Assembly (NCBI GenBank): GCA_051251855.1
Contig: JBPOGI010000003.1
Span: forward strand, 352,001 to 416,000
Direction of reading: 5' to 3'
Source of the DNA: Roseibacillus sp.
GTDB taxonomy: Bacteria > Verrucomicrobiota > Verrucomicrobiia > Verrucomicrobiales > Akkermansiaceae
DNA: 64,000 bases
This document shows, piece by piece, positions 1 through 64,000 of this stretch (position 1 is the first letter of the stretch; each line of letters opens with the position of its first letter). The notes beneath the pieces are model-generated. The model made no database searches and was not told the origin of the DNA. It worked only from the letters and a program-made list of their open reading frames with translations. Both the position numbers and the translations under genes were made by a program.

Positions 1-3000
1 TCAGGAACTCTACCAACACGCTATGGCACAAAGGCTGATTTGGAGCGCTTGATGAAGACGGCGCATCGATTTGGTTTTCGGGTTTATTTCGACAATGTGA
101 TGGCGCACACGGCTGGGCCCTTGGATCCGGTATCGACTGGAACGTTGTTGCCGGGGGTGCCGGGATTTGTGCCGGAGGATATGCATTTGGGATGGAATGG
201 AAGTAACTGGCAGAAGTTTGCAGATTATCCTGATTACAATAATGAGACTGAAGTCTTGTTGCGTAATCCCTTCGCGTGGGACATCGCCCAGGAGGGGCCA
301 GATAATGCCTCTTTCGATGACGATGGCTTACAGGAGTATTCTACTTTTTCAAAATGGACGGGGATTCGGCACCCAGGACAGACGGACTATTACCAAGATT
401 CAGATTTGACGATTGCGACAAATGGCGAAGGGAATCCGGTTCATCCTTTTGCGGATCAGGAGGCGTTTGAGGATGTTGGTTTGGACGGTAATGCAGGGAC
501 GAATGATGCCGGTGAAGGGAATGGAGTCTTTGACTTTACGGATACGAATGCAAACGGTCAGCACGATGTTGGTGAGGCGAGCGAGCCGTTTAATGATACC
601 GGTGTGGATGGAAGTAATCCAAGTCGGCAGACAGTGACTTGGGGCTTCGGTGATGGGATTTATAATATGGGCAATCCGGTGGCGGAGGATGTGAACTTGA
701 TGCTTTTCCGGGCTCTGCGTTGGTTTGTGCAGGAGGTGAAACCGGATGGATTTCGCTTAGATGCGGTGAAGCATGTGCCTTCCTATTTCTTTGGCGAACA
801 GTCTGCCTCTAACAAGGACCTGACCAACGCGGGATACAATGGTTCCATTCAGGAGCATTTCAATCTGACCCGAGGGTTTTCGGATTGGAATAACCATCGT
901 GATACTGTTTTCAATCAAGCGGCGGCGCGCGATGATGCGTTGCTCTTTGGTGAGCATTTGGGTGCGCCACCCGCGACGGAAGGTTATCGCGATGCCGGGA
1001 TGCGGGTGGCGGCGGATGACATGCTGAATCAGGTGGCGAACCGCATTGGGAGCGACCTCTCCGGATTGGATGACCCGGGATTTGGGCATGTTTTTAACAA
1101 TCCGGCGACGTCGATGAGCTATGTGATGAGCCACGACAATACCTTTCTCTTCGGAGGGGATCGGGCGGCGGCTTTGCCTTATATGATTCTTAAAGAGGGA
1201 ATCCCGATTGTTTACACCGATGGCTATAATGAGTCCTCGGCGCCAGACTTTTTCCCGAAACCTGCGGATGTGAACTTTCTGGGCCAGTTTTCGGATTCGA
1301 GTGTGACGGGGGCGCTTGGCTTGCACCGCGACTTTGTTCGTGGGGGGCAACGTGGGGTGTGGAGTGACCAAGATTTCCTAGCCTTCGAGCGCTTCGACGG
1401 TTCGGAGCAAGGACCCGCTGCCGGTTCTTGGAATGATGCGACGTTGTTGGTGATGATGGCGCGTAATTACATCGGAGGAGCTCATGGTCGTGGTGACTTG
1501 GTGACGGGGTTCCCGAGTGGAGCTGCTCTGCGTAATCAGGCAAATGACGGCGGTGACTTTGTAGCAGTGGTGCAGTCGGATGGTAAGGTGCGGGATACGA
1601 GTGGAAATGTGATATTGGTTCCCTCGGGTGGTTATTTTGCGTTTGGATGGAGGCGGCCGCAGTTGCCGGCGATTTGGAATGATGGCGTGACTGGTGAGCG
1701 TCAGCCGATTGAGATTTACCAAGGAGGAAACCGGGCTCCGACGATGACGGTGACGCGGCGTGATGGGGTGGATGGAGATCCGAATTTCAATCCCAAAGGT
1801 TTGTCGGGACAGAGCGCTGGCGATTTTTCCTATGAAGTTCAGATTCCAAGAGTGACGGGAGCGTCTCCGATTTCGTTCGTTGCGCGGGCAGATGGTTCGG
1901 CAGATAATATTTTGATGAAGCTCAATGGGGGGGTGGACTTGAATGCGCAGATGGGCTTTGAGCCGATGGCGGGGGCCAAGCGGGATTTCGCTCCGGGTCT
2001 GAACAATGATTTGCGCGACGAGCAGGGCGATGGTGATCCTTCCAATGATTCAATTCGCCAGTCCTCCACGGATACCTATCTGGGTTACGAGCAAATGCGT
2101 TTTGTAGGGCGATGGAATGAGCGTTTTGCGGCGACTGATATTGCGCGTAATGTGTCCGGCTCGTTGGGTGCGGAGACGTGGGTGGCGACTTTGGGGACGG
2201 CTGGGTTGACGCGGAATGATGGCAGTGGGCCTAGTTCGGGGCAGGAGACTGCGAGCTGGCTCTATCATGATCCATCGAGTGATAACCAACTAGGGACTGG
2301 TGATTTACAGTTCTTTCCGGCTCCCGAGAATGCGGGTGGTGCGCCGGTTACGGTTTGGGTAAAGGTGGGTTACGAGAATGAAATCGATCAAGCGCATCTT
2401 TACTACACCACGGATGGCTCGGCACCTGAGGGTTCTGGAGGCCTGGGCAAAGGTCTGACTCAGGTGATTGATTTTGTTGATTTTGCAGATGGCAATGTCG
2501 ATGGCGGCACGATGCAAACGCGCTGGTGGTCGGCAGAAATTCCAGCTCTCCCGACGGGCACTGTGTTGACGTATAAGATCGGTGGGCGTCGTGATGTCGT
2601 TGGGAGTCGTTTTCCTTTCTCGGAGAATGACCATGCCGACATTGAGCGTATGGAGACGGTCTTCGAGGTGGCGGACTTTGACCCAACTACGGTGGTCTAC
2701 CATCCTCACAATGACTACGGCGAGATGGCGACGGGGCTGGAGGAAGGTTATCACGTGGTCAGGACCCGTCCTTTCGTGGGGCGGAATGATGGAGCCTCCA
2801 TCTATCGCACAAATGTGCAGACCTTCTACTATGATGGGAGTCGACCGGCCGGTGAAATTGCTTTTCCGAATGAGAACGATCAACTCGGTGGTAGTAGCTA
2901 CGAGGTGGTGGTTTTGACTGATGCTTCGGTAACCGAGGTGCGCTTCAATATCGATGATGATGAGAGTGGGAATGATGGTGCAGGGAACGGCTCTTGGGCC

Positions 3001-3960
3001 TTGGCCGAGTTGCAGGTACCCACCGCTTTTCTGCGAGATAGTGGCAGTGCGAAGGAGTGGCGTTTTGAGTATTTGAATATCCCAGGAGCTGGCGACGCGG
3101 CGATTCAAGTGCGTCTGATGGAGGACTCTTCGTCGCAGGATATGACTTTGAGTGATGTCGACGGATGGTTCACGACGTTGACGCGGAATGTGGTTACGGG
3201 GGTAGGGCGCACGTGGAGTATCACCCAACCTAACAATAATGATGTGGTGGATGCGGGAACTAAGCTGCGGGTGGCGGTGGCGAAGGACTTGGTGGGAGGA
3301 CTGAGCGATGGGGAGTTTCTATCGGAAGTGCGTATCCTGATTGCGAGCAATGTCTCGGGGAGTCCGAGTGGGGCAGTGATTCAGCCGTTGGCGACATACA
3401 GCTTGGTTCGGGATGTCAATGCGACAGAGCACGCGGTGGAGTTCACTTTCGAAAATCTTTATACCGGTGACCCTGATTTTTTGCATCATGTTCGGGTGGT
3501 ACACACTCGTTCGGGTCAGGTGCTCACGGATATCATTCGGGTCAAGATGGAACCGGGTGCTTTGTTAGATTCTGATGGTGATGGCTTACCGGACCTCTGG
3601 GAGAGTGAGAATGGGCTTCAGCCCAGTAACCCGTTCGGAATTCATGGCGCGGATGGCGACTATGATCTCGATGGGTTGACCAATATGGAGGAGTATATTT
3701 ATGGGCTGAGTCCTATCATTCCTGACGCCGAACTTGCTCCCTGCTTGGTGCTGGATTCCGGAGCCATAGTTGGCAGTTGGGACATACAGTTTCCGGGGAT
3801 TCCTGGTCGTCTTCATACCTTGTATTGGTCCGAGAACCTCGTGGATTGGAATCCTTTGATTTCGGATTTGGAGACCGCGCAGGACATCTTTTTCAGCGTG
3901 AACGATGACGATGGGGTGCCTCGCCGATTCTATCGCACCGAGTATCGTATGAAGTTCTAA
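1..3960 (+). CDS. Large multidomain GH13 alpha-amylase-family glycoside hydrolase, 5'-truncated by the window edge
   Basis: Frame is open from base 1 (SGTLPTRYGTKADLERL...). GH13 motifs: DNVMAH (region I), DGFRLDAVKHV (nucleophile), FGEHLG (acid/base), MSHDN. C-terminal DSDGDGLPDLWE/DLDGLTNMEEY repeats and RRFYR tail. Confidence 0.85.
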   Translation, partial: SGTLPTRYGTKADLERLMKTAHRFGFRVYFDNVMAHTAGPLDPVSTGTLLPGVPGFVPEDMHLGWNGSNWQKFADYPDYNNETEVLLRNPFAWDIAQEGPDNASFDDDGLQEYSTFSKWTGIRHPGQTDYYQDSDLTIATNGEGNPVHPFADQEAFEDVGLDGNAGTNDAGEGNGVFDFTDTNANGQHDVGEASEPFNDTGVDGSNPSRQTVTWGFGDGIYNMGNPVAEDVNLMLFRALRWFVQEVKPDGFRLDAVKHVPSYFFGEQSASNKDLTNAGYNGSIQEHFNLTRGFSDWNNHRDTVFNQAAARDDALLFGEHLGAPPATEGYRDAGMRVAADDMLNQVANRIGSDLSGLDDPGFGHVFNNPATSMSYVMSHDNTFLFGGDRAAALPYMILKEGIPIVYTDGYNESSAPDFFPKPADVNFLGQFSDSSVTGALGLHRDFVRGGQRGVWSDQDFLAFERFDGSEQGPAAGSWNDATLLVMMARNYIGGAHGRGDLVTGFPSGAALRNQANDGGDFVAVVQSDGKVRDTSGNVILVPSGGYFAFGWRRPQLPAIWNDGVTGERQPIEIYQGGNRAPTMTVTRRDGVDGDPNFNPKGLSGQSAGDFSYEVQIPRVTGASPISFVARADGSADNILMKLNGGVDLNAQMGFEPMAGAKRDFAPGLNNDLRDEQGDGDPSNDSIRQSSTDTYLGYEQMRFVGRWNERFAATDIARNVSGSLGAETWVATLGTAGLTRNDGSGPSSGQETASWLYHDPSSDNQLGTGDLQFFPAPENAGGAPVTVWVKVGYENEIDQAHLYYTTDGSAPEGSGGLGKGLTQVIDFVDFADGNVDGGTMQTRWWSAEIPALPTGTVLTYKIGGRRDVVGSRFPFSENDHADIERMETVFEVADFDPTTVVYHPHNDYGEMATGLEEGYHVVRTRPFVGRNDGASIYRTNVQTFYYDGSRPAGEIAFPNENDQLGGSSYEVVVLTDASVTEVRFNIDDDESGNDGAGNGSWALAELQVPTAFLRDSGSAKEWRFEYLNIPGAGDAAIQVRLMEDSSSQDMTLSDVDGWFTTLTRNVVTGVGRTWSITQPNNNDVVDAGTKLRVAVAKDLVGGLSDGEFLSEVRILIASNVSGSPSGAVIQPLATYSLVRDVNATEHAVEFTFENLYTGDPDFLHHVRVVHTRSGQVLTDIIRVKMEPGALLDSDGDGLPDLWESENGLQPSNPFGIHGADGDYDLDGLTNMEEYIYGLSPIIPDAELAPCLVLDSGAIVGSWDIQFPGIPGRLHTLYWSENLVDWNPLISDLETAQDIFFSVNDDDGVPRRFYRTEYRMKF

Positions 3961-4754
3961 AGGTTGCGGATGGCAAGGACTTCTTTGGCAGGCTCGCGGT
4001 CTCCGTTGCATGAAATGCGGCGGGGGGCATCGAGGACGGTGAGCTCGAATCCGGTGTCGCGGTAGAGTTCTTCGATGCGAGGGGTGAGTTGATTGGACAG
4101 AACTACGGGGCCTGGGTGTTTGGCGAGCCAGTGGGTGAGTCGGACTTGGTCGTTCCAGTCAAAGCCTCCAGCGGAGTATTGAGTAAATTCGACATCATAG
4201 GGAGGGTCGGCGTAGATGAAGTCGTTCTCTTCGATAGGAAGAGCTTCGAAGTCGCCGAGATGAAAGTTCCACTTCGCAAAGAGTTCGCGAAAGACTAGGA
4301 AGTCGCGGCGATAGTTGATTTTAGCGTAACTTCCGAAGGGCACGTTGAAGAGTCCTGACTTGTTGAAGCGGCAGAGTCCATTGAAGCAACTCCGATTGAG
4401 ATAGTAGAAGAGTTGAGCGGCTTTTGAGGTCTCGTGCTGACCTTCGCGAATCAATTGGTTAAAGCTTTCGCGATGTTGGTAAAAGAGTTTGGAATCGTTT
4501 TCCATCGGGATGGTCGCTTCTAGGCCTAACTGAAGTTGGCGGTAGAAGTTGACCAAGTGAGGGTTGACGTCATTGAGGAGAGCTTGGGTGGGTCGGAGGC
4601 CGAGGGTGACGGCTAAACCTCCGCAAAAGGGCTCTACTAAGCGACGCTGTGAGTGTCCTTCCCAAAGGGAGGCAAGATGCGGTAAAAGCCAGCGCTTCCC
4701 GCCAGCCCATTTGAGGGGCGAGCTGGTGGATTCGGCGAGAGGAGTGGCGGGCAT
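3957..4754 (-). CDS. dam: Dam-family (D12 class) N6-adenine DNA methyltransferase, orphan
   Basis: PLKWAGGKR, EPFCGG (SAM-binding), DPPY catalytic motif and YLNRSCFNGLCRFNKSGLFNVPFG target-recognition region. Recognition sequence not proven. Confidence 0.9.
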   Translation of the reverse strand: MPATPLAESTSSPLKWAGGKRWLLPHLASLWEGHSQRRLVEPFCGGLAVTLGLRPTQALLNDVNPHLVNFYRQLQLGLEATIPMENDSKLFYQHRESFNQLIREGQHETSKAAQLFYYLNRSCFNGLCRFNKSGLFNVPFGSYAKINYRRDFLVFRELFAKWNFHLGDFEALPIEENDFIYADPPYDVEFTQYSAGGFDWNDQVRLTHWLAKHPGPVVLSNQLTPRIEELYRDTGFELTVLDAPRRISCNGDREPAKEVLAIRNL

Positions 4755-4776
4755 GGATTGGGATGAGCTGCCTTTC

Positions 4777-4805
4777 GATCATGATCTCTCGTTGGGTATT
4801 CTCAA
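4777..4805 (-). promoter_or_regulatory. Candidate sigma70 promoter of the methyltransferase, with two GATC sites overlapping the -10 box
   Basis: Minus strand TTGAGA (4805-4800), 16-nt spacer, CATGAT (4783-4778). The palindrome GATCATGATC lies at 4777-4786. Confidence 0.35.
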
Positions 4806-5058
4806 TGATAGAGTCTGTTTTCTGTTCGAGAGTGGGGGCAAAATTGCAAATTCGTCATATTTTTCTGATATTAAGCCTTCGCTAACAGAAGGAGTCTATG
4901 GAGAGAGGGAAAGTTCTCATGAGTAATGATTATCTATCTAAATACAAGGGAGTTGTATGACACGTGTTTCTGGCGAGACCATCATATGAAAGATTGGCTA
5001 TTTGCCCCTAAGTTGCTCGTAACAGGCGTTTTGAGTAGTGTGTGCGAGCACAACAACT

Positions 5059-5694
5059 ATGAACACGATCACTCTTTTACTTACCTTTTCACTGCCGACA
5101 TTTGCTCAGACAACTATTCTACCGGCTGCGGTCGATGGAGACGTTCTTTCAAGAGGGGCCCTTGGATTGTCGGTGGAGAATGAGGCTTTCAATTCTACTA
5201 CTCGGTCTGGTGGAAGTAATATTAATCAATCCATGTATGAGTTCGATCTTTCGGGAATCTCAGCTGGGAGCACCATTTTAGAGGCCTATTTCGAGTTTGA
5301 TACTCGTTCGGTGTCAAACATAGGTCCCACCTCGGTTTTTCGCATTGACGGTTATATTGCCGACGGTGTGATTACGACTTCGGACTTTGATGCAGCTCAG
5401 TCCGCAGGAGGACTTCTCATGGCAAGCTATGACCTCGTCAGGGCAGACAGCGATTTTAGGAGTCTTTCCCTAGAGCTGACTGACTTCTCTTCCCTGCAGA
5501 GTGCAATCACGAATGGTGAAAACTATTTTGGTCTTCGCACCGAGACCGAGAACTTTTCGATCATCCAAGTTTCGTCTCTCGAGAATACTACTGGAGCGGC
5601 ATTTCCTTCGCTGCGTCTTGTGCTGGTTCCAGAGCCTTCGACTTTGGCGCTCGTCGGGCTCGGTTTCATCGGGTTGATTCGCCGTCGTCGGTAG
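5059..5694 (+). CDS. PEP-CTERM sorting domain-containing secreted protein
   Basis: Signal peptide MNTITLLLTFSLPTFAQ; C-terminal VPEPS, hydrophobic helix and RRRR. Confidence 0.9.
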   Translation: MNTITLLLTFSLPTFAQTTILPAAVDGDVLSRGALGLSVENEAFNSTTRSGGSNINQSMYEFDLSGISAGSTILEAYFEFDTRSVSNIGPTSVFRIDGYIADGVITTSDFDAAQSAGGLLMASYDLVRADSDFRSLSLELTDFSSLQSAITNGENYFGLRTETENFSIIQVSSLENTTGAAFPSLRLVLVPEPSTLALVGLGFIGLIRRRR

Positions 5695-5722
5695 AGAGAA
5701 ACCACTTTCGAGTGGCGCCTTG

Positions 5723-6922
5723 TCAGGATTGAATCAATGAGAGCAGCTGCTCCACGGCCTTGGTTGAAAATGCTGGGTCGTTGATGGTGGTTTCCATCTC
5801 GATAACGGGATGTTTGGCCTCTTGACGAATGGTGTCGAAGAGGGCGGTGTCGGCGGCGGCATCGTGGAAGGGTTGGCCTTCTACGCTGATGATGCTGATG
5901 CCCTTGAGGGGGAGCATCATGACCGCTCGCGAGGAATGGCGATTGAGCTTTTCGGCGAGCACTTTGCCGAGCTGAACATTCTCCTCCGCGTTGGTGCGCA
6001 TGAGGGTGACCTGAGGGTTGTGATGGTAGAAAGTGCGGTCCGCGAATTTCTCTGGTACGGTGGTGGGTTCGCCGAAGTTGGCCATGTCGACACAACCGGG
6101 TGCGAGCACGGTGGGGAGGTTCATGTCGGCGGCGGCGTTCATGCGTTCGGGACCGGCAGTGAGGGTGGCGCCCACGATTTCGTCGGCCCACTCGGTGGTG
6201 GTGAGGTCGAGAACGGCGGTCACTTGGCCGGAGAGAATGAGTTTTTCCATGGTGCGTCCACCAGCTCCAGTGGCGTGAAAGACGAGGACTTCATAGCCGG
6301 CATCTTCAAGGAGGCCACGAGCGTGGTCGACACACTCGGTGGTGTTGCCGAACATGGAGACGACAATGAGCTCTTTTTCCTCCGTAGGATTGTTCGTCGA
6401 TTGGACCATGGCGCAGATGGATGCGGCTGCTCGGCGGAAGACTCCTTTGGAAACTCGGTTAAGTCCCGCGACATCGACGATACTGGGCATGAGGTTGATG
6501 TCGCTTTCGCCGAGGTAGTGGGCAGTGTTGCCGCTGGCCAAGGTGGAGACGATGATTTTGGGAAAGCCTAAAGGCAGCGGGCGCATCGCTCCGGAAGCAA
6601 TGGCGGTACCGCCTCCTCCTCCGAGGGAGATGATGCCGTCGATGCGTCCGTCTTGGACGAGCTTTTGGAGAAGCAGAGGAGCGGCTTGGGCCATGGCGGT
6701 GACGCATTCTCCGCGATCAGCGCGCGCTAACAAAGGCGCGAGGTCGATTCCGGCAGCAGCGGCAACTTCTTCGCGCGTGATGTCGGGAGTGATGAGAGGA
6801 TCACCACCCGAGCCGACATCGATGAGAAGCACCTGATGGCCTAGGGCGCGGATTTCGTCTGCGACAAAGGCGTGTTCGTGCCCTTTGCTATCGAGGGTTC
6901 CAAGGACTGCGATGGTGGCCAT
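5723..6922 (-). CDS. UPF0261 / Tm-1-like ATP-binding domain protein
   Basis: N-terminal GTLDSKGHE, ISLGGGGGT, LPLGFPKIIVST, DVAGLN, SMFGNTT, VFHATGAGG, DLTTTEWAD and HNPQVTLMRT motifs characteristic of UPF0261. Confidence 0.9.
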   Translation of the reverse strand: MATIAVLGTLDSKGHEHAFVADEIRALGHQVLLIDVGSGGDPLITPDITREEVAAAAGIDLAPLLARADRGECVTAMAQAAPLLLQKLVQDGRIDGIISLGGGGGTAIASGAMRPLPLGFPKIIVSTLASGNTAHYLGESDINLMPSIVDVAGLNRVSKGVFRRAAASICAMVQSTNNPTEEKELIVVSMFGNTTECVDHARGLLEDAGYEVLVFHATGAGGRTMEKLILSGQVTAVLDLTTTEWADEIVGATLTAGPERMNAAADMNLPTVLAPGCVDMANFGEPTTVPEKFADRTFYHHNPQVTLMRTNAEENVQLGKVLAEKLNRHSSRAVMMLPLKGISIISVEGQPFHDAAADTALFDTIRQEAKHPVIEMETTINDPAFSTKAVEQLLSLIQS

Positions 6923-6928
6923 AGCGTG

Positions 6929-7798
6929 CTAGTGCTTGCGCTTAACGGGGATGGATTTGAACTGCTCGGTGAGCTGGGGGAGTGAACTCTCGACAGCAGC
7001 ACGTTCGAGCGAGGAGGCGCCGACAAAGCCAGAGGTGTCGGTGTGCTCGTTGATGTAGGCCGCATCTTCGGGGGTATTGATGGGGCCACCGTGACTAAGG
7101 TAGATGATGTCGTCGCGCACAGTGCGGCCGGCATCGATGATCAGTTGGGTACGCTTGGCGGCATCTTCAAGAGTAATGGTGGCGTCGACCACACCGATGC
7201 TCCCGCCAACGGTCGTGCCGACGTGAGCAATGATGACGTCGGCGCCCGATTCGGCCATAGACTTGGCTTCTTCAGGAGAGTCGACGTAGACAATGCTGAA
7301 GAGATCCATCTTGCGAGCAAGACCCACCATTTCGAATTCTTTCTGCACGCTCATGCCGGTTTCTTCCAGAATGTCGCGGAACTTGCCGTCTACGATACTG
7401 TGGGTGGGGAAGTTGTTGACGCCCGAGAAGCCCATGTCCTTGACCTTCCCGAGCCAGTGCCACATGCGGCGGCGGGGGTCGGTAGCATGAACTCCCGCAA
7501 TGACGGGGACTTCCTCGACGACGGGGAGGACTTCGTATTCTCCGATCTCCATCGCGACGGCATTGGCGTCTCCGTAGGCCATCAAACCTGCGGTGGATCC
7601 ATGACCTGCCATGCGGAAACGGCCTGAGTTGTAGATGATAATGAGATCAGCGCCGCCCCTCTCAAGGAACTTGGCGCTAATGCCGGTGCCGGCTCCTGCT
7701 GCAAGGATAGATTCGCCTTTGGAAAGTGTATCGTGCAGACGTTCCAGAACTTCGTCTCGTGTGTAGGGGTTTCCCTTACCGGTCCATTGATTGGGCAT
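6929..7798 (-). CDS. TIM-barrel signal transduction / phosphoenolpyruvate hydrolase-like family protein (homolog of the Tm-1 C-terminal domain)
   Basis: AGAGTGISAK, DLIIIYNSGRFRMAG, AGLMAYGDAN, GVNNFPT, LEETGM, HGGPI and GFVGASSLER motifs; adjacent to the UPF0261 gene. Confidence 0.9.
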   Translation of the reverse strand: MPNQWTGKGNPYTRDEVLERLHDTLSKGESILAAGAGTGISAKFLERGGADLIIIYNSGRFRMAGHGSTAGLMAYGDANAVAMEIGEYEVLPVVEEVPVIAGVHATDPRRRMWHWLGKVKDMGFSGVNNFPTHSIVDGKFRDILEETGMSVQKEFEMVGLARKMDLFSIVYVDSPEEAKSMAESGADVIIAHVGTTVGGSIGVVDATITLEDAAKRTQLIIDAGRTVRDDIIYLSHGGPINTPEDAAYINEHTDTSGFVGASSLERAAVESSLPQLTEQFKSIPVKRKH

Positions 7799-8151
7799 GG
7801 CTGGAGTGTGTTCAAGAATGGTCCGTCTGCCAAGTTTCTCTGTCGCACTACTAGATATTCAGAATCCACATTTCGTTTTGCCCTGTAGTGACAATTAACC
7901 TTCGTCTGTCGGATAACGGAGCCTTAGAGTTGGGGGAGTCGCAAAGAAGTTCTTCACTTTTGGTGCGTGTGAGTGAGGGGCCTGAATAAACGATAGCTCA
8001 GGGCGCGTGGATTTTCGATATGGTGAAGTGGTTTGTCAGTAGGCTAATTCATTTGGCTGGCTCTTCGGTAAAGATACTCTTTGAGTGATGAGGTTGACTT
8101 TTCTAGCCTCTGGCAAGATTGCCGAACTAAGCCTTCGAGTAAGATCACCCA

Positions 8152-8811
8152 ATGAAAAAAAAGCTACGCACTCAACTTCTTGTGACCACCACGTTTGTGG
8201 CGGTTTTAACAGCGTCTCAAGCCCATGCAGCTGTAACAGTTCTAGCGACCACCCAAGTTGCTACAGTCCTGGATGATAACGCCAACAATTGGTCCAATGG
8301 AACTGTCAACGTTGTGGGCTCTCCTTCACCTGGAAATAATGAGCTGAGAACTTTTGTTGGGTTCTCAACTTTTGATTTGTCTGGTTTTACTCCAGCCGAA
8401 CTGGAGAGTGCTTCTTTTACCATTGGGTTCGATTTGGCAGTTCTAGCAGGGGCCCCAACTGGCCTTTCTATCGAGTATATCGGAACTTATGCTAACGATA
8501 ATGTCCGAGGGGCCGATACCGGCGGGGCAAATCTGGCGCAATGGATTTCTGACCCCACGGTCGATACCGTTGTGTCTGGCTACAGCACTGCTGGGGCGGC
8601 AAGTGAAGCCATTGCCCTAAGTGATGGTTCATTTGCTGACGGAGACTTTGCTGTTTTCCGCTACGTTTATGATGCGGGGGCTAGTTTAGCTAGTAACGAC
8701 CAATGGGGTATCACCAACGCGACTCTTACAGTGGACACGATTCCAGAGCCATCGAGCTTCCTTCTTCTTGGAATCGGCCTCGCCTTCGGGAGCATTCGCC
8801 GTCGTTGCTAG
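8152..8811 (+). CDS. PEP-CTERM sorting domain-containing secreted protein
   Basis: Signal peptide ending AHA; C-terminal IPEPSS, hydrophobic helix and RRR. Confidence 0.9.
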   Translation: MKKKLRTQLLVTTTFVAVLTASQAHAAVTVLATTQVATVLDDNANNWSNGTVNVVGSPSPGNNELRTFVGFSTFDLSGFTPAELESASFTIGFDLAVLAGAPTGLSIEYIGTYANDNVRGADTGGANLAQWISDPTVDTVVSGYSTAGAASEAIALSDGSFADGDFAVFRYVYDAGASLASNDQWGITNATLTVDTIPEPSSFLLLGIGLAFGSIRRRC

Positions 8812-9286
8812 AGAAGCGCACTTGCGCTGTTGGCTCTACTTTTTAGGTGAACCGATAAGGGAGCAGCCCCGTCGGTCTACTTTTTTTCCGGCACTGATAT
8901 CATTCTCACAGCTACACTGATGTGATGAATCGTATTTCGCTTGGAAGATTGCGCTTTGCGACAGGCCAGAAAGTCGGGCCAGATTTCCCAAAGCCATCGT
9001 TGTTTGCTGCTCCCCTCTGGTCGTCCCCTTTGGGTTGCCATAGCAGGCAAGCTATCTCGCTCAGCTCGGTTCTTGGTCCGAGTATACCCACGGGGCATAC
9101 CACTCGCACTCCTCCCTCGGCACGCATTGGCCTTGGAAAATTTGGCTCCGACCGCTACACTAATTTAGCTGCTCAAATAGCATAAGGTCACCTCCCAGTT
9201 GTCGTTAGAATACCTTTTCTCCACAAGAATCTATCCAATATCCACCTGTCCTTTACAGGAGGGGATGTCTTTCTTACCTTGGAAAG

Positions 9287-10192
9287 GTGGCAAAAAAGAA
9301 GATGTCTCTCGAGGAAACCCACCATTTTGGGGCGAGTGAGTTTATTGCCGTTAAGAGTACCTCAGAAGATTCTCGTTCATGGTTAGCGAAGTCGCCCGTC
9401 TGTCATCAGCTCTCCCAACTCAATGTAGCCCATGTGGGGGTTTTGCATGCTCTTCATCCCTTCAAGGTGATTCGAGCGGACCAGTCGGGTAGCTTTATGT
9501 TCGCCTGTATCTCTGGTGAAGGAGAAGTTCTCATCGATGGGCGCTGGATGACGGTTCATGCGGGTGAGGCGTGTTGTTTGCCGCCGTTCGTGGCCAATGC
9601 GATTCGGGCGATCGAAGGGAGTGAGCCATGGACCTTTTGTTGGGTGCGCTATCTTGAAGTGCAGGATCAGCTTCCTCTGATTTCTTCTAAGTCTCCGGTC
9701 AAGGGACCCTTCGCATCCCATGTGCTTCGTCATGCGATTGAAGGGCTTCATGGCGAGGTGACAAGTCGCGCTTCCTCTCCAGCTCTTAACAAGCTTTGGA
9801 TCGATCTCATTCACAGCTATGTCCTCAAATTTGCGCAACCAAGTCATGGCGATAAGCGTCTATGGCGGCTATGGCAAGAAGTGGAAGCAGATTTAGGTAG
9901 ATCATGGAATGTTGCTCAGATGGCTGCGATCGCTGCAGTGAGCGAGGAGCATTTGCGCCGTCTGTCGGTGAAAGAACTGGGGCGTTCTCCGATGAAGCAT
10001 GTGATTTTTTTGCGGATGCAGAAGGCATGTCTCCTTCTGGGAACAAGGAAGGATAAGATCGAGACGATAGCCCATGAAGTGGGATACGATAACCCCTTCA
10101 CCTTCTCTACGACCTTTAAAAAATGGATTGGACGCCGTCCTTCGGAGTATCGACAGGGGTCGGACCCCGCTGAGAGTCGTACTATTGATTGA
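9287..10192 (+). CDS. AraC-family transcriptional regulator
   Basis: N-terminal cupin-like domain; C-terminal double HTH (WNVAQMAAIAAVSEEHLRRL...IETIAHEVGYDNPFTFSTTFKKWIGRRPSEYR). GTG start. Confidence 0.92.
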   Translation: MAKKKMSLEETHHFGASEFIAVKSTSEDSRSWLAKSPVCHQLSQLNVAHVGVLHALHPFKVIRADQSGSFMFACISGEGEVLIDGRWMTVHAGEACCLPPFVANAIRAIEGSEPWTFCWVRYLEVQDQLPLISSKSPVKGPFASHVLRHAIEGLHGEVTSRASSPALNKLWIDLIHSYVLKFAQPSHGDKRLWRLWQEVEADLGRSWNVAQMAAIAAVSEEHLRRLSVKELGRSPMKHVIFLRMQKACLLLGTRKDKIETIAHEVGYDNPFTFSTTFKKWIGRRPSEYRQGSDPAESRTID

Positions 10193-10865
10193 CTAGGTCG
10201 TCGCGGTGCAGTTCTCGTGATTGACCTCGTTCGTTCGTTTGCCAGATATGTCCGGTTTCGAGGTCTAGGGCACTGAGCCAACCTCCGCCGTAGGCGCAGG
10301 TGTCGAGACAGATGGCATAGCCCAAGTCGGTGGGGAGATCGCCTTGGATGGTGTGGCCGCAGACGACGGTCTTACCTGATGAATGAGGTTTTTGACTGTG
10401 GAAGCGCTGATAGTAGTAGGTCTCTTGGTCTTGTTCGGCGACGGGGAGGTTCGCATCGACTCCAGCGTGGACGAGAATGAAGTCCTCGGTTTCGTGGTAG
10501 TGCTTGGTATTACGGATGAAGTCCCAATGTTCCTCGAGAACATCGCTGAGGGAGCCTCCGTAGTTATCGAGGGTGTCTTGGCCTCCACAGAGTCCGCTCA
10601 GGAAGCGTTCGCGATCAGTGCGGGTCTCGAGGGCTCGTATCATTTGGATCTCGTGGTTGCCCATGAGGTTGACGGTGCGGTGTGTATCGCGGAGGGCGAG
10701 AAGGTGGTCGATGACGCCTTTGGAATCGGGGCCGCGATCGACGTAGTCCCCAAGGGTCACGATCAGGTCGTCTTCTTGCGGTTGTGCGACCTCAAGAAGG
10801 GTGCGCAGGGAGGTGAGGCAGCCGTGAATATCTCCAATGACCAATTGCATCTTGGGGAGGTGCAT
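10182..10865 (-). CDS. Metallophosphoesterase / PPP-family Ser/Thr protein phosphatase
   Basis: GDIHG, GDYVDRG, GNHE, VHAG, GHT and LDT motifs. Start is ATG 10865 or 10850. Confidence 0.9.
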   Translation of the reverse strand: MHLPKMQLVIGDIHGCLTSLRTLLEVAQPQEDDLIVTLGDYVDRGPDSKGVIDHLLALRDTHRTVNLMGNHEIQMIRALETRTDRERFLSGLCGGQDTLDNYGGSLSDVLEEHWDFIRNTKHYHETEDFILVHAGVDANLPVAEQDQETYYYQRFHSQKPHSSGKTVVCGHTIQGDLPTDLGYAICLDTCAYGGGWLSALDLETGHIWQTNERGQSRELHRDDLVNQ

Positions 10866-10936
10866 AACGTAGGAAGTTTTTTCAGCCAACCCCTTTTCTT
10901 GCTTCTGACGGTTAGCGACGATTAGACTGCGGAGAG

Positions 10937-11371
10937 ATGGATGCCTTTCGTGTGATAGCCTTCGGAAGTGCCGAGTATGAGCAGGAATGTCTCTTGCGGA
11001 ATGAAGTTCTGCGCAAGCCGCTAGGATTGTCGCTATGGGATGAGGAGCTTTCGAGGGAAAGTGGCGAGATGCACTTTGGCCTATTCTCCGATGAAAATGC
11101 TTTGGATGCTTGTGGTGTGGCGGTCGCCTTGAATGAGAAGCGGGCTAAGATTCGGCAAGTCGCGGTCCAGGATGAAAAGCAGGGGGAAGGCTTGGGGAGA
11201 AAGTTGCTCCAGGAGGCTGAGGTCGTTTTGAGAGAGAAGGGGTTTGAAGAGGTGGTGCTCCATTCGAGAGTGACTGTTGTGGGGTTTTACCTTCGATTGG
11301 GATACGAAAAAGAGGGCGACGTGTTTGAAGAGATTGGATTGGCTCATCAGAAGATGAAGAAGAGGTTGTGA
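10937..11371 (+). CDS. GNAT-family N-acetyltransferase (ElaA/YjcF-like)
   Basis: LRNEVLRKPLG, IRQVAV..EKQGEGLGRKLL acetyl-CoA motif, FYLRLGY...FEEIGLAHQKM. Confidence 0.9.
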   Translation: MDAFRVIAFGSAEYEQECLLRNEVLRKPLGLSLWDEELSRESGEMHFGLFSDENALDACGVAVALNEKRAKIRQVAVQDEKQGEGLGRKLLQEAEVVLREKGFEEVVLHSRVTVVGFYLRLGYEKEGDVFEEIGLAHQKMKKRL

Positions 11372-11409
11372 TTTCTTTTCAGGGGTGAATTTGTTGTTAG
11401 TTTTCTTCC

Positions 11410-12048
11410 GTGATTGACGAAGGAAAGTGGGAGGTATGTTTTCGCGAGTTTCTCGGTAAGCAGCTGGAGAGTGATCCGGCGCATGACTTAGCACACATCG
11501 AACGAGTGGTGCGCAATGCGAGGCAATTGACCGAGGCCGAGGGTGCGGATTGGGAAGTGGTGATGCCGGGGGCTTGGCTGCATGATTGTGTTTTTGTGGC
11601 TAAAGATTCGCCGCAACGGAGTCAGGCTTCTATTTTGTCGGCGGATTGCGCGGTGTCGTTTTTAAAGGAGAAGGCGTTTCCTTCGTCGGATTGGGAGGCG
11701 ATTCATCATGCCGTCGCAGCTCATAGTTTTTCGGCGGGGATTGAGACCCGAACTTTGGAGGCGAAGGTGCTGCAAGATGCGGATCGGATGGATGCCTTGG
11801 GTGCGGTCGGGTTGAGTCGGTGTTTGATGTTGGGTGGCCACATGGGGACGGCTCTGATGAGTCCGGTGGATCCTTTTTGTGAGGAACGTGAGCCTGACGA
11901 TGGGCGCTTCACCATTGACCACTTTTACCGAAAGCTGTTGAAGCTGGAGAATACGATGAAGACGGATTCGGGGCGAGTTTTGGCAAGGGAACGGAGTGAG
12001 GTGCTGCGTGAGTTTCTTGCTCAGTTGCGGCGGGAGACGGAAGGGTAG
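11410..12048 (+). CDS. HD-domain phosphohydrolase (YedJ-like)
   Basis: DPAHDLAHIERV, WLHD, HSFSAG, LQDADRMDALGAVG, DHFYRKLL. Confidence 0.9.
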   Translation: MIDEGKWEVCFREFLGKQLESDPAHDLAHIERVVRNARQLTEAEGADWEVVMPGAWLHDCVFVAKDSPQRSQASILSADCAVSFLKEKAFPSSDWEAIHHAVAAHSFSAGIETRTLEAKVLQDADRMDALGAVGLSRCLMLGGHMGTALMSPVDPFCEEREPDDGRFTIDHFYRKLLKLENTMKTDSGRVLARERSEVLREFLAQLRRETEG

Positions 12049-12156
12049 TTGTTTTTTCGGAGCTGAGTTGGTGACAACTCGGGCGGCTAGGATGGTGAAG
12101 TTGCAGGCCCAGCCCGCTTTGTCACCAAAGCGACTACACAGACTGGGCTGACACCC

Positions 12157-12195
12157 AAAAAAATCGCTCCTGACCGGTGAGGGTGCAGGAGCGAT
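12157..12195 (-). terminator. Rho-independent terminator of katG
   Basis: Stem ATCGCTCCTG / CAGGAGCGAT followed on the minus strand by a T7 run, just downstream of the katG stop. Confidence 0.7.
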
Positions 12196-12217
12196 GAAGA
12201 GGGTGGGGTGGCCGTCT

Positions 12218-14452
<2,235 letters not shown>

Positions 14453-14511
14453 TTAGAGGTGAAATTGTGGTTGCGAAGGGGAATGCTAGGCGTGCTCATT
14501 CAATAAGTGAA

Positions 14512-14548
14512 ACAGATTCTAAAAATCACTGGTATAGGTTTTTCCTAT
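14512..14548 (-). promoter_or_regulatory. OxyR/LysR-type operator upstream of katG
   Basis: Minus strand reads ATAG-N7-CTAT-N7-ATTT-N7-CTGT, matching the spacing of the OxyR ATAG-N7-CTAT-N7-ATAG-N7-CTAT consensus; 66-102 nt upstream of the katG ATG. Confidence 0.65.
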
Positions 14549-14563
14549 TGTCGAATGGGCATG

Positions 14564-14600
14564 AAAAAGGCCGACTGGAGGGTGAATCCAGTCGGCCTTT
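14564..14600 (-). terminator. Rho-independent terminator downstream of CDS 14629-17007
   Basis: 14-bp perfect stem AAAGGCCGACTGGA / TCCAGTCGGCCTTT, 7-nt loop, T-run on the minus strand. Confidence 0.85.
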
Positions 14601-14628
14601 GGAAAAAAGAAGTGGTCAGTGATGACTC

Positions 14629-17007
14629 CTAGTTTTCTTCGACACGGAAGAAGGAAGCATCGCCTGTGATATCGAACTCAAAGCGATTGTCGCCAGCACC
14701 ACTTGGAGCGAGGGAGGTGGTCACGTCGGTTGCCCCTCCTCCGAAGTCAAGGCCGCCGCTAGTCGGGGTGGTGACTTTGTAGCCAGCGCCACCAGGGGTG
14801 AACTCGATAAAGAAGGTGTCCGCATCAACAAATCCACAATTGGTAATTACTGGACTACCGGTGGGAGCCGCATCGACATCGAAGTAGCACATCGTGATGC
14901 TGAAGTCGCGAAGGCGAAGCCCAGGGGTCACCGAACCAGGGGTGAGCACTGCATTGTTCGCGACTAATGTCGGGGAGCCGGGAATAATGGCGGTAGCTCC
15001 AGCCACGTTCTCGTAAGCCTCTCCGCCATCACCAGAATTGATATTGGGAAGGCTCAAGCTAATCGTCGAGCCGTTGATATCCCCCGAGGCGGAACCGTCA
15101 GTCACTACTCCGTCACCCGCGTTACCACTCGCAAAGAGCTTACCGGTTGTGAAGTTGAAATCGACCGTTTTGCCGGTTGAAGCCGTTGCATTTACGATTT
15201 CCAAAGTGAGGGTCTCACTTGGGTCGAGAGCGTTAGTGCCATTACCAGCAATTCCAATGCCTTCTCCAGTGACGACCACATTGTCTGTTGTTCCGGAAGA
15301 GACACGAACGGTGAAATCGACGAAGTCGTCAAATGTTTCTGTGCCGTCAAAGTCCAAGAAGTTCCAGCGAAGTGGCAAGTCAACCGTAGGGCTGGGCACA
15401 ATCATGGTGCCATCAAAGCCAGGGGCAGCTTGGATGGTGCTACCGTCACTAGTCGCAGTTCCATTGAAGACGTAGGTCGCGTTGTTGCGAAGGTTGAGGT
15501 CCGTGACAGTGAAGCACTCCGTTGCGATTGGGGCGGGAGTTCCTTCAGCGAGGTAGTTAAACTTGAGGTCAAAGTCGCGAACGTAAGCGCTGAATTTAGG
15601 ATCTGTGTCCTCGAACACGGAGGGGGCTGCGGTCACCTGATTGAAGGAAGAGTTGTCAAAAGTGACTCCAGTTGCCGGGGTGGGGAAGAAGGCATGGCGA
15701 GCAGTGGAGAATTGAAAGCCGTCGCCATCCAATATGACTCGGGTCTCCGTTCCGTTGACATCCAAAGCTGCGTCGCCTTGGGTTAGTAGGCCCGCGCCCG
15801 CACTTCCTCCGGCACCAACACCGACTTCGTTAAATCCTGCGAACTCGACCGCACCCACGATGCCTGGCTTGAGCTCCAAATCGACAATTTCTACAAAAAC
15901 GCCTTCTCCAGAACCGATTCCCCAAGTCTCACCGCCATTGACCCCAATTCCGTTACCGGCAGCGAATCGCGCTCCAGAGCCCGTGGTTGAGTAAACGCGC
16001 ATCACAAAGTTGAAGTAGTCGTCATCGACTCCGACGCCGTCGAGGTCGATGCCGTCAAATCGCAAAGGAACGTCGAATGAGGCGGATCCTCCTCCGGGGA
16101 CTTCGGTAGCGAGGTCGAACCCGGCATCGGGGTTTTCAATAATGGTGCCGAAAGGGAAACCCAAATTTTGAGCGAGTCCCAAGGTTGTGTTTCCAGCTGT
16201 TGCAAAGACACGGAGATTATCGGTGGTGAAGCAAACGGGAGGAGTGACTGGAGTGCCTGCGGGGTCGTAGCTGAGCTGGAAGTCAAAGGCACGAACGCGG
16301 TTGGTTAGAAGAACAGAGACGGGATCGTTGAATCCCGAGACGGTTTCGGTGTCTCCGATGGCAACGGTGGTGATATCCTTGAAAAAGACTGATGGTTGCA
16401 AGCTGAAGTCTACCGGTGGGAAGGCGGTGTATATGTATCCGCTCTCAGGATCTTGGGCGGTATCATTGACGCTAATGGTGACGTCAACGCCGTTGATGTT
16501 GGCATTGGTTTGACCGACGGTTGGATCTGGGTCGGGGCCATTACCACCGCCACCAATCGCTGCTTGAGTGAAGCCGTCAAAGGTGGCTGCTCCGGCAGTG
16601 ACGCTCGGGCTGAGGACAGGGTTGATGATTTCAATAATCATCTCCTCTCCCGGATTAAGGTTGTCGTTGATGCTGTCGGTCCCGGATTTTAGCCCGATGC
16701 CTTGGTTGCTCATGGCCACGGTTCCTTGATTACCGGTGATGCGAAGGGTAAAATTGATGTAGTCGTCGGCGGTGGAGTCGCCATTCAGGTCCAAGCCACT
16801 CCAGCGCAAGGGAATGTCCGAGATGAGGCTTCCTCCTCCAGGGGCCGTGAAGCCGGCATCGGGGTCGATTTCGATGAGCCCTTCGCTGGGAGCTCCAAAG
16901 ACTCCAGAACTCCGGTAGCTGAAGTCGTTCACTGTGAGGGTAGTTTGAGCGGAGAGAGCGCAAGCGCTGAGGGCGGCGAAAACTCCGCCATACAAGGTAT
17001 ATTTCAT
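14629..17007 (-). CDS. Secreted acidic beta-rich hypothetical protein with three internal ~240-aa repeats and a C-terminal FFRV tail
   Basis: Signal peptide; repeated motifs PLR(W/F)..(L/I)D..G....DD(Y/F)..F..R and R.(F)(D/S); terminator downstream. Confidence 0.8.
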   Translation of the reverse strand: MKYTLYGGVFAALSACALSAQTTLTVNDFSYRSSGVFGAPSEGLIEIDPDAGFTAPGGGSLISDIPLRWSGLDLNGDSTADDYINFTLRITGNQGTVAMSNQGIGLKSGTDSINDNLNPGEEMIIEIINPVLSPSVTAGAATFDGFTQAAIGGGGNGPDPDPTVGQTNANINGVDVTISVNDTAQDPESGYIYTAFPPVDFSLQPSVFFKDITTVAIGDTETVSGFNDPVSVLLTNRVRAFDFQLSYDPAGTPVTPPVCFTTDNLRVFATAGNTTLGLAQNLGFPFGTIIENPDAGFDLATEVPGGGSASFDVPLRFDGIDLDGVGVDDDYFNFVMRVYSTTGSGARFAAGNGIGVNGGETWGIGSGEGVFVEIVDLELKPGIVGAVEFAGFNEVGVGAGGSAGAGLLTQGDAALDVNGTETRVILDGDGFQFSTARHAFFPTPATGVTFDNSSFNQVTAAPSVFEDTDPKFSAYVRDFDLKFNYLAEGTPAPIATECFTVTDLNLRNNATYVFNGTATSDGSTIQAAPGFDGTMIVPSPTVDLPLRWNFLDFDGTETFDDFVDFTVRVSSGTTDNVVVTGEGIGIAGNGTNALDPSETLTLEIVNATASTGKTVDFNFTTGKLFASGNAGDGVVTDGSASGDINGSTISLSLPNINSGDGGEAYENVAGATAIIPGSPTLVANNAVLTPGSVTPGLRLRDFSITMCYFDVDAAPTGSPVITNCGFVDADTFFIEFTPGGAGYKVTTPTSGGLDFGGGATDVTTSLAPSGAGDNRFEFDITGDASFFRVEEN

Positions 17008-17218
17008 GGTTCTTTAGGTCTCTTTCAGAATGATTTCCAGCGAAAGAGGAGGTTTCGTGGGAATGTCTTTCGGCTTTGAAAGAGTGAAAGAATCTGAGAA
17101 GAAATTGAGAAATTTTCTCACGAAATTACACCAAATGTTGCGAGGTTCGTGAGGGTGGGCTCTTATCCCGCTCATTTTTAATGGGTTGAGATGAGGGCGA
17201 GCGGGGACTTGGGCTCTG

Positions 17219-20200
17219 TTAGTCCAAGGTTGGTCTGAGGAAGGGAGCTGTTTGGGAGGGTTTTGCTTTGGCGATCTGCTCGGGGGTGCCTGCGGCGACG
17301 ATGGTGCCACCGTTGGCTCCGGCTTCGGGTCCGATGTCGAGGATGTAGTCGGCTTGGGCGGCGAGGTCCATGTGGTGCTCGATGACGATCACGGTGTGGC
17401 CTTCCTCGACGAGGCGGTGGAGGACGTCGATGAGCTTAGCGACGTCTTGAGCGTGGAGGCCGATGCTGGGTTCTTCGATGAGGTAAAGGTTGGCAATTTT
17501 CATTCCCGAGAGAGCTGCTTTGGGGGAGCGGCCTTTGATGAGCTGGGAGACGAGTTTGATGCGCTGGGCTTCGCCGCCACTGAGGGTGGGGCTGGGTTGG
17601 CCGAGTTGGAGGTAGCCGAGGCCGGTGTCGGCGAGGAGGGAAAGGGTTTTGCTGAGCTTGGGGACGGCGGAAAAGAACTCGGCGGCGTCGGCGATGGTCA
17701 TGCGGAGGACTTCGCCGATGTTGCGGCCGTTGTAGGTGACTTCGAGGGTGGCGGGGTTGTAGCGGTCGCCTTCGCAGCCATCACAGTCGATCCAAGTGGC
17801 GGGGAGGAAGTCCATCTCGAGCTTGATGCGGCCGTTGCCTTTGCAGTCGGGGCATTGGCCTTCTTTGTTGTTGAAGGAGAAGCGGCCTTGGTCGAAACCG
17901 CGCATGCGGGCTTCGGGGAGGAGGGCGAAGAGCTTGCGGATTTCGTCGAAGAGTTTGACGTAGGTGGCGGGGCAGGAGCGGGAGGTTTTGCCGATGGGGG
18001 TTTGGTCGACTTCGTAGCAGGCCTTGAGGCTTTGGAAGCCGCTGATGGACTTCCAGGTTTTCTCGATGTTGCTCTTTGAGAGGGAATCGAAGGCAGGTTT
18101 GATAGTGCCGCGCATGAGGGAGGACTTTCCGCAGCCGGAGACGCCGGTGAGGACGGTGAGGCGTCCGAGGGGAATGGCGGCGTCTATGTTCTTGAGGTTG
18201 TTCTGGGTGCAGCCTTTGAGCTTGAGCCAGCCGGTGCGGGAGTTTTTGGCGGGGACTTTGCGGCGCGGTGGTTTGAGGAAAGGGTCGAGGCTGATGCAGT
18301 CGGCGGCGACGATTTCGCCGCCGAGACGACCGGCTCCGGGGCCGAGGTGGATTTGAGTGTCGGCGCGGTCCATGGTTTCCTCGTCGTGCTCGACGATGAG
18401 GAGGGAGTTGCCTTTTTGTTGCAGGGTGCGAAGGGTGTCTAACAGTTTGACGTTGTCGCGCGGGTGGAGGCCGATGGTGGGTTCGTCGAGAACGTAGAGC
18501 ACGCCGCGCAGGTTGGAGCCAAGTTGAGCGGCGAGTCGGATGCGTTGCGCTTCGCCACCGGAAAGGGTGTTGGCGGAACGGTCGAGGGAAAGGTAGCCGA
18601 GGCCAACTTCGTCGAGGAAGTGAAGGCGTTGGGTGAGCTCGGGGAGGATGTCGCGAGCGATGAGTTTGTCGCGGCCGGTGAAGGTGAGGTGTTCTATGGT
18701 TTCGCGGGCGTCGACGACGGAGAGTGAGGTGAGGGCGGGGAGGGAAAGGGCGCCTTCGAGGTAGACGTGGCGCGCGCTTTCGTTGAGGCGGGTGCCGTAG
18801 CAGTCGGGGCAAATGATGAGTTCGGTGACGTCGGCCTTGTCGAGCTTGCGGTCGTAGTCGATTTCTGCTTCGGAGACGGAGTTGAAGGCGGAGGTGTCGA
18901 TGCGGTCGCGCTTGGTGGCGATGTGTCCGTAACCACGACAGCTCTTGCACCAACCACGAGGGCTGTTGAAAGAGAAGTGGCTGGGGTCGGGTTCCTCGAA
19001 AGAGCGACCAGTGGCAGCGGAGACGCGGGCGGTGGAGAGGGGGACGATTTTTTTGTCGGAGGTGAGGAGGCGGCAGGTGCCTTTGCCGACTTTGAGGGCT
19101 TCGGAAAGAAGTTTGCTAGTGTGCAGTTTTTCAGTGTTCAGTTTGATTTCTCCGATGACGGCGTCGATGTCGTGTTCGACGAAGCGTTCGAGGCGTTGGA
19201 AGCCTTCGACATCCTTGAATTGTTTGTCGACGAGGAGTTGGGTGTATCCTTGGCGGCCAGCCCAGGCGGCGACGTCGGTGTGGTAGCCTTTGCGGCCGCG
19301 AATGATGGGGGCGAGGAGGGTGATGGGGCCTTTCTTGGCTTCCGCTTTGAGGGTTTGCAGAATGGTGTCCTCGGTCTGGGAGATGACGGGTTCGCCGGAC
19401 TCGGGGCAGTGTTGGATGCCGACTTTGGCAAAGAGGAGTCGGAGGAAGTGATAGAGTTCAGTGATGGTGGCGACGGTGGACTTGCCGCCTCCGCGTGAGA
19501 CGCGTTGTTCGATGGCGACGGTGGGGGGAAGGCCGGAGATTTTGTCGACGTCGGGTTTTTCTAACTGCTCGGCGAACTGACGCGCGTAGGGCGACATGGA
19601 GTCGAGAAAGCGTCGTTGTCCTTCGGCGAAAACGAGGTCGAAGGCGAGGGTGCTTTTTCCGGAGCCAGAGAGGCCGGTGACGACGACCATTTCATCACGC
19701 GGAATCTCGAGCGTGATATTCTTCAGGTTGTGATGCCGTGCCCCATGAATGGAAATCACGTTCTTCACCTTCGCCGCTTTCTTCGCAGCGACTTTAGTTT
19801 TTAGGTTTTTAGTTTTTAGTTTTTTCGAAACAAGAGGAGCCAAGAACTCGCCAGTAAACGTCTTCGACTTCGCGACTTCCTCAGGGGTGCCGGTTGCGAC
19901 GATTTCACCACCATGAACACCAGCTGCAGGGCCGAGGTCAATGAGGTGATCGGCGCTTTTGATGACGTCGAGGTTGTGCTCGATAACAAGGAGGGTGTGG
20001 CCGCTATCGACGAGGCGTTGGAAGATGATGAGAAGACGCTCGATGTCGGCGAAGTGGAGGCCAGTGGTGGGTTCGTCGAGGATGAGGAGGGAGCTGGCGT
20101 CGTTGGTGTTGGTTCCTAACAGCTGGCAGAGTTTGAGGCGCTGGGATTCGCCGCCAGAGAGGGTGTTGAGGGGTTGGCCGAGGCGGAGGTAACCGAGGCC

Positions 20201-22747
20201 GACGTCGATGAGGGGTTGGAGGAGCTTGCAAGCTTTGGTGAGGAGGGTTTCTTCTTTTTTTACGCCCGCTTGGGGGATCGCTTCGGTGGCGACGGTGATG
20301 AATTCTTCAATGGTGAAGTTGAGAATGTCGGAGATGTGGTGGTCGCTGTATTTGTATTCGAGGGCGGACTGATTGTAGCGTTTGCCTTCGCACTCGGGGC
20401 AGGTGAGGTAGAGGTCGGAGAGGAACTGCATCTCGACTTTCTCGAAGCCGTTGCCGAGGCAGCGTTCGCAGCGTCCAGCTCCGGAGTTGAAGGAGAAGAA
20501 GCCGGGCTTGAGGCCGGCGGCTTTGGCGTCGGGAGTGAGGGTGAAGAGTTGGCGAATGGCCTCGAAGGCTCCGAGGTAGACAGCGGGGGTGGACTTGGGG
20601 GTTTTGGCGAGAGGGGTTTGGTCGACCAGTTGAACCGAGTGGATGCTATTCTTGGGAAGTTTGAGACCGCGGATGGGAGCAGGCTCTTCGCTGACTTCTT
20701 GGCCGAGTTCTTTGCAAAGATTGAGATAGAGGGCGTCGTGGGCGAGGGTGGATTTTCCGCTGCCGGAAACACCGGTGAGGCAGGTGAAGAGATTGAGAGG
20801 GAGTTCGAAGTCAACGTCGTGAAGGTTGTTCTTGTTGACGCCAGTGAGGGTGAGGGTCTTCTTGGGTGTGCGACGTTGTTTGGGGAGAGGGATGACCTTG
20901 TCACCGTTCAGGTAGGGGAGGGTGATGGAGGTCTTGTTTTTGCCGTGTGGCTTGCCTTGGTAGATGAGGTCGCCACCGTGTTGGCCGGAGCGGGGTCCGA
21001 TGTCTAACAGGTTGTCGGCGGCCTTCATGACCGCTTCGTCGTGCTCGACGACGAGGAGAGTGTTGCCCTTGTCGCGGAGGTCGTGCATGACGCCGATGAG
21101 GGCTTCGATGTCGCGCGGGTGGAGGCCGACGGTGGGTTCGTCGAGGACGAAGAGAGTTTGAGAGAGACTGGTGCCGAGGCAGGTGGTGAGGTTGACGCGG
21201 GCGATTTCGCCTCCGCTGAGAGTGCGGGCCGGGCGGTCGAGGGTGAGGTAAGAGAGTCCGACCTGCTGCAGGTATCCGAGGCGCGAAGAAATCTCGGTGA
21301 GGATGAGTTCGAGGGTTTTGTCGCTTTTGAGTTTTTCAGTGTTCAGTTTGTCAGTTTGCAGTGCCTTTACGAACTCTGCGAGTTCCTCCACTGGGAGGCG
21401 CCAGAGATCGGGGAGGGTTTTGCCGTTGATTTTGAAGGCGAGGGCTTCGGGGCGGAGGCGTCGTCCGCGACAGGAGCCGCACTCGGTGTAGCTGCGGTAG
21501 CGGGCGAGAAAGATGCGGACGTGCATCTTGTAGGCTTTCGTTTCCATCCAGTCGAAGAACCCTTTGACGCCATACCACTTGCCGTCTTGCCAGAGGTCTT
21601 CGGCCTTGGTTTGGCCGTTGCCTTCGCCGTAGAGGAGCCAGTCCTGTTGGTCAGGGGTGAGGTCGCGATAGGGGTCGTTGAGATCGATGCCGACTTCGGG
21701 GGCGAAGCGTTCGAGGTCGGACTGGCATTCTTCGCCGCGCTCGCCTTGGAAGGGTTTCACGCAGCCGTCCAAGATGGAGAGGGAAGGGTTGGGGACGGCT
21801 TTTTTGAGGTCGATGCCAATGACGCGGCCAAAGCCTCGGCAGTCGGGGCAGGCGCCGAGGGGGTTGTTGAAGGTGAAGAGGGCGGAGGTGGGTTTTTGGA
21901 GGGGAGCCCAGGAGGTGTTGAAGGAGTGGGTTTTAGCTTTGTCGGTGGTGGAGATGGTGGCTTCGCCTTTGCCGAGGCGGAGGGCGGCTTCGAAGGCTTC
22001 GAAGAGGCGCGAGCGATTGCGGGTGGTGGCTTTGACGCGGTCTTGGACGACTTGGATTTGTGATTTGAAATCTGAGATTTGGAATTCGGCGGGGTCGTCG
22101 GTGCGTTGGACTTCGCCGTTGGGGAGAAGGATGCGGAGGTAGCCTTGGGCTTGGAGGAAGGGGAAGAGGTCTTCGCTTTGGGTCTCGGCGGGGAGGGAGA
22201 CAGGGAAGGTGATGAGGACGGGTTGGTCAGTGAAATTTTCGAGGGTCCAGGTGGTGGCGCTGGTGGGGGTGTCGGGGGCGATTTCTTCGCCGGTGCGCGG
22301 GTGGTAGCCTTTGGCGAGGCGAGGGTAGAGGAGCTTGAGGTAGTCGTTGACTTCGGTGAGGGTGCCGACGGTGGAGCGGGTGGTGCGAATCTGGTTCTTT
22401 TGCTCAATGGCAATGGCAGGGGGAATGTGATCGATGCGATCAACGGCGGGCTTGTCCATGCGATCGAAGAACTGCCGCACATAGGGAGAGAAGGTCTCGA
22501 CGTAGCGCCGTTGGCCTTCGGCGTAGAGAGTGTGGAAGGCGAGGGAGGATTTTCCGGAGCCCGAGGGGCCGGTGACGACGGTGAGTTTGCCGAGGGGAAT
22601 ATCGACGTCAAATCCCTTCAGATTGTGCTGGCGTGCACCACGTACTTGAATCGCATTGGGACGCGATTGTTCTTTGGTCGTTTGCTTACGAGCCGCCTTT
22701 TTGGCAGCCTTTTTTGTGGTCTTGCGAGCGCTCTTTTTGGGTGGCAC
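17219..22747 (-). CDS. uvrA: Excinuclease ABC subunit A, double-length (tandemly duplicated) form
   Basis: Two full UvrA units: [16 protein letters not shown] starts, four Walker A motifs ([32 protein letters not shown]), four LSGGE signatures, CxxC zinc modules. GTG start. Confidence 0.96.
19110..19146. repeat. In-frame 8/7-nt periodic tract in uvrA
   Basis: AGTTTGCT AGTGTGC AGTTTTTC AGTGTTC AGTTTGA; encodes [12 protein letters not shown]. Confidence 0.75.
19796..19825. repeat. In-frame 7/8-nt periodic tract in the uvrA inter-unit linker
   Basis: AGTTTTT AGGTTTTT AGTTTTT AGTTTTTT; encodes [10 protein letters not shown]. Confidence 0.75.
21330..21365. repeat. In-frame 8/7-nt periodic tract in uvrA
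   Basis: AGTTTTTC AGTGTTC AGTTTGTC AGTTTGC AGTGCC; 21330-21350 is identical to 19125-19145; encodes [11 protein letters not shown]. Confidence 0.75.
22052..22084. repeat. In-frame heptamer tract in uvrA
   Basis: TTGGA TTTGTGA TTTGAAA TCTGAGA TTTGGAA; encodes [11 protein letters not shown]. Confidence 0.7.
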
Positions 22748-22816
22748 GTCGCTAAGCTAGCGAGGGTCGAACTTTTTGCTAGGGAAAGAGGCTTGAAAGA
22801 AGAGGGAGGGGAGAAA

Positions 22817-25108
22817 TTACTTTCTCACGAGCCTACTCGTTACTCCGTTATGTCTTGAGAGAAGAAGGGTTTTGGAATCCTCCATTTCAATTTTCCAAGC
22901 GACTCCGTTGTTCCAAGTGATGAGGTAACCGTCTTCCGTTTTTTGCCATTGCCCATTTTTGTTCCCCTTTCCATTATTGACGCTCTTGTCGGAGTTAAAG
23001 GTGAAGACAATATCGTTAGTTGGATTTTCGAAGACCCATTCTCCAACGACAGGTTCTGTCACGAGAGGGGTTGTGCGGTCAAAGTAGAAGAGATCCCCTT
23101 TTTTGTATTTCACGAGAATTCGGTTGGGATCATCAGAGGTGAGAGTGACGAGATCCTGTTTGTCTCCTCCCCAGTCGGCGACGACCTGTTCTCCTTCGAC
23201 TCTCCAAGTTCCCGTCTTTCTGGGTTTCTTGGCTTCGGCAGTGCCGTTATCATGAAAGATAAAGAGGGTGTCGGTGCTTTCTGACTTCCATTCTCCGACA
23301 ACGAGCTTGTCGGCGGACATGTGGGCGGGGTCGCTATTGAGTCCTTCTGGAAGAGGGTCTTCTCCTTTGACGATTTTCAGAAAATAATCGGAGGAGTCGC
23401 GCGCTTTCGTGGCTTCTGTTAGGAGGATCCCGGCGTCAAAGTCATTGCCTTCACCCTTCAAGGTCTCGGCCTGTTTTTCAACTCCATTGGCATAGACCTC
23501 GGCGAGAGGTTGGAGGTTTTTCGTTAGCTCTTTATCGATTTCAGCTTGCTCGGCCAAGGCTTCGCGAAGTTCTTTCTCGACCACTTCGCCGCTGCTGAAA
23601 TAGGACAGTGCGGTGAAGGCTCCGGGTGTGGCTGAGACCAAAGTCGTGGGGAGTCGTCCCTCTTGGCGGTATTTTTCGATAGCGGCTTCCAGATTCTCTT
23701 TGCGCGCACGTTCGTCATCTCTTGTGAGGTATTCCTGATCGCGGAGGATGGACTTTCCTTCGCGCTCCAAGCTCTCGATATTTTTGACGAGGTCCTCGTG
23801 ATATTCGGTGAGAATTTTTTCGCCCTTTTCGGAGCAAAAGTCTCGGCCACGCTTGAGGAAGGTGAGGTGGTCGAAGGTGGAGACGGGTTGAGCTGGAATG
23901 ATGGTGGTGTCAGGGACGATAGGATCGCTTTTTTCCACCATGGCTACGGATTCTTCCTCGGGAAGTTCTTCCGGCTCTTCGTTCTCTTCTGGAGTGATGA
24001 CTTCGGTCATTTCCTGCACGGGCTCTTTAACTGGTGTCGGCTCGACTTCGGGTGGGGTGGGCTCTTCCTCTGAAGGAGTGTTTGCCACTGCGTTCGGATC
24101 TTCGTGAGGGAGGGCCTCGGCAGTTCCGATGGGGGGTTCTTCTGGTTGGTCCTTCTTTTCGTCTGACTTCAGGAAGAAGAAGCCTCCTCCTAGGATGAGG
24201 AGAGCTGCGAGAGCACCAATGACGGGGCCGAGGCTGCTTTTCTTAGCTGAAGCAAGCTGTGTAGGGGGGCGATGAGGGGTGGAGGCGCTGGCAGTGGCGA
24301 CCTTACTGGCGGGAGCCTTGCGAAGGGCTTCGAGTTCGGTGGCGAGTTCGGCTGCGGTTTGATGCCGGTCGTTGGGGTCGGGCTGGAGGGCCTTTGCCAA
24401 GAGGACGTCGTATCGGCGGTCACAATTGGCGAGAGCGGAAGGGTGCTGATAGGGATTGTCGGGAAGTTGGCCGGTGAGAAGTTGGTAGAGAATGACGGCG
24501 GCGGCATAGACGTCGCTGCGAGCATCGGGATTGCCTTCATAAACCTCGGGTGCGGCATAGCCGGGGGTGCCGTAGATGAGGCCGTCGTCGCTGTCCTCAG
24601 TGGTTGCCATGGCGAGGCCGAAGTCACCGAGCTTGGGCTCAGCATGATGAGGATCCATGAGGATGTTGGCGGGCTTGACGTCGCGATGCAGGATGTCGTG
24701 CTCGTGTGCATGGTGGAGACCGTTGCAGGTCTCCAATACGATGCGGGCGGCTTCGGATGGATCGATTTGTAAGCCATAGGCGGAATCATGCAGCGGCTTT
24801 CCTGCCACATATTCCATCACGATGAAGGGCATGCCGTCGACTTCTCCAAAGTCGTAAACGCCGATCAGATTCGGGTGATTCAATTTGGCCATGGCCTTGG
24901 CTTCGGCAGCAAAGGATTTTCGAAATTCTTCATCAGCTCCAAACTCCCGAGGTAAAATTTTAATCGCCACTTGCCGTTCCAAGGAAGTCTGAGTGGCGAG
25001 GTAGACTGCTCCCATACCTCCTTGCGCGACAAACGCGTCGATGGAGTAGTTGGGGAATAAGGGAGCTAGCTCTTCTAAAGAAGGAGCTTGAAAGGCTTCA
25101 GGATTCAT
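22817..25108 (-). CDS. Membrane-anchored Hanks-type Ser/Thr protein kinase
   Basis: AQGGMGAVY, VAIK, HRDVKPAN, DFGLA and GTPGYAAPE motifs; single TM helix (VIGALAALLILGGGFFFL); extracytoplasmic C-terminus. ATG start at MNPEAF. Confidence 0.93.
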   Translation of the reverse strand: MNPEAFQAPSLEELAPLFPNYSIDAFVAQGGMGAVYLATQTSLERQVAIKILPREFGADEEFRKSFAAEAKAMAKLNHPNLIGVYDFGEVDGMPFIVMEYVAGKPLHDSAYGLQIDPSEAARIVLETCNGLHHAHEHDILHRDVKPANILMDPHHAEPKLGDFGLAMATTEDSDDGLIYGTPGYAAPEVYEGNPDARSDVYAAAVILYQLLTGQLPDNPYQHPSALANCDRRYDVLLAKALQPDPNDRHQTAAELATELEALRKAPASKVATASASTPHRPPTQLASAKKSSLGPVIGALAALLILGGGFFFLKSDEKKDQPEEPPIGTAEALPHEDPNAVANTPSEEEPTPPEVEPTPVKEPVQEMTEVITPEENEEPEELPEEESVAMVEKSDPIVPDTTIIPAQPVSTFDHLTFLKRGRDFCSEKGEKILTEYHEDLVKNIESLEREGKSILRDQEYLTRDDERARKENLEAAIEKYRQEGRLPTTLVSATPGAFTALSYFSSGEVVEKELREALAEQAEIDKELTKNLQPLAEVYANGVEKQAETLKGEGNDFDAGILLTEATKARDSSDYFLKIVKGEDPLPEGLNSDPAHMSADKLVVGEWKSESTDTLFIFHDNGTAEAKKPRKTGTWRVEGEQVVADWGGDKQDLVTLTSDDPNRILVKYKKGDLFYFDRTTPLVTEPVVGEWVFENPTNDIVFTFNSDKSVNNGKGNKNGQWQKTEDGYLITWNNGVAWKIEMEDSKTLLLSRHNGVTSRLVRK

Positions 25109-25260
25109 TGGTCGAAAGAAAAGAGATTGGAAGGCCGAGCAAACGGGAGAATAGGATATTAGCAACAACTATGCAGTTGAATAATCAGGTAATTCAGAAT
25201 GGTTTTTCAAAAACTTTGAACGGAAAGGGAGGTTGTTAGTCTACCTTGGTAAGCGTTCCA

Positions 25261-26076
25261 ATGTTTTTGATTAAAAAGAGCCTCAAATTAAGTGCCACCT
25301 GTTTATTCGGGTTATGGGCTCTTTGCAGCTGCCAGGTAAGCCAAGAATGGGCTCCCAGCAGAATTGTCCAAAATTTTCCCATGAACCACGCTCCGTCGCG
25401 ACCGGCCCAATTCCGTCCCGTTGCCTATCCAGTTCCAGCACCCAGTCGGGTGTCGGTCGCGACGATGGAGCGTCCTTCTATTCTAGGAGTGCCTATTCCG
25501 ACCTTTGGGTTGAATAAGCAATCGACAGCTATTCGTGACTCTCGGCCTTCGTGGCCCGAGCCGGTGGCAGCCTATCCAGTTACTCAGCCGGTCCCTACCG
25601 TTCCAGTGGTCCAGCCGGCCAGTGTCCCAGCGCCACGCGCCCCGATTACCCGTTCTTTTGCCCCCAAGGGCAAAGTGCGTTTGGTAAACGGCTTGGCGGT
25701 GGCCCCGCCCGATGCCCCTCCAGTGGTTCATCGGGCGGTCGCGGCCGGGAATCGTCTGCAGAAGATGCCTTACAAGTGGGGCGGCGGGCATGCGAAATTG
25801 AACGACGATGGTTACGATTGCTCGGGCACGGTGAGTTATGTGTTGAGGGAGTCGGGCCTGATGAAGGATCAAATGACTTCGCGTGGATTCTTTAACTACG
25901 GAGAGTCAGGAAAAGGGGAATGGATCACGGTGTGGGTTCGCGATGGCCATGTCTTTATGATTATTGGCGATTTGCGTCTCGATACGGGTGGTTCTTCAAC
26001 GAGAACGGGTCCTCGTTGGAAAACGAAGAGTCGCAGTTACAAGGGCTTGGTCCCTCGCCATCCGGCAGGGCTGTAA
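25261..26076 (+). CDS. NlpC/P60-like peptidoglycan endopeptidase, probable lipoprotein
   Basis: Lipobox-like LCSC, Pro-rich linker, PYKWGGGH...YDCSGTVS...GHVFM catalytic Cys/His motifs. Confidence 0.8.
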   Translation: MFLIKKSLKLSATCLFGLWALCSCQVSQEWAPSRIVQNFPMNHAPSRPAQFRPVAYPVPAPSRVSVATMERPSILGVPIPTFGLNKQSTAIRDSRPSWPEPVAAYPVTQPVPTVPVVQPASVPAPRAPITRSFAPKGKVRLVNGLAVAPPDAPPVVHRAVAAGNRLQKMPYKWGGGHAKLNDDGYDCSGTVSYVLRESGLMKDQMTSRGFFNYGESGKGEWITVWVRDGHVFMIIGDLRLDTGGSSTRTGPRWKTKSRSYKGLVPRHPAGL

Positions 26077-26169
26077 GAGACTTGTTCGATGAGCGCATCC
26101 GGTAAATTTCGGCTGCTGGACGATGAGTGGTCAAAACGGACCGATGGTGCACGACTGAAGTCGATCCTC

Positions 26170-26724
26170 CTAGTCGAGTTTACGAATGCGAATGTTCCGG
26201 AAGGCGATGAGGCCTTTGTTCTTTTGGAGGCCAATGTAGCCTGCCGGGAGCGCGGGAGTGGCGACGTATTCGTAGAGTTTCTTTCCGTCTAAAGTCACGG
26301 AAACGGTGCCTTGACTGACTTTCAGTTGGTAGGTGCGCCACTCATCCTTTTCGCCGAGGCCTTCCACTTTCACATGCTTGACGACACTGCCGGTGGGGAA
26401 AGGGTTGGTGGGGTCGGCGATGTTGATTTCGTAGCAGTCAATGGCCTCATCCTTGACCTTGGCTTTGGTGTTAAGAAAGACTCCGCTGTTGGTGCCGATG
26501 GCGGCCTTGAACTCGAGCTCGAGCTCATAGTTTTCGTATTGTTCCGTGGTGGTGAGGAGTGAGACCTTGCCTGAGTCGGCGGTGATCGTTCCATCGGTGA
26601 CGGTCCAATTGGCATCTCCTCGATTGACCCAGCCACTGAGGGTTTTGCCATCGAAGAGCTGGACCCAGTCTTCGGCGAGGGTGAAAGGAGTGAGGGCGAG
26701 GAGGAGAGAGAGTATCAACTTCAT
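26170..26724 (-). CDS. DUF1080 domain protein (3-keto-disaccharide hydrolase family)
   Basis: Signal peptide; WVQLFDGKTLSGW, NYELELEFK, NSGVF, YEINI, GYIGLQ and FRNIRIRKL. Confidence 0.9.
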   Translation of the reverse strand: MKLILSLLLALTPFTLAEDWVQLFDGKTLSGWVNRGDANWTVTDGTITADSGKVSLLTTTEQYENYELELEFKAAIGTNSGVFLNTKAKVKDEAIDCYEINIADPTNPFPTGSVVKHVKVEGLGEKDEWRTYQLKVSQGTVSVTLDGKKLYEYVATPALPAGYIGLQKNKGLIAFRNIRIRKLD

Positions 26725-26828
26725 AAGAAGCGAGTATTGAGAAAATGCTGGCGACAACAATCTCGAAGTTGAGGCAGCTCCCTTTTACTCGCTTCCGGCT
26801 ATGAGGTGAAAGGTGAGGTCCCGGCTTC

Positions 26829-27809
26829 TTAAAGAATCAGCATGCAGTCGCCATAGGAAAAGAAGCGGTAGCGCTCGGCGACGGCTTGGCGGTAGGCTTC
26901 CATGATGAGGTCGCGTCCGGCCATGGCAGAAACGAGCATCATGAGGGTGGACTCGGGAAGGTGAAAGTTGGTGAGGAGAGAATCGACGGCTTTGAGTTGA
27001 CGTGGAGGATAGATGAAAATATCGGTGGCACCAGTGGCTGGTTCGGGATAGTGGGCCTGAGCCTCAGCGAGATGTTCTAGGACCCGGGTGACAGTGGTGC
27101 CAACGGCGATGGTGCGGCCGGATTTTTCGCGGATTCGGGTGGCCGTTTTTTCCGAGAGATGGAAGCTCTCGGAGTGCATGTGGTGGTCGGTGACGAGCTC
27201 ACTTTTGACGGGGCGAAAGGTGCCAATGCCCACGTGAAGGGTGAGAAAGTCGTGGGGGATATTTTCTAACACTTCGGGCGTGAAGTGAAGGCCGGCGGTG
27301 GGGGCGGCGATGGCTCCGTCTTCTTTAGCGAAGGTGGTTTGGTAGCGGGTGTCGTCGAGCTTCTCGGGGTCGCGCTCCATGTAGTGGGGCAGGGCGAGAG
27401 CGCCGAGCTCGGGGTCGGGCATTTGGTCCCAGTCGATGATTCGATTACCGTCGTCATCAATCTCTAACACGGTTCCGGTGGCTTCGCCGATTTGGACGGT
27501 GCGTCCGGGTTTCATCTTTTTGCCCGGGCGGACCATGGAGCGCCAGCGAGTGTGCGAGATTTCCTCCACGCGCAGGAGTTCGACCTTTCCATCGTTAGAA
27601 AAGAAGCGGGCGGGGACGACTTTGGTATCGTTGAGGATGAGGAGGTCGTCGGGAGTGAGATAGCTGGGGAAGTCGCGAAACTGTTTGTGCTCGATGAGAC
27701 CGGTGTCGCGATGAATGACGAGCATACGGGAGGCAGCGCGGTCTTCGAGGGGATGGGACGCGATGAGTTCGGGTGGGAGCTCGTAGTGGAAGTCGGCCGT
27801 GCGCAACAT
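26829..27809 (-). CDS. queA: S-adenosylmethionine:tRNA ribosyltransferase-isomerase
   Basis: DFHYELPPELIA, NDTKVVPAR, RYQTTFA, AAPTAGLHFT, TLHVGIGTF, TNFHLPESTL, YRFFSYGDCMLI. Confidence 0.97.
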   Translation of the reverse strand: MLRTADFHYELPPELIASHPLEDRAASRMLVIHRDTGLIEHKQFRDFPSYLTPDDLLILNDTKVVPARFFSNDGKVELLRVEEISHTRWRSMVRPGKKMKPGRTVQIGEATGTVLEIDDDGNRIIDWDQMPDPELGALALPHYMERDPEKLDDTRYQTTFAKEDGAIAAPTAGLHFTPEVLENIPHDFLTLHVGIGTFRPVKSELVTDHHMHSESFHLSEKTATRIREKSGRTIAVGTTVTRVLEHLAEAQAHYPEPATGATDIFIYPPRQLKAVDSLLTNFHLPESTLMMLVSAMAGRDLIMEAYRQAVAERYRFFSYGDCMLIL

Positions 27810-27857
27810 GTGGAAACTGGTAGGTTGATTTCCCGTCGGGGCCAAGTCTTTACCTTC

Positions 27858-30350
27858 TTACTCGGGAACGACGCGGGCTTTAGGCGGAGGTTGGAAGAGG
27901 GGGGCTTTTTTCTCCTTTTTGGGGCGCGTGAAGGGGGTGTTTTCCCACTTGGGTTCAGCAACGGGTCCGGTGCCACGGAATTGGAAGAGGCCAGAGAATC
28001 CACTGAGATTGAGGGGGAGGGTGACGAGCTTGAGGATGCCTTCGGTGTCGGCACGGGCGGTCATATCGAGAGTTTTACGGGCGAGGTCGATGGAGCCTTC
28101 GGCTTTGACGGTGAGGGAATCGGTGGAGGTGATGAAGTCATCGGTGTAGAGAATGCCATTTTGAATGAGGAATTGGGCTGAGGCATCGCGAGCGGTCTCG
28201 TGCGAGGCGCGCTCGTGGCCTTGAATGCCGGCAATGAGGGGAGAGAGAGGACCGAAGACGGGAGCTTTGAAAAGTTCCCCTTGTTCGAGGCCAAAGTTGC
28301 CGGTGCCATCGAGAGTTTCAATTTTTCCAGCGGTTCCTGTGAAGTCGAGACGTCCAGTGACGAGGCCTTTTTCGATTTTATCGAAGCCGTAGTTTTCTCC
28401 GATCTTTGCGAGCCGAAGGCGGGTCCATCGCATTCCTCCTCGGAAGTCCGGGGGGAGGCCTTCGCGATTGGGTAAGAGGACAGAGAGTTCTCCATCGATA
28501 GGGCCAGAGAAGGCGTAGGAGGAGAGTTCGGTGACATCGATTTGACGATGATGGGTGTGAATGAGGGCCGAAGTCTCGCGGAATTCAACGGGCTTTCCAA
28601 GGAAGGTATAATAGAGAGGAGCAGGAGTGCTGATGCGGGTGTGGAAGGAAGTGCGGTCGCGGGCGGGACTGTGGTCGATGACTCCGGATGAGGAAAAGGC
28701 GGGGGCCTCGGAGGCGCGATAGGTGCGCTCCAGATAGCTGGCGACTTTGGGGATGAAGAGGCGAAGAACGGGTGCGGGCCAACAGACTCCGTGTAGGTGG
28801 TTCACTCGGGTGAGCTTTTCGGTATGATCGTAGCTGATGAGGTCGGCGCGAACGACCGCGCTTTCAGAACCACCGAATGCACGGAAGGAACGGTCGTTGG
28901 TGAGATCGAATTCGATCTCCGGCTTGGTGTAGATGGCTTGCAGGGGGGTGAGGTTAAAGCGAGCCGAGGCATAGTTGGCGGGGACTTCGTTGTAGGAAAA
29001 ATTTTCGAGCTCGATGTTTCCCGATGCGGTCCAGTCGGTGAGGTCGCTGGGTCGAATGCTGCCGACGAGGTTGAGAGTGACTTTGGAGTCGTCGCTGAAT
29101 TTAGCTCGGTCCAAGGTCTTGCGAATATTTCCATCGGGTTTGATGAAGGGATCGAAGAGTTGGGGGGGGAGGGTGGAGTGCGCTTGGTAGCGGATATTTT
29201 CGTTTTGGAAGAGGAGCTTACCGCTCAGAGTGCCTTCGGGGTGGGTGAGGAGGAGGTCTCGCAGGTAAAGGTTCCCCTCCTGCCAGGAGAAGTCCGAAGA
29301 GAGTGAGGACCAAGAGCCCTCGAGGAGGCGGAAGTCGCGCACGTCAAGATGACCGGTGAGGTTGAGCTCCGGTTTTTGGTCTTCAGGGAAGCGGAGTTTG
29401 CCTTGAGTGGTGATTTTTGGACTACTGGTGAAGCTGAGCATCTGCAGTTTATCAACATCAAGGCCGAGACGAAGGAGGCGCTCTAGGTTTGTATCAGAAG
29501 TAGCTTCGAAATTAGCGGTTCGACGATAGAAGTCGTAGTAACCATTTCCCGCGAATGCCCCTTCCTTATCTTGAAAGCTCATTTCCTCGAAAAGAAGTGA
29601 GGACTGATTGATGCGTCCGGTGAGAAGAAGGTTTTCCATCTCGTATTGCAGGCGAGTCACTTGGGGAGCCTGGAACTGAAATTGAGCGCTGAGAGTCCGT
29701 GCTCTTGCTAAACTTCCTTCTAATTGGAGAGAAAGCTTGGGAAGGAGAGTTTCAGAAGTGGACCATTTGCTCACCTCGTGATGGAGAAGGGCCAGAAAGT
29801 CTTCTAGAGGTTTGTTCCTATCCTTCTCGCCCTCATCGGACTCCGGGAGAGCGAAATCGTTGAGGACGGCATTCAGCACAAGATCCAATTGACCAAGGCG
29901 CCCAGTAGTCTCGGAGATCGTGAGGCAATTTTCGCGGCAAACGGTGGCCTTTCCAGTGAGGCCCGTGAGGTGATGGGGCGCGCAAATCTCGGGGAGACGG
30001 ACGAAAGCATTCTCAAAGCTGGCGGACCTGACATGCCATTGGCCACGAAGGGCGATGGAGCGGTCGATATCAAGGTAAAGACGGTCAGACGAAGCGAGGA
30101 GAGTGGTGCGGTCTTCGTCGGCAAAGATTTGGAGGTCTTTGGCGACGAGTCCTCGTGAGAAAGAAAGGCGAACTGAGGAGAACTCGGCGTGAAGTCCGTA
30201 GTAATCGAGCTGTTCTTGGAGCTGTTCGCCCCATTCTCCAGAGAAGCCGCGCTGGTTGACTTTCCACAAGATGGTTCCGCCGATCACAAGGGTCAGCAAA
30301 GCCAACCCGACGAAGCAGGATTGGCAATGACGGAACCACGGGCAGCGCAT
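27858..30350 (-). CDS. AsmA-like C-terminal region-containing membrane protein
   Basis: N-terminal TM anchor, long beta-rich body and AsmA_2-like C-terminus (FLIQNGILYTDDF...AEGSIDL...FRGTGPVAEPKW). Confidence 0.7.
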   Translation of the reverse strand: MRCPWFRHCQSCFVGLALLTLVIGGTILWKVNQRGFSGEWGEQLQEQLDYYGLHAEFSSVRLSFSRGLVAKDLQIFADEDRTTLLASSDRLYLDIDRSIALRGQWHVRSASFENAFVRLPEICAPHHLTGLTGKATVCRENCLTISETTGRLGQLDLVLNAVLNDFALPESDEGEKDRNKPLEDFLALLHHEVSKWSTSETLLPKLSLQLEGSLARARTLSAQFQFQAPQVTRLQYEMENLLLTGRINQSSLLFEEMSFQDKEGAFAGNGYYDFYRRTANFEATSDTNLERLLRLGLDVDKLQMLSFTSSPKITTQGKLRFPEDQKPELNLTGHLDVRDFRLLEGSWSSLSSDFSWQEGNLYLRDLLLTHPEGTLSGKLLFQNENIRYQAHSTLPPQLFDPFIKPDGNIRKTLDRAKFSDDSKVTLNLVGSIRPSDLTDWTASGNIELENFSYNEVPANYASARFNLTPLQAIYTKPEIEFDLTNDRSFRAFGGSESAVVRADLISYDHTEKLTRVNHLHGVCWPAPVLRLFIPKVASYLERTYRASEAPAFSSSGVIDHSPARDRTSFHTRISTPAPLYYTFLGKPVEFRETSALIHTHHRQIDVTELSSYAFSGPIDGELSVLLPNREGLPPDFRGGMRWTRLRLAKIGENYGFDKIEKGLVTGRLDFTGTAGKIETLDGTGNFGLEQGELFKAPVFGPLSPLIAGIQGHERASHETARDASAQFLIQNGILYTDDFITSTDSLTVKAEGSIDLARKTLDMTARADTEGILKLVTLPLNLSGFSGLFQFRGTGPVAEPKWENTPFTRPKKEKKAPLFQPPPKARVVPE

Positions 30351-30401
30351 GGCGATAAGATACCACGCTGTGAGACTCTTGCAAAGAAGGCAGGAAGCCT
30401 G

Positions 30402-31889
30402 CTAAGCGAGGAGGTCTTTGATGACTTTGGCCTTCTTGACGCCGGTGAGACGTTGTTCGAGGCCGTTGGCGTTGATAGAGAGCTTTTGGTGGTCGAATCC
30501 GAGTTGGTTGAGAAGGGTGGCGTGGAAGTCGCGGACGTGGACTTCTTGGCCGGGGAGAGGTTTGTAACCGAAGGGGTCTGTCTCGCCGTAGCTGATGCCG
30601 GGTTTGACGCCGCCGCCAGCCATCCAGATGGTGAAGGAGTTGGGATTGTGGTCGCGTCCAGTGAACGCCATTTTGTTACCGCCTCGGTTTTCTTGCATGG
30701 GAGTGCGGCCGAATTCTCCGCCCCAGATGACGAGGGTGTCTTCCAGCATGCCGCGTTGTTTGAGGTCGGTGAGGAGAGCGGAGACGGGTTGGTCCATGGC
30801 TTTGCATTTGTTTTGAAAGCCGTGGTTGAGGGCTTCGCTTTTGCTGGAGCCATGGGAGTCCCAGCCCCAGTCGTAGAGTTGCACGAAGCGGACTCCGGAT
30901 TCCGAGAGACGGCGGGCGAGGAGGCAGTTGTTGGCGAAAGATTCTTTGCCAGGTTGTGTGCCATACATCTCGTGGATATGAGCAGGCTCGTTGGCGATAT
31001 CCATCACGCCGGGGACGGAGGTTTGCATGCGATAGGCCATTTCATACTGCGCGATGCGGGTGAGAGTCTCGGGGTCGGCGATGTCTTGGTAAGACTTGCG
31101 ATTGAGATCGTTGATGGCGGCGATGGCTTGGCCACGAAGCTGGTGGTCCACGCCGCGTGGGTTGGTGGTGTTGAGGATGGGTTCGCCGACAGAGCGGCAT
31201 TGCACCCCTTGATAAACGGAGGGGAGATGGCCTGCAGACCAGAGGGCGTTGCCCGCGCGCGGTCGACGGCCGCCTGATAACAAGACCATGAATCCAGGAA
31301 GGTTTTCGTTCTCGGTGCCGAGTCCCCAGGTGGTCCAGGAGCCGAGGGAGCCATGGCCCAGAGCGGCATGGCCGGTTTGCACCATGAGTTGGGCGGGCCC
31401 GTGATTGAATTGGTCGGTTTTTAGAGTGTGGACAAAGCAGAGGTCGTCGACGTGCTTGCTGAGATGAGGGAGTTGATCGGAAACGTAGGCTCCAGATTGG
31501 CCGTGTTGTTGAAACTGGAACTGGGGTCCCAGCATTTGAGGAGTTCCTTGGATGAAGGCGAAGCGCTCGCCTTCGAGGAAGGAGGCGGGGCAATCTTTGC
31601 CGTCGTATTTGGCGAGTTCGGGTTTGTAGTTGAAGAGGTCGAGGGTGGAAGGGGCTCCGACCATGTGGAGAAAAATCACGCGCTTGGCCTTGGGAGCGTA
31701 TTGCGCAGAAATGGCGTCGAGAGGGTTGGTGGCGCTATGGATGATCTCGTGGGGGCGACCGAGAGCGCGGCCTTGGGTGGCAAGCCAGAGTCCGCCGAGT
31801 CCGGTCATGCCGTCACGCAAGAAGTGACGGCGCGTCTGGTGTTGGAGTTGCTGGCGTTTTTGCTCGCGCAGGAGAGTGTTGAGATTCAT
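30402..31889 (-). CDS. DUF1501 domain protein (Tat-exported, sulfatase-like fold)
   Basis: TRRHFL Tat motif, PKAKRVIFLHMVGAPS, CLLARRLSESGVRFVQL, GWDSH, WGGEFGRTP, GRDHNP, VRDFHAT. Confidence 0.92.
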   Translation of the reverse strand: MNLNTLLREQKRQQLQHQTRRHFLRDGMTGLGGLWLATQGRALGRPHEIIHSATNPLDAISAQYAPKAKRVIFLHMVGAPSTLDLFNYKPELAKYDGKDCPASFLEGERFAFIQGTPQMLGPQFQFQQHGQSGAYVSDQLPHLSKHVDDLCFVHTLKTDQFNHGPAQLMVQTGHAALGHGSLGSWTTWGLGTENENLPGFMVLLSGGRRPRAGNALWSAGHLPSVYQGVQCRSVGEPILNTTNPRGVDHQLRGQAIAAINDLNRKSYQDIADPETLTRIAQYEMAYRMQTSVPGVMDIANEPAHIHEMYGTQPGKESFANNCLLARRLSESGVRFVQLYDWGWDSHGSSKSEALNHGFQNKCKAMDQPVSALLTDLKQRGMLEDTLVIWGGEFGRTPMQENRGGNKMAFTGRDHNPNSFTIWMAGGGVKPGISYGETDPFGYKPLPGQEVHVRDFHATLLNQLGFDHQKLSINANGLEQRLTGVKKAKVIKDLLA

Positions 31890-31901
31890 AGGGCGAGAGA
31901 G

Positions 31902-34796
31902 TTAGCGGGTGAGGAATTCGTCGAGGTTGAGAATGACGGAGCAGAGCATCGCTTGCGCGGCGGCCTCGGGAGTGGCGGAGAGGTCCTTGGCTAGTTGAGG
32001 TTGTTCTTGGTAGCGGGTGAGAAAGGTTTGGTAGGCAGCGAGGAGTTTGGTGACAGTCTCGGAATCGGGCTCATCGGTGGTGGCCAGTTGATAGGCGTTG
32101 GTGATTTTTTCCTCAAGGGAGGCGGGGCCTTGAAAGACTTTCTGGGAAAAGGATTGTGCGGCCTCGAAGAAGGCTTCGTCGTTCATGGTCATGAGCGCCT
32201 GCAGAGGGGTGTTGCTGACCATGCGGCGTTGGCTGCAGAGTTCGCGCGAAGGGGCGTCGAAGGTGGCCATGCCGGGGAAGGGGATCTCGCGTTTGACGTA
32301 GGTGTAGATCATGCGGCGATAGCGGTCTTCGTTTCCTCGGGGAGGGGTGGTCCATTTGTCGCCGCCTTGGAAGGGTTTCCAAAGGCCCTGCGGGATGGGA
32401 GGGAAGGCGAGTCCGCCGAGGCGTTTCTCGCTGAGGAGTCCAGCGGTTTGCAGGGTGGCGTCGCGCATCATCTCGGAGGTGAAGCGTTGGCGAGGTCCAT
32501 AGGAAAGGTAGAGTTTGCCGTTGTCTTGGGCTCGTTTTTCAGCGCTAACTTCGCCGGTTTGGCGATAGGTGGCGGAGAGGGTAATTTCGCGCAGAAGACC
32601 TTTGGTGCTCCATTGATGTTCACTCATGAATTGTTGGGCGAGGTAGTCGAGGAGTGCCGGGTGGGTGGGGGGCATGCCGGCGGCACCGAAGTCTTCGAGG
32701 GTTTCGACCAGTCCGTGGCCAAAGAGTTGATGCCAGAGGCGGTTGGCCCAGACGCGAGCGGTGAGAGGGTTCTCGCCTGAGACGAGCCATTCAGCGAAAT
32801 CAAGTCGAGTAGGTTTTTCTGCTTGTAAGGGAGGAAGGTGTTTGGGAGTGCCGGGGGTGATGACTTCGCCGCGGGTCATCCAGTTGCCACGGACGAAGAG
32901 CCGGGTTTCGCGTTCCCTGCCGGGCTCGCGTTGATGCATGATGAGGGTTCGGGGGCCTTTGATGGCAGCGAGGTCGCGTTTGAGGTGTTCGATGTGGCGG
33001 AAGGCTTCGATGCGCTCGGGGCCGGCGCCTTTTTTGGTCCAATCAGGGTTGTCGCTGAAGGAAAACTGGAATCGGCGCACCACCATGGGGACGCTGTTTT
33101 CATTGCCGCGGACGCCGCTGTGGAGGAGTTCGAGGCGGAAGCGATCGGCGGGGGTGACGTCGGTGAGTGGTTTCTTAAGGACGAGACTGGCCCATTGGGG
33201 ATGAAACATTTTGGTGGTGACAGACCAACCGTTCTTTTGGGAAGGGTCCATGAGGCCGCGCACATAACCTTGGTTGCTGCGGACGCTGGTCGAGACGTGT
33301 TGGAAGGGGATGGGCTCGAAGGTGCCGTCCGGTTTTTGGTGGCTGAGTTGAACGCTTTTGAGGCCGAATCCGTTTTCAGAAAGGTGGCGGGCGGCTGCGA
33401 GGTCTTCAGGGAGAATGGTGAGCTTGAGGACGGTGAGGGGATTTTTGACTTCGCTGCCAAGAGAGAAATCGACGGTGTGGCGTGCACCTCCGCCGGGGGT
33501 GCCGAGGGAGAGAAAGTCGGGGTGGCCGTCTTCGGTGGTGCGGGTTTCTGCAGTGAGGGAGCTGCCTTTGGTGGTGAAGCGGGTTTGGGTAGGAGGGAAC
33601 CACTGCGAATGGGAGTCCATCGCGATGGTGCTTTGATGGTAGGCTTCCTCGGCGGCTCCAAGGGCGTTGAATGCTTCCATTGCTTTCTTCTTTTCTGAGG
33701 GGTTGGAAGGGATGCGCAGTGAGGTGTCGTTGGCGTTGAGGTCGGCGTCGCGGGTATTGTTGAAGAGGGCGAAAGTTTGGTAATACTCCTCGTGCTCGAT
33801 GGGGTCGTAGGGATGAGAGTGGCATTGCACGCATTCCATGGTGAAGCCTTGCCAGACGTTGTAGGTGGTGGCGACGCGGTCCATGATGGCGGCGACACGG
33901 AATTCTTCGTCGTCTGTTCCGCCTTCGCTATTTTGTGTTGTTAGGCGATTGAATCCAGTGGCGACCATGTCCTCGATGGTTCGGTTGGGGAGAAGGTCGC
34001 CAGCGAGTTGTTTAATGGTGAAGTCGGTGAAGGGCATGTCGTTACGAAAGGCTTCGATGACCCAGTTGCGGTAGGGGTAGATGTCGCGACGCTTGTCGAT
34101 ACCAAGGCCTTCGGAATCGGCGTAGCGGGCGAGGTCGAGCCAGACGGAGGCCCAACGTTCGCCATAGGCAGGGGAAGCGAGGAGGCGGTCTACCACAGTG
34201 GCGTCTGCGGTGGGAGAATCGTCTGCGAGGTATTTGGTGAGCTCTTCCGAAGTGGGGAGGAGGCCGGTGAGGTCGAGGGTGACTCGGCGGAGCCATTCGG
34301 GTTTGCTGGCGGGCTTGCTGGGGGTGAGACTTTTTTCCTGAAGGGTGGCAAAGATGTGTTGGTCGATGGGGGTGCGAGCCCAAGGGGAGCCGACTTTGGG
34401 TAGAGAGTTAGGTTCGATTTTTGTGAAGGACCAGTGGCCGGACCATTCGGCTCCTTCGGCTATCCATTGGCGGAAGAGGTCGACTTCTCCTGTGGTGAGG
34501 GGAGGGCCGTGTTTGGCTTGGGGCATGACATCGTCGTCATCGGCGGGAAGGGTGATGCGGCGGATGAGTTCGGATTCATCGGGCTTGCCAGGGACGATGG
34601 CACGCTCGCCGGAGTCGCCTTCGATGAGGGCCTTTTCGCGATAGATGAAAGAGAGACCTCCGGCTTCTTTGACTCCTCCATGGCAGGCGGTGCAGTGCTT
34701 GATAAAGAGGGGATTGATTTCCTGAGCGAAGTCGATCTTTGACTCTGCCAAGAGTGCTTGGCAAAAGAGGAAAAGAATTGAGATGAGGCGAATCAT
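31902..34796 (-). CDS. PSD1 and planctomycete cytochrome c domain protein (PSCyt1 + DUF1549 + DUF1553)
   Basis: CTACH and CVQCH heme motifs, HWSF, YGERWASVWLDLARYADS, NPLTARVWANRLW, NTPLQAL and NLDEFLTR end. Confidence 0.93.
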   Translation of the reverse strand: MIRLISILFLFCQALLAESKIDFAQEINPLFIKHCTACHGGVKEAGGLSFIYREKALIEGDSGERAIVPGKPDESELIRRITLPADDDDVMPQAKHGPPLTTGEVDLFRQWIAEGAEWSGHWSFTKIEPNSLPKVGSPWARTPIDQHIFATLQEKSLTPSKPASKPEWLRRVTLDLTGLLPTSEELTKYLADDSPTADATVVDRLLASPAYGERWASVWLDLARYADSEGLGIDKRRDIYPYRNWVIEAFRNDMPFTDFTIKQLAGDLLPNRTIEDMVATGFNRLTTQNSEGGTDDEEFRVAAIMDRVATTYNVWQGFTMECVQCHSHPYDPIEHEEYYQTFALFNNTRDADLNANDTSLRIPSNPSEKKKAMEAFNALGAAEEAYHQSTIAMDSHSQWFPPTQTRFTTKGSSLTAETRTTEDGHPDFLSLGTPGGGARHTVDFSLGSEVKNPLTVLKLTILPEDLAAARHLSENGFGLKSVQLSHQKPDGTFEPIPFQHVSTSVRSNQGYVRGLMDPSQKNGWSVTTKMFHPQWASLVLKKPLTDVTPADRFRLELLHSGVRGNENSVPMVVRRFQFSFSDNPDWTKKGAGPERIEAFRHIEHLKRDLAAIKGPRTLIMHQREPGRERETRLFVRGNWMTRGEVITPGTPKHLPPLQAEKPTRLDFAEWLVSGENPLTARVWANRLWHQLFGHGLVETLEDFGAAGMPPTHPALLDYLAQQFMSEHQWSTKGLLREITLSATYRQTGEVSAEKRAQDNGKLYLSYGPRQRFTSEMMRDATLQTAGLLSEKRLGGLAFPPIPQGLWKPFQGGDKWTTPPRGNEDRYRRMIYTYVKREIPFPGMATFDAPSRELCSQRRMVSNTPLQALMTMNDEAFFEAAQSFSQKVFQGPASLEEKITNAYQLATTDEPDSETVTKLLAAYQTFLTRYQEQPQLAKDLSATPEAAAQAMLCSVILNLDEFLTR

Positions 34797-34911
34797 GGGC
34801 TCAGGTCAGGTGCGTTCCTTCTCCTTTGAGAGGAATCGCATTCACAGCAAGGTTACGTCCTTAGAAAGAGAACCTTGCATTTTTACCTGCTGCTATCGTT
34901 TTGTTGGGAGC

Positions 34912-35319
34912 CTATTCCGTCCATGAAACGTCACCGTCGGCGAAGAATTCTTCCTTCCAGACGGGGAGGCGGTTCTTGAGTTGGAGGGCAAGGTAGTCGC
35001 AAGCGGCAAAGGCGGCAGGGCGGTGGGGTGAGGTTACGGCGATGGCGACCGCGAGCTCGCCAATGCCGAGATGGCCGGTGCGGTGGGTGGCGGCGATTTT
35101 TTCGACGTCGGGGAACTTTTCTAGGGTTTCGGTGATGAGTTTTTGGCCTTCGCTTTGGGCGAGAGTAGGGTGGGCGGTGTAGGCGAGGGCGGTGACTTCT
35201 TTGCCTTGGTGATGGTTACGGACGCGGCCTTCGAAGACGACGAGGGCGCCGGAAGAGGGAGACTCGGCTTGGGTGACGAGGCAGGGGGTGTCTATGGGGT
35301 TGTCGGTGATGGCGAACAC
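34912..35319 (-). CDS. moaE: Molybdopterin synthase catalytic subunit
   Basis: GALVVFEGRVRN, HRTGHLGIGE, SPHRPAAF, LKNRLPVWKEE. GTG start. Confidence 0.93.
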   Translation of the reverse strand: MFAITDNPIDTPCLVTQAESPSSGALVVFEGRVRNHHQGKEVTALAYTAHPTLAQSEGQKLITETLEKFPDVEKIAATHRTGHLGIGELAVAIAVTSPHRPAAFAACDYLALQLKNRLPVWKEEFFADGDVSWTE

Positions 35320-35325
35320 GAAGGA

Positions 35326-35353
35326 GTTATTTGTTATGAGTTATTTGTTGTTG
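35326..35353. repeat. Intergenic heptamer tract between mobA-moaD and moaE
   Basis: GTTATTT GTTATGA GTTATTT GTTGTTG fills most of the 36-nt spacer. Confidence 0.7.
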
Positions 35354-35355
35354 GT

Positions 35356-36186
35356 CTAACCGCCGGCGAAGGGGGGGAGGAAGGCGACTTGGGCGTTGTT
35401 GGGGAGAGGAGTGGTCCAGTCGACGAATTCGTCAGCGAGAACGGGTTTGACGGTGTCGAGGTCGAGGCTGAGATGGTGGTTGAGGCGGACTTCTTCGTAG
35501 AGACCGGCGAGGGTAGCGGCGGTAGTGGTGATTTTTTCTTCGGAGGCTGGGGCTTCGGCGCTGAGCTTGCCGAAGTAGGTGATGGTGGCTTCCTTTTCGA
35601 CAAGTCCTGACTTGGAAAGGGTTTTGAGTTCGTGAAGTTGTTCGGGACGGTTGGCGTTGTCGAGCGCGAGGGGATTGGGGAGGGGGAAGGTTTGGGGAGA
35701 GAGGGATTCGAGGAATTTTCGTGCGCAGCGGCGGTCGGCAGCGAGGTAGTCGCGGAGGGATGTGGCTGCAGCGGGTTGGTAGATGGTGCAGAGGGGTTCG
35801 GCGCGACCATCGAGGCGGTTGAGGAAGCAGGTGGCAGGCTGGCTGGGGTCGGCGTTGGTGAGGAGATGTTGGAGGGTTTCGGAGTCGAAGAGGGGGAGGT
35901 CGCAGGCGATGACGAGCCAAGCGGTTTCGGGGTCGTGGGCGAAGGCGGCTTGAATTCCGCCGAGTGGTCCCGGGTTGGGGGTGAGATCAGGGATGGTAGG
36001 GAAGTCGTTGCGGGTGTCGTCGTGGGCGACGGAGAGATAGAACTCCGGGACTTGTGGAGTGACGGTGGCGAGGGTGCGTTCGAGAAGAGTTTTGCCGTCG
36101 AAAACGAGGGAGGCTTTGTCGGTGCCCATGCGGCGGGATTTTCCGCCGACAAGGAGCAGTGCTTTGAGAGGGAAGGAGGTGGTCAT
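35356..36186 (-). CDS. mobA: Molybdenum cofactor guanylyltransferase fused to a C-terminal MoaD/ThiS sulfur carrier
   Basis: LLVGGKSRRMGTDKA, GPLGGI, ACDLP and EPLCTIY (MobA); C-terminal ~80 aa ending VAFLPPFAGG (MoaD di-glycine). Confidence 0.9.
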   Translation of the reverse strand: MTTSFPLKALLLVGGKSRRMGTDKASLVFDGKTLLERTLATVTPQVPEFYLSVAHDDTRNDFPTIPDLTPNPGPLGGIQAAFAHDPETAWLVIACDLPLFDSETLQHLLTNADPSQPATCFLNRLDGRAEPLCTIYQPAAATSLRDYLAADRRCARKFLESLSPQTFPLPNPLALDNANRPEQLHELKTLSKSGLVEKEATITYFGKLSAEAPASEEKITTTAATLAGLYEEVRLNHHLSLDLDTVKPVLADEFVDWTTPLPNNAQVAFLPPFAGG

Positions 36187-36275
36187 GCGTGCGCTCTAAG
36201 GTGGCGGAGCATAGGGGGATGACGGGCCTTTGTCAGGAGCCTTTCGGGATTTTTCTGAAGAAGAGAGGCGAAAAG

Positions 36276-36761
36276 TTAGGAGGCGTTAAAGTCAGACTTC
36301 CCACCAGTTTTTTTGGCGAGCTTTAAGTCGCTGATGATGATGGCGGGGTTGGCGGACTTGCACATGTCGTAGAGGGTGAGGGCGGCGACGGAGGCTCCGG
36401 TGAGGGCTTCCATTTCGACGCCAGTTTTACCAGAGGTCTTGGCGGTGCAGGTGACGAGGAGGCTTTGGTCGTCGATGGGGGTGATTTCGACGGCTGAGGA
36501 GTCGAGGGGAAGAGGGTGGCAGAGGGGGATGAGCTGAGAAGTGAGCTTGGTGCCTTGGATGCCGGCAAGGATGGCGGTGTGAAAGACGGGGCCTTTCTTG
36601 TTCTTGAGCTCGCCGTTACTCATCTGGGAAAGGAGTTCGCTCCCAAGGACGACGATGCACGTGGCGATGGCGGTGCGGGTGGTGACGGCCTTTTGACTCA
36701 CGTCGACCATGCGAGGTTGATCGGATTCGGAGAGGTGAGTGAGTGAAGGGGTCTCGGCCAT
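36276..36761 (-). CDS. moaC: Cyclic pyranopterin monophosphate synthase
   Basis: LTHL...MVDVSQK, KKGPV, LIPLCHPL, TGVEMEALTG, TLYDMCKS, KTGGKS. Confidence 0.96.
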   Translation of the reverse strand: MAETPSLTHLSESDQPRMVDVSQKAVTTRTAIATCIVVLGSELLSQMSNGELKNKKGPVFHTAILAGIQGTKLTSQLIPLCHPLPLDSSAVEITPIDDQSLLVTCTAKTSGKTGVEMEALTGASVAALTLYDMCKSANPAIIISDLKLAKKTGGKSDFNAS

Positions 36762-36848
36762 GTTCGAAAACCCTAGTTTCAAGACGAGAGAAAAGCCAGT
36801 TTTTCGAATCGCTCTTCTCTAGAATCGGGCGCTCTCTTATTGGTATCT

Positions 36849-38135
36849 CTAGTTGCCTTGGCGTTCTTTCCATTCTGAGCGCCAGTCCTCGGCCTCTTGT
36901 TTGAAGGTCGGATCGTTGATCATATCCAATGCGCGTTGCGAAAGTTCCGGATCACCCTGTCGATAAAGGGCATGTTGAGAAATTTGGCCAAAACCGCGAT
37001 CTCTCCAGAGGCCTCTCTCGAATTTTTCCAACCAGGCCCAAGCTGCTTCTGGCTGCTGTCGAAGATAGGGTCTGATTCCAAGCTGGAATAGTTCTCTGGC
37101 TTCTTCGCGCTGAGGTAGGTTGGCGACCCAAGCCGCCATCTCAGCAGAATCGGAACTTTTGGCAAAGGATTCGATGCGCTTTGAGGTGGCGCTGTTAGCG
37201 ATTTCTTCCCAACCTTCGTTTGCAATCATTTGTTCGACAGCGTCCTTGGCCAAGGCCGCTGTTTTTGCGGCTCGCAATACTTGGAGGGCGTAGGGGGAAC
37301 GTTGGTTTTCAGGGATTTCTTGAATTGAATTGAAAGGGTATTCGCGTTTTTGCTTTGCCAGGAGGCCGTTAACAATGGCGTTTAGATTTGGATTGTCGGA
37401 TGAATAGGAGGAGAGCAGCTCTTCCTTGGTTAGGTGTTCAGCGAGATGGGGGACGGGGTCATCTGTGAAGGGGTCTTTGCGATCCATGAGTTGGAAGAGC
37501 GCCTTTGGCGAAAGATTTTTGCGTTCCTTAATTTGTTGCCACACTGCGGGCAGGTGCTCTTCCAAGTTGTGGTTTAGGCGACCCAGAGCCTTCAAGAAGG
37601 ATTCGTCCTTCAAGGTGGGAAGAATGGCTGCGAGCTTATCGGGTTCTTGAATAGAGAGAGCTTTGATCCAAGCGTCTTCTAGTTTGGAATTTTCCAAAGG
37701 ACCGAAGCGATTGTTCTCCAGCAACTGAACGATAGAGTCTGATTGGGTCCACATCTCGAGCTCCAATGACCTGAGGAGTTGAGATGACCAGTCATTGCTT
37801 GCTTGGCCACCCCAAGGTTCGGAGAGGATGGCTTCGAGCGCGGCTTCTAAGTCAACTGCGGCCCATTCTTGAAGGAGACTCATTTGGACGGCGCGCCTTT
37901 CTTTTGGTGAAAGGTCTTTCTTGGGAAGGGAATCCCAAGCATTGCGAAAACGGTTTTGACGGGTTTGTTGATATGGGATGAATTGCGCTGACTTTTCCGA
38001 GGTTGGAGAGTTTTTAGTTGTTTCTACTTGTTCGGATGGAGGCTTGCCCCCTAGGGGGTCCGTTTTTGCTTTGGAAAGCTGATAGCTTACGAGGAAGACG
38101 AGAGGAAAGCTGAGAGCGATGAGAATGGTCTTCAT
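36849..38135 (-). CDS. Hypothetical membrane-anchored alpha-helical repeat protein
   Basis: 428-aa ORF, N-terminal hydrophobic segment, W...D.EAA / PEAAWAWLEK motifs; overlaps the upstream gene by 4 nt. Confidence 0.75.
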   Translation of the reverse strand: MKTILIALSFPLVFLVSYQLSKAKTDPLGGKPPSEQVETTKNSPTSEKSAQFIPYQQTRQNRFRNAWDSLPKKDLSPKERRAVQMSLLQEWAAVDLEAALEAILSEPWGGQASNDWSSQLLRSLELEMWTQSDSIVQLLENNRFGPLENSKLEDAWIKALSIQEPDKLAAILPTLKDESFLKALGRLNHNLEEHLPAVWQQIKERKNLSPKALFQLMDRKDPFTDDPVPHLAEHLTKEELLSSYSSDNPNLNAIVNGLLAKQKREYPFNSIQEIPENQRSPYALQVLRAAKTAALAKDAVEQMIANEGWEEIANSATSKRIESFAKSSDSAEMAAWVANLPQREEARELFQLGIRPYLRQQPEAAWAWLEKFERGLWRDRGFGQISQHALYRQGDPELSQRALDMINDPTFKQEAEDWRSEWKERQGN

Positions 38136-39604
38136 TGTTTCTCGATAAGAAGTTGTGCGCCTTTGGCGAAGGTAGGATTGCCGCTGTTGATGATGGCTTC
38201 GAGGGCAAGGTCGCGGTTAGAGCCTTCCGGGAGTTGGTCCACCCAAGTGAGGTAATCTGAGCCATAGATGGAGAGATTAGTTTGAGTCTTGGTTTTCCAA
38301 GAGTCAGTGAGGTAGGAGTTGACCTTGGGGTCGTTAAAATCCAGTTGCACGCTCTGAACCATTTTGAAAAATGTCTCGGGATTAGCGCGATGAAACCACC
38401 AACGAGCAGCGTAGAGTTTTTGCCAGTCGAGAGCCTCTTGGCCAGCGCCTTGATAGAGTTGCGCGGCCGCCTCGGGGTTGATTTCGGCCAGAGAACGAAA
38501 GAGTTGGCTGCGTGCTTCATCAGCTTGGGTGCTCATTGTGGGAAGTTCTTTTAAGAGAGAATCATAGAGCTCTGTGGCCGAAACTTGTCCGTTGTCGAAG
38601 GCATAAAGCCGGTCGGTGTTTGAGTTGTTCAAGAAGCCTCTCAAATCCTGATAGATGACTTGGGAATTGGCGGCATGGTCGCTCATTCCACGATATCTGC
38701 CAAATTCGCGTGCAAGGTCTGCGCGCCTTTCGATGGAGACCCCGCTATTTTGAATGAGTTCGTTAACGCGATGATTGTTCTTCCCCAACTGAGTTTTTAA
38801 TAATGGGGAAGTTGCCTCATCGCGATAAATGCTGAGAAACCAGTCCAGTCCTTCAGAGCCTCCTTCACTAAGTGAAATTTTCAGGATAGCTTGGGATTGA
38901 AAGTCCTCCTCCAATTTCTGTAGCAATTCCGCTCGGCGTTCGAATGGCCAATGCTGAGCCATGGACTCCACACTGCGATTATTATTCAGCCATTCGGGGT
39001 ATTGATTTTTGATGAGCTGCAGATCCGCGAGGTTGCCTGTCTTTCCCAATAGCTCAAAGAAGGACGAACTGAAGGTGGTGGGGTTGAGTTTGTAGGCATC
39101 GGGTAACCAAGCGAGAGAGTCTCGAAGGCCATTTTGTTCAAGGAGTTCGGCGAGTTGCTCAAAGAAAAGAGCGTGGACAGTCGATACTTTATCAGCTGAT
39201 TGGTCGAGTGAATTGAGCTCTTGGAGAGCTGCAACAGGATCGATGTGTAGCCATTCTCGGAGCCGAAAACTGAGTTTGTCCAAAAGCAAGGGATCGGTAG
39301 AGGATAGCCCAGAGCCAGAGCCAGAGCCAGAGGACTGCAGGGAATCGTAGAGTCTACGAAAATCTTTCCTAGGATCGTCGGATGAGGGGAGTGTGAACTC
39401 AGCTTCCTGAGTTGTTTGGTTGGAAGATTTTTTGGTTGGGATGAGTTGCTCCAAGAGTTGGCTTCCAGATACTTGGGAAGTGAGAGCTTGGGAGGACTTT
39501 GTGCCTTGTTCTTGGTCCGTAATCGAGGGCTCTTTCTTTTGTGCAAAGAACCAACCGAGGCCTGCGACGCAGAGATATGCCAAGCCAAGCAAGCCTACTT
39601 TCAT
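38132..39604 (-). CDS. Hypothetical membrane-anchored alpha-helical repeat protein
   Basis: 490-aa ORF, N-terminal TM, WLHIDPVAAL, LAEINPEAAA and WVDQLPEGSNRDLAL motifs. Confidence 0.75.
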   Translation of the reverse strand: MKVGLLGLAYLCVAGLGWFFAQKKEPSITDQEQGTKSSQALTSQVSGSQLLEQLIPTKKSSNQTTQEAEFTLPSSDDPRKDFRRLYDSLQSSGSGSGSGLSSTDPLLLDKLSFRLREWLHIDPVAALQELNSLDQSADKVSTVHALFFEQLAELLEQNGLRDSLAWLPDAYKLNPTTFSSSFFELLGKTGNLADLQLIKNQYPEWLNNNRSVESMAQHWPFERRAELLQKLEEDFQSQAILKISLSEGGSEGLDWFLSIYRDEATSPLLKTQLGKNNHRVNELIQNSGVSIERRADLAREFGRYRGMSDHAANSQVIYQDLRGFLNNSNTDRLYAFDNGQVSATELYDSLLKELPTMSTQADEARSQLFRSLAEINPEAAAQLYQGAGQEALDWQKLYAARWWFHRANPETFFKMVQSVQLDFNDPKVNSYLTDSWKTKTQTNLSIYGSDYLTWVDQLPEGSNRDLALEAIINSGNPTFAKGAQLLIEKQ

Positions 39605-39672
39605 ATCCCGAAGCCTGTCTCAAATTCGAAGGCAGTCGAGGAGAAAGGGGAGGCTCAAAAGGAGCTTCCCGC

Positions 39673-41670
39673 CTAAGCTGCTGATTTTTTGGAAGCTTGT
39701 GAGGAGATTTTGGTTGGCTTTTTGTTGAGTGTGAGGATGGCTTCAGCGAGGAGAAAGAGGAGCATGGCGAGGAGGAAGGGGCGCCAGATTTCTTGCAGGA
39801 GGCTGCTATCGGCTTCTGTTTTTTGTTCGAAGAAGCTGACGTTGGTGTCGGGGAGGAGGGTCTCTTCGATTTCCTCGGGGTCGAGTTTGGCAAGGGTGAG
39901 TTCGGACTCGGGGAGGTTGAGAGCGAGGAGGGTGGCTTCGCCGTCCTCGAGTCGGTAGACGCCAGCTGCATCTGGATAGTCGGAATCGTTGAGGGCGGAA
40001 TCGACTAGAGTGGCTGCGAGGGCAGGGGCTTGGCCGGCGATTTGGCTGTTCTCGTCAAGGCGAGTGGCTCCCGCTTCTAACAGACGCTGCACGAGGACGA
40101 GGTGGAGGGCGGTTTGTTCGAGGTCGGACCAAGTATAGTCTGGAAGAGTGGTGAGGAGGTGGGCGGTGCCTTGTCCGAGGATTTTTCTCACAAGAAGAGG
40201 GGAGCCGTCGTCCCAGCTTGCGAGGGGGATGGCGTCGCTGGAGGGAGCGAGAGGAAGGCGCTTGATGGAGCGGAGTTGGTCGAGGGGAAGGGTGGTGCCG
40301 TCTTGGCCATCACGGAAGGGGCCTTCGTCACGGCGCCAGTTGTCGCTGGCGATGAAGAATTTGCCGGAGGGAGCGGTCTCGATGGGGTTCCACGCGAGGG
40401 TGGCGAAGGTGGCGTCGGGGTTGCTCTCGTTGGGGAGGAAGAGGACTTGGCCACCGGTTTCGAGATAGCTGCGTACGATGACTGCGGCGGTATCGGTGGG
40501 AAGGGGAGCGGCCCAGATGAGGAGGGCGCTGTCGGTGAGGTCGAGGGCGGCGATGTCGGGGCTGGGGCCGGCGAGGATGAGTTGTTCGATTTGGAAGGTA
40601 TCGAGTCCGGGAGGGGCGACGGCGCGGGTGAGGGCGGTCATGGCGTCGTCAGGCAAGGTGCCGTCGTGAACGAGGGTGGTGAGGAGAGGCTTTTGCTCGC
40701 CGTAGGTGAAGTAGAGGTGGTTGTCGCGCAGGTTGGGATCGGGGGGGAGAGAAACGCGGCCCCAGCCAGAGGCTTCGGCGTTGGGGAGAGGGAGGGTGCG
40801 GCTGAAGCGGAGGGTCTGGCCTTCGACGGCGACGGTGTCGGTGGTGGGCGCACCATTGAGATTGATGGTGACGGGGATAGTGGAAGCCCCGGTGGATTCG
40901 TCGCGGGTGAGTTCGAGTTCGAGGGTGAGTTCTTTTTCACTCCGTCGGCTGGTGAGCAGTCGGATGCTACGGTTGTCGCGTGGGGTCTCCGGGAGGGCGA
41001 GGATGCGGAGGGAGGTGGGTGAGGGGAGGTCGTTGAGGGTTTGCGCAAAGGCGGGCCAGCGTGAGTCGTCGGTACGCCAGTTGGCGAGTTGAAGGTCGGT
41101 GGCGAGCCAGACTTCGGTGCGGCCAGGTTGAGCTTCGCGAAGATAGTCGAAGGTGGTGGCCAGGAGAGTAGGAAGGTCGGCAGAGGTGTCGGTGGGGCCG
41201 GTGGTCGAGAGTTCGGGGAGGATGTCGGGAGAGGGGACCTCGGTGACTTCTCCGGTGGCGGAATCGAGGAGGACGAGGCGAGCGGTTTCGAGTTCTGCCA
41301 TGGCGTCGGCGACCTGTTGGAGGATGAGTTCGCGCTTGGTGGGCTGGCCATCGGCTTCGGCGCGCTCCATGGATGCGGAGCGATCGAGAATGAGAACGAC
41401 GGTATCGACGCTCGCTCCGAATCCGAGGAATCCGCCAAGCAAGGGGCGAGCGATGGCGAAGATGAGAGCGGCGACGGCCAAGGCACGGCAAGTGAGGATG
41501 ATGATGTGCTTGAGCTTTTTCTTTCCACGGGACTCGCGAGTGGCTTTCAGGAGAAAGTCCATCGCGGCCCACTTGACGGTGCGATGCCTCCTGCGGTTGA
41601 GCAGGTGAATGATGATGGGGAGGGAGACGGCAAGCAGTCCCCAAAGAAGGGCAGGTTGAAGAAAGGACAT
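39673..41670 (-). CDS. BatA (aerotolerance N-terminal) and vWA domain-containing protein
   Basis: MSFLQPALLWGLLAVSLPIIIHLLNRRR...WAAMDFL (BatA); LILDRSASM MIDAS; C-terminal TM; downstream of moxR-DUF58. Confidence 0.9.
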   Translation of the reverse strand: MSFLQPALLWGLLAVSLPIIIHLLNRRRHRTVKWAAMDFLLKATRESRGKKKLKHIIILTCRALAVAALIFAIARPLLGGFLGFGASVDTVVLILDRSASMERAEADGQPTKRELILQQVADAMAELETARLVLLDSATGEVTEVPSPDILPELSTTGPTDTSADLPTLLATTFDYLREAQPGRTEVWLATDLQLANWRTDDSRWPAFAQTLNDLPSPTSLRILALPETPRDNRSIRLLTSRRSEKELTLELELTRDESTGASTIPVTINLNGAPTTDTVAVEGQTLRFSRTLPLPNAEASGWGRVSLPPDPNLRDNHLYFTYGEQKPLLTTLVHDGTLPDDAMTALTRAVAPPGLDTFQIEQLILAGPSPDIAALDLTDSALLIWAAPLPTDTAAVIVRSYLETGGQVLFLPNESNPDATFATLAWNPIETAPSGKFFIASDNWRRDEGPFRDGQDGTTLPLDQLRSIKRLPLAPSSDAIPLASWDDGSPLLVRKILGQGTAHLLTTLPDYTWSDLEQTALHLVLVQRLLEAGATRLDENSQIAGQAPALAATLVDSALNDSDYPDAAGVYRLEDGEATLLALNLPESELTLAKLDPEEIEETLLPDTNVSFFEQKTEADSSLLQEIWRPFLLAMLLFLLAEAILTLNKKPTKISSQASKKSAA

Positions 41671-41708
41671 GTGTTGTTCGAAAGTTGGTAGGTGTGGGGC
41701 GGGTCTGC

Positions 41709-42225
41709 GAGGCCTTGAAAAACTCAATGTTCAAAAACTCAAAAACCAAAGGTGGGCGTTTTGAGGTGTGAGACGGGAATGGTAGTGAAAGGATTTGGGT
41801 GCGACTGAGATGGTTACTCGGCGGGTGGGAGTTTTTTGACGATGGTGGTGAGGATGCGAGCGAGTTGGTCGGCTTCGTCTTCGATAGTGGCCATGTCGTT
41901 GCGGAGAGAGGCGGGAAGGGTTTGCGAAAGGAGGCGGGCCCAGTGGCGGGACTCTGCTGCTTCCTTGCGGGCGACGCGCATGCGATAGATTTTGTCGCGT
42001 TGAGAGAGGGAGTCGTTCGCTTCTATGTAGTTCGCTCCTACTGACCCAGAGGAACGAAGAAGCTGCTTCGAATCCTCCCAGCAAACTGGTGGCAGGTCTT
42101 GTTCAGAAAGGACGCGACGAACCGAGACCGCGAACTGGTATGTTCGTTCCTCCAACTCATACTGTGTTCCCTTCGCCATCAACTTTGGTTTTTGAGTTTT
42201 TGAATATTTGGTTTTTCAAGGCCTC
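41709..42225. mobile_element. Putative IVS-like cassette: four-helix-bundle gene flanked by 43-bp inverted repeats (no transposase, no target-site duplication seen)
   Basis: 41709-41751 and 42183-42225 are reverse complements at 40/43 nt. The cassette interrupts the DUF58-batA junction, and the same IR recurs at 53958-54156. Mobility is inferred. Confidence 0.6.
41814..42179 (-). CDS. Four helix bundle protein (23S rRNA intervening-sequence protein / Avd-like family)
   Basis: YELEERTYQFA, KQLLRSSGSVGANYIEA, RVARKEAAESRHWARLL and EADQLARIL are hallmark motifs of the family. Confidence 0.92.
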   Translation of the reverse strand: MAKGTQYELEERTYQFAVSVRRVLSEQDLPPVCWEDSKQLLRSSGSVGANYIEANDSLSQRDKIYRMRVARKEAAESRHWARLLSQTLPASLRNDMATIEDEADQLARILTTIVKKLPPAE

Positions 42226-42257
42226 TCACGCTTTCCTTTATCCAGAGGAGCGTCGAG

Positions 42258-43139
42258 CTACCTGATTCGATTGGTGAGGAAGTCGGAGAGGATGGCTTCG
42301 TAGTCTTGGTCGGTGACGATGCGCTGATAGTCGGCTTGCACGTCGTGGGCTTTGGCTTCGACGAGGGTGAGGTATTCGTTGAGCGCGGCATGGTATTCCT
42401 CGGTGATGAGATTGGGCTCGGCGACGAGGGTGGAATTGTCTTCGAGGTCGACGAAGCGGTGGGGGCGGTCGAAGGCGAAGTCGATTTCTTGCCGGTCTAA
42501 CAAGTGGAAGAGAGCGATGTCGTGTTTGCGGTAGCGAAGGTGTTGCAGGGCTTCTCCGAGGGCTTCGGGGTCGCAGAAGAGATCGGAGAGAACTACGATG
42601 AGGGCGCGTTGTTTGACCTTTTCGGCGACGGTGTGAAGAGCGTCGACGAGGCCGGTTTCGCCTTTGGGTTCCAGCTTACCGAGATTGTCGAAGATAAGTT
42701 GAAGTTGGGAGGCGGAGCGAGAGGGTGGGATTTCGAGATGAATCTTTTCGTTGCAGACGGAGAGGCCGGCTGCGTCGCCTTGTTTGACGAGCAAGTAGGA
42801 GAGGGAGGCGGCGATGCGGCGCGCGTATTGGATCTTAGTGTCGGTTTCGCCGCTGGCAAAATTCATGGAGCCCGAGGAGTCGACCACGAAGTAGGCACGC
42901 AGGTTGGTGTCGGCCTCAAACTCTTTGATGTAAAAACGATCGGAACGCGCGAAGGCTTTCCAGTCGAGACGGCGAGTGTCGTCGCCGGGGACGTATTTGC
43001 GGTATTCGGCGAACTCGACCGAGGAGCCTCGGTGGGGGGAACGGTGTTTGCCGGCGACACTGCCGATCATCGCTTGGCGACTTTCCAGAGGGAGAGCCGA
43101 AAGGCGGGCGAGGAGATTGTGATCGATGAAGTCGTGCAT
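42258..43139 (-). CDS. DUF58 domain protein
   Basis: GKHRSPHRGSSVEFAEYRKYVPGDDTRRLDWK, VDSSGSM, VLSDL. Confidence 0.94.
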   Translation of the reverse strand: MHDFIDHNLLARLSALPLESRQAMIGSVAGKHRSPHRGSSVEFAEYRKYVPGDDTRRLDWKAFARSDRFYIKEFEADTNLRAYFVVDSSGSMNFASGETDTKIQYARRIAASLSYLLVKQGDAAGLSVCNEKIHLEIPPSRSASQLQLIFDNLGKLEPKGETGLVDALHTVAEKVKQRALIVVLSDLFCDPEALGEALQHLRYRKHDIALFHLLDRQEIDFAFDRPHRFVDLEDNSTLVAEPNLITEEYHAALNEYLTLVEAKAHDVQADYQRIVTDQDYEAILSDFLTNRIR

Positions 43140-43178
43140 GACGATTTTGTTGGGGCGAACAAGGGCGTTCGCGGTCCT

Positions 43179-44294
43179 TTAGTCGTCGAGTTCTTCTAAC
43201 AGCTTGGCGACGATCTTCTTAGAGGTCATGCCTTGGGACTCGGCAGCGAAGGTGGGAATGACGCGGTGGGTGAGGACGGGGGCGGCGACGGCGAGGAGGT
43301 CTTCGCGGCGAACCATGTAGCTGCCATGGAGGGCGGCGCGAGCCTTGGAGGCGAGGACGAGGTTCTGGATGGCGCGGGGGCCGGAGCCCCAGCCGATGAG
43401 TTCTTTGATCCACTCGGGGGATTCTTCGCCATCTGGGCGGGTGCGGCGGACGAGGGTGACGGCGTCGTCGTAGATGTGGTCGGGGACGGGAACGCGGCGA
43501 ACAAGGGTTTGGTAGGCTTTGATTTGTTCGCCGTTCATGAGCTTGTTGAGAGTCTCGGGGGCTTTGCCAGTGGTTTCGCGTGCGATGCGGCCTTCTTCGG
43601 CGGCGGAAGGGTATTCAACTTCGATGAGGAACATGAAGCGGTCGAGTTGGGCTTCGGGGAGGGGGTAGGTTCCTTCTTGCTCGATGGGGTTTTGGGTGGC
43701 GAGAACGAAGAAGGGCTTGTCGAGGCTGTAGGATCGGCCGAGGACGGTGACCTTTTTTTCCTGCATGGCTTCGAGCATGGCGGACTGGGTCTTGGCGGGG
43801 GCGCGGTTGATTTCGTCGGCGAGGACGATGTTGGCGAAGACGGGGCCTTTAATGAATTCGAACTCGCGTTTGCCGCCGACTCCGGATTCTTGGATAATGT
43901 CGGTGCCGGTGATGTCGGCGGGCATGAGGTCGGGAGTGAACTGGATGCGGGAGAAGCTAAGGTCGAGGGTTTCGGCGACGCTGGAGACGAGGAGGGTTTT
44001 GGCGAGGCCGGGAACGCCCATGAGAAGGGAGTGACCGCCAGCGAAGAGGGAGATGGAAAGTTGTTCGATGACCTCTTCTTGCCCGATGATGACTTTTCCG
44101 AGTTCGGCTTTGAAGTCTTGGTAGACTTTTCCGAGCTGATTGATGGCTTCGACGTCGTCTTCAGGGAGGCCAGCGTTAGAAGTGGGAGGCTCGGGGGTGG
44201 TTACGGTGGAAGCCGACTCGGAGGAGCTTGGGTTTCCAGAGGGGAAAGGAGTGACGGGGTCAGTGCTCGGCGTTTCAGATGGATTGTCGGACAT
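43179..44294 (-). CDS. moxR: MoxR-family AAA+ ATPase
   Basis: GVPGLAKT, RIQFTPDLMPADITG, LADEINRAPAKTQSAMLEAMQE, ATQNPIEQEGTYPLPEAQLDRF. Confidence 0.95.
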   Translation of the reverse strand: MSDNPSETPSTDPVTPFPSGNPSSSESASTVTTPEPPTSNAGLPEDDVEAINQLGKVYQDFKAELGKVIIGQEEVIEQLSISLFAGGHSLLMGVPGLAKTLLVSSVAETLDLSFSRIQFTPDLMPADITGTDIIQESGVGGKREFEFIKGPVFANIVLADEINRAPAKTQSAMLEAMQEKKVTVLGRSYSLDKPFFVLATQNPIEQEGTYPLPEAQLDRFMFLIEVEYPSAAEEGRIARETTGKAPETLNKLMNGEQIKAYQTLVRRVPVPDHIYDDAVTLVRRTRPDGEESPEWIKELIGWGSGPRAIQNLVLASKARAALHGSYMVRREDLLAVAAPVLTHRVIPTFAAESQGMTSKKIVAKLLEELDD

Positions 44295-44401
44295 TGCGTT
44301 AATTTACTGTCGGAAAGGCTACGACCTTCCTTCCTTTTGTCCAGCAGAGGGATTGGGGGATTTTGAGGGATTCGAGGTGGGTTGTGTGCTAGAACCGAGG
44401 G

Positions 44402-45949
44402 GTGAGAAGGTTGCTGGTGTCATGGGGGCTGCTCTTTGTGGTCGCTTTGTTGATTCTCAAATGGCCGAGGGGTGGGGATGAGCTAGAGCGGAATCTGAAA
44501 CCGACGAAAAGTCGGAGTGCTTTGTCGGTGCGGAAAGTGGCGTTGGCTCAGAGTGAAGAGGGAAACCGTTTGGATGGTTTGGAGCCTCGGTTTCATGCGC
44601 TGGTGGAACGACTGGAAGAAGATTGCACGCAATGGCAAAGAGAGTTTGGGCCTTATCATAACTCTCAAATTGGAAAGTATGAATGGGAAAAGTTTGCTCT
44701 CAGAAGAGTTTCGAAGTGTTCGGTTGAAGAGATCGTCGGCCTTCTGGCTTGGATTGGTGAAGGAAGATTGAGCTTCTTTGATAATATCTTGAGATACCGC
44801 ACGGCTCTTTTTTGGAATTGGGGAAAGGTAGATGCAATGGCTGCCCTCCATTTTCTTAAAGGCTATTCTGAAAGCGATGATGGAAGGGATTCGGTATTCT
44901 CAACGTCGTTTGCCTCATTCACTGGCTTTTGGTCGAATCCGGTTTTCGAAGGTTGGGCTGAGAATGATGCGGCTGCGGCATGGGAGTTCTACAGCGAAAT
45001 CTGTGAAGATCCGGAAGCAAACTGGCCCTCAAATTGGAGTGCTACAGATGGTGTTCTGCGGGAATTAACAGCTGAGAATGCGGAGGCTGCTTGGAAGCTC
45101 ATAGTATCTGAGACGCGCACTGAGATTCAGAGCATGATGCTCAAAGGTTACATCGCGGGTCTCTCAGAGAATCAGGATTGGGCGGAAGTGGGGCGGAAGA
45201 TTGGAACGATTAGTGAAGACGAATCACTTCGCGAAGAGCTTGCGCAGCGCTGGTTTCTTGAAGAGCCTGACGAAGCCTTGGGATGGTATCAAACCAACTT
45301 TTCTTATAAAATTGATTGTAGTGATAGTAACTCATTCGGTGAACCCCATGCCATACTATCCAAAGAGGAGGTCCTTGCTGAATTTGGAATTATCGAGGGT
45401 GAATTATGGCTGGATGTGAAGATTGCGTTTCTCGAAAAAATAGCGGTGAGTCAGGGGAGACGGGGCCAAGAAGCTTTCACATCATGGGCGGAAGAAAATT
45501 TGGCTAAGGTAGATACTGGGGGAGCGCCGCTCATCATGGCTTTAATTTTCGCTAACGAGTCCGATGACTCTGATCCCTTTGCAAGTGAAGAGTCTATTGG
45601 TGGAAATATCTTTGACTCTGTGGATAGTAGTTCGGAGTGGCATCTCTCGGCCCAGGGGATTGATTTTCTTCCCTTAGTCGCCTGTTTGCCTCCTGAGATA
45701 GCTCGGCAGCTAGTGATGCGGGTTTTGAATGCGATGCCAGAAGTTCAAGAGGATCCGGATCTTTTTGGATTGGTAGATGGGACTTTTGAGAATGCGAAAG
45801 TAGCTAGAGAGGTGGTGCGAGAATTAGTGGAGAAGGTGCCTTTGTCCTCAGAAGAAAGAGCGCAAGCGGAGACGGTTTTTGTCCGATTGGACGAGCAGGA
45901 GCGGGTTTTGTTGGAGGGATGCAGAAAGGCAAGTGAGGGATCGAAATAG
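44402..45949 (+). CDS. Hypothetical membrane-anchored alpha-helical repeat protein
   Basis: 515-aa ORF with N-terminal TM; WGKVDAMAAL, WAENDAAAAW and WFLEEPDEALGW motifs. Confidence 0.75.
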   Translation: MRRLLVSWGLLFVVALLILKWPRGGDELERNLKPTKSRSALSVRKVALAQSEEGNRLDGLEPRFHALVERLEEDCTQWQREFGPYHNSQIGKYEWEKFALRRVSKCSVEEIVGLLAWIGEGRLSFFDNILRYRTALFWNWGKVDAMAALHFLKGYSESDDGRDSVFSTSFASFTGFWSNPVFEGWAENDAAAAWEFYSEICEDPEANWPSNWSATDGVLRELTAENAEAAWKLIVSETRTEIQSMMLKGYIAGLSENQDWAEVGRKIGTISEDESLREELAQRWFLEEPDEALGWYQTNFSYKIDCSDSNSFGEPHAILSKEEVLAEFGIIEGELWLDVKIAFLEKIAVSQGRRGQEAFTSWAEENLAKVDTGGAPLIMALIFANESDDSDPFASEESIGGNIFDSVDSSSEWHLSAQGIDFLPLVACLPPEIARQLVMRVLNAMPEVQEDPDLFGLVDGTFENAKVAREVVRELVEKVPLSSEERAQAETVFVRLDEQERVLLEGCRKASEGSK

Positions 45950-46088
45950 GATTTTTGTTGGGGGGCAGGGTTTCTTTCCAAATGGCAGTAGGACGAGTTA
46001 AGGAACTCGCGGTCCAAGAGTGCCGTTCGGGGGCGAATTGGCGTGGAAAGGCCTTGCTCGAAGGGGCTGGGGGTTTGAGAGTTGCTGT

Positions 46089-47777
46089 ATGCGCCTTTTT
46101 TGCCTGCTGTTCACCCTGGGCTGGGCTTCTGTGTTTGCTCAAGACGAGCAAGTTAAGGAGTTCACGTTGGATCTGGTTATTCATCCTGTTGTGAAGGGGT
46201 TGAAGCCTCCGCCTTGGTATCCGGAGCTGGTGTCGTTTGATCCTGCAGTGAGCGCTGCCACCGAGGAGGTGCAAAAGCATGTTTCGCAAGGGATGGCGCT
46301 GATTCATGCCGGCTGGGACTTTGAGGCCTATCGGCACTTTGTTGAGGCGGTGAAGCTGGATTCGGATTGTTTGATGGCTTATTGGGGTATTGCGCTTTCA
46401 CTGGCGAATCCGAACTCGGAGGTGGTAGAGCACCGGCTCGCTGCGGTGAACCGGATGCTTGAGTTGGTGGGAGAGGGGAAGGGTACGGCTTCGGAGCGAG
46501 GACAGGCGGAGGCGTTGGCTTTTGTGTTTTCGGATCAGCCCGAGAGAGCCCCGGAGGTTTTTGAGGCGGTTTCGGAGGACTATCCGAATAATTTGCAGCT
46601 CAAACTAATGGCGGCATTTCTAAAGCGTGATGGCTATGACGACTTGCTGGGGGCCGGTCCCGGACAGCGGGAAGCCTTGGAAGAGGTGGAGGAGATTCTC
46701 AAAAAGAATACCGAGAGCCAAATGGCGTTGTCGTTCTGGGTGGCGCTTCAAGCCGAGCATCCGGATGCCACGGGGACGTTACGAGAGCGGGTGTTGCCGA
46801 GAGTCAGGCGTCTTGCGGGCTTGGCCCCGGAGTTTCCACCCTACTGTGAGCTATTGGGGCATTTTGAGAAGCGGGCGGGTAATCTCCTGCTTGCAAAGAA
46901 GGAGTTCGAAAAGGCCATCGCTCTTTATGAAAAGTATCTTTCTGAGAATAAGCTGACCTATTGTGATTGTCCAAATCTTGTCCGAGCTCAGCTGTCTTTA
47001 GCAAGTGTGCTGAAGCGGTTGGGGGACTTTGAAGGGGCGCTCGTGCTTGCGGAAAAATTATCAAAGCTGCCGGTGAAGATGGAGCGCCTGTATTCTCCAG
47101 GAACGACTCTCGTTCTCTGGGAAGGAAAGACTTTAGGTGCTCGAATTTGTTTGGCGAGAGGGCAGAAGGGTGATTTTAAGCGAGGGCTAGAGTCTTTGCC
47201 CCCAATGGAGGAGGGAAAGAAGTTGGCAATGGAGACTCCTTCGGTAATGGCTTGGGAGGCATGGCGGCACGCGCTGGCAGCTCGGAATGCGATTGAGACT
47301 CAGGTCTTTGATTCTGGAGCAAGGTATCTCGATGCGCTGGCGGCGAGTGATGGTCTGTTAGAGCAGGTGGCATCGGTGGTCTCCCACGGGAGCAGTCGTC
47401 AGTCTTGGGAGAGAACACGGAACGCCTTGAAGGTGGAATGGATGCTGGCCAAGGCGGCCTATATTGAGGGGCAGTCATCGAGTAAGGGTGCCAGTCTTGC
47501 GGACTTTTGGTATCAGTCAGCTATTGATGAGCGCGAACCACCTAAAGGGATATTTCCTCCTTTGAGTCTGGCGCTACCTCCTGTTGAAAAGGCGCTGCAC
47601 GTCGCTCAAAGAGGAGATCACGAGGAGGCGGTTGCTAACTTTAGAATCGCTATGGGAGACTACGCTAATGACATTTCGGTGCTCAAGGCCTACGAAAATT
47701 TTCTGCGAAAAAAGGGAGAATCCAAGACTGCAGATGCCATCGTGAAGCATATCGGGATTGTCTTAGGAGGGAATTAG
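46089..47777 (+). CDS. Secreted TPR-like protein
   Basis: Signal peptide; VQKHVSQGMALIHAGWDFEAYRHF..A..LDSDCLMAYWGIALS and further TPR-like helices. Confidence 0.75.
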   Translation: MRLFCLLFTLGWASVFAQDEQVKEFTLDLVIHPVVKGLKPPPWYPELVSFDPAVSAATEEVQKHVSQGMALIHAGWDFEAYRHFVEAVKLDSDCLMAYWGIALSLANPNSEVVEHRLAAVNRMLELVGEGKGTASERGQAEALAFVFSDQPERAPEVFEAVSEDYPNNLQLKLMAAFLKRDGYDDLLGAGPGQREALEEVEEILKKNTESQMALSFWVALQAEHPDATGTLRERVLPRVRRLAGLAPEFPPYCELLGHFEKRAGNLLLAKKEFEKAIALYEKYLSENKLTYCDCPNLVRAQLSLASVLKRLGDFEGALVLAEKLSKLPVKMERLYSPGTTLVLWEGKTLGARICLARGQKGDFKRGLESLPPMEEGKKLAMETPSVMAWEAWRHALAARNAIETQVFDSGARYLDALAASDGLLEQVASVVSHGSSRQSWERTRNALKVEWMLAKAAYIEGQSSSKGASLADFWYQSAIDEREPPKGIFPPLSLALPPVEKALHVAQRGDHEEAVANFRIAMGDYANDISVLKAYENFLRKKGESKTADAIVKHIGIVLGGN

Positions 47778-47851
47778 TCCCTGTTAGATAAGTTATTTTG
47801 GGTTCCCTGTATTTGGGTTCGCTCAACCGCGGGATATGCCACTGGCTGTTG

Positions 47852-48490
47852 TTAGGCTGCAGTGGGGCTCCCAATCTTTGCTTGGCCGCTGAAGCTGGCT
47901 TTGGCCTCGATAATAAGGTTGCCGGTTGTGATGTCACCTATGACGACTGCGGAAGGACCGAGGCGAACGGATTCGGTGGCGAAAATGTCACCGATGATCT
48001 TGCCCTCGACGAGGAGGGTTTTGACGGAGACGGTGGCTTCAACAATGGCTTGGCCTTGGACCGCGAGGGCACCATCAGATTTAATTTCTCCTTTGATTCT
48101 TCCATCGAAGACCAACCGTTCGGTGAACTGAAGTCGGCCTACGATACTGACGTCGTTGGCGAGCTTGTTGATGTTGTTACCAGTTGAGGTGGAAGGATTG
48201 GGAGAAGAGCTTGGGGCTAGAGCCGGAGTAGGAGCAGGTGTGGTTGTCTGTTGAGGGGTGGGCGCAGGCCCTGAGGAAGGCTTACTGATTGAGGTGGATT
48301 TTCTTTCGCCTGGAGCCTTCATGGGCTGGGGTTGTGAAGCCAGCGGCGATGCGGTCGATGGGTTAGGAGATCTCTGTTTGAGTTCTCCTGGAGAAGGGGC
48401 TTTTAACGTGACGCGCTCAGTGAATTTTGAAAGTGAGCTTTTCAAAGAGCCGCTGATACCACTCTCCCCCTTTTGATGCGAATTTCCCAT
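47852..48490 (-). CDS. Bactofilin / polymer-forming cytoskeletal protein
   Basis: Pro/Ser-rich disordered N-terminus, then beta-helix domain (DVSIVGRLQF...FDGRIKGEI...VEGKIIGDI...VIGDITTGNLIIEAKASFSG). Confidence 0.88.
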   Translation of the reverse strand: MGNSHQKGESGISGSLKSSLSKFTERVTLKAPSPGELKQRSPNPSTASPLASQPQPMKAPGERKSTSISKPSSGPAPTPQQTTTPAPTPALAPSSSPNPSTSTGNNINKLANDVSIVGRLQFTERLVFDGRIKGEIKSDGALAVQGQAIVEATVSVKTLLVEGKIIGDIFATESVRLGPSAVVIGDITTGNLIIEAKASFSGQAKIGSPTAA

Positions 48491-48660
48491 TGGGTAGCAG
48501 TTATCTCAAACGGCCATTTAGGTAAAGGCTGAATTACGCTTGTCCGTATTATCGGGTTTCTGCTTTTTTGCTCGCGGGTTGAGCAATGGGGAAGATGAGT
48601 TTTCGAATTTACGCAAAGCGTGATGATAGGATTCTTCTGAAAAAGAGCTATGAAAGAGTC

Positions 48661-48690
48661 TTGTCAGAACTGTTCTGGTAGGCGTATTCT
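48661..48690 (+). promoter_or_regulatory. Sigma70-type promoter of tRNA-Leu
   Basis: TTGTCA, 18-nt spacer, TATTCT, then a GC-rich discriminator (CCGCGCCC) just upstream of the tRNA. Confidence 0.6.
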
Positions 48691-48707
48691 CCGCGCCCAC
48701 ACGAAAA

Positions 48708-48789
48708 GCCAGCGTGGCGGAATTGGTAGACGCGCGCGATTCAAAATCGCGTTTCCTCGGAAGTATGGGTTCGATTCCCATCGCTGGTA
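48708..48789 (+). tRNA. tRNA-Leu (anticodon CAA)
   Basis: Acceptor GCCAGCG/CGCTGGT, D-arm GCGGAATTGGTAGACGC, anticodon arm CGCGA-TTCAAAA-TCGCG, long variable arm, T-arm ATGGG-TTCGATT-CCCAT. CCA not encoded. Confidence 0.97.
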
Positions 48790-49337
48790 TTTCCTCATTT
48801 TTTGAGTGTTCGGTTTCTTGTGTCTTTCTTGCTAGGAGGGTCCCCATTGGTTTCTGGATGGGTTTGAAATTTCTAGGGTCTACACTAAAGTTTGGGGACG
48901 AGGCGTTCTTTTAGAGGTTATTTAACCGCAACGAGCTATGAGGCGAAGCTGGTTGAATCGAAACTAACGAACTCGGTGTTGGCTCAGTTCCAATTCTTGC
49001 CAAGACTATTTCGATAGTTCCGTTGCTACGAGTAAGGCGGTGAATGTGTGTGAATAGGTGTTTTCCGGTTGCCGAGAGTTCGTGTGGGGCTGAAAGTGAT
49101 GATGTCTCTTCATTATTGTGCTAGCGGATCGGGGGTCAGTTTGACTTCGAGGGCACCGCGCTGGAGTGGTGGTGAACGAAGATGATTTCGAACTCTGAGT
49201 TAACGCTCCAAGTTTTTTTCTGGGCCGCCGATTTACTTCACACGTTTTTCAGAGAATAACGGATTCCTAATTCGATTATAAAATGGATGGATGAATGAGA
49301 TTGTGGAATCCGTCTCGATAGGTTGGCTTTAGGGGCT

Positions 49338-49877
49338 ATGAAAAACCAATTACCGACCTTTCTCATCTCCTTCGCCTTGGCATCAGCGGTCAACGGCGCA
49401 ATCTACTCAGTGAACGAATCGTTGTTGCCCTCTAATACGAATCCTGACACTTCGGCCACTGCTGGGGCGGGTGCGATGGGGACTTTTACTGGCTCTTATG
49501 ATACTGCTACCGGAGTTTTAGGTTACACTATGACTTGGTCTGGCCTCAGCAGCTTGATTACGGGCTCGGCAGGTGCTCATATCCACGGGCCTACTCCGTT
49601 GGGTTCTAACGCCGGAGTACTGCACACCATCCTGAGTGGCAGCACTTCGAATGGTGGTACAAGTGGCACCTAGATGGGGAGCTTCACATTTTCCTCCAAC
49701 GCAGGCGCTACCGAAGCAGACTTTCTGGATAACCAATGGTATGTGAATATTCACACTGTTGACAATGGCTCTGGAGAGCTTCGTAGTCAGGTGAACCCTT
49801 CTTTGGTTCCTGAGCCAACAGCGGCATTGTTGTCTGCTGTTGCTTTGCTCGGACTCGGTGTGCGTCGCCGTCGCTAG
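49338..49877 (+). pseudogene. CHRD-domain PEP-CTERM protein interrupted by an in-frame TAG at 49671-49673
   Basis: Two same-frame ORFs join into signal peptide + CHRD (AHIHGP..NAGVL / WYVNIHT...GELRSQ) + VPEPT-TM-RRRR. Confidence 0.8.
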
Positions 49878-49896
49878 TCTCCCTTCACTCACTTTC

Positions 49897-49933
49897 AAAC
49901 GAGCCGGGATATCCATTCCGACTCGTTTTTTTT
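49897..49933 (+). terminator. Rho-independent terminator (possibly bidirectional)
   Basis: AAACGAGCCGGGA...TTCCGACTCGTTT stem with one mismatch and a T8 run, between convergent genes. Confidence 0.7.
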
Positions 49934-49947
49934 GGTCCTTTTTGGAC

Positions 49948-51066
49948 CTAAACGTTGAAGCGGAATTCGATCACGTCGCCATCTTTCACTTCGTATTCCT
50001 TACCTTCGATACGGTATTTACCGGCATCGCGGGCGGCGGATTTGGAACCAAGAGTGGTGAGGTCGTCGTAGTGAACGACTTCGGCAGCGATGAACCCGCG
50101 TTCGAAGTCGGTGTGGATAACTCCTGCGGCGGCGGGGGCTTTATCCCCAGTGCGGATGGTCCAGGCGCGCGTTTCTTGCTCGCCGGTGGTGAGGTAGGTG
50201 CGCAGGCCAAGAAGGTGGTAGACGCCTTTGATGAGAGTTGAGACCCCGGAGTCGGTGACGTTCATGTCGGTGAGGAATTCTTGCGCGTCCTCGGGGGAGA
50301 GGTCGATGAGTTCCTCTTCGATACGGGCTGAGATGACGATGGCTTCGGCTCCATGAGCCTCGGCGGCGTAGTCTTGTACCTTTTTGACGAGAGGATGGCT
50401 CTGTGGGTCGGCTGTCGCATCTCCGAGCTCGTCTTCGGAGACGTTACAGGCAAAAATGGTGCGCTTGTTAGAGAGAAGGGCGAACTCGCGTTGGAGGAGC
50501 TTGCGCTCGTCGTCGCTAAGATCGGCGGTGATGGCGGGCTTGCCTTCGTCGAGGTGGGGAATGAGTTTTTCGCAGAGGGCGACTTCGGCGGCGGCTTCTT
50601 TGTCGTTGCTGCGAGCTTTTTTGGCGCGGGATTCTTTGCGTTTTTCGAGGGAGGCGATGTCGGCGAGGATGAGCTCGGAGTTGATAATCTCGATGTCACG
50701 TGTGGGGTCGACGGAACCGAGCTCGTGAATGATGTCGTCATTTTCGAAGCAGCGCACGACTTGCACGATGGCGTCGACTTCGCGGATGTTAGCGAGGAAT
50801 TTATTGCCGAGGCCTTCGCCCTTGGAGGCTCCTTCTACGAGGCCGGCGATGTCGACGAATTCAATGGCGGTGGGGATCAGTTCTTTGGAACCGGAGATTT
50901 TAGAAAGAACGGCGAGACGCTCATCAGGCACGGTGACGACTCCGACGTTGGGGTCGATAGTGCAGAAGGGGTAGTTGGCGGCTTCCGCTTTGCGAGTGCG
51001 GGTGAGGGCGTTGAAGAGGGTGGACTTTCCTACGTTGGGCATTCCGACGATTCCGGCTTGAAGCAT
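49948..51066 (-). CDS. ychF: Redox-regulated ribosome-binding ATPase YchF
   Basis: [71 protein letters not shown]. Confidence 0.98.
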
Positions 51067-51141
51067 GAGGGTGAGATGCGGGAAAAACGCGAAAAGAGAA
51101 AGGCTAAAGTGAAGGTCAGGGATAGGAATCTCCCTGCGCTG

Positions 51142-51657
51142 CTAAGCGGCAGCCTCGGGGTCCGGCTCTTCCTCGAACTCGGGAAGGTTCATGGGTGGAA
51201 GTTCGAGAGCCTTACCTTCGATATCGATGAAGGTGGCGTCATTGCTGCCGTCAAGAGAAGGGAGGATTCCTCGGAACTCTTTGCTGTCGGCTGGTGAGGA
51301 GGCAGGGAGTGGCGGGAGCTCGAGAGGAGGGAGTGGGGCGACTTTTTTTGGGGGAGTTTTTGGCGCCTTTTTTGAGATGGGCGCAGAAGGGCTCAGCTTC
51401 TTCTTAGGAAGGGTGTTTTTCGCGAGAAGACGGGTCTTTTGTTTGGGAGCTGTGGTGGGCGTTTTCTTGACGAGCAGTCTTTGGGCTGAGGTGCCTTCGG
51501 GTAAAAAGCGGGTGGGATCGGCTTTCGTGAGGCGAAGCTTTGGCTCGCGGGTGCCGATTGTGTTTTCTTTAAGCTTAGCTGCGGTTTCTTGAACCGAACT
51601 GCAAGAGCTGAAAGCAACGAGCGGCATGACCGCAAGAAGGAGGAGTGGGGTTTTCAT
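51142..51657 (-). CDS. Hypothetical Lys/Pro-rich lipoprotein
   Basis: Signal peptide with lipobox FSSC; low-complexity body; fills the gap between tkt and ychF. Confidence 0.65.
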   Translation of the reverse strand: MKTPLLLLAVMPLVAFSSCSSVQETAAKLKENTIGTREPKLRLTKADPTRFLPEGTSAQRLLVKKTPTTAPKQKTRLLAKNTLPKKKLSPSAPISKKAPKTPPKKVAPLPPLELPPLPASSPADSKEFRGILPSLDGSNDATFIDIEGKALELPPMNLPEFEEEPDPEAAA

Positions 51658-51789
51658 GGCAGGGGGTGAGGTGATTTAAGATCTTTTCCGACAAGTTCAA
51701 GCACGGAACTTGGTAACGATTTCGATACTTTAGACAGCCCTTCGTTCAAAAAGGTCAGCATAATTACGGCCAAAGTTTTGATTTGGATC

Positions 51790-51818
51790 AAAAAAAGCGG
51801 CCTAAAATAGGCCGCTTT
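51790..51818 (-). terminator. Rho-independent terminator of tkt
   Basis: AAAGCGGCCTA-AAA-TAGGCCGCTTT perfect stem with a T7 run on the minus strand. Confidence 0.85.
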
Positions 51819-51846
51819 CGCTGAAGGTAAATTATTCTTAGCTAGG

Positions 51847-53817
51847 TTAAGCGAGTGCTTTCTCGATGGCTTCGACAGTGATGCCGAGCTCTGAGAAGAC
51901 GGTGTCGCCGGGAGCGGAGATGCCGAAGCGGTCGATAGCGATGATTTCGCCTTCGCATCCAACATACTTATACCAGAGTCCGGAAACGCCGGCCTCGATA
52001 GCGATGCGCTTGGTGCAGGCCTTGGGGAGAACTTCTTCTTGGTAGTCGGCGCCTTGGCGGTCGAAGCGTTCCATGGAGGGCATGGAGACGACACGGACAC
52101 CAGACTTGCCAGCGGCGGCCTTGATGGCGTGCTGAAGCTCGGAGCCTGTCGCGATGACGATGGCTTCGAGGGCTCCTTCTTCTTTCTTGGCGATGTAAGC
52201 GCCTCGGCTAGTGCCTTCGCGGCGGGCGGTGACGTCGAGTTGCTTCTGGGTCACGACCTTTTGGCGAGAAAGGATGAGGGCGGTAGGTCCGTCGGTGCGG
52301 AGGAGGGCAGAGGCCCAAGCGCCGGCGACTTCCTCGGGGTCTCCGGGGCGAATGACGTCGAGGTTTGGAATCACGCGCAAGCCACTGACGGTCTCGACAG
52401 GCTGGTGAGTGGGGCCGTCTTCACCGACACCAACGGAGTCGTGGGTGAAGATATAGATGACGGGGAGTTTAGCCAATCCGGCGAGGCGGATGGAAGGGCG
52501 CACGTAGTCGGCGAAGACGAGGAAGGTCGCGCCGCTGGGACGGAAGAGGCCGTCGTAGGCGATGCCGTTGCAAATCGCGCCCATGGCGTGCTCGCGGATA
52601 CCGAACCAGATGTTTTTGCCTTCTGGAGTAGAAGCGCTGTAGTCGCCGGCGTCCTTGAGGTAGTTCTTGGTAGAACCGTAAAGGTCAGCAGAACCGGTGA
52701 TAAGGCTGGGGACGAGCTTGGAGACTTCATTGATGACCACGCCGCCTGCGCCACGAGTGGCGTCTGCGTAGTCGTCGCCGAAGGCTGGGATGGTGTCGCG
52801 AAGGTCGCTAGGAATGGCTCCGGAGACGCAGTCCTGAAGCTCTTTCGCCAACTCGGGGTTGGCGGCGGTCCAGGCATCGTAAGTGGTCTGCCAAGCGTCG
52901 AAGGCTGCTTTCTTCTCTTCGGCTTTGGCGGCAAAGTGAGCTTTCACTTCGTCGGAGACGTGGAAGGTGTCTGCAGGAAGGCCGAGTCCAGCGCGCGCGC
53001 TTTCGGCAAAGTTGGCTCCGCCTTCGCCGTGGCCTTTGGCTGTGCCAGCAACTTCGGGGATACCGCGACCGATTTCGGTCTTGGCGATGATGACGGTGGG
53101 CTTGCCGTTCTTGGTGTTCTTTGCGGCTTCGAGGGCTGCAGCGACGGCGGCGTGATCGTGACCGTCGATAGTGGAGGCGTTCCAGTTGAGTGACTTGAAG
53201 TAGGCTTCGGTGTCCCAGCACTGGGTGACCTTGGCCATGGCGTCGAGAGTGACGTCATTAGAATCATAAATGAGGATGAGGTTATCGAGCTCGTTTTGAC
53301 CGGCAAAGGCGATCGCTTCTTGGGCGACACCTTCTTGGAGGCAGCCGTCACCAGCGAGGGCAACGACGTCGTGGTTGAAGAGAGTATGCTCGGCAGTGTT
53401 GAACTTGGCCGCAGCGCGCTTGCCAGACATGGCGTAACCGACGGCATTACCGACGCCTTGACCGAGAGGGCCAGTGGTGGCTTCGACACCTGGAGTCTCG
53501 TCATACTCGGGATGGCCGGGAGTGATGCTGTGAAGCTTGCGGAAGTCTTTGAGCGCTTGAAGTGGGACGTCATAGCCGGAGAGGTGCAACCAGCTGTAGA
53601 TGAACATAGAACCGTGACCTGCGGACAAGATGAAGCGGTCGCGGTTGAGCCACTTGGGAGCGGCAGGGTTGAAGTTGAGAGACTCGGAGAAAAGGACGGA
53701 ACCGATTTCGGCACAACCGAGGGGGAGTCCGAGGTGGCCGGAAGAGCAGGCGTGGACGGCATCAATGGCGAGGCCGCGAGCTTCGGCGGCGGCTTTTTGC
53801 AAAACTTCTGTGTTCAT
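51847..53817 (-). CDS. tkt: Transketolase
   Basis: [67 protein letters not shown]. Confidence 0.98.
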
Positions 53818-53957
53818 GGAAAGGCGCGAACGTTGGATAATTGGGGATAAATGACAAGTCACAACCGCTATGAAAACGGAAAGTGTTAAGCAGAAGACGA
53901 GTTCATGAGGGACTCCTTTAGGGGAATTCGGGGTGGTCGGGTGGGGTGTGGATCGCC

Positions 53958-54156
53958 GAGGCCTTGAAAAACCAAATGTTCAAAAACTCAAAAACCAAAG
54001 CTGTTTGCTCCCCGTCCTTCTAGACTCAGCGACGAGAAGAATTCCCCGAACCGATCAGGAGTCCACGAAGCTTATCCCACTCCTGAGAATCCCCGGCCAC
54101 TTCGAGCACTCAATTTTGGTTTTTGAGTTTTTGAACATTTGGTTTTTCAAGGTCTC
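53958..54156. mobile_element. Gene-less (MITE-like) copy of the 43-bp inverted-repeat element
   Basis: 53958-54000 and 54114-54156 are reverse complements at 41/43 nt. 53958-54000 matches the reverse complement of 42183-42225 at 42/43 nt. Internal segment is 113 bp. Confidence 0.65.
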
Positions 54157-54238
54157 TAGGATCTTCCCCCCACCCTCGAACCCCGAATCTTCCCTTTCCG
54201 CGTGACCTCGCAGCTCCGTCCGCTAAAAGAACCTCGCC

Positions 54239-54520
54239 GTGAAGTTCCTCCTGAAATCCCTCGTGCACGGTTACCGGCTGTTTATTCGCCCGTTTCTTCA
54301 TTGGGCGAGTGGGGGAAAGGGGACTTGTCGCTACGATCCATCGTGCTCGGCTTACTTTTTAGAGGCGATTGACACACACGGGAGCGGAAAAGGGGCCTGG
54401 ATCGGGATTAAAAGGATTTTGCGCTGTCATCCATGGGGTGGGTTTGGTTATGACCCCGTCCCGCCGACGGGTGGTTCCGCTCAGGAGTCAATATCCCCGG
54501 AAGACGGCACACAGGACTAA
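54239..54520 (+). CDS. yidD: Membrane protein insertion efficiency factor
   Basis: [36 protein letters not shown]; directly upstream of yidC. Confidence 0.95.
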
Positions 54521-54524
54521 CATT

Positions 54525-56471
54525 ATGGACCGTAAGGGAATTTTTGGGCTGCTGGTCTGCGGAATACTATTCGCAGGTCATCTCTATTATAGTGGTATCG
54601 AGCGAAAAGAGTTCCTCGAGAAACAGGCCGCTAAGAAGGAACTCGCTGAAAAACGTAAGGCCGAAGAGGCGTTGGCGAGGGGCGAAGATCCCGAAGCTGT
54701 TGCTGAGGGTTCAGTCGAAGGTGGGGAAACTACTTCCGACTCTATCCCTGCTTCAGCGGCGACTCCTGAGCAGGAAATTCGTCTCGAGACCGATAAAGTG
54801 GCTTTCGTGCTGACGACCAAGGGCGGTGGTATCAAGTATGCCGAGTTTAAGGAGCAAAAGGCGGTTGTGATTTCATCTGAGCGCAAGAAGTTGAGCGAGG
54901 AGCAACTGGAGAACCCGGAGTTGGTTCATCTCAATCGCTACGGTGATTCGGTGGTGGGAGCTTTGGTCGATGGTGGAGTGGATGGAGCTTTGGGGCTGAC
55001 TTACGACATTTTCGCTCAAAATGAGAACAGTGTCACCTTTGGGACGAAGACGCCAAGTGGCCTGACGATTGCCAAGACGTGGACTCTTGTCGAAATCGTC
55101 AACGAGGCGGCGGAGTATCGCATCGACCTGACCGTCAAGCTGAAGAACAGTAACGGAGAAGGTAATATCGCGCTGAAGCGCTACGGGATTCATGCGGGGT
55201 CGGCTGGTCCTTTGTTCAAGGGGGAAGACCTACGCGGTACAGGATTCTTTATCTATGATGGTAAGTTGCGCTTTAAGGGCTCGAACTGGTTTGGCAAGGG
55301 CTTCATGCGGGGGCCGCGCCCACGCTATGAGGAGATGAAGGAAGACGTTCTCTATGCGGGTGTTTCGAACCAGTTCTTCACCACGATGGTGGGCAAGAAA
55401 AAGCCGACCGATGCGACGATTTGGGCGAAGGCGCCTGAGATGGATTTGGAGGCTACGGGAGGTGGAGGCAAGAAGCGCTTTGTGAGTATGGCTTGGTCTT
55501 TGCCTGACGAAGTGCTCGCTCCCGGTGAGACGGAGTCAATCGCCTACGAGGTGTTCATGGGACCGAAGGATAACAAGATTGTGCGCCAATTGGGCCGAGG
55601 TCGTGGCGAGTTGATGCACTACGGATTCTTCTCGTTCATCAGTCGTCCGCTCAACGCTTTGTTGAATTTCTATCACGATACCATCTTCGTTAAGATTGCT
55701 GACAAGTGGGCGTGGGGTTTTGCGATTATTTTGGTGACCTTCACGATTCGGATTGTGATTTGGCCGCTGCACAATGCGTCTACCCGCACGATGAAGCGGA
55801 TGTCGAAGATGCAGCCTTTGATGGCGGAGTTGAAGGAGAAGTATCCTGACGATCCGCAGAAGGTTCAGACCGAGACGATGAAGATGTATAAGGAATACGA
55901 CATCAATCCGGTGGGTGGGTGTTTGCCGATGTTTGCGCAGATTCCGATCTTCTTTGGTTTCTATTCTATGCTGCGTTCGGCGGTGGAGCTACGTGGGGCG
56001 GAGTTCATGTGGGTGAAGGATTTGGCGCTGCCGGATACTGTTTTCGAATTTCCTTTTGGACTGCCGTTTTTGGGGAATCCGGTGCCGTTGAATTTGCTGC
56101 CTATCTTGATGATGGCGACGATGTTTATTCAGATGCAGATGACACCTAAGACGGGTGATCCGATGCAACGCCGCATCTTTATGTTGATGCCGTTTATGTT
56201 CTTTTTCTTCTGTTACAACTTTGCTTCGGCATTGGCGTTGTATTGGACGGCGCAGAACATTTTCTCGATTGGTCAGACGTGGTTGATGAACCGTCAGCCA
56301 GAAATTGAGCTGAAAAAGCGCAAGCCGGGTAAGAAGAGTTTCATGCAGAAGATGGCCGAAAAAGCGGAAGAGGCGCAGAAGCTTCAGAAGCAGGGGAAAA
56401 AGGCGACCGCGACCAAGCAGGCAGCCGGACCTAAGCCGAAGAAGCCGCGCGGGCCTAAGACCGGTGGGTAG
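54525..56471 (+). CDS. yidC: Membrane protein insertase
   Basis: N-terminal TM, large periplasmic domain, WGFAIILVTFTIR, NPVGGCLPMFAQIPIFF, WVKDLALPD, LALYWTAQN. Confidence 0.96.
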   Translation: MDRKGIFGLLVCGILFAGHLYYSGIERKEFLEKQAAKKELAEKRKAEEALARGEDPEAVAEGSVEGGETTSDSIPASAATPEQEIRLETDKVAFVLTTKGGGIKYAEFKEQKAVVISSERKKLSEEQLENPELVHLNRYGDSVVGALVDGGVDGALGLTYDIFAQNENSVTFGTKTPSGLTIAKTWTLVEIVNEAAEYRIDLTVKLKNSNGEGNIALKRYGIHAGSAGPLFKGEDLRGTGFFIYDGKLRFKGSNWFGKGFMRGPRPRYEEMKEDVLYAGVSNQFFTTMVGKKKPTDATIWAKAPEMDLEATGGGGKKRFVSMAWSLPDEVLAPGETESIAYEVFMGPKDNKIVRQLGRGRGELMHYGFFSFISRPLNALLNFYHDTIFVKIADKWAWGFAIILVTFTIRIVIWPLHNASTRTMKRMSKMQPLMAELKEKYPDDPQKVQTETMKMYKEYDINPVGGCLPMFAQIPIFFGFYSMLRSAVELRGAEFMWVKDLALPDTVFEFPFGLPFLGNPVPLNLLPILMMATMFIQMQMTPKTGDPMQRRIFMLMPFMFFFFCYNFASALALYWTAQNIFSIGQTWLMNRQPEIELKKRKPGKKSFMQKMAEKAEEAQKLQKQGKKATATKQAAGPKPKKPRGPKTGG

Positions 56472-56954
56472 GTTTGCCTGGGAGAAAGAGCTCCGATCAG
56501 AAGGATTGCTTCGGACTCCTACTTGGTCATCAGCAGTCAGGTAATTGGTAGGGAGCTGCGGCCCTGTCGCGCCGTAATTTTTCATTGAATAGTCAGCTGT
56601 CTTTTTTAGTGATTGAAGAAGCTTAGTTGGAAAGAAAAGCCGATGTTTTCTCCGTATCTTTAGCCTAGGGAGAAGAGCTCCTGTTCATTTGGAAAGATGG
56701 GTGTCTTACCTATGAATGTTCTCAGCGGGCTAGGGCGGTCGCTTCCTACCGTTTTGAATGACCGCTGACGCCCGATTTTGGCGGAAATAACTTGGAATTC
56801 AGTGCTGAGAAGACCTTCCAAGTTCTCTCTTAACAGACTCTTAACTTAACAGATTTTCGAAAATTTCTTAGGTTCCTCTCGAATATCGCACAGCGTTTCT
56901 TCTCTTCCTTTGGAGCGGCTGTGTTTTTACCCAAGAAACCAACGAGAATCCCCA

Positions 56955-59900
56955 ATGTTACAAAAACCCCTTTTGACGAAGATCGCTTCTAAGGTCTGCC
57001 TGTCTTTTATCGGCTCCTTAATGATCGGCTCCGCAGGTGCGCAGGTGCTGATCACGGAGTTCATGGCAAAGAATGACAACACTCTACTCGATGGAGATGG
57101 GAATTCTTCTGATTGGATTGAACTTTATAACTCTGGAACCAGTGCCGTTGACCTGACTGGTTGGTATTTGAGTGATGATGCGGCGAATCTAACGGAGTGG
57201 GCTTTTCCGACCCAGAGTATTGCTGCGGGTGAGCATCTGGTGGTCTTTGCTTCGGGGCAGGACGTAGTGGGATACGCTGACTCTTTGGGTTACCTTCACA
57301 CTACTTTTAAGCTCAACGGGGATACTGAGAGTGTGATTCTCACGCAGGCTGATGGAACGACTATTGAGGATTCGTTCATCGACTATCCGGTGCAGTCCGA
57401 CGATATTTCCTACGGGTTGTCGCAAGATTCTGGTTTTTCTTCCCTAGTGGTCGAGGAGCAGGATGCCACCGCGATTGCAGGAACTGCGGAGCCTGCATCG
57501 ACTTGGAATACTCTGAGCTTCGATGACTCTTCTTGGCAGTCTGGGCAAACTGGAGTTGGTTACGAGGATCTTCCTCCGGGAGGCACATCAGTTTATGGCT
57601 CACTCATTAACTTGGATCTTGAGAGCACGATGGTGAGTGGCGGAAGGCCTCCCAGTGCTGAAAATACCGCCTATGTGCGTGTTGATTTCACGGTGGCGGA
57701 TGCGTCCGTGCTTTCCCAATTGGTCTTGCGGATGAAATACGATGACGGGTTTGTCGCCTATATTAATGGTACTGAAGTGGCCTCGGCAAACGCGCCTGCT
57801 TCTCCAACCTATGATTCGACAGCGCTGGCTGAGCATACTGGCAGTGCTTACGAAGATTTCACCATTCTGAATGTCGGTTCCTTTTTGCAAACGGGAAACA
57901 ATGTGCTGGCGGTTCACTCCTTGGATTACCCCGTGACGCCAGGACCTGGTGGTGGGACCTTTGACTTGTTCGCTCTGCCGGTGTTGACCGGAATCACAGC
58001 GGGAGCGATCGATACCAATTCGGCGGTTTATCTGAGCACGCCGACACCTGGAGCAGACAATGTGATAGGGGTTCAAGGTTTCGTGGATGACACCTCCTTC
58101 TCGATTGATCGAGGATTCTATACCAGCGCGATTAATGTGGAAGTCACCTGTCTCACGGTAGGATCAGAAATCTACTACACAACGGACGGTACTATTCCAA
58201 CCACGAGTAATGGCACGCTCTATACCGGAGCGATTCCCATCAGTCAGACGACGATTCTTCGCGCTGCGGCCTTCTTGACGGGTTATCAAGAAAGCAATGT
58301 GGATACTCAGACCTACATCTTCCTCAGTGATATTATTGCACAATCTGCAACGGTGACGGGGTTGGATCCGTATTTTCCTCCCAATTCGGTCAATGGACAG
58401 GTCTTCGACTACGGGATGGATGCCGACATCACGAACAGCGCCACTTATTCCGGTGAAATGGATGGAGCTCTGAAGGCGATCCCAACCATTTCGATGGTGA
58501 CTGATCCTGATAACTTGTTCAGCGCTTCGTCAGGTATCTATGTGAACGCGAGTGAGAGTGGGGAAGCTTGGGAGAGAGAGACATCGCTCGAGCTGATCAA
58601 TCCTGACGGCAGCCCGGGATTTCAAATCAATGGTGGGGTGCGTATTCGCGGAGCTTCCAGTACCCGTGCTACGAATCCTAAGCATAACTTCCGCTTCTTC
58701 TTTCGGTCGGAATACGGAACGACTCGGCTTGAGTATCCGCTCTTTGGTGATGAGGGTGCGGACAGCTACAAGAGAATCGACCTCCGAACTGGTCAGAACT
58801 TTTCGTGGTCAAATCAGAACCCTCAGTATGCTACTTGGCTCTATGATATTTACACGCGTGACACTCATCGCGATATGAACCAGCCCTACACTCGCGGGGA
58901 ATATTATCACCTCTACATTAATGGCATGTATTGGGGTCTTTATCAGACCGAGGAGCGCTGCAATGCGGATTTCGCGGAATCATACTACGGGGATGATGAC
59001 GATGATTTTGATGCAGTGAAGTCAGATGCGGACACTGGGGATAACTATGCCGTGGATGGAACGCGTGACGCCTATGAAGACTTGTGGGCAGGCATGACTG
59101 CAGGGGTGACCTCCAATGCGGATTACTTCGAGTTGCAAGGAATGAACTCTGATGGCACCGTCAACTCCAGCTACACCAAGTTGCTCGACGTCGATAACGT
59201 TATTGATTACATGCTGTTGACTTACTTTACCGGAAACCGCGACTCGCCTATTGGCCCGCCGAATAGTGGCTCCATGCCACGGAACCTAAACATGGTTTAT
59301 AACCGGCTCAATCCCGATGGTTTCAAGTTTGTAGCTCATGATAACGAGCATTCCTTAGAAGTGAGCGAAGGGGTTAACTTTAATCGCTTGAGCCATAATC
59401 TCGCCAGCTCGTTCGATGGAATTGACCGGCTGACGCCTTGGTGGATTCATGTGGAGCTGATGGATAACACGGAGTATAAACTTCGTTTTGCAGACCGTGT
59501 GCACAAACACTTCTTTAATGATGGAGCTCTCACCACTGCGCAAAACCAAAACCGAGTGGAGGCTCGGAAGGCTGAAATTTTTTCTGCAGTCGTCGCTGAG
59601 TCGGCGCGTTGGGGTGATAGCGAATCCACTAGTCCGCGCACTCGAAATGATGACTGGTTGACTTGGGCCGACTGGCTCACCGACACTTACATGTCTGGGC
59701 GGACAAGCACGGTGTATAGCCAGATTGTGGCGAAGGGGTGGTATCCGACGGTTGCGGCACCTGTCTTCAGTCAGCACGGCGGTGGCATTGCTTCCGGAAC
59801 TACCGTCTCGATGACGGGAAGCGGTACTATCTATTACACTACTGATGGTACCGACCCGCGTGCGGTGGGTGGCTCTGTGGCGGGGACTGCTTATAGTTCT

Positions 59901-60908
59901 TCTATCACGCTTAGTGAGTCTACTGAGGTTCAGGCTCGGGTCTTGAGCGGATCTACTTGGAGTGCTTTGACTTGTGCTACCTTTGAGGTGAGCGAGCTCT
60001 CGCCACTCCGAGTGACTGAGATAATGTATCATCCCGCAGAAGGGGAGTCGGGTGACGAGCTGAACTATGGAGACGAAGAGTTTGAGTTCATCGAGTTGTT
60101 GAACACTGGATCTGAGACGATTGGACTGGCCGGTACGGCCTTCACTGGTGGCATTTACTTCCAATTTTCTGAAGGCGATGTCTTGACCCTTGCGCCTGGT
60201 GAATACGTTCTTCTGGTGGATAATATTGATGCCTTCACAGCTCGTTACCCAACAGCTGGAACCATGAATATCGCGGGCGAATACCATGGCCAATTTTATC
60301 TTCCCGATGCTGAACTCAATAACGGAGGAGAAACGATTTCTTTGGTCGATAGCCTTGGTCGCACGATTCAGGAGTTCACTTACGACGACGCGTGGTATCC
60401 AACGACCGATGGCGATGGCTACTCTTTGACCATCATCGATCCTGCTGACGATACAAGCACGTGGAGCACAAGCGCCGCTTGGGGTGCGAGTACCGTCGTT
60501 GGCGGGACGCCTGGTGAGGTTGATGTCAATCCAGACTCAGACGCAGATGGGATGTTGGATAGCTGGGAGATCGCTAACGGACTTACGGTTGGCGTGGATG
60601 ATTCAGCAGGGGATGCTGATGGCGATGGCTCCTCGAACCTCTCGGAGTATCTTGCAGGGACTGATCCGCAGGATAGCGGCTCACTACTCCTCATCACTTC
60701 GTTAGGAGACTCCAGCGGTGGTTTGATGGCGGTCGGCTGGTCTGCGATTGCAGGGAAGACTTATCAATTCTCAACCAGCGTGGACTTGGAAACGTGGACG
60801 GATATCACTCCGACCATCCCGTGTGCGGCTGACGGAACACTCACAACGGACATCACCACTACGGGGATGGAGGAGCTTTTCCTCCGCGTATCAGTAGTCT
60901 CCGAGTAG
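56955..60908 (+). CDS. Secreted lamin-tail / Fn3-associated / CotH kinase multidomain protein
   Basis: LITEFMAKN..DWIELYN and LRVTEIMYHP..EFIELLN (lamin tail); IYYTTDG twice; IRGASS, YINGMYWGLYQTEER (CotH); DSDADG repeats and C-terminal LFLRV. Confidence 0.88.
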   Translation: MLQKPLLTKIASKVCLSFIGSLMIGSAGAQVLITEFMAKNDNTLLDGDGNSSDWIELYNSGTSAVDLTGWYLSDDAANLTEWAFPTQSIAAGEHLVVFASGQDVVGYADSLGYLHTTFKLNGDTESVILTQADGTTIEDSFIDYPVQSDDISYGLSQDSGFSSLVVEEQDATAIAGTAEPASTWNTLSFDDSSWQSGQTGVGYEDLPPGGTSVYGSLINLDLESTMVSGGRPPSAENTAYVRVDFTVADASVLSQLVLRMKYDDGFVAYINGTEVASANAPASPTYDSTALAEHTGSAYEDFTILNVGSFLQTGNNVLAVHSLDYPVTPGPGGGTFDLFALPVLTGITAGAIDTNSAVYLSTPTPGADNVIGVQGFVDDTSFSIDRGFYTSAINVEVTCLTVGSEIYYTTDGTIPTTSNGTLYTGAIPISQTTILRAAAFLTGYQESNVDTQTYIFLSDIIAQSATVTGLDPYFPPNSVNGQVFDYGMDADITNSATYSGEMDGALKAIPTISMVTDPDNLFSASSGIYVNASESGEAWERETSLELINPDGSPGFQINGGVRIRGASSTRATNPKHNFRFFFRSEYGTTRLEYPLFGDEGADSYKRIDLRTGQNFSWSNQNPQYATWLYDIYTRDTHRDMNQPYTRGEYYHLYINGMYWGLYQTEERCNADFAESYYGDDDDDFDAVKSDADTGDNYAVDGTRDAYEDLWAGMTAGVTSNADYFELQGMNSDGTVNSSYTKLLDVDNVIDYMLLTYFTGNRDSPIGPPNSGSMPRNLNMVYNRLNPDGFKFVAHDNEHSLEVSEGVNFNRLSHNLASSFDGIDRLTPWWIHVELMDNTEYKLRFADRVHKHFFNDGALTTAQNQNRVEARKAEIFSAVVAESARWGDSESTSPRTRNDDWLTWADWLTDTYMSGRTSTVYSQIVAKGWYPTVAAPVFSQHGGGIASGTTVSMTGSGTIYYTTDGTDPRAVGGSVAGTAYSSSITLSESTEVQARVLSGSTWSALTCATFEVSELSPLRVTEIMYHPAEGESGDELNYGDEEFEFIELLNTGSETIGLAGTAFTGGIYFQFSEGDVLTLAPGEYVLLVDNIDAFTARYPTAGTMNIAGEYHGQFYLPDAELNNGGETISLVDSLGRTIQEFTYDDAWYPTTDGDGYSLTIIDPADDTSTWSTSAAWGASTVVGGTPGEVDVNPDSDADGMLDSWEIANGLTVGVDDSAGDADGDGSSNLSEYLAGTDPQDSGSLLLITSLGDSSGGLMAVGWSAIAGKTYQFSTSVDLETWTDITPTIPCAADGTLTTDITTTGMEELFLRVSVVSE

Positions 60909-61000
60909 ATTTCTGCAAGAGGATCCTCCTGTTGCGCAAGCTTTGGGGGGGAGAGTCTTGTGGGGCTGACAACCTCTCTTGAGCCTGCTATGAGGGATAA

Positions 61001-61543
61001 ATGCATTTCCTAGCTCTCTGTTTCATCTCTCTGGCAGCATTCTCTCAGGCGCTGGGAGAGGCGAAATCCTTTTACTCGAGTACTGCTAGTAAGTTTGTCG
61101 CTCTGGTGGAGAGCTCGGAGTTCGATACCGAGTCAGATATTGATCACTTCAAGGAGGTTTGTCCGGGATACGGGGGCTATGAACTCCTCTACGAAGGAGG
61201 TGATGCACGCAGCTGGATGAACGTGCGGTATGGCGAGAAGGAAAGCGATCTCTGGGGCGACACCATGGGGGCCGCGCGAGGCTTTTTTCCTTATAAGTCC
61301 AATGACGTGGTTGAGTGGAGGGGGATTGTGGAGAATGGCAGGTTCAAACCTTATGCGATTATTTATCGAATTTCGGCTGACAACCCCGATTCAGAAAAGC
61401 CGGGTAAGAGCTTTTCTACGCTCTTGGTGATCGCGCTCAAGAAGGGGGAGAGTTCTCTCCTAGGCACCGCTTCAGGTGAGGACGAGAATGCCAAAGCCCA
61501 GAAGATCGCAGACGACTGGTGGAAGAGGCAGAAGCAGCGGTGA
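61001..61543 (+). CDS. Secreted hypothetical protein
   Basis: 180-aa ORF with signal peptide; fills the gap between flanking genes. Confidence 0.7.
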   Translation: MHFLALCFISLAAFSQALGEAKSFYSSTASKFVALVESSEFDTESDIDHFKEVCPGYGGYELLYEGGDARSWMNVRYGEKESDLWGDTMGAARGFFPYKSNDVVEWRGIVENGRFKPYAIIYRISADNPDSEKPGKSFSTLLVIALKKGESSLLGTASGEDENAKAQKIADDWWKRQKQR

Positions 61544-61549
61544 GAGAGA

Positions 61550-63052
61550 TTAGTCGGAGAGAACAAGAGTTTGAAGACCTTGTGCTGGAATCGCGATGGA
61601 GTGACTCTCTTGGCCAAGTTGGAGGGTGTAGGTTTTGTTTTCAGTGAGGAGGTTGAAGACCGCGATTGCGATGTTGCCATCTGGGTTCTTGAAGGCGGTT
61701 GCCATGAACTCGTCATCTGCTCCGGTTAGTCCGATGCGAATGGATCCGGGGCGCATGAACTTACTGATGTGTGCCACCGAGTAGTAAAGGGGCGTGTAGT
61801 AGACCGAATCGCGTCCGCTATTGACGAGGATAGGTGCTAGGCAGTAGTTGCGGGCGTGGTTGGGTCCGCCACGGGTATTGAGAATCATGTTCCAGTCAAT
61901 CCATCCCACAAGATTGTGATTGAGGCCTCCAATCAGATCGCGGGTGTAGCGGTAGAAAGGGCTGTACTTTGGATGGTCTTTCTTGTCTTTTTCAGGGGCC
62001 CAGATCCAACCCCAGTCGGTCGCTTCTTTGCGCCAATACCAGTCATCCTCGAGCCAAACTCCGATTTTTTCGTCGTCGCCCATGGCGTCGATGCATCCTT
62101 CGGAGTGGATCAGGCCTTTGCCGGGATACTTACCATGCACATAGTCGAGGGACTCGGAGGAGACGGTGTTGGTGCTCTCATACCAATGAACGGCTAGGCC
62201 GTCGACATACTTGGCTGCTTCAGGTTTTCCGAGAATGGCATCAGCCCACTCGATGAGATGAGGGCCTCGGTTTTGGTCGAATGCCCAAATGGTGGTGTTA
62301 GGTGTTTTGGTTTGTAGAGTGGGTCCGAGATGTTCCGAGATCCAGTCAGCCATTTCGTCAGCGGTGAAGTGGAGGCTTTCCCAGTTGCTGTCGTTGCCAA
62401 GGGGTTCGTTGGTGGGGGTGATTCCCCAAACGTCGATTCCTTCTTCTTTGTAGGCTTGGAGATACTTCACGATGTAATCCGCGAAGGTTTGGTGGTGTTC
62501 TGCAAGGAGGGATCCGCCATTCCAGGTATTGTTGTCCTTCATCCAAGGGGGAGAGGTCCAAGGAGAAGCAATGATTTTGAAATCGGCTCCGGAGACTTGT
62601 TGGGAGTCTTTGATGAAGGGGAGGAGATACTTGCGATCGGGTTCGATCGAGAAGTGTTCGAGTGCAGTATCGCCGGGGACCGGGGCGTAGGTGTAGTTGG
62701 TGACTGAGAAGTCGCAACTGGCGATGTGGGTGCGGGTCAGGGAGTAGTGAGCTCCGCTGGGCGAGAAATATTTCTCGATGACTTCCTGCCGTTTTTCTTT
62801 GGAAAGCTCGCTGAGGACCTGAGCGGAAGACTCGGTGAACGAGCCTCCGATTCCCACGAGAGTCTGATGAGTGATTTCAGGATCGAGAGTAAGGGTGTAG
62901 TCGGCTTTCGTCGCTTCGTCTAAGGCGGCGACTTCCTTAAGGCGGTCTCCTTCGCGAGTGGTTTGGTAAATGGTGAGGTCGGCATTCGCGGTGCCGCCCA
63001 TGCTAGAGGCGAGTCCGCAAATGAGTAGCAGGTTGAGAGGTGATGGGTTCAT
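61550..63052 (-). CDS. Glycoside hydrolase family 30 (glucosylceramidase-like)
   Basis: GIGGSFTES, ASCDFS, ASPWTSPPWMK, TPTNEP (acid/base), AVHWY, HSEGC (nucleophile), WIDWNM, GGPNH. Confidence 0.92.
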   Translation of the reverse strand: MNPSPLNLLLICGLASSMGGTANADLTIYQTTREGDRLKEVAALDEATKADYTLTLDPEITHQTLVGIGGSFTESSAQVLSELSKEKRQEVIEKYFSPSGAHYSLTRTHIASCDFSVTNYTYAPVPGDTALEHFSIEPDRKYLLPFIKDSQQVSGADFKIIASPWTSPPWMKDNNTWNGGSLLAEHHQTFADYIVKYLQAYKEEGIDVWGITPTNEPLGNDSNWESLHFTADEMADWISEHLGPTLQTKTPNTTIWAFDQNRGPHLIEWADAILGKPEAAKYVDGLAVHWYESTNTVSSESLDYVHGKYPGKGLIHSEGCIDAMGDDEKIGVWLEDDWYWRKEATDWGWIWAPEKDKKDHPKYSPFYRYTRDLIGGLNHNLVGWIDWNMILNTRGGPNHARNYCLAPILVNSGRDSVYYTPLYYSVAHISKFMRPGSIRIGLTGADDEFMATAFKNPDGNIAIAVFNLLTENKTYTLQLGQESHSIAIPAQGLQTLVLSD

Positions 63053-63228
63053 GGAGAGCAACTTAAAGTTAACGTTGCACTAAATTACATTCCGAAAACC
63101 GTTGGTAAACTGATTTCTTTCCCCTCTTTGGAGGGACGCTACCCGAGTCGCTGCCCGTTTCTTTGAGATGAGGGGACATCTTGGGAGAATCTCTTACTTT
63201 GTCTGTCGTGTCTTTGGAGGAACCTTAG

Positions 63229-63909
63229 CTAGTCCTTCTGGGTAAGACCTTTCACGAGATTCTTAAGCTCGTTGTAGGCACTGATGGCACGGCGGGGATG
63301 ATTCTCGCGGGCGGTGATGAGGAGGGCACGGCAGCCGTTCTCGGAGATGGCTTTGGCGTGGAGGGTGTTAGGATCGTGGCGGAGATAGTCGCCGGGTCCA
63401 AGGCGACGCCCGAGGGTGTCGAGGTCGCCGCTGATGAGGAGAATTTCTTCCATGCCTTCGTGGGCGTGAGGAAGGAAGACCGCACCAGGGTCGGCTTCTA
63501 ACATCATGGTGGTGTGGGGAGATTCGGGAAGGTCAGAGAGGGTTTTGATGCGAATCTTACCACCGGGAAGCGACTTCCACTCTCCTTCTTGGTCTCCGAT
63601 AAAGTGATAGCCCCCTTGGGGTTCTTCTTGTTCCTGAGCTTCGCTGCCGGGTTCTGTTTCGCCGATAGCAGCAAAGATTTTTCCTTTTAAATCCGGAGAG
63701 GGTTGGGCAGGGGGGTAGATATTGGCTGTCATGGTGGCAACGGTTTCTTCGAATCCTTGCGAGGCGAGTAAGGTCTGACCAAGGCGGCATTGGGAGCAAT
63801 GAGCAAGCGCTTCAGCATCTGCTCCGTCGAGTGCATGAAGGCTCTTGAGGGCTGCGAGTTCTGTTGAGTCGCCGGCAGGGGAATCGTGGTTGGTGTCGTT
63901 GGTGCTCAT
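63229..63909 (-). CDS. ChrR-like cupin-domain anti-sigma factor
   Basis: N-terminal HCSQC and PSPDLKGKIF anti-sigma-like region; cupin PHAHEGMEE...GDYLRHDPNTLH; downstream of a sigma factor. Confidence 0.8.
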   Translation of the reverse strand: MSTNDTNHDSPAGDSTELAALKSLHALDGADAEALAHCSQCRLGQTLLASQGFEETVATMTANIYPPAQPSPDLKGKIFAAIGETEPGSEAQEQEEPQGGYHFIGDQEGEWKSLPGGKIRIKTLSDLPESPHTTMMLEADPGAVFLPHAHEGMEEILLISGDLDTLGRRLGPGDYLRHDPNTLHAKAISENGCRALLITARENHPRRAISAYNELKNLVKGLTQKD

Positions 63910-63914
63910 AATGG

Positions 63915-64000
63915 TTAAGCTTCGCTGCGGTATTCAGAGATGTCGGAAAGGGTGGTTCTGACACGTTCCATCGCTCGACGGATTCGTGATTTGACGGTGC
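63915..64000 (-). CDS. ECF-type RNA polymerase sigma factor, C-terminal fragment (truncated by window)
   Basis: Manual translation gives (G)TVKSRIRRAMERVRTTLSDISEYRSEA*, typical of ECF region 4.2; immediately upstream of the cupin anti-sigma gene. Confidence 0.75.
   Translation of the reverse strand, partial: TVKSRIRRAMERVRTTLSDISEYRSEA

Follow-up and report, generated by a model that had tools for sequence, protein, structure and literature searches.

A four-helix-bundle gene between inverted 7/8-nt repeat arms at the DUF58-batA junction of a Roseibacillus moxR operon, and gene-less copies of its arms

The DUF58 and batA genes of moxR operons are usually adjacent, and indeed a gap of at most 60 nt is found in 21 of 30 DUF58 loci. 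In one Roseibacillus genome the two are parted by a small gene of the four-helix-bundle type, itself enclosed by inverted repeats (the arms). What kind of element is this cassette, and why does its gene lie between arms? A sequence-only reading of the window (the whole 64-kb stretch of DNA analyzed) took it for an intervening sequence (IVS) in an mRNA that might be processed, control batA and spread without its own transposase. We compared the cassette with homologous loci, with other copies of its arms in the genome that holds the window (G000), and with the same junction in eight congeners (G001-G008; nine genomes of the genus in all).

Anatomy of the cassette and its product

The features of the locus are collected in the table. 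As first read, the two 43-nt arms are identical at 40 of 43 nt, consist of A/C-rich units of 7 or 8 nt (by direct sequence reading), and the upstream one lies 3 nt from the ATG of the gene (42179-42177, minus strand). A repeat search extended the arms to 49 nt at 90% identity, the longest among 31 inverted pairs in 3 kb. The only palindrome within an arm is one of 6 bp at its outer end, and the arms pair with each other, not internally. A promoter and terminator scan found none in or at the arms, and an Rfam search of the locus gave a single chance-level match.

Features of the cassette, its neighborhood and two further arm loci in the window (gene names other than moxR, DUF58 and batA are labels that we assume)
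Feature	Position	Strand	Basis
Four-helix-bundle gene, 121 aa, TIGR02436/PF05635, YDLEERT-type subfamily	41814..42179	-	profile matches, model
5' arm, A/C-rich on mRNA, ends 3 nt before ATG	42183..42225	-	repeat search
3' arm, U/G-rich on mRNA, 62 nt past stop codon	41709..41751	-	repeat search
Probable outer 5' end: 27 variable purine-rich bases + TCGA (42253-42256, 1 nt past DUF58 stop)	42226..42256	-	
Probable outer 3' end: 27 variable bases + TCGA (41678-41681, 7 nt before batA ATG)	41678..41708	-	
DUF58 gene, host gene upstream of cassette	42258..43139	-	PF01882 E 2e-46
batA-type gene, host gene downstream of cassette	39673..41670	-	PF07584 E 1e-21, TIGR02226
moxR AAA ATPase gene (AAA_3), upstream of DUF58	43179..44294	-	PF07726 E 5e-63
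Gene-less inverted pair, 114-nt unrelated spacer, between divergent genes; missing at syntenic G001 junction	53958..54156	.	
Single 7-mer-subtype array, in frame in linker of uvrA-like gene; matching G001 site has 8/7 subtype	19804..19824 (L270)	-	

No target-site duplication had been seen, and no direct repeat longer than 6 nt occurs within 45 nt outside the arms at any of the eight inverted pairs of the genome. A TCGA lies 31 nt outside each arm of the cassette, and TCG recurs 30-32 nt outside the arm at 16 of 25 arm ends (6.7% expected), across intervening bases that are unlike one another and mostly purine-rich. These arm ends comprise 19 from G000 and 6 from relatives (L257 and L258 are near-duplicates, neither among the 16), and the p value of 2e-13 is overstated because the copies are related. 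With TCGA at both ends, the element would fill the junction from just after the DUF58 stop codon to just before the batA start; the whole element probably spans 41678-42256, beyond the 43-nt arms. The TCGA itself might be a motif that marks the ends, a target that was duplicated, or what survives of an ancestral AAATTCG unit.

The product matches TIGR02436 (E 3e-17; 62.6 bits against a curated cut-off of 24) and PF05635 (E 1e-10), a family present in 34 of 41 related genomes. Its predicted model has four helices (pLDDT 93), and Foldseek matched it to BT_0352 (2rld, five chains), Xcc0516 (2gsc) and Avd, the latter with TM scores of 0.73 (8ub7) and 0.69 (4dwl) at 16-17% identity. The fold that the sequence-only reading had named as common to Avd and the IVS protein family (S23p) is matched by the predicted structure as well, and a five-subunit ring (pentamer) is predicted for the protein. 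The closest named locus is in Roseibacillus persicicus (96%), and tblastn found no second copy of the gene in G000. The gene is under purifying selection: dN/dS is 0.019-0.072 among the long-arm copies of G000, G004 and G001, comparable to DUF58 (0.036-0.073), and 0.16-0.21 against G005.

Arms around homologues and elsewhere in the genome

Arms are a trait of the protein family. Among 80 homologue loci, which come from many phyla, 63 have arms scoring at least 30, as against 0 of 63 control flanks (17 of the 80 loci have no control flanks, which leaves 63 testable controls) and 6 of the 80 when compared in direct orientation. Within the same host family, arms were found in 20 of 27 loci, after 3 of 30 had been dropped for encoding identical proteins already counted; one gene set held 15 genes after profile and duplicate filtering. 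In 62 of 63 loci it is the arm on the 5' side that is rich in A, autocorrelation peaks at 7 and 14 nt, and the 5' arm ends at most 25 nt from the start codon in 36 of 63. By crude ORF calls, the gene is co-directional with both neighbors in 54 of 84 loci and runs against both in 4.

The arm word tracks the protein clade, with 20 label changes on the tree against a shuffled mean of 40, in a comparison where kin share labels. A residue code for the word did not appear in the alignment, in which no column is specific to the two independent AAAAACT clades; K63 is present in 12 of 12 AAAAACT-clade proteins, yet 12 of 37 and 3 of 17 other proteins share it. Other four-helix genes of the genome without flanking repeats would have counted against the sequence-only reading; the other one is flanked too, by arrays of a different word.

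This second gene (FEDLEVW type, L001:1420-1955) has AGTTTTC-type arrays of opposite polarity, and its neighbors are presumably ribonucleotide reductase subunit genes. A gene-less pair of the AGTTTTC word is present at a DUF58-batA junction (L036). All three genes of the GxxExxY type (TIGR04256; L253, L254, L255) are bracketed by inverted arms of their own, and words of that type also occur gene-less, often beside four-helix arms.

The cassette's own arms, for which a genome-wide search had been suggested, form a dispersed family. It comprises about 20 loci in G000, namely 8 inverted pairs and 12 single arms, with the gene inside one pair only (three single matches with 2 mismatches were omitted as likely chance and one arm found by blast only was added). 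The seven gene-less pairs have unrelated spacers of 39-152 nt, and a 15-24 nt end is common to three of them. Six of the seven are absent from every syntenic relative compared (1-4 relatives each), and the seventh is common to G004, with both arms altered in step. Since the same arms lie at about 19 other places without the gene, the protein likely binds the 7/8-nt arm units and likely helps the repeats persist or spread. The family is widespread and has solved structures but no assigned function, and repeat binding would give it a testable job.

The neighboring genes of the 20 loci are co-directional at 14, divergent at 4 and convergent at 1, and one locus is intragenic, in frame in a dnaE2-like gene; these gene calls are crude, since our home-made caller under-calls genes on the G-rich strand. 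A preference for operon junctions was rejected, because 14 of 20 is no enrichment over a background of 65-70%. Likewise rejected was an origin of the spacers as captured host sequence (in 14 comparisons with shuffled sequence, 1 came out ahead, and by a narrow margin), and a search of the seven gene-less spacers for gene remnants gave a best p of 0.015 in one of seven, not significant after correction. One spacer (G000:C8:312208-312340) holds a copy of another dispersed palindrome with 5 further matches in the genome. G000 has a strong GC skew of about 0.2, and the C-rich strand carries most called genes. Of the 20 arm loci, 19 fall in contigs or parts of contigs, 65% of the assembly in all, that have G-rich plus strands, contig orientation being arbitrary.

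Many of the copies are old and still: of 23 arm sites in G001, G004 and G005, 10 correspond to a G000 site that also carries an array, in some cases one of a different subtype (against a background of 1.6%; one of the ten matches is weak). Such sites bear on the idea that, at gene ends, slippage during replication together with template switching both creates and homogenizes the arms; the gene would then be an ordinary small operon gene that shares only their history. Bacteria have more heptamer repeats than expected, slippage of the polymerase has been put forward to explain them, and 83% of those in Xanthomonas occur at the same place in two species (PMC4692102). The differing subtypes at matching sites would fit this idea, as would the stacking of several repeat families at the same sites. 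Slippage would not lead one to expect the nearly fixed polarity of the arms, their presence around most homologues and in no control, a word that follows the protein clade or a fixed distance to TCG, and we consider it very unlikely as the whole explanation.

The Xanthomonas and Nostoc repeats do resemble the arms in that they are intergenic arrays, mostly of few 7-nt units, often in inverted pairs near gene ends and at the same site in sister species (PMC4692102, in part). They differ in that the arms are A-rich and not of the G-quadruplex type, and in that the arms are tied to a four-helix gene, a term that does not occur in the main text of that paper.

An in-frame insert of about 60 codons in a gene outside the window, which we take to be dnaE2-like (G000:C6:672400-672620; L262, L275), is made up of three repeat families: REP-like, cassette arm and GxxExxY-type. 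The matching spot in G004 and G005 carries different repeat mixes.

History of the junction and a predicted stem in the transcript

Aligning the DUF58-batA junction across relatives, as had been proposed, showed that the cassette is not at the same site in all of them. The long-arm cassette is found in G000, G004 and G001; that of G005 has shorter arms of other words, and G003 retains a 47-nt arm remnant. The gap between the two host genes is 0 nt in G006, 25 nt in G007 and 51 nt in G008, whereas in G002 the contig ends 196 nt past DUF58, and a different short contig carries a gene with 59% identity. In a quick tree, the six proteins whose genes immediately precede batA (L011, L014, L041-L044) make up a single clade (SH-aLRT 97); the DUF58 of L044 is only 72% identical. 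The arms of these six cassettes change on both sides together. In the DUF58 tree, G001 groups with G003, G006 and G008 (support 96/97). The simplest reading of these sequences would be one old insertion followed by vertical descent and losses, with three congeners probably having lost the cassette. By the trees, sites of the genus that are empty look like losses, not like sites before insertion.

The arms have been conserved over this time. The 5' arm is identical at 38-39 of 42 columns and the 3' arm at 38-41 of 43 among G000, G004 and G001, so that the arms are about 90% identical where the flanks are 42-68% identical. An 18-mer of the arm was counted 28 times in G000, 11 in G001, 11 in G004 and 8 in G005, in which the cassette is present at the junction, and 0, 1, 0 and 1 times in G003, G006, G007 and G008, in which the gene was not found with the query used. 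The count is 0 in G002 (79% complete) despite its 59%-identical gene, and 0-1 in 32 genomes of other genera. A looser 14-mer parts the groups poorly (G002 10 against 7 for the control, G008 4 against 2), and the nine congeners are kin, compared on a quick protein tree.

The layout remains that of an IVS, with inverted repeats enclosing a PF05635 ORF, and the long stem drawn by the sequence-only reading is borne out by prediction: about 40 bp in the operon transcript, about 22 of them in one unbroken stretch. The fold of 601 nt of the mRNA strand has a z score of -3.77, and 0 of 20 shuffles were as stable. On this view the cassette would be an mRNA intervening sequence that RNase III removes, its processing setting batA expression and selection acting on this host function. 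An RNase III gene is present in the genome, the cassette has been kept at its site over a dS of about 1 or more, and in vitro RNase III cleaves the IVS of Coxiella, which has an S23p ORF and a stem of 28 bp (PMC4990558).

We nevertheless consider such a role unlikely. Mismatches across 83 loci comprise 72 G-U against 87 A-C on the mRNA strand (p = 0.27), hence give no sign of selection on that strand; none of the three mismatches of the cassette itself pairs on the mRNA, and on the opposite strand two of them would form G-U pairs. Control of batA by the stem, as earlier suggested, also sits poorly with the same arms at 19 other loci, including divergent, convergent and intragenic ones, and with relatives in whose operon DUF58 and batA lie 0-60 nt apart, as in 21 of 30 DUF58 loci. 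Cuts by RNase III are not known to be religated, so that excision would merely split the mRNA, and cutting of the stem may be a side effect.

We also compared the cassette with rRNA IVSs. For IVSs in the rRNA of G000 itself, a search with four rRNA motifs found nothing, so that rRNA is probably unassembled. The Coxiella burnetii S23p IVS resembles the cassette, with a PF05635 ORF in the loop of terminal inverted repeats, a patchy presence and tandem heptamers just before the start codon, and ORF-bearing 23S rRNA IVSs of Leptospira are cited in the same source (PMC4990558). Unlike these, the cassette lies between the protein genes DUF58 and batA and not inside 16S or 23S, had no Rfam match of note, and has arms that recur across the genome as a family, in copies without the gene. 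In Coxiella the ORF is reported to be decaying and not to be made in vivo (PMC4990558), whereas the cassette ORF is under purifying selection. IVSs occur sporadically by horizontal transfer; the cassette is patchy too, but trees and dS fit descent with loss.

Known systems and a proposed master gene with gene-less satellites

Miniature elements of the MITE type have a target-site duplication and copies that are alike over their whole length; here the spacers are unrelated and the copies are not alike over their whole length. The likeness to REPIN-RAYT systems is closer, as described in 10.1101/2021.07.10.451892: the gene is single-copy, conserved and apparently vertical, repeat abundance is tied to it, and extragenic inverted pairs have a variable spacer (one single arm here is intragenic). 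In contrast to these systems, the gene encodes a four-helix bundle and not an HUH/Y1 transposase (the genome's 8 Y1_Tnp matches are at other places), each arm consists of tandem 7/8-mers and lacks an internal palindrome of about 14 bp, the loci number about 20 and not hundreds, and the gene sits inside a pair.

With the diversity-generating retroelement (DGR) protein Avd (4dwl, 8ub7) the predicted model has the four-helix fold in common, and Avd is homologous to PF05635 (PMC10053308, in part). Five Avd protomers grip flipped-out bases of an RNA stem-loop, with a reverse transcriptase as partner (10.1101/2023.10.23.563531, in part). Unlike in a DGR, no reverse transcriptase is among the neighbors of the cassette, the two reverse transcriptase matches of the genome being on other contigs, and no template or variable repeats were seen in the 3 kb around it. 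Eighteen four-helix genes lie inside cas loci, in a passage of PMC3936711 that mentions no arms. The literature searched, mostly papers outside subscription, held none that ties stand-alone four-helix genes to inverted heptamer arms or describes the cassette outside rRNA. The cassette is a variant of the ORF-bearing IVS layout that behaves like a REPIN/RAYT system in genomes and fails membership of both.

We favor, with a probability of roughly 0.45, a REPIN/RAYT-like master gene with gene-less satellites, in which the pentamer would be the repeat binder and a separate enzyme would copy the arms. The work would be divided as between RAYT and REPIN, but with no transposase in the cassette. Gene and arms would make up one long-resident element at the DUF58-batA junction, the sole coding member of the arm family. 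The predicted pentamer would bind the 7/8-nt units as specificity factor, a separately encoded candidate enzyme would copy the arms in trans to new sites, and the 3' arm, by folding back onto the translation start, might act as a brake on expression of the gene. This reading draws on the arms around homologues as against controls and their polarity, the arm word that tracks the clade, the one clade upstream of batA, low dN/dS and conserved arms, and further on the 18-mer abundance that goes with the gene, the patchy gene-less pairs, the fixed TCG distance and the Avd fold.

Several findings count against a master gene with satellites. G002 has a gene and no 18-mers, and the 14-mer separates poorly; the spacers are unrelated, whereas recent copying of units should leave look-alikes; nearly half of the arm sites tested in relatives are matched in G000; no residue marks the AAAAACT clades; and no copying enzyme is linked to the cassette. 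Candidate copying enzymes in the genome are the two reverse transcriptases, the three GxxExxY proteins, which we take to be nuclease-like, and the eight Y1_Tnp matches, none of them cassette-linked. The reverse transcriptase genes are at L249:733-2547 (604 aa, to our eye group II intron-like) and, shorter, at G000:C8:194863-195480.

A bolder version, by analogy with Avd, strikes us as unlikely. Stand-alone four-helix proteins would be free-living Avd equivalents, each pentamer reading its own heptamer array and delivering the stem to an enzyme from another locus, either a reverse transcriptase or a nuclease, that would write arm pairs into new junctions 30-32 nt from a TCG anchor. If true, a transposase-free class of mobile repeat would lie behind the heptamer repeats of many phyla. 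The locus offers a natural ligand (the arm), matched controls (the arms of other clades) and natural gene-loss lineages. Should the protein read its arms, a single account would cover the PF05635 family, rRNA IVSs, Avd and dispersed heptamer repeats, and a small protein ring that follows a repeat code might serve as a tool; should it not, a tidy IVS-like layout outside rRNA is left.

The nearest rival to a master gene with satellites is movement of the whole cassette alone, and rarely, which we regard as possible but on the unlikely side. The gene-less pairs and single arms would then be remains of insertions that lost the gene, and the arms would serve the gene's own expression through fold-back of the 3' arm over the start region, where the protein may bind. 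The closeness of the 5' arm to the start and the common orientation of gene and neighbors among homologues (on crude ORF calls) agree with this, as does the arm remnant in G003. So does the junction between moxR and DUF58, where there is another four-helix cassette: G001 and G002 have it whole, G015 has a 231-nt form in which an internal deletion leaves two gene ends out of frame, and in G016 it has shrunk to 40 nt; the deleted and collapsed forms (L022, L021) come from two other genera. Such decay is hard to square with seven spacers that hold no significant gene remnant, with a genome that has no second gene copy by tblastn, with gene-less arms nearly identical to those of the master although the interior is wholly gone, and with four loci between divergent genes.

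At the same moxR-DUF58 junction of G001 (L013), the 5' arm and the first ~27 four-helix codons are tandemly repeated before the intact gene, in units of about 158 nt that span an assembly gap.
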